64,000 nt of DNA, from positions 188,232,001 to 188,296,000 of the forward strand of contig OZ024740.1 in NCBI GenBank assembly GCA_964016885.1, given 5' to 3'. The position numbers and the translations under genes are program-made. The notes beneath the pieces were generated by a model. It was not told where the DNA came from, ran no database searches, and saw only the letters and a program-made list of their open reading frames with translations. This DNA comes from Eledone cirrhosa. Lineage: Eukaryota. Positions 1-64,000 of the stretch are shown in pieces (position 1 is the stretch's first letter; each line of letters starts with the position of its first letter).

Positions 1-2267
1 TCATACTTCCTTTTTTATGGTTAGTTTTGCTAAAACTGCCTTAGAACATATTGTGTAATATCTATAAAAGGAGTTGTTTCCTTTTAATACTACATACATT
101 TAAAGTTGTTCATTTGAAATGTTGAACACTTTCATAAATATCTACTTGTTATTCAATGTTTCCCTTTGTCTTACTTTTTGGTGATGTGGAGGTGCATGTT
201 TATCATTCCATACGAAAGTTTCATTGATTTGATTTACATATTGAAGAATAGGGCCTTACAAAATAATTATTAACTCAGATATATGAAAATTGATATTCAA
301 GTATATTGTACTTAACCTTACATTTATGTTCCTTTCATCACAAATGTGATTGATGATATTGTTTCGATGTTGGTAGTTGTGATGGTGACATTCTCTCAGA
401 ATCAAATCCAATAAATCCTATATACACATATATATTCCTATATATATTTATATAACTACCCAGACATATTCTCGGATATTGTCACATGCGTACATGTTTT
501 GAATGATTTAATTGAGAAAAACTTTTGAATGATGTGCATGACATAACCTGGATTTCTTGATTTATAAATCAATAAAAGAAGACATCACTTTTAATGCATT
601 AGGAAATAATCTTGTGAAGTATTATATAAGGCTTAGTTATTAGACTTCAAACATTATGTGCTGTATTATTGCTGCAAATCAGTAATTGAGAAACGTTTCC
701 CCTTGGCAAATCGATCTATATATATACTTAGCAATGTTCCTTAGAAAACATGAATCATTATTTCAGCAATGCAGCATTTCTTTGCAATATGAAAATACAA
801 AGTTTGGAATATATATTTTGCAATTCAATTATAGATTTGATCACTTTAAGGTTTTAATGAAGTATAAAAATATTTATGATTAATATTTTACATAAGATCA
901 AATATATTCTTAATTCATCATTGAAAAATTATATAGATATATAAACATTGAAAGTGAGGAAAGACTAAATATATATTAAGAAAGGAACAGAAAACTAGAA
1001 CTGTTTGTCCATCTGTTTATCCCACTGTACTTTTCTCTTCTCTCCTATATGAATATAGATAATGATATGTTAATGGATTTAGATATTTCAATAAGTGAAT
1101 AAACGAAAGAGTACATAGATAAAAAAAAACATTAATCCATACAAAATATTTATTTTTTCAATGATAAAATGTTTCTTTCTATAATTTTCGTTCCTTCAAA
1201 AATTTATTTTAGATATAAATAATGGAGTATGGGCTATAGACTTAGCTTAAATATTTCACTAAAATATAAAGGTAAATTGTGTATTTTTGCATATGTTAGT
1301 ACCTATGTTCATGCATGTTGGACATGTCTGATATATTATACATCATTAATTGACTAGGACTCCAAGTGACACCTCCAGTGGTTAATTCATTCAGTCTAAG
1401 ACCTCAATCAATCCAAGATATATAATAAATTTGATTCTATTACCACTGTTGAGTTCTCAACTCATATAATCATTTATGTCAACATTCCTAACACACACAA
1501 TCAATATTTTCCCTTTATGTCCATATGTTCATGCTCACATGAGCTGGATAGATCATTATCATCTAAGCAAGTTCTTATTCAGTGTTAATGCCTTCATAGA
1601 TTGCTTGAGGGCCACATCGTACTTGTACATTCCATGTTTGGCTCTTGGATAGCCATACAACTACCAAGCACTTTATGGAGTGAACTTGGAATATTTTATC
1701 ATGGTACTGACAGGAGAGAGATTCTCTTTTCCCCAGCAAGAATAAAAAGTCCCTTCTATAAAACATTGTCTCAATATATATATATATAATCATCATCATC
1801 ATTTAACGTAGCTTGCGTTATATATGTATGTATATAATATATATATATATATATGTGCGTGTGTATGTGTGTGTCATTCCACTGATACTGCTTGGATAGC
1901 AAACAACATTAGTGTATGCTCTGTAGCTCACTGGTTTGTATGAAGAAAGCATTTGTTAACATTAGGAAAGGCATCTAAATATAGAATATAGCCATTGTCA
2001 GCATGGAAAAGACAAGTTAAAAATATATTATGGATTCATATATCATATAATGTATTATTGTTATATTATATATTATCATTAATTACAGGCACCTCACATA
2101 ATTGTATATAATGAGACTCATTATCACACCATTATGTTACAGATATTTTCCATGCTAGCAATGGCTGGATGCGTTGTCACAGTCTATGTCTACATGTAAC
2201 AATGGACCATGTCTTGCTCATATGTTCCATCTCTTGCATGGTTTCTACAGCTGGATTACCTTCTTAA

Positions 2268-2430
2268 AATTACAGAGTGTATTGGGTGTATTTTACTCTG
2301 GCACCAACACTACCACTTTACAGAGTGTATTGAGTGCTTTATCTTGTCACTAGCACCACAAATTTACAGAATGTATTGGGTGCATTTTATCGTAACACCA
2401 TCACTTTCACTTACAGATGTGTATTTTATA
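2268..2430. repeat. Degenerate tandem repeat, ~45-bp unit x4 (RTE 3'UTR-like motif)
   Basis: Recurring 'ttacagagtgtattgggtg...gcacca' unit. Confidence 0.6.
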
Positions 2431-2431
2431 A

Positions 2432-2519
<88 letters not shown>

Positions 2520-2521
<2 letters not shown>

Positions 2522-2798
2522 ATAGAAAACGAAAAATCAGTGATTCACCTGAACTCAATTTATTGTGTGTTACAATTGTTTTGCCGGTGGACAGCTTGAG
2601 ACGCAATCATTGTGTGGATCTGTCTGATTCTGGACCTGCAGGTTCGACGGACACGTCTAATGATTTCAGAGCATATTCTCTCATTCTGACTCAGATGCAT
2701 CACTGATTTTTCGTTTTCTATTCGATCATACTCTGCTCTGTAAGAGCATAAAGTGCTCAAAAGGCATACCACCTATGGAAGCATCTTAGCTACCATCA
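2520..2798 (+). mobile_element. Microsatellite-flanked fold-back element (Penelope-like pLTR-type)
   Basis: Perfect 25-bp inverted repeat 2520-2544/2699-2723, then a unique tail containing aagtgctcaa; flanked by (TA)n(GA)n and (CA)n(TA)n. Confidence 0.55.
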
Positions 2799-2876
<78 letters not shown>

Positions 2877-4486
2877 TACATTTTTATGCACACACATTTT
2901 GTACTTTATATAGTCAACAGTTTGTGTTGTTTATCTTGTGATTACAAATCATTGTTATCAACTGATTAGTAAAAGAGAAAAGGGTATTTATATATTGCAA
3001 AATGTATTGGTTTTCTATCTAACGTTTTTAATGAACTGAAAATAGAAATTCCATTGCTGGAAAACTTTTATAAAATGAAACAAACAGCAGCAAAGATATA
3101 TTATATTCAATTATATTCATTTAGATTGTTTTGTTTCCTTTACGCAGCTGGTATCTACTGTTTTTACAATAGAGAGGATAAATACAATTCTCCGTCAGAT
3201 TTCATTCTAATTTCAGATAATGGCACCAGAAAAGTCTGACTGTTTAATTCCTCTTGGTTGAGCAAAAGTTTCATGTTGTTCCCACTGTTAAAAGAAAGCT
3301 AATATCTTTCCAAGAAAATTATATAAAGAAAGCTAAAATCTTTTTTTCTCATATGATTTCAGTATAAAATATAAGAACTCTTTATATGTGATCAGTGCGA
3401 TAAAGTAATTCCGTAATACTTAAGGGTTTTAGAGATTATTTTCAAATGCAGAGGGAAAAAGTGCATGTTAGTATAATATGCAAATTATGCTTATGTTGTG
3501 AATGTATTGCTAAATAACATTTCCAGTAAAATGTTGACTTCAGTTTCATGTGTTTTATATATTACAAAGCTAGTTGGAGCATTAACTACTGTGAGAGTAT
3601 GCCATTTTCATTAAGATTGATTGAATAAAAAATTTACTAAAAGCAATCAATACGAAACCTGTATATTTTCATTTGCAAAATACTTATAATTTATCATCAT
3701 AGCTTACATTTTTATAGGTATAACCCAGGCTTGATTTTGATTGACTAAGCTCTTTAACTATTATTTTAACTCAGCTCATCACCATCACTCTATATTTCCT
3801 ATCTTTTGAAAAAGGGTCCTAATGCCAAAATATCATGAAATATAAAGTTTAAGTGTAAAATGTGGACCATTTTTTTATAATGATGATGTATCTTTCTTTT
3901 AATTCATTGAAAGCTTTATACAATTAATTCTTCTATTATAAGTTTGCTCCGTGTTTGTCCACCTAAAACGTGATTCTACCTTTTTATGAAGTAACAAATT
4001 ATTTTTACTTTCTGATATCCCCTTCCTGTCTTAATGTATTATTTTCTCATCCATAACGAAGAAATAAAACCGAAGTATTTAGAAAGATCAGTTGCTGTGC
4101 ATTGTGAGAAGATGAGAATTGTAACATAATCTTGTACATGAGAAGAAAATGAGAATTTGTTGGACGGTTATATATAAAGCTGGAGAGTATTGAAATGTGC
4201 AGCTGTGATGATCAGGTAAAAAGGATGTTAACTGAGAGTTACAAGATATACTAGCCTGGTGAAAGACAATATGAAAATGAGATTTAAAAAATAGAATGCA
4301 TTTACAGATGTATGAAATTTTAACAGAAAAACAGTTATACTATCTTTAAAAACAATGCAACTTTGGATGGGATCTATCTCTTTGGAATGCTTTCATAAAA
4401 GTTTCAAAGATACTGTTGATATGAAAATTGTAATAAATCCATGTTGCAGTTTTTATTGTTGTTGTTGTCGTCGTTGTCGTCGTCCA

Positions 4487-4800
4487 TCTTCTTCTTCTTC
4501 TTCTTCTTCTTCTTCTACTACATTTCTGGAAGGGTCATGGCAACAGACTCCTGAAACAATCCTTCCAACAGGTTCTGTCAAAAGATAGTTTGCCTCCAAT
4601 TGATCTGATTGGATTCACAAGTGAGACCAGCCAAGCTAATGGATGTTATCCAACCATCTCGCTCAGGGTATACCCCTGGGTCTCATACTGGTTGGTTTTG
4701 CTCATAAAATCTGTCCAGCAAGTCTTTCCTGTGACATGCCTGTAGCATCAGAGTTGTTATCTCTCAATTCAGAGAAATAGCAGTTCTACATGGAGCAACT
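4487..4800 (-). mobile_element. Degraded non-LTR (RTE-like) 3' end with (GAA)n tail
   Basis: (ttc)n followed by 'gggtcatgg...ctccaattgatctga', similar to 7519-7650. Confidence 0.45.
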
Positions 4801-6244
4801 CTCTGATATCCAAGCTACGGTATCCATATTCAAACCAGAAAACAAAATTGGGCATAAAAGAAAGGTTATCTACCTTTTATAGTACAGAAACTTAAAATTG
4901 GCTGACATATGAAAATGAACTGCAGTGGAAGATTTTCAGTGAATTCTTAATGAGAATGATATAGCACTGACCAACCTTCTATATTCTGTGAGTTAGTGCA
5001 TGAAATGTGTCAATGATCAAAGATCTAATTTCAATACAGACCTTCAAATTAAAAGTAACACATGTATTTTTACAATTATTTGAATAGTGTAATTTAAATA
5101 TATGTATGTGGGAGGTTTGTTAAAACACTTTTCTAAATTAATATATAATCTAATTATAGAAAAGAAAAAAAAAGGCACAATAATATATTTAAAAAAAAAA
5201 GATTCTGTTATAAATATAATAAATAGCATTACATGTTGAAGTTCTCAAAGAATTTCAACATTCCCTGTCAGTTATATTCTAATGTAGCACATTCTATTTT
5301 ATCAATAAAGCTGGTAACAAATCTGATTAGCATTTAGATAAGTGGTTCTTCTCAAAACGTATGGCTTCCGATTTCATTTACTCTTGGGCATTTGCTAATA
5401 TTGATGGAGGAATATATTAATAGTAAAACATATTTACACAGTTGAGTCTTTATCCTTTCTCTGATATATTCGAATCAACTTAACAAGCTAAATTCAATGT
5501 TAACTACTGCTAATCATATATTTGATAATATATATTTATCTGCAATTACAGAAACATAATCTGAGCCAAAACCTTCAAATCTTGCTTTACCACAATAAAG
5601 GTGTGTTTGTGAGTGTTAGGAGGGATCTCTTTAAAATAAATAATGAAAGAAAATGTAATATTTTTATTTTTATTTTAAATGAAAGCTTCAAATATATTTG
5701 TCTGATCAGATTCAGAGAAATAAAAGGTTATGTTCCAAGTACTTATTTCTTTTCATTGAAAGTTATTTTCCTTGAAAATATATTGTGTAGCACATCACCA
5801 CTAACACTTCAGAGTAAAAAGAAAATAATGAAATAGAAATAAAAGATTAAAAAATACAAATCAAAAAGATTCTTCTAAACATGTACACTAATGAAATGAC
5901 TGTATCGCAGTATTTTCTTTTCTTTTTAACACACAAATGTATTGTTTTCAACAATTTCTAATGATCACTGACAAGAAAAATACATAAATACAATAGAAAT
6001 AAATGGTGTTGCTTTGAAGGTTAACTATTATTTACTCATTTTATTTTTTCTAACTATTTTTTTAATGTTAATATAGAAACTTAATATCATAGTTCTCCTT
6101 AATGTACTTAATGTCTTGTTTTCATAGAACAAACTATCAAAAGATGTATAAACTACACACACACACATATAAATATAAATAAATAAATATATATATATAT
6201 AATTCATGATTAACATCTTTTTGTTTACTTCAGACTCTGTTTAG

Positions 6245-6311
<67 letters not shown>

Positions 6312-7250
6312 CATGTGTGTGTGTATAATTTTGTTGTTATTGTTGCTTAGTGTTCTCTTCTTTCTTTTATTTCTCATCCTTATTCCTCTATCATTCCTCC
6401 ACTCCCCTTCCTTGTTCTTCTCAACGCACTTCTACCCCACTCACCATCAACACCACCACTACTACTATACTACTCTAAGCAGCATTACTACAACTACTAC
6501 TACTCTTACTACTACTACTGCTGCTGCTGCTACATTCCATTGAAGGAACTCTATAATATAAACAAAATAAATAAGTTGGTTAGTTTAAGGCTAACATTTG
6601 TATTAAACAATGCTACATTTATTAAGATTTAGAAATGTTTTTCTAGGTATCTTTTCAAACCACCTTTCATTTTCCTCTGATGTATTGTAAGTCCAAATGT
6701 TGAGAAAGAGCAAATAATAATGTATTAAACAAACCAAAATGAACCCTTAATTTGCTAACGGATAATCTAATAATTATAAGAAAATATTGCAATAAAATTC
6801 ATTATCTAATAACTAAATATCAAATATTACATAAAGAATCTGGATAATGATATTCTCTACATTCTCAGTGCTATTATATTCAAGATGAAAAGTAATTCTG
6901 AATAGGTGCAGGCATGACTGTGTAGTTAAGAGTTTGCTTTGTTTGAATGTGTTTGTTTTGTCTCTGTCACTTAGCTTCATATTTGATATTGTTTAATCTT
7001 TAATTTTTAGTCAAGGCTTTTAGTGTTAACTCATAAATTTAATTCTATATATCGCTGGAAAGTAAAATACCAACTAACTACTTGAAGGATCTCTTGTGTT
7101 TAGATTTGTAGAAATAATGTTATTTTCATTTCCATTAACCAGTGGTAGTCTTATAAGTTTTTTTGTTCATTATTGTTGAATGCGACATGAGATGTCTTTG
7201 CAAAGCAGCTGGTAAAGCCAGAAGGGATTATTAGTGGCTAATAAATGAAA

Positions 7251-7307
<57 letters not shown>

Positions 7308-7492
7308 GGCTGGTGGATTGGCAGTATCGGTAGAGAGTCGGACGCCATGCTTTGCAGCAAAGAGTTACGGCCCTTTATGGTCTGAGTTCAAATCCCACCG
7401 AGGTTAACTTTGCCTTTCATCCTTACGGGACCGATAAAATAAAGTACCACTAATGCACTGGGTAATTGCTGGCCTTGTGCCTAAAGTAGAAA
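7308..7492 (+). mobile_element. tRNA-derived SINE, family A
   Basis: A-box tggcagtatcgg, B-box gagttcaaatcc, conserved body gcctttcatccttacggg..gataaaataaagtacc; near-identical copies elsewhere in the window. Confidence 0.85.
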
Positions 7493-7518
7493 TAATAATA
7501 ATTATTATTTTTGTTGTT

Positions 7519-8230
7519 GTTCTTCTTTTTCTTTTTCTTCTACTTCTTTACCCATTTATTCCTGAGAGGGTCATGAGGACAGAGTCCTAAAACGCTTCTT
7601 CTAGCGTCATCTAACAGAAGCAACCATCTCCAACTGATCTGGCGAGAGTAGCCAAGCTCATGGAATATTTGCAAGCCAAGCCCTGTAGATCTCCTTTTTT
7701 GCCCAGATGTCATCTTTGGCCTCTTGATTGAACTAAGGGATCCTCCTGCCAACTGGCATCACACCAAGCCTCTTTAGCCCCCAGAAAGTAACAGCTGAAG
7801 AAGAAACTGCTGAAATGAACAAACCCCAATTGTTTCAATGTGTTCAGTTTGCTGAGGGAGTTCTCTGAATTTGGATGCAATAGTATCTGCATACCTGGTC
7901 CTAACTTCCTTATCCATCAATGCTTCCGACTTTATGTTGTATGTCACCCTGGACGTGCCAGTTTTGTTTGGTTCTTTGGCTTAATGTAGTCACAAGTTGC
8001 ATATAACTACAGAGACAATAACAAAATCAATTATTGATCTCTCCCTCATACCATGTATATTTATGGATGTCTCTGTGCTGGAAGAAGATGTTCATAATAG
8101 AGAGTTCATTGCTAGAACAGAAGTCTAATAATGCCTCTCCCTTCATATTTAGATTGGGGTTGCCGTTCCTTCCAATCAGTCTTTCTATGTCAAGTGGTCA
8201 GTGCCAACTTGTGCATTGAAGTCTCCCTTC
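7519..8230 (-). mobile_element. Degraded RTE-like LINE 3' fragment
   Basis: (ttc)n tail, similarity to 4487-4800, higher GC than flanks. Confidence 0.45.
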
Positions 8231-10949
8231 ATTAATGGAGTCACAGACATACCTAGCACTCACAACATGACACTACTGCATCCTTAGCTGTAGATTACCA
8301 ACTTCATCTTTCTGTAACACATCTAGTAAAAGTTCCTGCTGCAAAAAATGAAAAAGATATTCTCAGATTGTCATGTTAAGTATTTTAACCAGAAATGGAA
8401 TAACATATCAATTTTTGGAATATTTTAAGTTTTTGAGTGCTATGCATATGGTTTATTTAGTAATAAAGGACTATTTGATGATGGTTTTATTATATTTCTC
8501 TGTAGGACCTCATTACATATCCATCTTATATATTTGTAATGACATTTCAGCCATTGTATCATTGTAGATGACTACATTTTTGCTAGCACTTCTGTAAGTT
8601 CTTTTCACTTGAAATGATGTACCAATTTAAAGTTCTATTAGATTTAAACAGATCATTCCTTAGAGCATTTAATAAGGTAGTCATCTTTTGAATTTAGATA
8701 TTAAAACAACACCTGTCTTTCATTTAAGGATCATACTGTTATCTACTCAGATTGTAAAACATCATTTTTATATCAAATTTTGTACATTTCCTTGTAAATA
8801 TTATCATATACATTTGTTGGGATATAATTATTTTCATATTATTTCGTATTGGTATATGTCTTAGTGAGATTTTATATTGAAATGATTTTCATCTGCTTCT
8901 TTTTGTTACTTTTAAAATGTGTTTTGTTAAACATCACCCATCCTCCATGTTTAGTGGAACTGAAATTCAGAAAGCTAAAATTTAATATAACATTGCATTT
9001 CTTTTTAATGAGTGATACTTTCAGGTTAATGAAGCTAGCTTACCATTAGCACTCGTATAAATGATTTCATTGGAAATATATAACATGCAATGAATAAATC
9101 AAATATTCCATGTGAGATTTTGTAATGAACACAGGCTTTCAGTTATGGTATTACATCTACTATGATAATTATTTCACTTGAATGCCTTCTTTCACTCCAA
9201 TTCCCTCAGCTCACAACTAGTTGTTCTTAACTATAATGATCTATTAGCGTTTCTACAATCAATCTACTTCATTTGGCTTCAGGGAGCAGAAATTAATTTA
9301 ATGATTCTGAAATGTCATGTTTTATATTTGAAGACTATATTTAATTTTTTTTTCCTCACTGTTTAGAACTATAGGTTTAGGAAGTCTGTTTATGTATTAT
9401 TTGATTAAATAGAAAATTGTTTATAAAATTATTAAAAAGCATCACTGATCTCTTAACCGAAGTAATACTAATATTTTGTTATATGTATGGATTAATACAG
9501 AGATTATCAGAGTAAGTTAATGAGAAAACATTTACGTATTCTGAGTTCCCAAACAACAATTTTTTATTTTCAAATTGAAATAGTTTTTATATGTAGTTAA
9601 AGGGATCAAGGAACTCTATATTCACATGGCATTACAAACATTACTGATCAAACGAGTTCTGTCTGTCTGCTTCATTCATTAGTCAGTAGCTGACCAGTTG
9701 TTTATTACAATTTTATTCAAATTTGTTTCTCCTTCTCTTGATAATGGTTTCTAATTTATGTACAAGACCACATTTCTTTTATTCAGGGAGTGGGTGGTTT
9801 GATTATATCTACTCCAGTGTTTGATTTATACATACACTATCAACTCTGAAAGGATTGGACTGATGAAAGGCAGAATTGACGTTAGTGGGATTTGAACTCA
9901 GAATGCAAAGAGTCCAACACAAATACTGCAAAGTATTTGGTTCATTACACAAATTGTCTGCCAATCCACCATTATTTCTCCTCTTATTAGTGGTTTCTAA
10001 TCAAGACCAGCAGTTTGTTGGTAGGAGAAGTCAATTATATCAACCTTCATACTGGTACTTATTTTATTGAACCCAAAAGAATGAAAGTTGATCTTGACAG
10101 AATTTGCCCTAAATATTCTGGCAAACCACAGCCCTTTCTCCTCTTAATAAGAAAGAAACATTGTAATGCTGAAAGTAGCCTTATGAATTATTGCTGTCTG
10201 TGCCAAAGTTTCTTTGTTTAAAAAAGTTATGAAAATTAATTAACATTTACAATTTTATTGATAACGTTTACTCTAACAACATTTAGCTAAGTAGCTCTAA
10301 CTTATCAATCATTTGGAGATAGTTTAATTCCTAGTGGACACGCTGGAATGAATATCTGAGGGCTCTGCCCCCATGACCCTGTCAAGCGTAAGTGGGCAAA
10401 GAAGAACAACAACAATAAGATTTATGGTTACATCAGGCTATTTTACAATTAATACTTATATATATATTTTTCCTTGGTTTAAAAATACACATCAATATCA
10501 AGCAATGAGATTTTAAAAATATGCCTTGTCTTTGAGAAAAATGAAAAGCATACAATTAAATGTAAAAAAATTATTAGAAACCATTTGATATTGAAATTAA
10601 AATCCAATATTTAAACACTAGACTTTGCTCCTGAGAGTCAATATTTTTTTATTTACATACAATTCGTAGTGAGCAAAACAACTGTAAGAATTCCGTTTTT
10701 TCCCCCTGCTTTTAATTAGTTTTCCGAAAATTTTCCTATTAATTTGTAAAATGTCTTATTGGATGATATAAAGAAAATGTATTTGAAGAAAGTTTTGTTT
10801 CCATTCATTCTAAATAAACATATGAAATTTTTGTATTAGATTTAATAGCAAACTTCCCTTATATGAATATAACATGATGGCAAAATGATATAATTTGACT
10901 CAGTGATTTCTTTCAATGTCTGTCTTTCTTTCTTCGTTTTTTCATCATG

Positions 10950-11070
10950 TGAAGGTGTGTGGCCTGGAGGTTAGGGTGTGAGACTCATTCATGATCATAA
11001 CATGATGGATTTGTTTCTTGGATCAGTCAGTATATTGTATCCTTGGGCAAGGCATTTTATTTTACCTAGC
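10950..11070 (+). mobile_element. tRNA-derived SINE, family B (diverged)
   Basis: gtggcctggaggttagggtg...ccttgggcaaggcattttatttt, related to 55251-55512. Confidence 0.55.
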
Positions 11071-11409
11071 TTTTCATTAATGGGACCCCTATCATTAAAA
11101 CAGGAAACCCATATACTACACACTTCAATTGTTTATACATTTGAGCTAAACACTTCACTTGTTTATTAATTTTTCATTTTTTTTATATATGTTTGCTTTT
11201 TACATTTTATCTGATATGAATATGCTTGTAGAGTATTTATGCCTATAATTTTTTTATGGCCTGTACTTACACAATTTTCTTATATAATGTCATTTTAAAT
11301 TCTAAAACAAAGTACCTGTAATTAATTCAATGAAAATCTCTTACTAAAATTTAAGAAAGGTACTTTCGAGTGAGGTGCGTAGCATGATTTCTTGCATAAT
11401 AATGTGGAT

Positions 11410-11593
11410 GGGCGGTGGATTGGCAGTATCGGTAGAGGGTCGGAGGCCATGCTTTCCAGCATAGTTACGTCCCTTTATGATCTGATTTCAAATCCCGCCG
11501 AGGTTGACTTTGCCTTTCATCCTTACGGGGTCGATAAAATAAAGTAGCAGTAATGCACTGGGTAATTGCTGGCCTTGTGCCTAATGTAGAAAC
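11410..11593 (+). mobile_element. tRNA-derived SINE, family A
   Basis: Near-identical to 7308-7492. Confidence 0.85.
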
Positions 11594-12542
11594 AAATAAT
11601 TTATTAGTGATTCTATTTAATTTTTACACCAAATATTCATTTAGATGACAAGACAAATCATTGTCAGCCAGTTTTATGTCAGTTATTTATGTCAGCAATA
11701 TTTGTAATAATGCTGACCTGCTGTATGTATATGCAGATATTACTAATCCTTCAATCAATATACATTTTGATGATTTAATAAATCAATAAAATCTCTTCGG
11801 AATTATGATTCATTTTAATGATATTTGCTTTTATACACAATGATTTATTATGTGGAATGTCCTTTTTACAACTTATACAAGGGGTTGGTCTTAAATTGGA
11901 TTTTGTATTAAAAGCGAATATTTGATATTCACTTTGTCAGATCAATCAGGATTATTGATTGAATTCTTCATACATTCAAAGATCTATTCACCTTATGTTG
12001 TAAATTGAGGCAAACATAACCAACCAATTTATTATCAAGTGTTGTCTACAATTCAAAGTGATAAAAATCATAAAGTTAACAATAAATATATCTAAAAAGT
12101 TTAATATTTGCAGAAAATAATTTATTCACATATTCATTATATTTAGTATATATACTTACATACATTACTTGTGTTGATTCCAATCAGTAATATAGGAATC
12201 TATTATTAATGTTTCCTCCTTTCTAACCTAGAATATTGGAGAATGTATATATGCATGTCATGCATTTAAGTGTTATAGATACTACCAAAAGAGAAGTGAT
12301 ATCATTTTGCTTACCTTACTGTATCTGGTGAAGGGTGACACCACAAACAAATAGCCATACTAACTTCACAGTTGGGTAGTTATAAATAGAAAGTGCAGCC
12401 TGCAGTAAAAAGTAGTTGCTGTGGCAATATGCAGGGATCATAATTTGCAAGCATCATTCCAATCAACAAGGAGAACATGTGAGCATGACTGAGATACCTA
12501 AACAATCGAAGCTGAAACATATGAATGGTTTATGATAATGTT

Positions 12543-12721
12543 GGATTGGCAGTATCGGTAGAGGGTTGGACGCCATGCTTTGACGCATAGAGTTACGGCC
12601 CTTGCCATTCTGAGTTCAAATCCCGCCGAGGTTAACTTTGCCTTTCATCCTTACAGGGTCGATAAAATAAAGTACCAGTAATACACTGGGTAATTGCTGG
12701 CCTTGTGCCCAAAGTAGAAAC
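12543..12721 (+). mobile_element. tRNA-derived SINE, family A
   Basis: Near-identical to 7308-7492. Confidence 0.85.
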
Positions 12722-13605
12722 AGTTATTAATATGTTTGTGTTTATGGGTTTTGAAGAAGGCATTGGATATACAAATGATGACTCGCTCAATATTTATATA
12801 GCTTTAGGTTCATACATTTAAATTGTGTGTGTGTAGGCTTTATTCAGGAAAAGTATATATGTCATAGTATAGAGATTAACTTCATTGATGATGTTTTAAT
12901 AGTTTTAATTCCCAGTTAAGGAATTTTCCCTCACATACCCAATAATTGTAATTTCTGACCTTAGTAGCCTGGAAAGCAGGAAGGTTGAAGAAGACTGATT
13001 TATCTACAATACATAGAACATTTAAAATATTTCCCCAATGACTCATAATTACAATAATAAGACAATTTAAATTCATCTTCACTATTAACAATTCCCAAAT
13101 AATAGCAAATGGTCAGAGAGGATTTGGAGTATATTCCTCACAACCCATTCTGGCATGCAAAAATAGACATTAAAATAGTGATAATAATGGCTGTAATGAC
13201 ATTAATAACATAGTGCAAGATTGCACCAAATTATTGTTACATTTATAAGTTGTTACTTTACTTTCTGTTGAGAATTATTCTTTTAAGATTTTCTAGTAGA
13301 TTTATATTATGTTCCACAAGTGTTTGCACCTTAAATTAATATACATACAATGTCATAGAGATCAACTCTAGATCCATTAAGGAAGGGGGTGGGGATTACA
13401 TGCCTGTTTGTATGAGAGAAGGAGAGTAGAATGATATGATATACCATATCTGACTTTGTAAATAATAAGAATATTTCAAATATGACTCCTGATGTTCCTG
13501 TCATATTTAAGAACCCCCAAATAACAAATACAATGAGCAGTTGTTAAAAGTGATAAAATTGCCCTAGTATCCTAGAATATCAGTCATACTTATAGTAATT
13601 GTAGT

Positions 13606-13662
<57 letters not shown>

Positions 13663-14016
13663 CATCATCATCATCGTTTAATGTTCCTTTTCCATGAGTT
13701 AGACAGATTGAACCATTAGAGGCAAGTTTTGTCAAGTGAACATGTCTTGCTGTTTCTGGCTAGATTGCTACGGCTGGATTCACAAAGTATATCAGAATGT
13801 GGTCACAGTTAATAAAGGTACTCATCATCTTAGTAGAGTATAGGCATATTTCTATTATTATAAAAATGACTTCTACAGGACTAGAACTGTTTCACCCAAA
13901 CATACTTATATAAACATCATAACCAATTCATATCTTTCAATTTTCATCTGACATGCTCATAATTTCTTCCTGCTGATTGGAATAATGTTTGCATATATAT
14001 ATATATATATATATAT

Positions 14017-14220
14017 AACGAAGAAAGTGTGGTAAGGAACCAGATCGACCATAATGCAGCAGAGTACTTGATACTTAGGGTAGTAGAGTGGGTAATAGGA
14101 AGAGAGTCAGGACCTCGATGGCTGAGCTCCGGCCGTTTCGACAACTAGATCAAAATAGTTATGATCTAGCTCTCAAAATGGCCAGAGCTCAGCTGTTAGG
14201 GTCCTGACTCTTTTCCTATA
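14017..14220 (-). mobile_element. TA-inserted fold-back element
   Basis: Inverted arms ~14095-14152/14162-14219, unique tail 14017-14094, (TA)n on both sides; internally deleted relative at 38167-38253. Confidence 0.75.
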
Positions 14221-15159
14221 TATATATATAAACATGCATACATATGTATATCAATGCATGGTATACACAGATCTGTGCTGAGGTGCTACTGTACTCTATC
14301 TCTGAAGGTTGTTTTTCCAAGGCGAATTAATTATGATTGCTTCATTTTTTAATCATTGTGAACTCCTTAGATTTAGTGGGGGAACCACTATACAAGAACA
14401 AATTTAAACATTAAATTAATAATTAGTGGTTTTGAAATTTATGTGTGTTTTATATTCAGATATTTTTCTTAATAACTCGAAGGGAAATATGAACGAGAAA
14501 CAAATCTGTTAAACAGTATTCACTTTTTCCTTCTTTAATTTCATTCATTTGGAGAGATTATAAAAGTTCATCTAAATCGGTACATTGAAAATGTAATATA
14601 AACTTATGTAGATCACTAAGATGTAATACAAACATAGTTTTGTAGAATTTAGAAAATACATATGAACACTAAAGAAAAAAAAAATAAACACCAAATTCAA
14701 AAACATGGCCTGTGGTCAGTCAATAAGTCTATTAGTTTATTTTATTTTATATTAGAAAATAACATTTGGAGAATCAGATAATGTTACTTTCTCTTGTGGA
14801 GTGCTTCATTATTTTCAATTTGGCAAATTCTAATTTGCACAATAGCAATTAGTATTAAAATTTTAATAAAAGTCCATGACATTCTTTGTATTTTAGAAAT
14901 TTAATAATGTTTTTACTTTTATGTTTCTCTCATGATTTTTATGATTCTATCATTAATTTGTTACCAGCATTCAAGTATATATTTTCTTCTTGATTTCTCT
15001 CTGTACTAGATACATCTTGGATCTGTAATGGATAGACTAGCAAATTAAGTTTACTTTTTTTCTTTTTGCCCTCTCTTAATAAAGGAATTAAAATAAATAA
15101 TAGTTATATAATTAGAATCTTTAGATTTATGCATATATATATGTATTTATTTATTATAT

Positions 15160-15520
15160 ATCATCATCATCTCCCTTTAACATTTATGTTCCATGCTTGC
15201 ATGCATTAGACGGTTGTTGTATGGTGAGACTAGACTGGTCAGGAGACTATGTTCTGCTCATACACTTTGTTTTGGCTTGATGCCCTTCCTAACACCAACA
15301 ACTTTGGAGCATTGTTTCTATGGCTGCATGCCCTTCTTAAAGCCAACCATTTTACAGTGTATGCTGTGAGCATGGTTTCTATGGCTGTATGCCCTTCATA
15401 ACACCAACCATTTGAAAGCATTACTGTGAACATGTTTATTATGGCTGGGTGCCCTTTCTAGCATCAACTACTGTAGAAAGTGTACTAGGAGCATTTTGTC
15501 ATGACTCTGACACTACTACC
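15160..15520 (-). repeat. RTE 3'UTR-derived fragment with ~55-bp tandem unit x4
   Basis: (cat)n tail plus repeated 'tatggctg.atgcccttc.taac.ccaacca', the reverse complement of a motif in the RTE 3'UTRs at ~30775 and ~32715. Confidence 0.65.
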
Positions 15521-16779
15521 TTACATGGGGGATTGGGTGCTGTTTTAGGGATATGAGAGTTCAGCAGGAAATTTGAATCAGTCAAGGATCCCCCTTCCTA
15601 ACATGGAACATATTGGCTTGTGTTCCATCAAACTATTTAGAATATTTTAATCATAACAACTTGACCTAAGGTTTAAATAACCACTATTGTTCTTTAAAAA
15701 TTTAATTAAAAATGTTGATATTTATTTGTTTACATGCCTCTTTCCTTTTACTGTAATAACAACATAGTTTTTCTCTTTCTTTCGCTCTTACTACTTGGCA
15801 AAACGGATAAATAGCTCATGATACTGACTTTCAAGATCTTTCTAACCTGTTGTCCTTTACTTCATACAATCATTGAAATCTTGTTAGCATTTGTGATAAT
15901 GTGCATGGCATAAGTTATGTGAAGCTTAAATCTTGATTTTTCAAATATTTCCACTGATCAACATTGCAGACAATTAGTAGGGTTTCAATTATATGAGTTT
16001 TCTTAATGCCAGCTTATTAATCTGACTGATTAAAAAAGTGCTTAATTTTATCCTTATTCAGTTTACCACAGAATATCTGAATAAGCATTAATATGTTAGG
16101 GGTTTTAATGTCAATATTTCTCTGTGGGTTCTTATAGAATAGAAATAATCTCATATTTATCTCAGTCAACAATCTAGCTTTCATGCCTAGTTGTAAGTAT
16201 TTCACTTCAGTAGCATTGGTAATGCCCTTATAAAAGACAAATATTACAACTTAGATTTTTGTTGTCTCTCTGCTGTCATTAGGGATAATCACATATTAAT
16301 GGATAATGTTGGTTATGAACAGTCAAGCAGAAAATACAGACATTTGATGTTTTCACTGCTTATTTCACCAGGGTATGAAATAAATTAATAGTTTATCAGT
16401 TTTTGCTTCTGCACCATTCATTGCTAAGTTTCAGACTGCTGTAACATTGCTAAGTAGTGATATGTTCATAAAATATTTAGACTAATTACATTTTACATTC
16501 ATTTTCATTATGAGAGATTGTATTAACATAATAAAATGTGCCAGAGTTATCTCTTGATAGAGCACCAGAACAAATTATTTCTCTGTATGCTGTTAGTTAA
16601 TATTAATAGTTTAGACATAGAAATATTTTCATTTGAGCTAGACATTTTGCTGATGACTTTTTGTATGTTATACTCTCCTAACAAAGAAAGTATTCATGTA
16701 GAAACATTCATATTTAACTAGACAAAGTTCTAGCTAGTTCTGCTTTTATATATATTTATTTACCACAACTAAAAAAGGT

Positions 16780-17016
16780 TTAACCCTTTTGATACCAAAC
16801 CACATGACGCTGACTCTGATTGTACAATATCATAACTGATTCTGTTATGCTTATCTTAAACACACTTTCTTCATAATTTTATGTAAGAAATTCTGTTATA
16901 TTTCAGACACTATCTTAAAGAGAAAGTTATTTTAATAAATGTTTTGATTATTTTCAAAATTATTTGAAAAATAATAAGCATCTCTTACATTCGATATATG
17001 GTAATGAAAAGTTTAA
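16780..17016. mobile_element. Possible piggyBac-type MITE
   Basis: TTAA-CCCTTTTGATACCA ... TGGTAATGAAAAGT-TTAA; imperfect TIRs with TTAA ends. Confidence 0.35.
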
Positions 17017-19189
17017 ACATATACTTGTTTTCTGTCTTGCCTTACCTTAGGTACTGTTAAACCTCTAATGATATATTTTTTGCTACAACTGTGTAAATAT
17101 ATTTTGCGACAGAATCTTCAAGATCATGGTTACCAATTGTTGTGATAGAGCTATGTCATGATTTGATCTTTGCAGGAAATCACTTGACTGAAAAGGAAAT
17201 CATTTCCATTCTGTTCAGCATCTATAAATAAGACACACAACCTGTGGATCTAATTTCTGATAAATTTATTAAAACTCGATAGAAATATTCAGTTCTCTAG
17301 AATATAGAGCAAATCATGTTAAAAGAAGCTCTCTTATCCACTCGTTGTGACTCATAAAGATATGCATCAAACATGCTAAAATTTAATGTAGAAATAAGGA
17401 GTTAAAACCTGAATATATTGATCATATTCCTTACTGTAGAATGTATAAACCTTTTATTTTTTATTTAACACTTGTTTACAGCTTTGATTTATAAGAAGGC
17501 TTTTAGTTTGCTTACTCTATGGGAACATCCAAATTGTATAAATATATTGATTTTGAAGTTATTGAAGGATATGCTTACACAAACTAATTCTTACAATTAT
17601 TTTTATGAGTATATAACTAGATGTGTTCATCAATAACACTGTCACAATCAAATCCATTATAAATGGGTGGTTTTCAATTAAATGGAAGTAACTGACATTT
17701 TATGTTAGGCTGTTTACTTTTACTCCTGTTATATTAATAAAGTTTTTATGAAGCCAGTTAGCCATTTTTGATGTTGTTTAGTTTTAAATCTTCTTAATTT
17801 TGTTATATATTTAGATGTTACCTAAGACAAGATCAGTCAAATTAAGATGAAATAGAAAAGAATGTTATGAGCTTGGAAGATCAAAAGGAGATTAATTGCT
17901 GATCTATTGATAAACTAACAATTTTATATATGTGCTAGTGTTGGTAAAATATAAATAGTTGTTTGATAATGATTAATTTATATGCATTAAAGCTTTAGAT
18001 AGTGGTGCTTTTGATTTATTTATTTGTTATTAATACAATTAATATTATATGTGACAGTAAACGTAGTAGCGTCACTTACCTACTTAATTTCCTTGTACTA
18101 TTTAACTTCATGTTAGCATATGAGTACAAAGACCTTGGGTTGACTTTGACTTTCATTACTGAATCAAAGAAAGTCCTATTATGTAATGTATAATTAATCA
18201 ACAATATTTCTCTCTTAGGAATGTGTGGCCTTGAGTCAATGTAAGAATTTTCTATTTCTAGTGTTGTATGAAGTGGTTCTGATGTACAAAAGAGTGCACG
18301 GAAATTATGTTGGGAACATTGAAATAATAATACAACTGACAAAATTGTAGACAAAATGCAAAAAGAAGCAGGTATAAATGAAATCCACAGAAATATGAAA
18401 ATTATAATTCTTATTTCACACTTAAGAGGAAAAAATATGAGAAAGTCATGAATGACATAAAGTCTCTATCAGTCCCAATGGGATATTCTAAAAAGGAATA
18501 GTTTTCTTTGATCACTTAATTGGGCAGTTTAAGAAAATATAAATAACAGCATTTTTACTGTTTAATCTGAAAGGGCATCTATGACTAGTGGGAGGAAAGA
18601 AGGTAGCTATTCATAAATTAGAGGTCTGATCCAAATGTTTACAACAGAATAGACCACAGGGGATAGATTAAGTCTACCATCCAAGTAAGCCACAGTGGAA
18701 TGTGAACCCATATTGCAAAGAACAAATACCAAATAGCAAATACCATGAGGCATCTCATTCAATACACTAATAATTCTGGTTATCTACTATCCTAGAATGG
18801 CATTTCATTTAATCAACCTCCAAAAGAATGAAAAGCAAAGTTGACTTTCTCTCTCTCCATTAAAATTTATCATACACTCACACATACTTTTCCAATCTTC
18901 TCACGGACATATGCTACACTACCAATATTTTATACACACACACACATACACACACACACACAAAACTACTTCTACGCACATATACATTACACACACTCAA
19001 ACTTACATTCACTCACACATACATGTCCACTACCACTAACACATCTCTATCTCTTTTACTTTACACAATTTACCTTTAAAAATCATGCAAGTTTAAACAT
19101 ACACTTACAATCACACATATAAAATTACTAATACATACACACTCCACTTTGTGTACCTACTCATTAACAAGACACCTGACGGTTTTTGT

Positions 19190-19712
19190 GTTTTCACAAA
19201 GTATCATGAAAGTTGAAGCACCCCAAAGATCAATTACAAAAAAGATCGATGGCATGACAGGCCTTGACTATTGGAGTCGATTAGTTTTCTTTATTTTCTC
19301 CAACGTCGCCATGAGCGCTACATTATCTGCATGATGTGGAAAATATTCCATCAGCTTTGCCCAAATGATGTTGGCATCACCTTTAATGAACACCCATCTT
19401 GTGCCCCGTGCTATCCGCCCATGACAAAAAGCTCACTCGCATCTCATAACAACAATACAACACAATTATTTCACCTCAATTGGCCCCAAAACGCATTAAA
19501 ACAAAAACAGACCCCATCAACTTCAAGAAGTCTTTGGACAAATTCCTTCAAGAAATCCCAGATAAATCTCCTACACCCAGATATGCCTCCGTAAACAATA
19601 ACTCTCTACTTGAGTGGGCCATTGTGCCCAAATCATGATTTGAAAGACTTCATGAGGTGGTGCTATTAAGTTAGACATGGCCTGGGCCAATACTGGCCAA
19701 AACCTATCAAAG
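19190..19712 (+). mobile_element. CR1/L2-group LINE 3' fragment (ORF2 C-terminus, frameshifted)
   Basis: Joined frames give KVEAPQRSITKKIDGMTGLDYWSRL / LQRRHERYIICMMWKIFH, typical of the CR1-type post-RT domain. Confidence 0.7.
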
Positions 19713-19715
19713 TTA

Positions 19716-19763
19716 TGTATATCTATATATCTATCTATCTCTCTCTCTCTATATATATATATC

Positions 19764-19840
<77 letters not shown>

Positions 19841-19845
19841 GTTTA

Positions 19846-19911
<66 letters not shown>

Positions 19912-19942
19912 CATGTATATATATACATACATGTATATATAT

Positions 19943-19985
<43 letters not shown>

Positions 19986-20025
19986 TGTGTAGATAGATAT
20001 ACATATGTAGATAGATAGATAGATT

Positions 20026-20073
<48 letters not shown>

Positions 20074-20084
20074 CATGTATATAT

Positions 20085-20138
<54 letters not shown>

Positions 20139-20196
20139 AGATAGATAGATATACATATGTAGATAGATAGATAGATTTACATGTATATATATATAT
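19716..20196. repeat. Large compound (TA)n/(GATA)n/(TACA) microsatellite
   Basis: Directly visible. Confidence 0.95.
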
Positions 20197-20913
20197 ATTA
20201 AAGGTATGTGTTCCTACATGTAATTAATACACATAGGGACATAAGTATAGTCTGACCGTATGCCAGTGTGTTTCAATGGCAAGTTAATAAATTAACAAGC
20301 CAGAACATATAAAATCAAGGCAGTGTAAACACAGAAAATATCCTAGAAAAATATAGATTCCAAAAAATTCACTGTACTTACTATGTGTGCCCTTAACGCG
20401 GTTTCAGATCCCAAACAACTAGATAATCCAGCGGAATTTCATTGAGAAAGAGATCATCGTCAGAAGGCTTTTCTCTCTTGGAGAATATAAAATTCCTGAG
20501 TTCAAATTACAAACTGGCGCCATACAAAACTGTCTCAGAATGAGAGTAAATGAATGATGAAACAATTTTGTCTAGTACCGTGTGCAAAGACAGAAAGCAA
20601 AGTGGACAGGTCAATCCTGTGCTGCTAAAAATAGCAGCCGTTCAAAGACCAAAGGTTTCTCTACCGTTGGGGAGAATAATATTAAAGGTATGTGTTCCTA
20701 CATGTAATTAATACACATAGGGACATAAGTATAGTCCGACCGTATGCCAGTGTGGTTCAATGGCAAGTTAATAAATTAGCTTGGATTATCTATTTGTTTG
20801 GGATCTGAAACTATGGTAAGGGCACACATAGTAAGTACAGTGAAATTTTTGGAATCTATATTTTTATATATTTTTTAGGATATTTTCTGTCTTTACACTC
20901 CCTGAATTTATAT
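20195..20913 (-). mobile_element. Non-autonomous Penelope-like/retrozyme-like element with partial tandem and inversion
   Basis: Direct repeat 20197-20294/20681-20778 (period 484 bp); inverted segment 20782-20913 mirrors 20307-20430; hammerhead inside; TA flanks. Confidence 0.8.
20391..20467 (-). ncRNA. Hammerhead ribozyme motif (type I, long loop II)
   Basis: Minus strand: CCTT-CTGACGA-T-GATCTC..GGGATC-T-GAA-AC-CGC-GT-T-AAGG. Confidence 0.7.
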
Positions 20914-20999
20914 ATATATAGAGAGAGATAGATAGATATAAATATGTATAGATATATAGATAGATATACATATGTATATATATATAGATAGATATACCT

Positions 21000-21165
21000 A
21001 TCATCATCATCGTCATCATTTTACGTCGGCTTTTTCCTGCTTGCAAGGGTTGAACGGGTCCTATTCAGCACAGCATCTCTCTACTTGTCACGGTCCTTCG
21101 TCATCTCCTCAGTGAGTTTCAGCGATCTGAGGTCTGCTCTTACCACCTCCGCCCATGTTTTACAT
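21000..21165 (-). mobile_element. RTE LINE 3' end fragment
   Basis: Closely matches 36948-37105 (catcatc..ttttacgtc..cctgcttgcaagggt..ttcagcacagcatctctc). Confidence 0.8.
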
Positions 21166-21234
21166 TGTCTACCACTTCTGCATCTTCCTTCTACACATGT
21201 ATATATATAGATAGATATACATATATATATATAT

Positions 21235-21698
21235 TATTCAAAATATTAACAAATGAAAAATATTCTCATAATCAAAATATATACTTTATTATAAATATTT
21301 CAGAGGTACTGTGTTATTTTTTCAGTAAATCCTCATCAGACTCTATATATGATTTGATATATGACATACCACTACGGTCTTGATTGTTCAATTCCAGTAT
21401 TGGCAGTCAATTAGAAAAGCTCAACCTTTGCTAATACTGGAATTGAACAATCAAGACCGTAGCAGTATGTCATATATCAAATCATATATTTTGTCTGATG
21501 AGGATGTACAGAAAAAACAACACAGTACCTCTGAAATATATATAATAAAGTATATATTTTGATTATGAGAATATTTTTCATTTGTTAATAATTTGAATAG
21601 TATTAAAAACTCCATGAAAACGCTACTGTTGAGTGCTTCTAATCTATTGTAAAAATCGTATTCATTGAGTACTCAACGAACCATACTAATCTTTAGTT
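21235..21698 (+). mobile_element. TA-inserted fold-back element with mirrored hammerheads
   Basis: Arms ~21235-21405/21429-21599, tail 21600-21698; related to 31253-31626. Confidence 0.85.
21485..21554 (+). ncRNA. Hammerhead ribozyme motif (minimal type I)
   Basis: TATATTTTGT-CTGATGA-GGATGTAC..GTACCTCT-GAA-A-TATATA-T-A-ATAAAGTATA; mirror copy on the minus strand ~21281-21345. Confidence 0.7.
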
Positions 21699-22009
21699 AT
21701 ATATATAGATAGATATACATATGTATATATATAGAGATAGATATACATATGTATATATAGATATACATATATATCTATATATATATACATAGATAGATAT
21801 ACATGTCAGAGTTATCCTAGTTTGCTGAATTGACTTCTCCTAGAAGAATGCCCTGACCAAGTCTAGGGGTTCTTCACTCCCAGTGGTTTAACTGCATGAT
21901 CGGGTATCCAGACCGATTATTTCTATGTCCCTGCACATATATACACATATGTACACATGTACATACATATATACATATACATGTACATATGTATATACAT
22001 ATTCACACA

Positions 22010-22202
22010 TTTTTGGATGGGTGCTGACTCTTATGGGTTCTTCCGCCCTTTGTCAGGTTTTGCTTTTTGTCCTGTAGTGTGTCCAAAATCACCCTCCTCA
22101 CCAAGTAAACATGGTGGGGCTGCCAATTTAGTCACCGACGACCCGACCATGTGACAGGTTGTACTGGGTTTCATTCTACCTGTAGCACTCAACAGTGACC
22201 CA
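22010..22202 (-). mobile_element. Interspersed repeat fragment (probable LINE 5'UTR)
   Basis: Reverse complement of ~43925-44135. Confidence 0.6.
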
Positions 22203-22204
22203 AC

Positions 22205-22238
<34 letters not shown>

Positions 22239-25200
22239 CACACCTATAGTGCCATAGTAAAATGTACTCAGCCCATACTGTTTAGTAGTGCTAGTAGCAC
22301 AAAAAACACCTACCTCCTTGTAGAAACCATGCCAAAATTAAATTTATGAGCAAGACATAGTTGGCTGACTTGCTTGCCTAGCTCAATGTGTGACAAATTA
22401 ACTCATTCAAGCATGGAAAATAGTGATGGTAATGATGATACATGTCCACACATGCTCACACCCATTTAGGGTAGACATGTGTGCCACATTTTGTATTTAC
22501 ACTCAACTTACAACTTCCTCATCTGGACTGAGAAACCAATAATATTCCTTTATTCATAGTTTGTTCTTGTGAAATGTAAGAAAGCTTTCTCATTTGTTGA
22601 ACTTACATAAGAATATATGATTTACCACATTAAATGTATAGAGATGGACTAGATGGTATATTTTATATTGACAATACCTTACATTTTCAATGAGTTAATA
22701 CTTGTTTGCAGTTTTTATCACTGAAGCCTCAAACCTGAGATTATTTGAAAACTATAAGTAAATTTATGACTTTTTCCAGGGATTAGAAATTGAATGATGG
22801 AAAATTGAGTGTAATCAGAAGTCAGAATTGAATTATATCTGAACAAAAACCATAAATTGCAATACCAAACAATACTCTTCAAATCAATATTCAACATAGT
22901 ACCGTCAATAAATCATTTCTTTTTGATATGCAATCTTTATGGTTCATTGTCCCAAAATGAGATTTCAAATCGACACCAACTTTGATATGTTTTTGCACAA
23001 ATCAAAGAAACAAATGAGAATTCATCCTATTTGATGAAGCATGGATTTGTTCTGAATAATATCCCGCACAAAATGTTTTGTTTTCTCATACATTAAGATA
23101 TCCTTCATATTCAACAGTTTTTGTTCTTTGTGTGTAGACTTTATACACATCAGAAAATAATTGAACATTTACAAGAGTATAGAGCCATGGTGTTATATTG
23201 ATAAACATTTATTATCTTTCTGTTTATTTAATGTTCTTTGTATTATTTATAAATGTAACATAAGTCATTTTAATGTGGAATGTACTCTTTAAAACTCTGC
23301 TCCAGTTAAACTTATGTTTTACACAACTTTGTTTGAATTTCCACTGTGATGCACACATTAGTTTCTCATCTAATAGAATTTCATATAGCATATCGTTGAT
23401 GAATGGTTAGAGTGTTTGAATGATGTATTTGACTCCTTGTTATGAGTCATGAGTTCAAATTGATTTACACCATTTCTTTGTGGGCCTGGAAAAAACATTG
23501 CCTCTGTTTATCTAGCTAGCAAGAATTAGAAAATTTTGTATGGTATAGAAGTCAACATAAATCTGTAATCTGATTGATAGCATAAAACTGAAGCTAAGCA
23601 AGATTTCTTCTGGGGATTAGAATGACATACGTTTTTTTTATTTTATTGTTTTTTTTTTTATTAATGGATTATTTCATTTGATCACCTCATGCATTCAGTA
23701 TGTGATCTATCCCTGGAAATACAAAGTAGTTATCAGAATACTTTCTCCTGGAATTTATATATTACATTGAGGATTATCAATTTTTTTAGGAAAGTAAAAT
23801 AAATTTGATTTACAGAAACTTTCTAGTTTTACAATGAATGCAGGAATAATAATATTTTTATTGGAACAGGACAATACATTAGTAGGGAAAGTGTGGAGTT
23901 GATTGAATCAGTTCCAGAACATGCTTAATACTTATAAACACCAGAGAGATCAAAGATAAAGAACACCTGGCATGATCTCAGAATATAGGGGGACAAAAAT
24001 ATATACCTCTTGCTATTTATTCATGTATACTACCAATTCATCTGATACACCAGAGGCCATGAAAGTGACAGTATTAATAAAGTGTTAGTATTTAGCTGCA
24101 GCCTATCGGTTCTGAGTTGAGTTCCCACTAGGGTTAACATTGCTATTTGTCATTCTGGAGTTAATGAAATAAAGTACCACTCAAATACCAGTGTTGATGC
24201 AGTTGAGTATACTACATCAAAATGAAAGTTTTGTAACAAATAGAAACCAATATTAATAACAATAACAACAGCAATTCCATAATTTTAGCCCAGCCTTATT
24301 TTAATTTTAATAAAGATGGATATACCAAAATCAATCTTGGTGGAATCAAAGCTCAAACATTACAATATTTTATCATGAGTGAATATGGTGCCAAATCTGT
24401 CATTGATGTGCACAGGGGGTTGTAAAATAGATTTTGTTTTAACGATTGACAAAATATGACTTCATCCACTTGCTGGGTGGGGTAGCACTCTTTGAATTGG
24501 ATGAAGGAAACAATGTTTCCGTCAGTCTTTCCATTGCTGTACTATCTACCAGTTGCTATTTCTGGCAAAAAGAGTAAATGTGAAATAAAGTGATTTGCTC
24601 AATAACATAATGCATTACCTGGTACATGAATCAAATTCACAACCTCACAATTGTGAATACAATTCTCTAAACACTAAAGCATACACCTTCTCAAATATAG
24701 GAATACAATATATTTTATTAGCCTGAAAAACACAGAATGTAAAGAGAGAGAACTACTAAGTAATGTTTTCTAACATAGAAACAAATTGTGAGATTCTGAA
24801 GAGTAAATACAATTTAGCTGGCACCAGTACATGATTTGTATTTTATTGTATTGATCCTGGATGGATGTGAAATGAAATTTGTTTTTATTGAGGTTTGAAC
24901 TCAAAACACAATGAGTCATAACTAAATAGGATAAGTATTTGTGTTGGACACTGTTGATCCACCTACAAATTATCTAGTCTGGTGTACTACCAATACTGCC
25001 ATCCCACTGTATTTTAACTTTAACTAATTGGAATACTTAATAACAATTGTTTATTGCATAGTTACAAAGATTAATATTAGTTCCTACATTTAGAGACATG
25101 AAGATGTGGTGAATGTGTGAAGTTGTAATATTAATTCTTTCCCTTAAGTGAGATAAGATAGCTCCGGCCAAGAAAAAAATATGGGTTAGTGATACAGCTC

Positions 25201-25551
25201 ACTCTAAACTTACATTAATTTAGCAGCATTTACTATAGGATGAGAAATGTCTTGCATAATCAGAAATCATTTAATAATGCTCTTTCAGTATATGTTTTTT
25301 AGAGGTGTATATTAAAAGTATTCATTCAGGAAGAGCTTTAAAATTATTAAAAATAAAAGAAATCCAAACTTCATACATCCCAGCAAATGGCAAAAGCAGC
25401 AACAATAAATATGAAATAGAAAGAATATTAAAATATAAACAATGTCTTCATGCACCAATGTATATATACAGTGATCAAAATTAAAAAACAAAAAGAAAAT
25501 GTAATATACCTAGTGGCAATAGTTTTATCATATATCATATTTCCATTTTGA

Positions 25552-25617
<66 letters not shown>

Positions 25618-26008
25618 ATACAAATATTGATATTCAGAATAAACAGAAATAATGGAAACAAACAAATAAATGGAAGAATAGTCATGAAGAAAAATATCAA
25701 TATAAAATCATATTTATATACACAAATAAACATTCCTTGATATATTTTTAGCAAACAGCTAGCAGTATATAATTTACTGATATATGTTAGAAATACAGTT
25801 AGTGAACTGATTGTCTTTGACATTGTATCTTATGACTTGTTTCTATGTTATTGAAAAGTAAAGCCGCAAAACTATTTATCTAATACAACCAGTTTTGCAG
25901 TCTATCATATTTTTGTTTCATTAAGCAAATTGTCTTTCCAACTCATATTGAAGGTGAAATTAACTAACTGTAAGTTAGATGATATTTCCATTGCAAAGCA
26001 CTTACTGA

Positions 26009-26045
<37 letters not shown>

Positions 26046-26936
26046 GATAATAATAATAAAAATAATAATAATTTTCATTTTGCTTTTAGTATTCTGTTCT
26101 ATTTTGACTTTGCTTATTTTATTTTATTTATGCTGCAGAAAACTACGGAGATGTGTCAGAATTTGGTATAGAAATATACTAAAAATATAGATATTGCACA
26201 AAATATAAATATTATTATATGCAGAGGAAAAAATTGATAATATAGTTAGTGGCAGGAAGATTTCATGTAATTGTGTGTAGAATCTGAAGGAGAAGAACTA
26301 TGTTTAGCTCAATGTCTATATATGTATGTAGAATTATATACAGAACTGTGTTTTTAATCACATTCTAGACTCAAAACCTTGTGACAGATGCAATATGTTA
26401 ATTTTTGCATATGTCACTTAAATGTGTTCTAAGTGTGTCTATATAGTGTGCTCCAATTCTTTTACTGATTTATTTTTAGCCATTATCTGTAAGGGAGAGA
26501 TAGTGTGTGTGTTTGTTTGTATGCAAGAAAGACACATATATCCACAGATAAGGTGGTATGTATTTCTGATGTATGAAAGATACCATCTTTTATAATTAAC
26601 AAATTATCCTGAGAAAGGAGATTAATTGATAAGTACATTTGAAATGTATATATATGTGTGTTCACGTGTCTGTTTGTTTCTAGAAAGTAAATTTCTACAC
26701 TACACACCTGTATTGAGTACTGAATCAGTTAATATTTGAATAGTTTTAAATACTATGGTATTTTAAACACACATGTTAATATATATATATATATATAATA
26801 GAAAAAACGAGAAAGTTGCGTTTACATAAGAAAAATATTTATTGTGTATCGACCTGTTACACGCGTTTCGCAGAGGATTGGCTCAAGGTGCATAGATTGC
26901 TTGATTTGGTACCAACACCAGTACTTCACTACCTAC

Positions 26937-26968
<32 letters not shown>

Positions 26969-26976
<8 letters not shown>

Positions 26977-27672
26977 GTTGAGAAGGTAACACACCAGAGA
27001 GAGATATATAGTGCGTTATCAATAATACAGGGGAAAAAACCACCAGTGTATGGAATCTATAACCTATGAAAGGCAGACTATAGACACGATAATTAAAAAT
27101 ATAAATTAAAGCGTAAATAAATACCTTTATAACTATATAACACACGTACAAATCCAAAGATATGTTTCACCAGAAAATTTGTTGAAAGAAATGGTCTAGT
27201 CTCGGTTCATCAGCGTGTGTAAGGCCATACATTTCAGACAACACTAAGAGAATTTTACAATTGACTGTCCAGCTACACGTGGGAGAGAGAAGTCACAGCG
27301 TGTTTAAGGGCAGTGAACCAGTGGCCTCTGAGAGACGAACTGCTAGAAAGGGCAGCCCAAAGCCACTCAGAGAAGTGTGCTCAACCAAACAGAGATAGGA
27401 AAGACTGTTGTTAGGAGCGAAATATCACGATAAATTAACGGAGGCATAGGCCATCGTTATTCCCTGTAAATAATGTGCTCAAAGGGGAAGAGATCCTGAG
27501 CCCTTTAAAATATAATATGTTGAGAAGGTAACACACCAGAGAGATATATCTCTCTCTGGTGCGTTACCTTCTCAACATATTATATTTTAAAGGGCTCAGG
27601 ATCTCTTCCCCTTTGAGCACATTATTTACAGGAAATAACGATGGCCTATGCCTCCGTTAATTTATCGTGATA
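26969..27672 (-). mobile_element. Non-autonomous Penelope-like/retrozyme-like element with partial tandem and near-perfect hairpin
   Basis: Direct repeat 26969-27009/27511-27549 (period 542 bp); hairpin 27422-27672 centred ~27547; hammerhead inside; TA flanks. Confidence 0.85.
27140..27220 (-). ncRNA. Hammerhead ribozyme motif (type I, all three stems)
   Basis: Minus strand: ACACACG-CTGATGA-ACC..GGT-GAA-ACATATC-TTTG-GATTTGT-A-CGTGTGT; GUA cleavage triplet. Confidence 0.8.
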
Positions 27673-27840
27673 TATATATATATATATATATATTTAAGAA
27701 GCAAAGAAAATTTCAATGATACGAAAGATTTCAGGGTGGAAGTTCATGTATACACCAGGTTGGAATCCAGTTTCAGGGTGAAAATCCAATTAGAAAATCC
27801 AACGAATTTTGAGAGGTTCCCGTAAGCATTGTTATATATA

Positions 27841-28138
27841 TGTATGTAAAAAAAACAGAAATAACAACACAATTGGTACAGTATATGGAAACGCCAGCAC
27901 CAACAGTTTTGCAAGAGATGTCAACATGAATGGACCTCTTAATTTTATCTAAAGACATTTTTTCCAATTCCAACCCACCCGTCCCCTCAATCCATCTTAT
28001 TTCTCATTCTTTCTTCTGATGAAGGACTAGTGTCCGAAACGTTAAGCCCCTCTTCCTGCTATTTCAAGCATTAACCTAATATATCCCTTCCATATACTGT
28101 TCCAATTGTGTTGTTATTTCTGTTTATCTTTTACATAT
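27841..28138 (+). mobile_element. TA-inserted fold-back element with hammerhead
   Basis: Inverted arms 27841-27890/28088-28136 enclosing a hammerhead. Confidence 0.8.
28013..28046 (+). ncRNA. Hammerhead ribozyme motif (minimal type I)
   Basis: CTT-CTGATGA-A-GGAC-TAGT-GTCC-GAA-ACGT-T-AAG; palindromic stem III. Confidence 0.75.
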
Positions 28139-28186
28139 ATATATATATATATATATATATGATATATATCATATATATATATATAT

Positions 28187-30518
28187 ATGATCACCTATAG
28201 ATCAGGGGAGCATTCTAGTCAGATAGATTTTATCCTCATCAGAGGACGTGACAGATGGATGGTCGTAAACACAAAAGCCTTCCCTAGTGAGGAATGTACA
28301 TCCCAACATATCTCAGTTGTCAGCGACCTCATGGTCAGAACTAGACGAACCTGGAAACAGAGGCCAACCTGGAGAAGAAAGATCTGGAAGCTGAAAGACC
28401 CCTCAGCCAGTAACAGATTTAAACATATTTTACTCAACGCCTACGACAGTAAAGAAGAACAGATAGAGACATTCAGTGTAGAAGAGCACTGGGAGTTCCT
28501 AAAAAATAACTTACTAGAGGCGCCGGATGAGATCTGTGGCTGGAGTAAGACCACAGGCAGGAGAAGAGTGACTTGGTGGTGGAACAATAAGGTAGATGAG
28601 GCAGTTAAGGCCAAGCGACAGGCATGGAAAAAATGGAACAACGGGGGAAGCAGGGTACATTACATAGAGACCAAGAGGGAAGCTAGGCGACAAGTATACT
28701 TAGCTAGGAGGGAAGCAGAGGATAGAAAATTCAAGCATGTTTTGCAATATGAGGACCAGAAACAGGAGGTGTTCAAGATTGCGAGGCAGTTTGTCATAAA
28801 GAATTGTGATGTCATTGGAGAGAAGTGTATCCAGAATGATAAAGGTGAGCTTGCCCTCACAAGTGCTGAGAAGAAAGATGCATGGAAGAGCTATTATGAT
28901 AGATTACCAAATGATGAGAATACATGGGAAGAAGAGACCCTACCCCAAGTAGACCCTATAGAGGGGCCAGCAGTACAAATCAGCAGCAGCGTAGTAAGTA
29001 AGGCAATCAAAGATATGAAGATGTGGAAGGCAACCAGTCCATCGGGTATAGCTGCCGACATGCTGAAGGCATCTGGGTCTGTAGGTCACACTATAACCAC
29101 ACGTATTGTTAACCAGGTAATGCTAGAAAGTGTCATACCAAAAGATTGGTGCAGTAGCATCATTCTCAACTGCTACAAAGGTAAAGGTGATGCACTAGAT
29201 AGAGGAAACTATAGAGGTATAAAGCTGATGGACCAGGTCATGAAAGTAGCAGAAAGAGTTATAGCACAGTTGATTAGGGACCGGGTGAAACTAGATGAGA
29301 TGCAATTTGGTTTTGTACCAGGAAGAGGCACCACTGATACCCTCTTCCTTGTGAGGCAGTTACAGGAAAAGTACCTAGCTAAAAGTAAGCTACTCTACCT
29401 GGCATTCGTCAATCTCGAGAAAGCCTTTGACAGAGTTCCACGTGATATAATCTGGCGGGCTCTTAGAAAACTAGGAGTAGATGAATGGCTTGTGAAAGCT
29501 GTACAAGCAATGTATAGGGGAGCAGTCAGAAAAGTTAGGATTAGCAATGAGTATAGCGAGGAATTTAGTGTACAGGTCGGTGTCCACCAGGGCTCTGTTC
29601 TTAGCCCTCTCCTGTTCATCATAGTCCTGCAGGCAATAACGGAGGAGTTTAAGACCGGATGCCCATGGGAACTCCTGTATGCAGATGACCTCGCACTTAT
29701 AGCTGAAACTATGTTAGAACTAGAGAAGAAATTCCGAACTTGGAAGCAGGGACTAGAAAGAAAGGGTCTCAAAGTCAACCTGACAAAGACGAAGGTCCTT
29801 GTAAATAGATGAGAAAACAGAACCCAGATCCCCTCAGGGAAATGGCCTTGCTCAGTATGTAGGAAAGGTGTAGGTAGGAACTCCATTCTCTGCCCCAACT
29901 GCAAACAATGGATAAACAAGAAATGTAGCGGGATCTCAGGAAGCTTAATTAAGAATGTAGGCTTCACATAGTAGCAGCTGTGCTGGGACAGCAAGCAGCA
30001 AACAGCCACAGGAAACAAGTACCACCAATCTCTGGGAGGGCTCTGTAGAAACAGTTGACAGTTTCTACTACCTAGGTGACCGAATTAGCAGCGGAGGTGG
30101 TTGTTCAGAAAGTACAATAACTAGGGTAAGAACGGGATGGAAGAAGTTCAGGGAGTTACTGCCAATGCTAGCTGCAAAAGGCTTTTCCCTCAAAATGAAA
30201 GGCAGATTGTATGATGCGTGTATACGAACAGGAATGTTACATGGTAGTGAGACCTGGGTGCAGAAGATGGAAGACTTACATAGATTAGAAAGAATCGAAG
30301 CCTGCATGCTCCAATGGATGTGTAATAGTAATATTTGCGAACGGCAAAGCATAAATGAATTGAGAGAGAGACTGAGCATAAGAAAAATCAAATGCTGTGT
30401 GCAAGAGAGGCGGTTGCGTTGGTATGGACATGTTATGCATATGAAGGATGACAGTTGCATAAAAAGGTGCAGAGCGATAGAAGTCGATGGAAACCGACGG
30501 AGACCAGGGATGAGGTGA
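28187..30518 (+). pseudogene. RTE ORF (endonuclease end, reverse transcriptase, Cys-rich finger, C-terminal domain), disrupted
   Basis: 541-aa ORF with NYRGIKL, QFGF, LEKAFDRV, GVHQGSVLSPLLF, LLYADD; in-frame stop at 29812 and further stops/frameshift downstream. Confidence 0.9.
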
Positions 30519-30932
30519 TAAATGCCAACCTTACACAATTACACCTCTCAAATGCGATGACACATGACGGTGACCTCTGGTGTCATGCAGTAATACAGAG
30601 TACCCGACCTCCCATGGGTACAAGCCAAAGCTGAAGCATATAGACAATATGCCCCCACACCCTCCCACTGCAAATTGGTCGTGGAGGTGCCACGGCAAAA
30701 AAGCACCCAGCCCACACTGTAAAGTGGACGTGTAGGCGCCACGGAAAAAAAGACCAAGCACTCACTGTCAATGAGGTTGGTGTTAGGAAGGGCATCCAGC
30801 TGTAGAAATTAAGCCAAGTTCCTGTATGAGCAAGGCATGGTCAGCCGACCAGTCACTGCCCACAACAGGACAAACTGTCTAACCCATCTTAGCATGGAAG
30901 AACGGACATAAAATGGTGATGATGATGATGAT
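28187..30932 (+). mobile_element. RTE-clade LINE, 5'-truncated
   Basis: APE C-terminus (SQIDFIL), RT domain, C-terminal domain (RRLRWYGHV), 3'UTR ending in (gat)n; TA on both sides. Confidence 0.92.
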
Positions 30933-31019
30933 TATGATATATATATATATATAGGATTGTCCTGTTGTTGGCAGTGTCTGGTCGGCTGACCATGCCTTGC
31001 TCATACAGGAACTGATGAG

Positions 31020-31159
31020 TAAGTGGTACTTTTTTTTATCGACCTCGCAAATATGAAAGGTAAAGTCGGCCTTGGTGGGATTTGAACTCAGGAAGCAGAG
31101 AGCCAGAACAAATACCATAAAACATACTATCCGACACTCTAACAATTCTAGCAATTTGC

Positions 31160-31161
<2 letters not shown>
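31020..31161 (-). mobile_element. tRNA-derived SINE, family A variant
   Basis: Reverse complement of gagttcaaatcccaccaagg..ctttacctttcat..gaggtcgataaaaa..gtacca. Confidence 0.75.
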
Positions 31162-31252
<91 letters not shown>

Positions 31253-31254
<2 letters not shown>

Positions 31255-31626
31255 ATATAAATATTAATAAAATAGATGTTCTTTTGATCAATTACATTTT
31301 ATTATACATATTTCGGATGTACAACAGTACGTCCTCATCAGACAAAATATAATTGTTTCTACGAATATAATGATACATAACATACCCTGAGATGGGTTAA
31401 CATCTCAGGGTATGTCATGTATCATTATATTTTGTCTGATGAGGACGTACTGTTGTACATCCAAAATATGTATGATAAAATGTAATTGATCAAAAGAACA
31501 TCTATTTTATTAATATTTATATTCGAATATTAATAACTCTGGAAAATTATTCATACGTAAAGTGCTTCCAATCTACTGTAAAACTCATTCTTTGATATAC
31601 TCATTGAATTTTGTTTAACTCTTCAA
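31253..31626 (+). mobile_element. TA-inserted fold-back element with mirrored hammerheads
   Basis: Arms 31253-31394/31401-31524, 6-nt loop ggttaa, tail 31525-31626. Confidence 0.85.
31291..31353 (-). ncRNA. Hammerhead ribozyme motif (minimal type I, 12-bp stem I)
   Basis: Minus strand: ATTATATTTTGT-CTGATGA-GGACGTAC-TGTT-GTACATCC-GAA-A-TATGTA-T-A-ATAAAATGTAAT; the plus copy 31424-31486 has GAAA>AAAA. Confidence 0.8.
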
Positions 31627-31640
31627 TATATATATATATA

Positions 31641-32862
31641 CTAGTTTGTAGGAAGGAAAATCTAGTTTGTAGGAAGGAAAATAGGGCACTGGTCCCATCT
31701 GGGAAATGGCCATGCTCAGTGTGTAGGAAAGGAGTAGGCAGAAACTCCATTTTATGTCCCAAATGCAAAGTATGGGTGCATAAAAGATGTAGTGGGATCA
31801 CAGGTAAGCTAACTAAGAATATAGATTTTATACGTAGCCGGTGCTCAGCTGCAATAAGTAGCAGCAAGTGCCCACAGAATACTAGCTCATTCCATTGCAC
31901 AGATGGTTCTATAGAAATAGTGGAAACCTTCCATTACCTGGGTGACAAAATCAGCAGTGGTGGAGGGTGCTCTGTAAAAGCGGTAGCTAGAGTCAGAACG
32001 GGATGGAAAAAGTTCAGAGAGCTTATACCACTATTGGCCGCTAAAGGGTTCTCTCTAAAAATGAAAGGCAGGCTGTATGATGCCTGCATACGAACAGCAA
32101 TGTTACATGGCAGTGCGACTTGGGCATTGTGTGCAGAGGATATACGCAGACTGGAGAGGAACGAAGCTTGCATGCTCCGTTGGATGTGTAATAGTAATAT
32201 ACATGAACGGCAAAGCATAAATGAACTAAGGGAGAAATTAGGAATAAGGGGAATCAGATGTTGTTTACTCGAGAGAAGACTACGTTGGTATGGTCACGTG
32301 ATGCGCCTGAAAGACGACAGCTGTATAAAAAAGTGCAGGGCGATAAAAATTGACAGTAGCCACGGAATAGGCAGACCCAGAAAAACCTGGGACGACTTGA
32401 TAAATTCCAACCTCACACACTTACACCTCTCCAAGACAATGTCACTGGAGTGAGATCTTTGGCGCTACACAGTAATACAATATAATGCCTAAGTACAAAG
32501 CGAAACCTACAGTCAGTAGGCACCTCTAACAAAATAACCCCCGTCCCACTACCCCCACCACCATCCACACCACCCCTTTCGATGTAAAGTTATGTTGATA
32601 CCACATCCAGTCCGAAACAAATGAGGTTGTGTAGGTGTCACAAAAAAAAAACACACGCTGTAATGTGGCCGTGAAGGTAACACGGTAAAAACCTCCCAGT
32701 CCACACTGTAAACATGGTTGGTGTTAGGAAGGGCATCCAGCCGTAGAAAACCCGCCAGACAGTCCTACACAAGCAAGACAACCAATCTTGCCTCAAGTCG
32801 GAAAATTCCCGTCCAAACCCATGCAAGCGTGGAATATGGACGTTAAATGATGATGATGATGA
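31641..32862 (+). mobile_element. RTE-clade LINE, heavily 5'-truncated
   Basis: ORF 31611-32453 with Cys-rich finger and RRLRWYGHV/GRPRKTW; 3'UTR with (gat)n; TA flanks. Confidence 0.9.
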
Positions 32863-32875
32863 TATATATATATAG

Positions 32876-33117
32876 GTATTTGTTCTTGCTCTCTGCTTTC
32901 TGAGTTCAAATCCCACCAAGGCCAACTTTACCTTTCATACTTTCGAGGTCGATAAAAAAACGTACCAGTCAAGTACTGGATCAATTCTTACTCTCTCTGG
33001 AAGAAATCTGCTGTACTCAGACCTGGAAAGGGATGGGCTCTGCCAGGTCTAAAATGCCTAAGAAATGCTGTGTGTTAATATGGCGCCACTATGACCCTAT
33101 CAGGAATTACCAGACCA
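32876..33117 (+). mobile_element. SINE family A variant with extended 3' body
   Basis: B-box and conserved body, plus a downstream segment shared with 60175-60285. Confidence 0.65.
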
Positions 33118-33131
33118 TACACACACACATA

Positions 33132-33174
<43 letters not shown>

Positions 33175-33185
33175 GTGTGTTACTT

Positions 33186-33227
<42 letters not shown>

Positions 33228-35205
33228 GAATGTATATATATATATGTTACTTACACATCTATTTATTTGTATAAATGGCTAACACCTTTTATGTATTCAC
33301 ATTTATTATCACTATTGTATGTTCAATGGATTCAATTGAAGGTGCTTGTCTTTCATTTCAAATGTTTTACACTGATCTACATATTTTATGTTATATTTAT
33401 TTATAATGTAACTAATTATGTTATAATATAGTTATGTAGTACCATATGAAGAATATACTAAACAGAAGAAAAGGCTTGTATGTTATCTTAGTACTAGTTC
33501 TTTGCAGTTTATTTTGAACAGTATACTTTCAGTATCCATTCTGAATTTCTTTAAGCATTCATAGTCACAACAGAATTACGTGATATTGGCATGTGTTAGT
33601 TGCCAAGCCCATTGTCATTAGTGTAGATGTTCCTACTGATCTATAAATTTATGCACCCTCATTCAGGTGTTTAATTTTTTTGTGATTTGTGTATATTGTC
33701 TCTCCGTCTATTTTAGCAATGTGCCATGGAGTATGAGTAATGCTTCCATCATTAATCATAGAATTTGGGGGGGAATTCTATAGAATATAGATGTGTTGGT
33801 TACAAAAGTTTTCCTGTATAATTTTGTTTGGTAATGTGTGGTGTTGCGCATTGCAACCATTTGTTGTACATGCACACTAAGGTGGTTTATAAGTGTTATT
33901 CTTGTATGGACAATATAACAGTTTGCATATTTGTAATCAAATTTCTAAATCTCATTTGTCATTAAGTTTCTTTGCAGGTTTATATGCTTGTGATTTGGTG
34001 TTAGTTTTTTTTAAATATCTGTGCTTTTAATAGTATGTTATGAATGATAATTTATGGTTTGGTATAATGCATTTTGAGTTCAGTGTTATATGGTTTTAGA
34101 TATCATCATCATTGTTTTATGTCTACTTTTCCATGTTTCCATGGATTGATATGTGTTAATTCATTTCATAGTTAGAATGTATTTGGTGTGAATTGTGCAT
34201 TTTTAATAGGTGTGCTATCTGATGTATTTGGCATAGTGTATGTCTTTTCATATTTTTCTTTGCTTAATCTATTTGTCAGAATGTCTGGTGTTGAGTAGCA
34301 TTTGTTATATTTCTTTATTAAGTGTTTTGTTTGTGATGGAGAATCTAAATGCTCTTTAATGTAAGTATTTTACAACTGTTAAAAACCTATGTGAACATTC
34401 ACTCACTCCATGTAAATAAATACCCTGCTACTGTTAACCTTTTCATTGTAAAATATAATTTATACTCCATTGATATGCATTGAGTGCTCAATCAGTTAAT
34501 ATATGGCCTTTTATCCATTAATAAAAATATCCATTAATATATATAAGCATCATCATTGATGTCTGCTTTACATACTAACATGGGATAGGTTGTTATGGTC
34601 TAAAACTGTCCTTATATGGTGTTACTACTCTCCTAGTTGTGTCAAAGAAACCTATCTCATTCATACATCTCAATTTTGAGCATAGTTCCTACAGTTGGAT
34701 GCTCTTCCTAACACCAAATAGGTATGTATTCTCATGGGTATGTATACTACATGACTAAAGAGTCTTCGTTACATTACAAAATGTACTGAGTGCATTATAT
34801 TGTAGTAACAGTATTGTCTTTTTATAACAGAGATTGTCTTTTCCATTGCAAGGCAAATGTGATTAAGAGGGTGATTAGAAAAGGCATGATTACCAGGTGG
34901 TGAAAGAGGAGAGAGTATAGTTTCAATATGAAGCAGGAAACAGATTAATAGCATGGAAGGGGAGAGAGGTAATGCTGGATGCTGGTAGCAGAAAACAGCA
35001 TGATCAGCCTTATAGGATAGCAAAAGGGTGAGTTTTGGAAGACAAGAGAGAATTATGTTTAATATGATATGAGTGGTAAATATAAAAAAGGAGGGAGTGA
35101 AAGAGAGATAGAATGATAGAAATATAGTAAGATCAGATGTTGAGGTAAGAGTTAATGGTGGGAGAGTGGTAGGGTTTAGTAGTAATGGAAGTGATAATAA
35201 TAATT

Positions 35206-35390
35206 GTTTTTACTTTTGGCACAAAGCCAGCAATTATCCCAGTGCATTACTGGTGCTTTATTTCATCGACCCCATAGGGATGAAAGGCAAAGTTAACCTC
35301 GGTGGGATTTGAACTGTGACCGTAAAGGGCCGTAACTCTATGCTGCAAAGTATAGTGTCCAGCTCTCTACCGATACCGCCATTCATGACC
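35206..35390 (-). mobile_element. tRNA-derived SINE, family A
   Basis: Reverse complement of the family A sequence. Confidence 0.8.
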
Positions 35391-36671
35391 CTTAATAACA
35401 ATAATAATAACAATTTCTTTATTAGTCGCCCAGGGCTCCCATCAAGGAAACATTAAATATGGGACAGGACGATACAGCATGTGGCTTTTCCTGTAAAATA
35501 AAATCTATAACAGAACCTAAGAAAATAAACATTTAAAAACAAACATAACAAATTCCCCAAAGATGATGAGACTCCAAAGGTCACTCATGGAGAACTTTCA
35601 CAAAAGCCATGGTCACCTTGTCCGCTAGGACAAAGTGCCCTCTCCCAGTTTTTCTCCATCAATCTACAGGTGTATGCTCAAGGCAGGTTCAGTCACATGG
35701 ACCAGGCTTGCCACTCTCACCTACCTTTCAATAAACTGGCTGGAAGGCAAGGCAGCACTCCCCTCTCCACACTGATTTTCCACTTCATGTGAAACCTATA
35801 ATAATGATTTAGACACAAGGCCAATCAGTTTGAGGGGGGGAGCCGATTAAATCAACCCCAGTGTGTTACTGGTACTTTATTCTATCAACCAATAATGGGT
35901 GAGTGGGGAGGGATTAGATCTGGACATGTGAGAAGCCCTCTCTTATTACTCAGTCATCAAGGTGTAGTGAGTATTATAGCCATGTTATAAAAAAGAGGAA
36001 TCTGAATAAAGCAGCAGGTTGAAACTTAACAAAGTAGGCAAGAGGATCCCAAGGATTATTTTACACTTGAACATTCATTGCCACCTTTCTTCTAGTGATC
36101 ATGTTGCTATGCTTGTACTAGTTTGATGGTCCTTCTCACCCATGGTGTGTTGATTGCTAGTCATTATTGTTGTGTCATTTCCTTCATCAGATTCAAGTTC
36201 TTGGAGTTAATCTTCAGCACATCATCCATTGTCTTCATTTATCTTCCTCTTCCACTGATTTTATCCACAGATTCCAATGCTCTATAGATCTTTATACAGC
36301 TGATATCATCTATATATGTATGTATATACATAGATATACATACTGCTGTTAGGTTGGTGGTTAGGTTTGCAGAGTTTAAGTTGGGAAATATGGATTGTGT
36401 CTGAGGTATAAATTATGGATGATGTCTTGGTTCTAGTATGAACATTTAGTTTGTAATTAGCTTGGTTTTATTGAGTGTATTAGTTATGAGTTTGACACTC
36501 AACGGTCTTATGTCTTGGGTGTTTTGTTTATTGTTGGCTTTGTTTTCAGAGTATATTATTTATATGTAGGGACATTCAGATTTATGTGTTTGATGGACAT
36601 ATTTGGTTATTTACATACATATGGCCCTGCTTCTTGCACATATACATATATGCATATATGTGTATGTGGTA

Positions 36672-36810
36672 ACAGCATGGCCATATGGTTATCTATTTGT
36701 CTTCACAATCATTAAGTGCCAGGTTTGATCCCACTGTGTGGCATCTTGAGAAAGTGTCATTTACTATAGCTTTGGGTCAAATCATGACCTGTAAGTGAAT
36801 TTGGGAAGAC
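36672..36810 (+). mobile_element. tRNA-derived SINE (diverged)
   Basis: gcatggccatatggtta...ggtttgatccca...cttgagaaagtgtc. Confidence 0.45.
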
Positions 36811-36947
36811 AGAATCAATAGATGTTCTTACTTGTACTTGCTTTCTATCATCTGAACAACTTTAAAAGGAGACTCTGTCTTGAAATTAAAAGAATAGTTT
36901 CAGTCAATTGAAGATTTTCCCACTTCTCTCTCTCTATATATATATAT

Positions 36948-38150
36948 CATCATCATCATCATTTTACGTCCGCTTTTCCCTGCTTGCAAGGGTGGGATGG
37001 GTCTTATTCAGCACAGCATCTCTCCACTCGTCACGGTCCTTCGTCATCTCCAGCGTGAGCTTCAATGATCTGAGGTCGGTTCTCACCACCTCTGCCCATG
37101 TTTTTCGTGGTCTACCTCTATCACGTCTCCCTTCAACTGGCATTTCCTGGCACTTCTTCACCCATCGATCATCCTCCATGCGCATCACATGTCCATACCA
37201 CCTCAGTCTCCTCTCCCGTACACTACATTCTATCCCTCTCAGACAGAGTTTCTCTCTCAACACATTTATGCTGGGTCGTTCACGCACATTTACACTGCAC
37301 ATCCAACGGAGCATGCCTTCCTCATTTCTCTCCAGCCGTGGCATATCCTCTGCAGTTGCTGCCAATGTCTCACTACCATGCAGCATCGCGCTCCTAACAC
37401 AGGCATCATACAACCGGCCTTTCATACGCAGGGAGAAACCTTTCTTTGTCAACAGAGGAAGCAGCTCTCTAAACTTCTTCCAACCCGTCCTTATTCTAGA
37501 TACTATGGCCTCGGAACACCCTCCTCCCATGCTAATCTAATCTCCTAGGTACCGGAAGCTATCCACCACTTCTATAGCGCCCTCCTGCATTTGAAAAATG
37601 TGTCTATCAATGCGACTTCTACTGTCTAATTTCCCTGTACATCTACTGCATACATATTTCTCCCTACCTGTTAGTTTGCCTGCTATCCCGCTACATCTCT
37701 TGTGTATCCAGGACCTGCATTGTGTGCATTTTATAGAATTTATCCCAATTCCTTTTCTGCATATCGAACATGGCCATTTCCCTGACGGAATCAGGGTTTT
37801 GGCCTCTTTTCTACTCATCAACACTTTTGTCTTAGCTAGGTTCACTCTCAGTACTCTTACTTCCAACTGCTGTTTCCATAGCCAGAATTTATTCTCTAGC
37901 TCCTCTACTGATTCTGCTATAAGAACCAGATCGTCAGCATAGAGAAGTTCCCATGGGTAGCCAGTCTTAAACTCCTCTGTTATGGCTTGGAGGACTATAA
38001 TGAACAAGAGCGGGCTGGGGACCGAACCCTGATGTACTCCTACTTGTATCTGGAATTCCTCACTAAACTCCATTCCTACCCTGACTTTACTGAGAGTACC
38101 TCTGTACAAAGTTTGCACTGTCGAGAGTACCTCTGTACAAAGTTTGCACT
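36948..38150 (-). mobile_element. RTE-clade LINE, 5'-truncated
   Basis: Minus ORFs 37537-38193 (GVHQGS, LLYADD, Cys finger) and 36964-37530 (RRLRWYGHV, GRPRKTW); (gat)n tail; TA flanks. Confidence 0.92.
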
Positions 38151-38166
38151 TATATATATATATATA

Positions 38167-38253
38167 AGACACAGGTAGACCATTACTCACCAAAGTACTC
38201 GATACTTAGGGAAGTAGATTGGGTAATCTAGCTGTTGAAATGGTCGGAGCTCA
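38167..38253. mobile_element. Deleted relative of the 14017-14220 fold-back family
   Basis: agtactcgatacttagggaagtagattgggtaat joined to ctagctgttgaaatggtcggagctca. Confidence 0.6.
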
Positions 38254-38277
38254 TTTATGTTTATTATACATAAATAT

Positions 38278-38435
38278 AGAGTTGGACGCCATGCTTTCTA
38301 GCATAGTTACGTCCCTTTACGGTTTGAGTTCAAATCCCGTTGAGGTTAACTCTGCCTTTCATCCTTACGGGGTCGATAAAATAAAGTACCAGTAATGTAC
38401 CAGGTAATTTCTGGCCTTGTGCCTAAAGTAGAAAC
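38278..38435 (+). mobile_element. tRNA-derived SINE, family A (5'-truncated)
   Basis: Matches 7335-7492. Confidence 0.8.
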
Positions 38436-38901
38436 AATTCTGCATAAATATATTGTATCTATATATGCCACTGTTATGAATCACACTGTGCTAATGCTTT
38501 TACTAATTAATACTAACCCATCAAGCTTGCAGAATGTGCAAATAAACCATCATCAAAAATAATTTACATTCAAAATCTATCTATAAGTTAACATCTGTGC
38601 CCCAGTACTGTAATAAGCATTGCTAAAGATGGATGAAAGGTCTTAAAATGCATGTGTATAGGATTCTTTCATGGTTACTTAGGTGGTTGCTATATGATCA
38701 CCTCTTAAAATATAGTGAGATTATATAATATTTATTATACAATAACGTATTGTATACGGTTCCTTGTGTGCCTATATTCTGAATCAAGCTCTGTTATTAC
38801 TATTGCTGCATAATACTAGCCAATGAAGCCAGTACTATATGCATATAGGCCTTCATCAAATATGATATCTTTACAAAGTCTATATATAATATGCTGATAC
38901 A

Positions 38902-38933
<32 letters not shown>

Positions 38934-38941
<8 letters not shown>

Positions 38942-39350
38942 TAAGAGGAATTCCAACTTTGTCTGATTTACTCGTTTTATTTACAATTCTTTAAAATTTT
39001 TAATGGTATTATAATGAACTAGTATGATAGAATATTAAATTCTAAGTGTTAATTGAACAAGTACTTTCATGCTTTCGCAATCTTCAGGTTCATAATATGT
39101 AGTGACAGTCAAGTTTGCAATTTTCAACTGTGAAAATTGCAAACTTGACTGTCACCACATATTATGAACCTGAAGATTGCGAAAGCATGAAAGTACTTGT
39201 TCAATTAACACTTAGAATTTAATATTCTATCATGCTATTTCATTATAATACCATTATAAATGTTAAAGGATTGTAAATAAAATGAGTAAATCAGACAAAG
39301 TTGGAATTCCTCTTATTAATATAATCTTCTATACACACCCGTGTATATTT
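38934..39350 (+). mobile_element. TA-inserted ~390-bp hairpin element with mirrored hammerheads
   Basis: Arms 38934-39126/39131-39323, 4-nt loop actg, short tail. Confidence 0.88.
39165..39203 (+). ncRNA. Hammerhead ribozyme motif (minimal type I)
   Basis: TGAAC-CTGAAGA-T-TGC-GAAA-GCA-T-GAA-AGTACT-T-GTTCA; identical mirror on the minus strand 39054-39092. Confidence 0.75.
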
Positions 39351-40727
39351 ACCTATCTCTCTCTCTCTATATATATATATATGCACACACACAAATATAC
39401 ATGCACATACATACATTTATATATTATGTATTTGTGCATACTCACTTACACACACACATATGGAGATTATATTTTTGGAAGGTCCCGCTGGAATATCAAT
39501 GTGTCTTCAGATTAGAGAATACTAGATTTGATGTTTATTGCATGTCTGTTACAGGGTAAACATATTGAACAGAATGTTGATCTCTATCAGGTTTGATTTA
39601 TCTTTCAAGGGCTCTTGATGACCTTAATAAGCGGGCATTTCCACACTGGTACAAAAGCAAGGAGACATTTCAATGCTAAACTATCATCTCTAATGAATGC
39701 CGAGTGAAACAACGAAACATTCCTTTTCAATTTTTACCTATTTTCCTGTTTCTCTCAGAATTGTGACCTGTGATTGAAATACTAGTACATATCTTAAACA
39801 TGGAACTGGCAGGTTTTTTTATATTGCTTCAATGCAAAGTCAAAAATATTTGCTACAATAGTTAGAGATCTACATAATGCTGTACACTGTGTCCTGTTTG
39901 ATATTCCAGAAAGTGATCTGCAGAATAGGGATACAGTTTTGGGGGTGCCATCACTGCAAAAGTCACTCACAATAAGTTTAACTAAAGCAAAAGTGATCTT
40001 TCCTTTTGTCTCTGGCAATCCTTATTATAAGCCATCAATAGGAGTGCAATAAGTTGAGGCTCTAAGTATATAAATGATAGTTTCAGTTGTATATTCAACC
40101 CATCCTTATAGATAGCTTGTGAGATGGCAGCAGTCATCCTCTCACTGAAATGCAGTAACTTTAGATAGCATATGCTATCTCTAAGGCCCTCCTTGTTCTC
40201 TTTGGTACTGCCTTAGCATGTCGATGTTTGGTGAGAGAAGTTGGGAATCTATTTTTGGTGAAAACTATTTGGAATTATTTTTTGCTGCTGTATTTGTTGC
40301 TACCAATCTTTAGTGATTGTTTGAACATACAACTGGCATGCTTAGGTACTTTCCTGAGGACACTACTCAGCAAACCTGCATATAACTATATATGCACATT
40401 TCCAAACTGTCCCAGCAAAAATTGGAAGTGTACATGGAACATATGTGATCCAGATGGTCATATGAGGATGACGTGGCTCCTCATATATTGCAAGTACTGC
40501 CCAGATGTTTCACATACACATCAAAGCAACATGGTAATGGTCTCTTAGAAAAAGATGCATTGTTTTTTCTTCATGTTATTTGAAAAGAAAGTATTTATCT
40601 TGAAATATGAGGAAACATATTAAAAGAAAAATTATTTATTTTGTTTGGTTTGTCATTCTTTACCCCTATACCACCTTTATATATTTATATTCACCTTGTA
40701 TCAGCTTTCTGAACTTCTTATTACTTT

Positions 40728-40758
<31 letters not shown>

Positions 40759-40828
40759 CAAACTGTAGAGTGCTTCTTATCTGATATCTGCATTGCTTTA
40801 TTGTATTACAATAAGACTCACCTCCTAC

Positions 40829-40897
<69 letters not shown>

Positions 40898-40944
40898 CTC
40901 TTCTTAGGTATTGAGTACTCCTTTTCCTCAGCCATCTGCTACAT

Positions 40945-41023
<79 letters not shown>

Positions 41024-41812
41024 CACATATATCATCATCATGATCATCAATGTTTAACACTTGTTTGCATGCTTGAATATGTTAGAATGATTGTCATGTA
41101 GCTAACCAGGCAAGATGACCATGTCTTCCTCGTTCAGATCTGGCTTTGGCTTGTGTTTCTAAGGCTGGATGCCCATTCTAATTGCAACCAATTACATCAT
41201 GTATTGGGAACTTTTCTCATGGCCCAATGATACTTTTTGTGTTTTTGTTGTGGCATCAAAACTGGAAGAACAGGTGTCAAGTGTGCCTGGCTTTCCATGC
41301 AGGCATGGGTTTGACATGAAGGGTGTATGCAGGAAGGAGGGGAATACATCGACATAGTCATTGAATATTTACTACATCCATGTCTCTGGGCCAGATGGGC
41401 TGTCAAACTCTGAGACATGGCTGAACTGGAAACCACATCAAGTTCATACATTCTATTCTTTTTGTGCCATGATTTCACCAGCTGGTTGCCCTTGTTAGTC
41501 ATAATCAGTAATTTTGTTATGTTACAAGTTGGGGCATGTCCAGCTTTCAATGTTGTCATAGCACAGGATGGGACATATATTTTTGTATATTGGTATGCTG
41601 GGCCAAAAGGAGAGAAGGGTGAAGTGGGGCTTTGGCTGCCTTTCCATGCTGGAAAGAGGTATATGAGTGAAGGGAGAGGGTTATCTTTCCATGATGGGAG
41701 GAGTTGTGAATGGGAAAGCTGAGGTAGGGCTGATAGAGTGAGGGGAGCACTAGATAATCCGAGGGGCACGAGTTAGTGTTCAGTTGAGGAAGGTGTATGA
41801 GGGACATTTGTG

Positions 41813-41919
<107 letters not shown>

Positions 41920-43924
41920 AATATAGTCGATCATTATCTCCTTTGTGAAGCTCACCATCCTGAGATCACACATTTACTTATATAGCTTCTCCATTAACCT
42001 TCTATTAATTTACAGTGAATGCATCTATATCTGTGGTGTCAGATAAAACCTCACTACACTACTTTTCTATAATTATGTGATCTACTTTTCTATAATTTTT
42101 ATTTCTTGTTTATCCCTAATGGTCCTGCATTTTTCCTTGCCTTTATGTTCTGGACAACACTTTCTGATATACACCAGTCAATCTCTAGAGTCTTTACTTG
42201 GGACTACTCATTTTTTCTAGACGGTTTTTCCTAATTATATCACCTGTTTATATTACTTTTTCTGTGCCTCTTTTTTTTAATGTCAGTGAATGTGAGAATG
42301 CTGTTACTGTTTATTTCATTTGGGACCTTTTGCTTGATTTATTATGACATTACCTTAAACTCTGAAAACCCTACAACTCCTGACAGCATAGAATCTTGTC
42401 AAAATATATAATTTCACCTTCCTACCTTGAGAAAGGTACAGCTGACATCTAGTTTAATTACTAATTACCTGATAATATTCCTTGCTTCCTTCTTCCCAAG
42501 CCACTCCTAGTTTTTATATTTTAATCTACAGTACTATTCCAGCACCATGTCGCCTTGTATCTGGCTGGGACTGGAACCATATTCCATCTACACTATCTGA
42601 TCTGTGATTTCAGCAGTTATTTTCTGTCTCACAAGAAGATACAGTTGTCCTGTAGGACATAGTCCACTATCCTCTCATCATGGTCATCACTAATTATATC
42701 ATGGAAGTATTGTCTGGTACTAGGATCTTTTATCGCCCATATTTCTTCTGCCAATATACCTGTTACCTTTGATTTCTTCTAGTTTTTATTCTGAGGTTAC
42801 TAATTATTTTTCTATGATGAATAGTACAACCTTCATTGGGTAAAGACGTAGCAATTGTAATGGGCTATCTAACTCCTTTTTCTATTCAGTATGTCATCTA
42901 TCTGCCTGGGAGTGTTTGCAGGAGGCTGGCCTGCTATGACTTGATCCTCCATCTACATTGGAGTAACTATCATGGTGGTATTGGACATGTTAATTAATGT
43001 CATTAGCCAGGATAACAAGATGCCTGTTGTCTGCCTTGGGAATCATCTACAAGAGACACTCATAAAAAGACAAATTTTTAAATAAATGAAATTATTAAAT
43101 GTAGTGAATATAAACTCTTGTTTTCAACATATAACTAATCATATAAAATGTGTTATTATTTTATTGTTATATGCTTTGACTGTAAAGTTACTCAGCCTAG
43201 TGATTTTGAATTTGATTCCCAGACAATGTGGCATATGTCCTTGAACAAGAAACTTTGATTTTAAATTGATTCAAGCTTTTCAGCTGGATAAAATGAATTA
43301 AACCCTGTGATGGACTGGCATCCCATTCAAGGAGTGTGTTATTCATCTGTGACATCACTGCCGTTAAGTTGTATGGACTTTCCTCTTTCCTAATATAAGT
43401 GGCATGAAGAGTGGGAGCTAACATGCACAAAACAGGCTTTCACATCGGAGAGGTACTTTACAGATATAAACCCTGGTAGGTCTTGATTGAAGGAGGGTAT
43501 TTAATGCTGTGACTGTACAGAATACACAGTTATCACTGTTACTGCTATGTTACCAGTATGATTTCAGAGAATGCAATAGACAAATTATTCTATTGCATTC
43601 TCTGACCACATTTACATTATCTATCAATTTCCCCACTAAGAGCAAACATACTCAACCCACTTTAGATTTGTTACCCAGCAAAAAGAATATGATGATTCAC
43701 AGTGAGACTATCCTTCATCTCAGTTCATGAACATGGCTCGTTAATTACAAGTCTTTACAATAGCATATCTGCAATATCTACAAATCTATCTTTCAACATG
43801 CCAACATTAATGGTAGCAGCCTTAAAGTTCTCTGCCTGAAAGAAGATATATTCCTGTGGCAATGTTGGTGAGTGGGTAGCTTGAAGTCCATCTGCAGCTG
43901 AAAGAAAGAGTATGTAAGTATGGA

Positions 43925-44385
43925 TGGTCACCAGTTAGTGCTACTGGTAACATGTATCCCAGTACAACCTGTCTCATGGTCGGGTTGTTGGCGACTAAAC
44001 TGACAACCCCACCAAGATTTCTTGGTGAGGAGGGTGACTTTGGACATCCTACAGGACTAAAAACAAAACCTGTCAAAGGGCAAAGGAACTCCTGGGAGCT
44101 CTTAGAGCTCTTGGAGTCAATGGCCATCCAAAACCAGCACGGCCCGCCGAAAGGCGCTGCAGTGCCAGAAAAGTCACATTCCCTGACGTTACTTCCTGCT
44201 ACTAGTATGCTGGTAAGCTAGTACAACGTATCTCCAGACGGATAGAGTGGGTCTGTAGCTTTGGTTAGCAACTACTCTAGTGCTTGCAACACGAACAATT
44301 AGGGCGAGGGTATAAATGCCAGGTTGGTATCTGGCGCCGGGTAACCCACCACACGGAGGAGAAAGCACCTTCTTCAAGACTTGGC
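43925..44385 (+). mobile_element. GC-richer interspersed repeat, probable LINE (RTE-like) 5'UTR
   Basis: Homologous pieces at 22010-22202 and ~44945-45000 in opposite orientation; no coding signature. Confidence 0.5.
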
Positions 44386-44773
44386 TGTCAAATTCTTTCA
44401 CATGTGTGTAGTATGGCGCCCACACACATTATTAGCTATTTGAAAAGATGATGGATTTCGCAACTAACTGCACCAGGGTTCCTGTTCCTCAGGGAACCAC
44501 ACTATATGGTATACCTGTTGATATAGGTCCAGCCCCTGCTTTCCCGGGTCCTGTTTCTGATCATAATGATCTCTAGGGATACGGGAATCAGTAGACAGGA
44601 CCTGGGGGCAGCGATGGGGGACAGGGAATTCTGGAGCATGAGAGTGAGATCCATTATCTCGACAGTAGTCGAAGAATGATGATGAAGTATGGATGGATTC
44701 TCTTTCTCTTAATTTTGAGTATACTTTTGACTGGGCATCTTCCTGGTGGCAGGTTGTAAAAGAAAAGAAATTG

Positions 44774-44885
44774 TCATCCCGTGAAACGCAAATATGCTTT
44801 GCAAATTTTGAAGGTGCCAGATATTGCAGCCATTTCTAGTCTATGGATTAGGGAGCTACGCTCTTTGTCCACAAATCTAAGTTCA
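44774..44885 (-). mobile_element. RLE-type (R4/Dong-like) non-LTR ORF C-terminus fragment
   Basis: LRFVDKERSSLIHRLEMAAISGTFKICKAYLRF. Confidence 0.5.
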
Positions 44886-45671
44886 GTCATACTTTTGTCC
44901 AAGCGGGTTGGTTTATAACCCTCCAATAATAATGGGTATGAAGCTGGGGTTGTTGGTTTAGTCACCAATGACCTGACCATAAAACAGTTTGTACTGTGTT
45001 CCATGATATGAGGAGTGCTCAAAAGCATTCTGACATTACTTGGAGGAAAATAGTGTTTAATGGAAAACAGGCATTTGGAAAATCTCTTGTCGAGCATGAT
45101 AAATAAAATAGGTGTTTGCCTAAGTGTCAATATGATATTAATTTACCTGGATTTTCAGATGCTCAAAAGTATTTTGTGTGCAATATCTGTGGCCAAGTTT
45201 AAAGTAAAGCTGGTCTTGGAAGTCATCTGAGAAGCCAGGTACAAATTGTGGTCTCTTTGGCATTTCTTCCTGTCAAGAGTGTGGAAAACATTATGCTTCA
45301 TCAAGTTGACTCTGATGTCATTTGGAAGCTCACTAAAAAAAGCATGAAACCATAGTGGTAGTAATGTTCATCCCTGCAGCTTATGCAGAAAATAATGTTA
45401 GTCCTTGGCATGGCTAAAGAGATGTCCTGCCACACATTTGTGTCAAAAGGATCAATTAATGTTAATTCTTAAAATTGAAATGCAATCACCATCTGTGTGT
45501 GTATGCATGTATGCATGTATGTATGTAAGTATGTATGCATGCATGCATGTGATAGTGTATGTATGTACATAGCATTTCTTCTTCTGTTTTTCCATGCTTG
45601 TATGCATTGTCTTGGTCTTCTCCAGCACATTTCAACACTTGTCATCCTATGTCATTCCCTTCATATATATT

Positions 45672-45835
45672 TAGCTGCTATTATAATTGCACTGGGCATT
45701 GTAATTACAGATTTGAATAAAAGCTTGGAAATGTTTTCCAAGACAGAAGATACAAAACAAACCCACTTTCTCCTAATCCAACCAATTAGTGGTACAATAA
45801 AGATTTGCAAGGCGTTCAAAACATTTTTCATTTGA
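45672..45835 (+). mobile_element. RLE-type (R4/Dong-like) non-LTR ORF C-terminus fragment
   Basis: IIIALGIVITDLNKSLE...IQPISGTIKICKAF resembles the 'PIIIGALG...GT.KI' terminus. Confidence 0.55.
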
Positions 45836-46119
45836 CTTTTCTGGAATTAATATATGCATAAAACTACGCGTGAGAATATGACAGTAAATTGATAAACAGC
45901 TATGATGTACACACAGACACACATACTCTAGCATGTACTCAACAGATATGACCACACATGAGTGCAAGTACATATATATATATACATGCACACAAGTGTA
46001 TACATCTACATACATGAATACACTACTTCACTCACTTAATTATACTGTTTTCACTGAAACAAAATTGACTTGTCCCTTTGAATTCCACAAGTAGTGTGAA
46101 TAAATATTAAAGTAAAACA

Positions 46120-46302
46120 TACATATCTATGTATATACATATGTATATACGTATTTGCATCCTTTTTTTTTATTCCTTTACTGTGTGTGTGTATTTATAT
46201 ATATATATGTGTGTGTATATATTATATGAATATATACATATATATATAGACATATATATATGTCTATATATATATGTCTATATTTATTTATATGTATGTA
46301 TC

Positions 46303-46393
<91 letters not shown>

Positions 46394-46451
46394 GTGTGTG
46401 TGTGTCTGTGTGTGTGTGTGTCTTTCTGTCTCTCTCTCTCTCACTGCATAT

Positions 46452-46494
<43 letters not shown>

Positions 46495-47003
46495 CATTTA
46501 AGTTTGGTAGTTCACCACTGAATATAACTGGTCATTCCATATAGCCAACCATGATGCAATATTAGGAAAAGCACTCAACGTTATGCAACTCATCCATCTT
46601 TGATGTTGAATCTTGTTGGTGGTACTCAATAATATATATATATATATATGCACTCAGAAATATCTAACGCATGCATATATATATATGTATATAAAACATA
46701 CTTATGTTCATACACACATATATATATATATATACTTATACACACAAATATATGTGTATATATATATATGTACTCACATGCTCCCACACCTTCACTTACC
46801 CACTCACATGTGTGTGCTTATATGTTGAGGAGTAATATATGTAATCCTTCTTTCTTCATCCGTTTTTCATTCTCTGTGTGTGTATATATATATATATATG
46901 TATGTATCCATATATATATGTGTGTGTGTGTGTGTGTGTATATGTGTATCTATATATGAATGTGCGTTTTTCTATGTGTGTGTACATGTGTGTGTGTGTG
47001 TGT
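46120..47003. repeat. Compound (TA)n/(TG)n/(TC)n microsatellite region
   Basis: Directly visible. Confidence 0.9.
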
Positions 47004-47664
47004 AAAACAAAAATGGTAAATCAGTTAGATATGCCAAATGATGGACACAGTGGTGAGGAAAGATTATATAGGGAAACAGTAGCAAAGAATATATGTGTTG
47101 TGGATGAAATAATAAAAAGTGTGTGAAATGAAATAGAGAAACTTAAGATATGGAAATAATTCATTGAAAGACTGCACATTAAAGAAAAGGCAAAATATAT
47201 GTATAACAATATAGGCAGATGTTTGAAAAAGCAAATTGTAGATAGAAAACTAGATATCAACAGAATACAATTATTTAAAATGAATGAATAAACTGAAAGG
47301 AAATCAAACTCATAAACAGAGAAACAGGTTGCTAGGTAAAAGGAGGTTCAGATAGTTAATATTGGTATCATAGGTGAAGTGGGCGAATAGAGAAATAAAT
47401 AGATGTCTCCATATACAGATACAGTTAGAGAGTGGAATGATATATTTTCAGTAATACGTAGAAAGATAGAAGTATAAACCAATAGACAGGAAAATTGAAG
47501 ATCACAAAATTCCGTTTCAGAAATGTTGTCGCAAAGGATGACTTGAAGAAAGTGGCTATTTTCACTGTTTTTCTACCTTTTAAGATAGAAACAGTAATGT
47601 ATTAAATTTACCTTTGTAGCGGTTCAGTTTTATTGCATTAGATATTAATGAGATATCTATCAAT

Positions 47665-48036
47665 GTACTACTAGTGTTGCTGCTATAGATATTAGCTGCC
47701 ACTTTTGTCTTATTGGTGCTAGCACCAGCACTAGCATCAACACTGGTGCTGCTTGGTATTGCTGTCTACTTCTTGCAATCGCTGCCACTGTTGCTACTAC
47801 TGCTGCTGCTGCTATTTGTGTTGCCGACATTACTGCCACTGTTAGTTGCTGTTGCTTCTCATACTGCTGCTGCTGTGAACATTTCCATTCTGTAGTGAGT
47901 TGTTGTTGCTGATGCTGTTTTTGATGCTGCAGCTGCTGACATTACTGACACTGTTGCTGCTGCTGCCACTTCTACTAACGTTGCTACCACTATTAATGCT
48001 ACTGCTGTTGATGCTTCTGATGCTGCTGCTGTTGTT
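47665..48036. repeat. Degenerate trinucleotide (CTG/TTG/CTA) low-complexity tract
   Basis: Directly visible; gives poly-Leu/Ser pseudo-ORFs. Confidence 0.8.
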
Positions 48037-50243
48037 ACATGGCTCTACCACATGCAGGGAATATGAGACAACAGTCACAAATGTAATTGTTTGCATAATG
48101 CTTATTTAGATGAAAATATTTTCAGCCAAACGTGGAATCCATGTTGATTGCAGGGGTTGAATCTGTCAGGTGCCTCTCTGTATATTCATCTGCCCACTTG
48201 TCAGCTGACAGTCATTTTACATTCTTGGATACTGCCTATGATATTTTTTGGGTGTCCTCTATATCTGTATCACTGAATGGAATGTTCCGTGCATCGTTTA
48301 ACAACACAAATAACAAAAAAAAAAAAAAGACTTTTACATATTGTTGTCTGGTGAAAGTATAGTCCCCCCCATCCTTTAAATCAATTAATTGTGCTGAATT
48401 GTTTTGTATGTGTGATTTGTTTGCTTTGTGTTTGGAGTAGCTTTGATGTTATCTATTTATTTCAACTATAACTATTTTAAAATAGTAGTCTACCTCTATC
48501 AAAGTGTATTCCATACTACTAGATAACAATGCCATGGATACCGTTGGACTACTACTAAACTGGATACAAGGCAGCACATTCAGTTCTCTATTAAAACCCA
48601 TTTGCTCAGTGGTGTAAAAAGCATGTTTAGCTGAAGAAGACTGCTCTCTGCTGTGTCCATCGAGGAAAGAGTGTTAGCTAGTAACTGGTAGACCATGTGC
48701 AGATGAGATGGACAAGAGCCAAGCTCATATCTTAGTCTCTGATATTTCTACTACAGTCTGCTGCCATCTGATGTATTATGGACTGAGGAGTTTACTTTGG
48801 AAAAACGATGCCATCATTTATGGCACTGTTGACTGCTAAATGATATTAAATCATGATGCTACAAGAAAGCCAGGGACTATATAAAATAACTGGTATGATC
48901 AACAGTGTCACAGTATACACATTCTGATACAAAAGTAAGTACAAGTATGCAGAAACATAAATGTCATTATCAATCTATAATATAATTCCAAATGTATGAA
49001 TGTGTGATATATTTGTATTAATATATAATTCTCAATTGAGGTTTTTGTCGGTCTTAACTGAAATATAAAATACCATATTTTTGAATCTACAAATCTACTC
49101 CTTCCTTCATACTATCCATTCTGTGTGACGAGCAAAAGTCACTATCAAGATCACTGCTTATAACATCACTCTCTTCCTCTCTCTTTTCCTCACACTCTCT
49201 TTCTTGCTCTGTCTGTCTATCTCTCCTTATTCTTTCAAAACCATTCATTTTATCTGAAATAATGTATACAAATGCTTTGAAATGGTTACAATCATAACGA
49301 TTTCAGTTAAAATGTTGCTAAAATTAATATGTTATATTACTACAAATAGAAATTGATCAAGTTCTATAATAAATCTCCTAATGTTTGCTGTTTGTTTTTG
49401 TGTAAATAATGTTGTGGGGTTCGTTTTGTTCAGTGTGTGTTCTATAGTTGTTCAAATTGATGAGAAAATATATAACTATATGTTCATTTATAATATTAAA
49501 ATTAGTATATATATAACTCAATAAAATAGTACCATTTATGTAATTAGTATGTGTTGAAAACAAGGGTTTATATTAGTTGTTTTTAAAGATTTAATTACAA
49601 AAGTAATTTGAAGAAACATCTTTGATTAAATGAAAACCCATAATTGAGTCATGATACTGTTTTAGTTTGTCTATATCCTTGTAATTGTGTGTGTATATAT
49701 GTGTAATTATACATATAGACATACCTATATATTCACACAGCAATAAAACTATCAAATAAATGAAAAAAAAAGTGCCCCATTCCCATGAAGGTCTTTAACC
49801 ACTGTTATTATTATTTATTTTATTTCATTTATTGTTTTTTTTTATTTTTTGTTATGGGTATTTGTTTTTCTGTGAAGTTACAGAAACTTGTTAATCTGTC
49901 TGTTATATTTAGAAGAATTTAAGGGTAGCATCAAAATCACAGACAGCAGTGTTTTCCCTTTTATCAGTTCTGAAAGCTCTTCACTAGAATTACATTTTTC
50001 TCATCCCAACTAACAATTTGCACATGGACTGCCGCAATGTTTTGTGTGACTGGTATTCTAAGAGGAAGTGTCATTGCAAACAGTAACTTGAAGCCATTTG
50101 TCACTTAAACAATTATTTTACCATAATGTAATATAATTAGTTTTTGAACATTTTTGGTAATTTCTTCCTTTTTACAGAATTTTACATAATAAAAAAATGA
50201 AATAATCATAATATTATGAATAATAATAATAATTATTATTATT

Positions 50244-50305
<62 letters not shown>

Positions 50306-51734
50306 TTATAAACAAGAGGAAAGTATTTAACTTCGTATTTGATAGTTTGCATAAATGTGTGATCTAACTGAAGAATGATTGCAATTTACTTCTTGAAAGA
50401 GGCAAGAAAGCAACAAAAAAAATGTATATTTATGTATTATAATTAAACTATTTGTGTAATCATTGTTCTTTCAGTTATTCCATATATTTAAATTAATCTT
50501 TAGTGTATCTCATATACCCAAAATATAATTTTTTTATAATATCATCATATATTAAAGTTAAACATTTGAGGAAAATAGTTGGAATTTCTTAAAGGAACGT
50601 TTTCCACTGAAGCTTATGGAGGTTTATAATTCTTTCTGCCATAGATCTTTTTCTTTTTCCTCTAAATGACACCCAATCACATCCGTACTGGTAATTCTAC
50701 TGTCATCTTTTATAACCATTGCTTCTAATAGCTGTTCTTCAGGAAATAGAAAATCTATGTGTGGGTACAAAAATTAACTTCTTCGGTGTAACCAGCCAAT
50801 TCTATGATAGGGAAAAAAACTAACTGTTAAATAAATATTTTTCTCTTGGATTATATAATTAAGAACTGTTAGATTCCTAATGAAGTTTAGGCTAGTAATA
50901 TCATGCAAGTAAAATAAAGATCTTATTAAATGAAATATCAATTAGGCATTATCAAATCATATAAGGATAGGCTATTTTTGTTTCTCTTTTACCTTTCATA
51001 CATAATAGAGACTCATTACCTTAAAATCTAAATAATATTTTTTTCTCAATTACTTACCTTATTACTTACCTTACAGGGAGCTAATTAATGCTTACTTTAA
51101 AGTCACAGTCGAAAAAATATTTTGATGTATTTATTTTTTCTTCATTACTTATTTTAGTGTATATCTTCTACTTCTCTAATTGTCACTGCATTTACTGCTG
51201 CTACTGTCATTGGTATTTTTGGATTATTATCTCTGTGAAAATTCTTATTATCTGTAGCATAGTATTGACACATCAAGTAATGGGAACAGAAATAGCAAGA
51301 AACCACTTATATTAACCGTTGAACATGTACAATACAATTTAGTAGGAATTTATCTTTTTTCATGTTTGTTTATTTTTTAACAAGGAAAAAATCATTCTAT
51401 CATAAATAAAAATGTGTTCTCAGTATCATAAAATTTTAGAGAGCGGTTTAAGCGAAAACATTTTTTTCTATTTCAAGGAATAGTTATGTATAGTGCCATG
51501 AATGGTAAAAAATATTGACATCTATATTTGTTAAAAATAAACATTTATTCTATTACCTCAAGAATATATGCAAGTTAGTGGTGCATATGTAACGAAGTGT
51601 TATCCATTGATTTCCATTAAAATACTTTTTTTTAAAAGTTGTTTATCTGTTATTCTTTTTGATTATGTTAAATATTAGCAATACTTGTTGTTAATTGCAA
51701 TTGGTGATAATTGGTAGTGTGTGTGTGTTCTTGA

Positions 51735-51785
<51 letters not shown>

Positions 51786-52900
51786 ATGTAGTTATTTCAT
51801 TTTACATATTAGTCTAACCCATGCTAGCATGGTAGATGGACGTTAAACGATGATGATGGTGATGATATTAGCTTTTCTTTTCATTTTGTAGTTTTCTATT
51901 ACAAATGTTCTCCCCTCCATAGTTTTAGTATCATCCTAGCAACAACAACAACGGCAGACACAAGAATATAATATGAAATATCAATAAATGTAAAACACAC
52001 TTCATCAACCAGACCTGTATTTCTTTAATAATTATATTTCAAGTTTCAAAGGATTTCTTAGTTTTATTTTAGTTATCTTAATATAAAAGTAGATTCTTCT
52101 TTTTTTTTTTTTTTTTACTGTATGGCATCCATACAAATTAAAACTGTTCTGCACCACTTTTTGGCTCAGCGTAATACCGTCAGAAAAAGTGAGTGATAAT
52201 AAAGCAAGGACATTACCAGTGTTTTTGAAATAAGCTTGTTATTCCACTCATATAAGCTTGAACATTTCTTCCTGATGATTTTACATCATTAAGTAAAGAG
52301 GCGGAATTGGAACATTATTATTTTCATCAATGGTTATATGGCACTATGTAAATTATCTTATATATATTTTTATTTGGATGTGAGCTATAGTCAAATATAA
52401 AAGAAACAATTTCATATAGTATATTTCATAAATAGATTATTGTTTCTTATACGAAATTACAAAATTCATAGAACAAGTTCCTCAAAAACTCAAGATTTAT
52501 TTATTGTACGTAAATTCTCAAAATTTCATTTCAAAGGTTTTTCCAAATCCAGAAGCTGGGAAATATTAATTGGTAAACATCTTCATCATCGTTATAAGTT
52601 ATTTACACGATAGTACATATGAGGAGAAAATCATAATCCCTTTCTCAAGTATTTCAGTTAAAAACAATGTCCTTACACACATGCACAATATATGTGTATG
52701 TGTGTGCATGTGCGTTTTCATGCAAAACATCAAAGTGCTCGATATACACCTGTGTTAGAAGTGTGAATTTGTTATAATTGTGTGTTGATAAACTGGATTA
52801 TTTCCTAATATCTAAAGGCTTTGCGCAGTTGCTGTTAACCAAGCACTCAAAAGCTTGAAGTATGATGAAATACCCTAGTTTCCCATTGCATGTACACATG

Positions 52901-52968
<68 letters not shown>

Positions 52969-53394
52969 TGCGTGTGTGCGTGCGTGCATGCACACATACA
53001 TAGAAACTGAGTGAAAGAAGAATGAAAAAGTGTGTCTTGTTCAATGAGACAAATACTAGCAGGAGAATATGAAATTTTTCTTCATACATTACATCCATCA
53101 TAACTCTGATACTAACTTAGACTTAACAAACATACACCCACAAAATCCTAAATATGATTTGATATTTTCATCACATGCTTATTGCTCATTAACTAGAAAA
53201 CTGAAATAGCCAATTTATAAGATAAGTATTTATTATAAAAATAAGTAAGTGACTCTTCCTGAGAAAATACATATATTCCTCATGTATCTAATAGCTTTAT
53301 TTTAATGCTGAGTTGTATAGTCATGAATAATTCTTAAAACATTTTGAATCATTAGAATGTAGTAAATATATATATATATATATATATATGTGTG

Positions 53395-53740
53395 TAAAAG
53401 AAACCAAAGAACGCTTACATACTCAAACAATTTTTATTTGCTTACAATGTTTCATCCATACCGTTCGGTGGGAATCATCAGAGCTTAATAAACACAAGCT
53501 TAGTCACACGCACAATCGTAATACAATAGAGGGTAAAGATAGGGATATTGGAGATGGCAAATAAGGAGAGAGTACATGGTGGGGTTGTTAAGCACCACAG
53601 CTAAATGCTAGGGCACAAGCAGATCTCCCAATATGCAGATACAATTGATGGCACACAAAAGCAAAAAATACAAACAATGGTTAAAACATAATAAAAAAGT
53701 AAGATAATATAAAGAAATAAAAAGTAAATAAAAAGGTAAA
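53395..53740 (-). mobile_element. Microsatellite-inserted single-arm element with hammerhead
   Basis: Unique sequence between two (TA)n tracts containing a hammerhead. Confidence 0.6.
53440..53484 (-). ncRNA. Hammerhead ribozyme motif (minimal type I)
   Basis: Minus strand: GCT-CTGATGA-T-TCC-CACCGAACGGTAT-GGA-T-GAA-AC-ATT-GT-A-AGC. Confidence 0.7.
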
Positions 53741-53745
53741 TATAT

Positions 53746-53836
<91 letters not shown>

Positions 53837-53843
<7 letters not shown>

Positions 53844-54068
53844 CTTTCACCGTATTTTTAACTAAAGGAATTTTAGCTTGATAACGGGGTTTAGAACCCT
53901 CAGATAAATGGAAAAAGATGAGTATTGACGTCAATAATCATCTTTTTCCATTTATCTGAGGTTTCTAAACCCCGTTATCAAGCTAAAATTCCTTTAGTTA
54001 AAAATACGGTGAAAGCTATATATTTTCTAATTTCAAACTCGCTCACTGTTTCAAAACATACTTACTTG

Positions 54069-54070
<2 letters not shown>
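53837..54070 (+). mobile_element. TA-inserted loopless palindrome element (same family as 57729-58092)
   Basis: Palindrome 53837-54022 centred on GACGTC (53927-53932), tail 54023-54070. Confidence 0.85.
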
Positions 54071-54099
<29 letters not shown>

Positions 54100-54273
54100 A
54101 TTGTTATTATTACTTTAAATCTTTTATGTATTATTTCACTCTGTTATTATTAAGTTTTACAAACCATCTATTACTATCTGAGGTGACACAATTCAAAATA
54201 TTCTATTTATATTCATTGATACTTAATAATATATATTATAGTATTCAAATAAGACATCAAAGGAAATTATAAA

Positions 54274-54448
54274 CAGTATACACTCATGTATAAGTTGCAC
54301 CCTTTTGTATACATCAAAAACCCAACACACAACTTACCTATTGGACTGACAAAACCTCAATTCAAAATATGTTGTACATTGGATATGTTGTATAGAAATT
54401 AGAAGTGCAACTTATCTGCATGTGTGATTTATACACGAGTGTATACAG
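54274..54448. mobile_element. Tc1/mariner-pogo-type MITE
   Basis: TIRs cagtatacactcatgtataa / ttatacacgagtgtatacag-TA, subterminal inverted taagttgcac/gtgcaactta. Confidence 0.6.
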
Positions 54449-55250
54449 TATTTTAGTGTTTGTTGAAGATTTTAATGAGTTAAAATATACTTTGTGTAAG
54501 ACCTAAATATCTAATATATTTCCATTGTCTTTTTTTTTCAGCCCCCAATATGTATCATTAGTAATGCCCATCACATAGCTGTTACTAGGTGGATGTCTAT
54601 ATATACTATCTGTTTATTTTTCATTTGGATACTTTTCAACTTTGGAGGACAGCTTCAATAACATGGAAATATACCTCTTAATAGTTATATCTCCCTATAG
54701 TAAATAGGTTAGGCAATATTAATAGAATAGTATGATTTGTTTGCTACTCTGCTACACTCTGCTGCAGCCATTCCGTTGTGACCTACTTTTGGAGATCACC
54801 AATGCTTCATTTTTTTCTTGACTCAGTTCAACTATACAGCATCTTCAATGATTGTCTCTTCTCCCTTATCTTTAATGTAAATGGTTACTTTTTCCCAGGA
54901 TAATATAATTTGGATTGATCAACTGTTCACCATTATTATCTAGAGCTAGCCACCTCAATGTTCAATATCAGGTTTTTTGGTTGATTCATTTTACTTTGTT
55001 TTATATTCACATCACTAATGCAAACACATTCCTTATCCAAATTTCCATATCCATGATCCCATATGCAAACAAACAATTTTGCACGTGATGATTGAACTGA
55101 AACATAATCCCTAACAGTTAACTGAGCTCAGAGTTACACTGTTTATCTTTGAACACATCCAGTTAACTTATCCACATTTTCTTTCAGCTTTCACTAATCA
55201 TCTGTCTGCTTGTAATTGAGTATATTGATATGAAGGGTGCTAACCATATT

Positions 55251-55512
55251 GGAGCCATGTGGCTTAGTGGTAAGGGTGTTGGACTTATGATCATAATGTC
55301 AGTGTTTTGATTACTGGACTGGGTTGTGTGTTGTGTTCTTGAGCAAAACATTTCATTTCATGTTGCTCCAGTATACACAGCTGAAAATGAGTACCAACAT
55401 AGCTGAGGGTTTAACCTTGTGGGAAGTCTTGTACTCGCAGTCACTTCGTCCCATGGAAACTGGGTTAAGCTTTGGCCTGATGAGCCTCTGGCTTGAGACG
55501 ACTTCAGACTTT
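55251..55512 (+). mobile_element. tRNA-derived SINE, family B
   Basis: A-box tggcttagtgg, central ttgtgttcttgagcaaaacattt, aaatgagtacc, 3' ggcctgatgagcc..ggct. Confidence 0.7.
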
Positions 55513-57517
55513 TTTAACGTGTTTGATTAGATCTTACAGTAATGTGAAATTTCAGATTTGTCATAAATTTACAGCCTTGAAGAAATGTTAACCTTTCCAT
55601 TCTTTTGTTGTTGATACTTTGAAACATATCTAAGTAATGTTGTTTAGTTAAACTCATTTAGTTGAATGATATTAGAGATTTATTTCGAATAATTCTTAAA
55701 AAAAGTCTCATGACCAAATTTTATCATTGGTGTTAAGAGGCTCACTAGCTAAGATAACATCTGGCTATGTACAATATTTCAATATACAATGAACACAAAA
55801 ATATATAGATAAGAAAAATTGGATATTAAAAGATGAGAGCGAGCAATAATAGGGGAAATGGTGATGATAGATAATATGTTTTATATCTTTTGAACATTTT
55901 GAATAACATGACAAAATCACAACCTCTGAGAAACTAAGTTTCTTGAATATTTTAATTTGTTTCCATAATGTTTTTAACCATATGTAGTGATGTTTAGAAG
56001 AGAAGCTCTTGTAAACTTGAGTCTCTCAGCCATACTTTAATTTACCACTGTTGTTAAATTAAGGCATATTAAGGTTTTGATATTTGATTGACCATGTCAT
56101 ATTGTTCTTATTAATATTTGTTTTTCCTTTTATATATTTAATGTTTTGCACAGAATGAAATGAATACTTGTCATCACCAATATTTAGAGTGAAATCATGA
56201 TAGCCATGAGATATCTTGGCAGAATTAATAATAATATACCTGAAAAGAAACAAAGAGTGCAAACTAATTATATGTCTCAGAGGAAACATTGAAATCAAGA
56301 GAAATAAACAACCCTAGAAAATATCCGATTTTAGAACTTGAGCCATAACATGTTCTCAAAAAGCAAACTTGTGTTTGCTAATAAAAAATACTTTGCAATG
56401 TCAACTCAAAATAATGCAAAAAGTAAATCATTTAAACTAGCACCCTAGCATCACAGTGTTATAGTTCAATATATGCTATCTGTTCTTAATGTAATTCAAA
56501 TGTTATTCTCAAACATTGGAGAAAACATGAATGTCAATATTTGGTATCTTCTAGAATTTTAATCATAATATTTGAACAAATTTCTTCAAGCTGAATTAGT
56601 GTACCACAAAGTAAACAGTTGCAATGATTTTGAATTCAGTCTTTATCAATGTTGAAATGAATAAATGAATATATAACTATAATAATGGAGATATATATCT
56701 GATAGTATATAACAAAGATGTAAATGAAATAAATAATCCATTATTTAGTCTCTGTGTATATTATACTTGGTGTTCTATGTATCAATTATGAGTAGAGAAA
56801 TGTAAGGTTGTTGATACTGATTATAGATCAGTATGAAAATAGAATATACACCAAGTTAACAAGATGAAGTAATCATTCAATTTGTTAAGCCATATTCTTA
56901 GCAATGTTCAAAATTAAGTGATAATATCTCATAGTTCTTTAATACATCCACACATAATTCTTTTATGAATGCACACTATCCATATTTGTTTATGCTGGTT
57001 ACTCTATTAAGGTACAAAATAGTACTTATGTGTTCAAAAGATGTTTAACATACAGTCATGGTTTGGGAAAACCAATGTTTAGAGTATTTCTGACTGGTTT
57101 TAATTTGTGTAAAAGCTCTTGCTATATGGACAACATTGGGGAATACAAATTGGTTGATTGTGAAAAATATGATGCACACTGGGTAGATATAATGCTTGGA
57201 ATTCAAAGGTAACCTTCTATTAAGTATTAGTCACAGATGATTGGTGCAATTTCTGTAGGAAGTGATTTACATTGAAACATTTGTAAAACAAAATTGCTTT
57301 TAGATTTATAAATTCATTGCCACATTTGTAGTTCTTTTTATAAGATTTTCTTTTAATTTATTTAAATGCCCATCTTGTCATCATAAAAGACATATTGCAG
57401 GTGCATTGTGACTTGGTCAAAAGTTGACAATCCTTAAATAGTAAGTTAAATAATTTTGCTAAGCAAATATGTAACATGATATCTCCCTGCATATATACAT
57501 ATATATATATAATGGAC

Positions 57518-57557
57518 ATTAGAGCTGAGGATCCACTAAGGTGAAACAATTGTTCTC
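57518..57557 (+). ncRNA. Hammerhead ribozyme-like motif in TA-flanked insert 57508-57660
   Basis: GAG-CTGAGGA-T-CC-ACTAA-GG-T-GAA-ACAATTGT-T-CTC; palindromic stem III, weak stems. Confidence 0.55.
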
Positions 57558-57653
57558 GGTATGGTGAACTAACTGTTGTGTAACCACTTCTACCTAACTC
57601 GTCCCATGGACTGAGTGCTCTACCACTACGGATATTACCTTCCAGTGTTCTAC

Positions 57654-57728
<75 letters not shown>

Positions 57729-57732
<4 letters not shown>

Positions 57733-58092
57733 AGTAAGAATATTTTCGAAACAGCGACTTGGTTTGAAATTATTAAAAATGTAAGCTATCACCGTATTTT
57801 GACTAAAGAAATTAAAGAAATTATTTAGCCTGATAGTGGGGTTAAGAACCCTCGGAGAAATGGAAAAAGATGAGTATTGACATACATGGGAGTCGAACCC
57901 ACATCTTTGGTTATCCAGACCACTGTGTTACCATTTACACCAACACATAACCAAAGATGTGGGCTCGACTCCCTTGTACGTCAATACTCATCTTTTTCCA
58001 TTTCTCCGAGGGTTCTTAACCTCACTATCAGGCTAAATAATTTCTTTAATTTCTTTAGTCGAAATACGGCGATAGCTTACATTTCTAATAAT
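57729..58092 (-). mobile_element. TA-inserted fold-back element with tRNA-like head
   Basis: Arms 57769-57914/57947-58092, tail 57729-57768 homologous to 54030-54070. Confidence 0.85.
57878..57942 (-). other. tRNA-like cloverleaf (5' acceptor strand missing), Pol III A/B boxes
   Basis: TG-GTGT-AAATGGTA-ACAC-A-GTGGT-CTGGATA-ACCAA-AGAT-GTGGG-TTCGACT-CCCAT-GTATGTCA, followed shortly by TTTTT. Confidence 0.7.
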
Positions 58093-58294
58093 ATATATAT
58101 ATATGTATATATATAATCAATAAACAAAGCATGCTTTTCAATGGGGCCATGGGTTGGATGGCAATTTTGATACAGTATCTTTCTGCAAGATTTCCCATCT
58201 GATACCAACACCTTTAGCCACATCTTATGACATGCAGTAATACAGTATACCTATTCTAAAATCTGGGGAAAACAGAATATCATATATACATAAC

Positions 58295-58330
<36 letters not shown>

Positions 58331-59439
58331 GTTATGAATATCTCAGCCTCCCATATTTAGAACAACCTGGTGTGGCAAAGCTCATCACCTGGTAGAAATA
58401 TGTTTAAAAACTAATGAAACACTTGTTAAATTTATGGTATTCTTACCATCTAAGAAAGAAGTCTATTCCTAGACACTGTGCTATTTGAGAATTAACATCT
58501 TTGTTGTGAAAAAAACAAGCCCAGTGAAGTAATATGAACCCCTAACACTTTAGCAAGCCATTAGATAGTCCCAAGTTCAAGTTGACCAATATCTTAATGG
58601 AAACCTCCAGGAAGACAATTGTGTGCATATATGTGTTCCTGTTTTTGAATATAACTTGGTTGGATTAGTGTGTCAAGTTGCATCCATTTACACCAAAACG
58701 TAAAACTTAGCCATTTTTAATAGCTCTCTCTGGAGGATAGGGGCTGTGCCCATTATAGCCTTCACAGATCCACCATGGCAAGAGAGATTGATGCCATTAA
58801 TGATCCACTTAAAATGTTAGAAGTCAATGACTACAAGAATGATGTGCAAGGAGGCATGTCCAGAGTCAATTTTCTGGAGAGGAGAGATTGGGAATAGTGG
58901 CTAGATATAACATGGGTGATGAAAAAAGGGGAGTTGGGAATGCCTAGGTAAAGGTGGATTGAGTGTGGCCATCTCTGAAAGGCAACGCCTAATGTAGTAG
59001 TTTTAGAAAAAGCAGAGAGGCAACAGTATGTATGTGAGACAGGGGCTGATGTGTTGTATCTGTAACGTTATGTCAATCGGTCAAACAGTTCTTCTCTGAA
59101 TGTGGTCCAGGATGTGTGTAATTGTAGAGCAGCCCTCTCCAAGATGTGTGATTTGTAATACATTGTGGGCTTCACACTAGTTTTGTAAGGAGTCAGTAAT
59201 TGTATGTGTGGGGGGAGGGGACTGTCTTCTGACTACAAAAGCCAGTCTTCAAGGTGAAGTCAGCTATGTTAGTGATGTATATTTTCCATGAGAGATTCTC
59301 AGTGTGATTGTAAGGGATTTTGTTGTTTGACACTTATGGTTAATGAAGTGTACAGATACAATATTTTCTTGATATGTGCTGTGTTTTTGTTTTTATATTT
59401 GCTGTTGAATGTTGAGAGAGAGAAACGCTTGATATGGCG

Positions 59440-59720
59440 TTATTGAAGAATACCGTTGAGATCTTTGTTCATAGAACCAGTGCAGATAGGACATGAAGTG
59501 ATTAGGTTGCATGTTCATGATACATAGTTGGTACAACAAGGTTTTACTGTGTGGGAAGTGAAGGGAACATCCAGCATCAAAATGGATTGAGTGTGAAATC
59601 TCAAGAGGAGGTGTGAGTATTGAAATCACCAAGAACGGTGATTTCAGAGGGAGATGAAGGGTGATAGATCTTCTTAATGCAGGAAGAGATATGATCAAAG
59701 GATTGTTGGTGGTTTGTGGA
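59440..59720 (-). mobile_element. Degraded LINE APE endonuclease fragment
   Basis: Minus strand atc acc gtt ctt ggt gat ttc aat act cac = ITVLGDFNTH. Confidence 0.55.
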
Positions 59721-59959
59721 ATTTAGAGAGTGGTAAAGAAGCAGATGCATTTGTAGGATTTGAGAGAATAAATTTGAAACAGAATAACTGGAGGTTTCTT
59801 GATATTTCAGGTTTATACTTGTTTGGTAAATGACTTAATTTGTTGAAACTGAAGTAAATATATTGCCATTCAAAAAGCACACACTGTTATTTTTACTTTT
59901 CATTTATTCCATGGTATCAACATTTTCATTGCTCTCTTTTCAACCGGGTCAAAAAGAAG

Positions 59960-60285
59960 TAGTGAATTTGCAGTGTTGTGAGAACATCAGATAGAATGCT
60001 TTCTGGTATTATTCAATTTGGCTCTCTGCATTTAGAGTTCAGGCCCCACCAAGGTCAATTTTATTTTTCATCATTTCGATGTTGATAAATAAAGTACCAA
60101 TCTAGTACTTGTGTCCAATTTTCCTCTTGATCCCTTTCTCACTTCCTCTCTGTCATTGTCTCCCTCCATCCATAGAAGAAATTGTATGTGTTCAGATCTG
60201 GAGAGGATTGACTCTACCAGGTTTAAAATGCTCAAGATATGTCATATGTCATCCCTATGACACCATCAGGATATTACAAGCCCAT
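59960..60285 (+). mobile_element. SINE family A variant (diverged) with extended body
   Basis: gagttcaggccccaccaaggtc..gataaataaagtacca plus a segment shared with 33000-33117. Confidence 0.55.
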
Positions 60286-60862
60286 GCATACATACAACAT
60301 GGTCATTGACACAATTCCACTGCAACTACAGGAACTGAATCTTGTTTTATCCCCTACACTCATTCCTAGCTGACTCACAGTCACAGACATTTTAAAGATC
60401 CTTTTTTCCTTCTCATCACCAAACCCAACCTCTAACAGTTCAAATGTTTTTGTAGTTAACATCTTCCTATGTGTGAGCTGGAAGTTAGGTATGGAGTTCC
60501 CTACATAATGACGTATGTCTACGCGTGGGCATACGTGCATATTTATATACATATATATATATATGTGTGTGTATATGTGTGTGTATATGTGTGTGTGTGT
60601 GGGGGGGGGGGATTAGTGTATGTGGTAGTGGAACATGAGTAGTTCAAATCTGTTTCTGCCCATATCAGGTCATCAAACCATTGTATTATCATTACTGCTC
60701 AAAATATATCTATTATTTACACATACAACACCATTGCATAGAACCTGGCCTGAATAATTACAATAGAGTGAACTGCACTAAAGGCATTTATTGTTCAGGT
60801 AGTGGTGTTAAACCTGGTAGTGTAAGTTGTATGTGAGTGTGTGTGTATATATATATATATTA

Positions 60863-61053
60863 ATTAAAATAACAGATTAAAGTTTAAGCAAAGAATCGCT
60901 GCTTTCACTCTTAAGGGTGAATGCAGCGATTCTTTGCTTAAAATTTAATCTGTTATTTTAATAAATATTTGCTCTAGAGTTCTTATATATTTGATATATA
61001 TATTTATCCTTATTGAGCCCTCTTTGGATTTTAGTCTTCACATTTATTATTTT

Positions 61054-61057
<4 letters not shown>
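60863..61057 (+). mobile_element. TA-inserted hairpin element
   Basis: Palindrome 60863-60962 centred on TTAA 60911-60914, tail 60963-61057, TA on both sides. Confidence 0.75.
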
Positions 61058-61112
<55 letters not shown>

Positions 61113-62383
61113 CACACAAATGTATATATACATGTACACACATGTATATATTCATATACACACACATATACAGGGTAGAGAATGTCCATCACTGATGAAT
61201 TTTATGTGCACCCATCATATGCATACTTTAATCAGAATCATGATATGGATCCAATATAAGGAGCTGAGATGATTGGAATTATGTTCTCTTTCTCTCTCTT
61301 CATGTATATATTTACATATAGAAGTGATTAACAAGAAGGCAATAATTTGAGGCATCTCCTCCTTGCTGAATTTTATGGTGAAAATTCTTGCTTGTATGTT
61401 ACTCCCTTGAGTAGGATAACTTTTAAGAAGCATACATTCTGAGAGTCATTATGGATGCCAGTACACTTAATCTGCTTTAGATATAAGATCTTTACCTTGC
61501 ATTAACTGCAGCAGGTTGAAGCTGTTATTTGTAATATTTGTTTAGCTCACAAGATTCTGTTATGTACGCTTAAACCACAAATTTTCAGAGCTTGGATGTG
61601 TTGATAGATATTGAAGTGTCTTTCAATTCTCATTGTCCTGTTTTGTAGGTGTTGGTAAAATGGTTTTGCATTTGGTTGTAAGATCAAGAAGGATTATGAT
61701 TTTTGTCCCTTGAATTTTCAATTTTGTCTCATACATTGCAGGTCTGTTGTATTAGACTTCTTCACAATCTTCTGGATTACTACATCACACTCTCAATGAT
61801 TAATTATTTTATGTTCTTTCAAATCTAATGCTGTTGAATTCCTCCAATTTAAATTCTTATTATAACAGTGATGATGTAAGAATATATATGTTACCTTCCT
61901 CTAACAACCTATCAGTTAGATAGAACAATAGCGATATATTACATTAACATAGTCAGATAATGGTACAAAACCATAGTATGGGTTTAATAGTATAGTTACT
62001 ATATATATATACACATACACACATGCATATATACACATTCACACACTTAAGTATGAACCATTGATCCTTTGTTTAATAGTTCTTTTTTCTGTGAGTTAGC
62101 CCATAAAGGAACTGCACTACTGTGAATTGTTGCAGATAATGGTAGACGTATTAACTTAGTGAGACTGAAATGTTCAGAGGAGACATGATGGGGGAGATAC
62201 AAATTAGGCAGATACTGTTGCACTAGAATAAAAGAAAGAAGGATTGTACTGTAGATTACCAAACTCATGAGTTTTTTTTCTTCATGTCTCATTCCAACTA
62301 GACTTATAGGTTTTGAGAAAAGTTGAGGAGTACCTTCTCCTGTCTTCCTCTCATGTATCCTTAAAAATGATATATATATATAT

Positions 62384-62646
62384 AAAATGAAATGTTGTAG
62401 TTTGCTTGAAGCATTGTATATGATATATAATGTGGAGAGAGATATAAGGCTAAACAATGCAAAATGGACTGTAAGATGAAGGTAACAAAAATTTAAGCTA
62501 CCTGGTAATCTTTATTTTGGTTTTTGTTGTTTTTTTCTTTCAACAGTAACAACAAAAGACAAAACCAAGATTACCAGGTAATTTACTTTTTAGGTACCTC
62601 ATCTTACAGTCCATTTTGCATTGTTTAGCCTTATATCTCTTTCCAC

Positions 62647-62653
<7 letters not shown>
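62384..62653 (-). mobile_element. TA-inserted hairpin element
   Basis: Arms ~62424-62532/62547-62653, tail 62384-62423, TA on both sides. Confidence 0.75.
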
Positions 62654-62695
<42 letters not shown>

Positions 62696-62776
62696 TTGTG
62701 TGTTTGTGCAAAGATGGCTGCATGTATGTTAACAATCTTGTTTTAATTTTCTTAGGAAATATTTCACATACTGCCA

Positions 62777-63270
62777 TCATCATCATGTTCATTATCACCA
62801 TCTCATCCTGTTCGAACGCTACTATGCTTTCGAAGCACACACTCCTGTTAATTTGTTGAATTAAGTAATGGAAGCTATCCACTATATCTAGGTTGACCTC
62901 TGAACATTTCAAACACTTTATCTGATTATTTGCTTCAAGGTACCTGCTCTTTATGAATCCTTTTCTTTTAGAAAGCTTATGATTCCATTGCATCTCTCAT
63001 GCACCAGTAGTCTACATTTTGAATACCTAATGTAAACTATTGGTATATGGTATGTTGGAATACCTAATGCAAGGCATTCCTACCTACTCCTTTTGTGTAT
63101 ATGGCCACTTAGCAAATAACAGTATAGTTCTGTCTTCTTTCCTTCTAACTAAAGCATTAAGAGTCTTTCATTTATTATTTTGTTTCCACATTTGTAATTT
63201 CTTCACTAATTCTTTGACAGATACAGATATGAGAAGTAGGCCATCAGATTAAAACTGGAGAGCCAGTATT
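62777..63270 (-). mobile_element. Degraded RTE LINE fragment
   Basis: Minus translation includes VDSFHYL...CFESIVA, homologous to the RTE copies; (cat)n end. Confidence 0.6.
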
Positions 63271-64000
63271 TATCTCCTTTGTTATGGCATGGAGAATTAA
63301 ATAGCCCCAAGCCTTAATGGACATCTACAGGCATGGTAAATTCCTCATTGAACTTATTTCTTACTTTCATCTTGCTGACAAACTCTTTAACCAAATACAC
63401 TGTGATGTATAGGAATGACTTGACATTAAATTCGTTTAAAGACTTTCTGAACTTTTGTTCAGCTAACTATGCATAAATTCAAAGACTTACCCTAATTACA
63501 CATATGTGACTGTGCATGTGTGCGCGTACACACACACACGCGCACACACACACACACATATATACATATTTATGTACACATGCATATATTTAGTTGAAAT
63601 CACTGTCAGTTCTCAACTAGTCAAGCCTGCTAAGCTGAAAATTGAAACTTGAAAGTGCAATTCCTAGATATATTATATATCCTGTAGATAAATGGGGCAT
63701 TCAAAACACCATGTAAAGTGAAAGTATTCAGCAGTGATCTATCATGCCATTAAGAGATTATGGGATTACTTTTTATATGCACACATATGGTATACATATA
63801 GATGAGCCAATGAAAGAACCTGCACATGATTTTTGTACAGTGAGAAATAACAGCCAAATTCTTCTCAAATCACAACATTCGGTTTTATGAAAGGAAGAAT
63901 AGATTAGACTATATGGTTTAGGATTATATGTACAAAAAATGGGATAGTCACAGTTGGAATGACTTGATCATATGGTATGCTTTGTCAAGGATGAATTTTA

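Follow-up and report, generated by a model that had tools for sequence, protein, structure and literature searches.

A 542-nucleotide hammerhead-bearing family of Eledone cirrhosa whose insertions carry a Penelope-type footprint

The window, by which we mean the whole stretch of 64,000 nucleotides of Eledone cirrhosa DNA considered here, contains a small element that is likely a single-hammerhead insertion of a 542-nt tandem family, with two arms produced by twin Penelope-like priming from one start site per strand. The family itself is very probably a non-LTR retrozyme, and twin target-primed reverse transcription, with one start site on each strand, quite probably accounts for its insertions. 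The link between retrozymes and Penelope-like elements has so far been argued from their co-occurrence and sequence relatedness, according to the accessible text of the two surveys of these elements (Cervera and de la Pena 2020, PMC7229834; Li, Clavereau and Pollet 2026, 10.64898/2026.07.22.740005); the data described below provide evidence at the level of insertions that Penelope-type machinery moves a non-LTR retrozyme.

The window copy has the following features, in which unit positions are given as q numbers counted in the hammerhead sense, with q1 = 27510 and the predicted cut after q364:

26939 to 26967, no strand: left (TA)n target tract, by sequence inspection
26968 to 27549, minus strand: long arm of 582 nt, one 542-nt unit plus 40 nt, with the hammerhead sense on the minus strand (locus L001)
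26968, minus strand: 3' end of the long arm at fixed site B (q1; locus L001)
26968 to 27007, plus strand: 40-nt direct repeat, copy 1, an overrun into the next unit (copy 2 at 27510 to 27549)
27123 to 27225, minus strand: type I hammerhead with extended stem I, by comparison of core, stems and fold
27422 to 27673, no strand: 126-bp hairpin formed by the paired arms, with 3 mismatches, by inverted-repeat comparison
27544 to 27549, no strand: head-to-head junction, a 6-nt self-complementary AT overlap, by arm comparison
27544 to 27673, plus strand: short arm of 130 nt, with the hammerhead sense on the plus strand (locus L001)
27586 to 27673, plus strand: 88-nt "tail" spanning sites B to A, at one end only, by arm-end comparison
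27673, plus strand: 3' end of the short arm at fixed site A (q89; locus L001)
27674 to 27693, no strand: right (TA)n target tract, by sequence inspection

A previous, sequence-only reading took this DNA for a 542-bp monomer with a terminal direct repeat and a near-perfect hairpin of about 125 bp. The period of 542 is correct, and the two copies of the repeat are 98% identical at that spacing, but they are merely the 40-nt overrun and not terminal repeats; instead of a monomer, the window copy consists of the 582-nt B arm plus the 130-nt A arm. The hairpin is equally real, its halves (27422 to 27547 and 27548 to 27673, 126 nt each) abutting without spacer and differing only at 27462, 27533 and 27545, but it does not belong to the unit, and its junction varies from copy to copy: it is the overlap of two head-to-head arms, a by-product of insertion. 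Both arms halt at nearly the same place in the unit (q502/504, to within 2 nt) and carry a common rare allele at q58. The (TA)n tract on both flanks would hide any target-site duplication. The unit has a GC content of 39%, its longest ATG-initiated ORF encodes 26 aa and its longest stop-free frame 70 aa; no RT plus GIY-YIG ORF between pseudo-LTRs was found in the window element. The window copy is likely a dead end for the family, a derivative whose single hammerhead does not expel the family from the retrozyme class.

Related copies are abundant in the genome, which is AT-rich and about 3.0 Gb in size. Scoring 40 of the 2863 candidate regions returned 52 full-length matches to the unit at 98-100% identity, and the youth attributed to the element by the earlier reading agrees with a median divergence of 1.3% from the family majority (128 insertions with at least 150 sites). 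Arrays extend up to 4.4 units (L014), with hammerhead matches spaced 539-542 nt, and an arm is longer than one unit in 36 of the 91 simple two-armed insertions. The family thus combines the traits of retrozymes: one type I hammerhead per unit, tandem units, lack of coding capacity, GC below 45%, dispersed and recently mobile copies, and Penelope-like elements in the same genome. Among contigs of four runs, no empty insertion site was found by a comparison that passed over (TA)n tracts. The contigs of organism A contain many related copies; in one run (X5) of organism B, parts of the unit turn up in a small number of contigs, in some cases at 98-99% identity and in one case with a strand-switch joint, reflecting either a close relative or contamination.

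Evidence for the proposed reading comes from the ends of the arms. Their 5' ends are truncated at random positions, whereas their 3' ends are fixed, falling either at q89 (site A) or at q1 (site B), 88 nt apart, with (TA)n next to them. Exact patterns of end plus (TA) occur at 368 A sites and 133 B sites, counts that overlook variant subfamilies, and control patterns at none. We sampled the 30 best-match loci, the first 70 of the 133 B sites and the first 70 of the 368 A sites, mostly from the first contigs, obtaining 183 clusters that were reduced to 169 once duplicates were removed. Among 106 two-armed head-to-head insertions, 94 are of A+B type and none of A+A type; one doubtful case of B+B (L024) has a long arm without TA tract behind it, and 11 have an undetermined end. 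Insertions anchored at A have a B partner in 41 cases, an A partner in none and an undetermined one in 3, while those anchored at B have A in 48, B in none and an undetermined partner in 2, with some insertions counting in both sets. Altogether, 94 of the 138 anchored records are two-armed and 44 single-armed at BLAST level, even if 4 apparently single B arms conceal an A arm of 10-20 nt. The A+B pairing rule is near-absolute in the sampled insertions, which show a Penelope-type signature: fixed internal 3' ends, an optional tail and an inverted, 5'-truncated copy in head-to-head orientation.

In mechanistic terms, this regularity raises a question: Where does the second arm come from? For rotifer Penelope elements the answer proposed has been self-priming (PMC3846280, PMC8557442, in the text accessible), namely that one cDNA folds back and copies itself, after which the endonuclease trims the second end and leaves the tail. 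Such a route requires one arm to lie inside the other. This is the case in 59 of the 91 simple A+B pairs, including the window copy, which is symmetric as well; however, 32 of the 91 are non-nested and 7 fully disjoint, and there the second arm cannot derive from the first, so that both arms must have been RNA-templated at least in these insertions. Snap-back as a general route is ruled out by the same counts. Furthermore, trimming does not account for the second end being always the other site, and the short arm in the window passes site B to end at A.

Variants shared by the arms bear on both readings. Private variants are shared by paired arms at 20 in 19,972 sites, as against 4 in 15,420 for tandem units, which speaks for self-priming, as does a variant in L052 that is confined to the two junction-side copies. 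In favour of twin priming from one RNA or haplotype, 20 of 144 private variants are common to both arms, compared with 85 in 66,669 between insertions, and for common variants the arms agree in 145 of 194 cases, versus 11%; the 49 cases in which they differ weigh against it (all these counts were made without the duplicates L011 and L013). Gene conversion between the inverted arms could add to such sharing or produce it. Symmetric junctions, which count for either reading, are in excess and often palindromic: 11 of 91 lie within 2 nt of symmetry, with 1.75 expected from permutation (maximum 8 in 20,000), and microhomology explains part of this excess, given that about half of these junctions sit on short palindromes. 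The 13 junctions within 5 nt of symmetry divide into two classes, A = B + 88 with 8 cases and B = A + 454 with 5, the window copy belonging to the latter. On balance, self-priming appears unlikely as the origin of the second arm.

The reading of one start site per strand can be compared with the behaviour of autonomous elements. The genome contains young families encoding RT plus GIY-YIG, with ORFs of 636-1096 aa, in which the cysteine motif preceding the endonuclease matches that of Neptune/Nematis (PMC8557442); according to the passage on Naiads in the same paper, this motif may help to recognise (TA)n. One such family, here called L119-type (L119, L120, L123, L128, L130, L241-L300), has a unit of about 4.2 kb with a minimal palindromic hammerhead. 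It has a 50-nt tail and exact sites for 1532 short ends and 1106 long ends. Its outer ends are long plus short in 27 of 27 head-to-head clusters, drawn from 100 short and 70 long sites among the matches listed (C1 up to 179.5 Mb); across 60 loci, unique pairs assigned by eye were long plus short in 21 cases, long plus long in 1 and ambiguous in 2. Hence, bar few exceptions, this autonomous family obeys the pairing rule seen in the 542-nt retrozyme. In 13 of its 31 two-armed loci both arms halt about 198 nt before the short end, just past a motif that we take to be a TATA-like box, and in 4 of the 31 both halt at the family's own hammerhead cut. The shared stop just past this box is likely the transcription start, which suggests that short pseudo-LTR transcripts serve as templates; coincident arm stops are what two enzymes would produce on reaching the 5' end of a single RNA.

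These similarities bear on another interpretation, according to which an autonomous Penelope-like element, itself unseen, has the unit as its pseudo-LTR, and the copies are truncated ends of that element. Besides the identical insertion signature, the relationship of retrozymes with pseudo-LTRs in Xenopus, as described in the accessible part of the 2026 survey (10.64898/2026.07.22.740005), speaks in favour of this idea. Against it stand the exact 542 period, which is maintained up to 4.4 units without any ORF, and the sampled loci, where no recurring non-unit sequence was seen by eye 5' of the arms. Close pairs of end sites, 3-5 kb apart (L111-L115), are likewise without a Penelope ORF. We consider the pseudo-LTR interpretation decidedly improbable. 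Counting against the twin-priming reading, no Penelope ORF with nucleotide similarity to the unit occurs among the 40 loci searched, which comprised 20 top GIY-YIG, 15 long-ORF GIY-YIG and 5 close end pairs, a shallow sample given 10,596 candidates in total. The same loci provided some additional observations. At L095 there is a 68-nt family fragment alone. In L111 and L112 (G000:C3:54.96-54.98 Mb) the family copies lie inside a tandemly duplicated region, which has opposite-strand stop-free frames of up to 689 aa without RT motif, and L121 and L128 contain inverted head-to-head pairs of truncated Penelope-like ORFs, with frames of 551 and 402 aa on both strands. Stop-free RT plus GIY-YIG frames of 938, 844 and 1096 aa are found in L116 (2809-5622), L117 (1988-4519) and L118 (1775-5062), and the 97-98% protein identity among members of the L116/L117 family marks recently active candidates for the partner.

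The hammerhead in the window conforms to the earlier description of a 7-bp stem I, a real stem III and a GUA triplet. On the minus strand, stem I pairs 27220-27214 with 27146-27140, and the sequences that we take to be the conserved core, CUGAUGA and GAAA, are at 27213-27207 and 27168-27165. Stem-loop II has 38 nt and is closed by an A-U pair, while the GUA triplet places the predicted cut between 27147 and 27146. Beyond a 12-nt bulge, stem I gains 5 further pairs and reaches 27123, just outside the interval 27130-27230 delimited by the sequence-only reading. Stem III consists of 3 bp, a U.U and 3 bp. In the minimal palindromic hammerheads of Penelope elements stem III is missing or reduced to 1-2 bp with a palindromic loop, as described in the accessible text of PMC4209133; with its 6 pairs around U.U, the present motif is non-palindromic and falls outside that type. 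About 90 sampled insertions share its core, no core position showing more than 2 changes, and the 27-nt 5' half has 234 exact matches versus 0 for the reversed pattern, so the motif is not a chance occurrence. Rfam returned no hammerhead match in the window at the gathering score, nor in 26900-28200 at E<=10, and its sub-gathering miRNA matches in the latter interval are due to the hairpin.

The sequence-only reading went further in considering this copy the best candidate for monomeric self-cleavage, a self-contained monomer with terminal repeats, an intrinsic hairpin and its own capacity to produce circles. It is true that a full unit with intact core and the above stem III is present, and that the 542-nt unit folds better than shuffled sequence (z -3.5). 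However, the copy has one hammerhead and thus one cut, and cannot excise a monomer, two full hammerheads being present in 5 of 216 sampled arms. The minimum-energy fold of the isolated motif differs from the catalytic fold (z -0.91), which lies 4.7 kcal/mol above the minimum with the window alleles as compared with 1.0 for the family majority (37 C, tertiary contacts excluded). With the hairpin junction also differing among copies, this interpretation is very unlikely.

An older subfamily, with 91 exact matches and about 86-94% identity, possesses the same two end sites as the young family. The majorities of the two differ at 29 positions (22 of 30 loci kept after removal of 8 duplicates), 10 of which are within the hammerhead and none in its core or stem I, with N7 and loop II altered; the search pattern for the older subfamily itself fixed the 5' half of the hammerhead. 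Purifying selection on the hammerhead was considered and rejected as an explanation, since 0 of 29 in core and stem I does not depart significantly from the 1 or so expected by chance. At the base of stem II the older subfamily (L211-L240) has an A.C mismatch where the young one has A-U, L237 having G-C, and its stem III is longer by 2 nt. A fortuitous hammerhead-like motif in a foldback DNA transposon or in a dispersed satellite, to which the inverted termini, the TA target and the absent Rfam hammerhead match could point, is scarcely credible in view of the fixed 3' ends with random 5' truncation that mark target-primed reverse transcription, the single-armed state of 44 of the 138 anchored records at BLAST level and the constancy of core and stem I between subfamilies while N7 and loop II changed, which is not significant alone.

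The nature of the RNA template is a separate matter. The predicted cut site is crossed by 96 of 114 arms, while 3 end no more than 3 nt from it, which rules out a linear monomer as sole template; uncleaved multimers would likewise cross the site, and so crossing alone does not show circles. At q365-380, immediately 3' of the predicted cut, the 5' ends of arms show a 3.8-fold enrichment (16/1803 vs 67/28217), with an uncorrected p of 3e-5 for a pattern that was spotted before testing and lies in a TA-rich tract. Weighing against a circle, L059 has a core mutation in both arms, and positions covered three times have rare variants in all copies in 6 cases and in some copies in 5, a split that would not be expected from a pure single-monomer circle. 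Cleavage may not even be needed, considering that the older subfamily spread with its A.C in stem II and that hammerhead mutants still insert in vitro, as reported in the accessible text of PMC11167929. A circular intermediate is plausible in the light of arms exceeding one unit and of the hairpins in which the leading enzyme would have lapped the circle, even if genomic hints are mixed, and from these sequence data we lean slightly towards a circular template for the family.

The twin-priming reading can be set out as a series of steps. Tandem copies with two hammerheads would be transcribed and self-cleave into unit-length RNA, a portion of which would circularise. A dimer of the Penelope-like RT/GIY-YIG enzyme could then bind the RNA structure that surrounds sites B and A, and is predicted to nick each strand within a (TA)n tract. 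One cDNA would begin at A on one target strand and the second at B on the opposite strand, both from the same RNA or haplotype; each would run for a variable distance, often beyond one unit, before the two cDNA 3' ends are joined with 0-9 nt of microhomology. In the window copy, an A cDNA of about 126 nt and a B cDNA of about 580 nt would have stopped at the same unit position, thereby generating a perfect hairpin. We tentatively entertain the broader possibility that Penelope-type insertion is a coordinated double event, involving one dimer, one RNA and one fixed start per strand, with the self-cleaved 542-nt circle as template. The "optional tail" and the "inverted pseudo-LTR" would then be two faces of one reaction, and on a circle perfect hairpins would form in two ways: the trailing enzyme may catch up with the leading one (A = B + 88, 8 cases), or the leading one may go once round the circle and overtake it (B = A + 454, 5 cases, with the window copy among them). 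The A+B rule, the non-nested arms and the match with the autonomous family together yield a sharp prediction for in vitro work: start sites on the two strands should be anti-correlated.

The class of element is already known, the 542-nt family being a member of the non-LTR retrozymes with a Penelope-type footprint. In the accessible text of the surveys (PMC7229834; 10.64898/2026.07.22.740005), metazoan non-LTR retrozymes are also non-coding, low in GC and tandem, with one type I hammerhead per unit, and they too occur as dispersed monomers and multimers in genomes having Penelope-like elements. A unit of 542 nt exceeds the 170-400 nt of invertebrate retrozymes but is inside the 51-972 range of the 2026 survey, and the 38-nt stem-loop II is unlike those of the published metazoan retrozymes in these texts. 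The retrozyme papers demonstrate circles, which are putative for the 542-nt family; conversely, their accessible text contains no description of insertion ends, while target, tail and inverted arms are documented here. Endonuclease-bearing (EN+) Penelope-like units share the partial tandem, the inverted 5'-truncated copy and the optional tail (PMC8557442, PMC3846280), but encode an ORF that is lacking here and have tails of 30-40 nt versus 88 nt; moreover, the pairing rule is near absolute in the present family (94 A+B, 0 A+A). The same papers, in the parts accessible, explain the tail by endonuclease resolution and the inversion by self-priming, and the formation of tandem and inverted Penelope structures is called undefined in PMC8557442.

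The Poseidon element of Anolis carolinensis studied in vitro (PMC11167929) likewise has two internal start sites bounding the tail, an AT-rich target, nicking and extension of both strands, a predicted dimer and a hammerhead away from the element end. It differs in being autonomous, in having adjacent start sites and in showing no bulk difference between strands in start site; the accessible text of that paper contains no analysis of inverted products. One-end tail, inverted copy, two internal start sites and extension on both strands are therefore already published (PMC8557442, PMC3846280, PMC11167929), as far as the accessible text goes. A strict one-site-per-strand rule, Penelope twin priming and the 542-nt family itself were not found in a search of mostly open-access literature. 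An enzyme able to write on both strands with a small non-coding RNA as template would be of interest for genome-writing work. In L1 twin priming, a second cDNA is primed from the other target strand, producing a 5' inversion; there the position of the second priming varies and the arms are free of overlap, whereas in the 542-nt family the second site is fixed and the arms usually overlap.

The window contains further elements. One at 27833-28145 is embedded in (TA)n, has inverted ends of 58 nt and carries a minimal hammerhead (28016); its arms seem to end at the same site, and it may break the A+B rule. Minimal hammerheads of other families occur at 21339 (minus), 21495 (plus) and 31341 (minus), the first two forming a head-to-head pair 156 nt apart. 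LINE-type reverse transcriptase fragments span 28163-30518 (RVT_1, E 1.6e-30), 31608-32453 and 36964-38205, and a weak tRNA match of 37 bits at 57878-57949 on the minus strand is possibly the head of a SINE.
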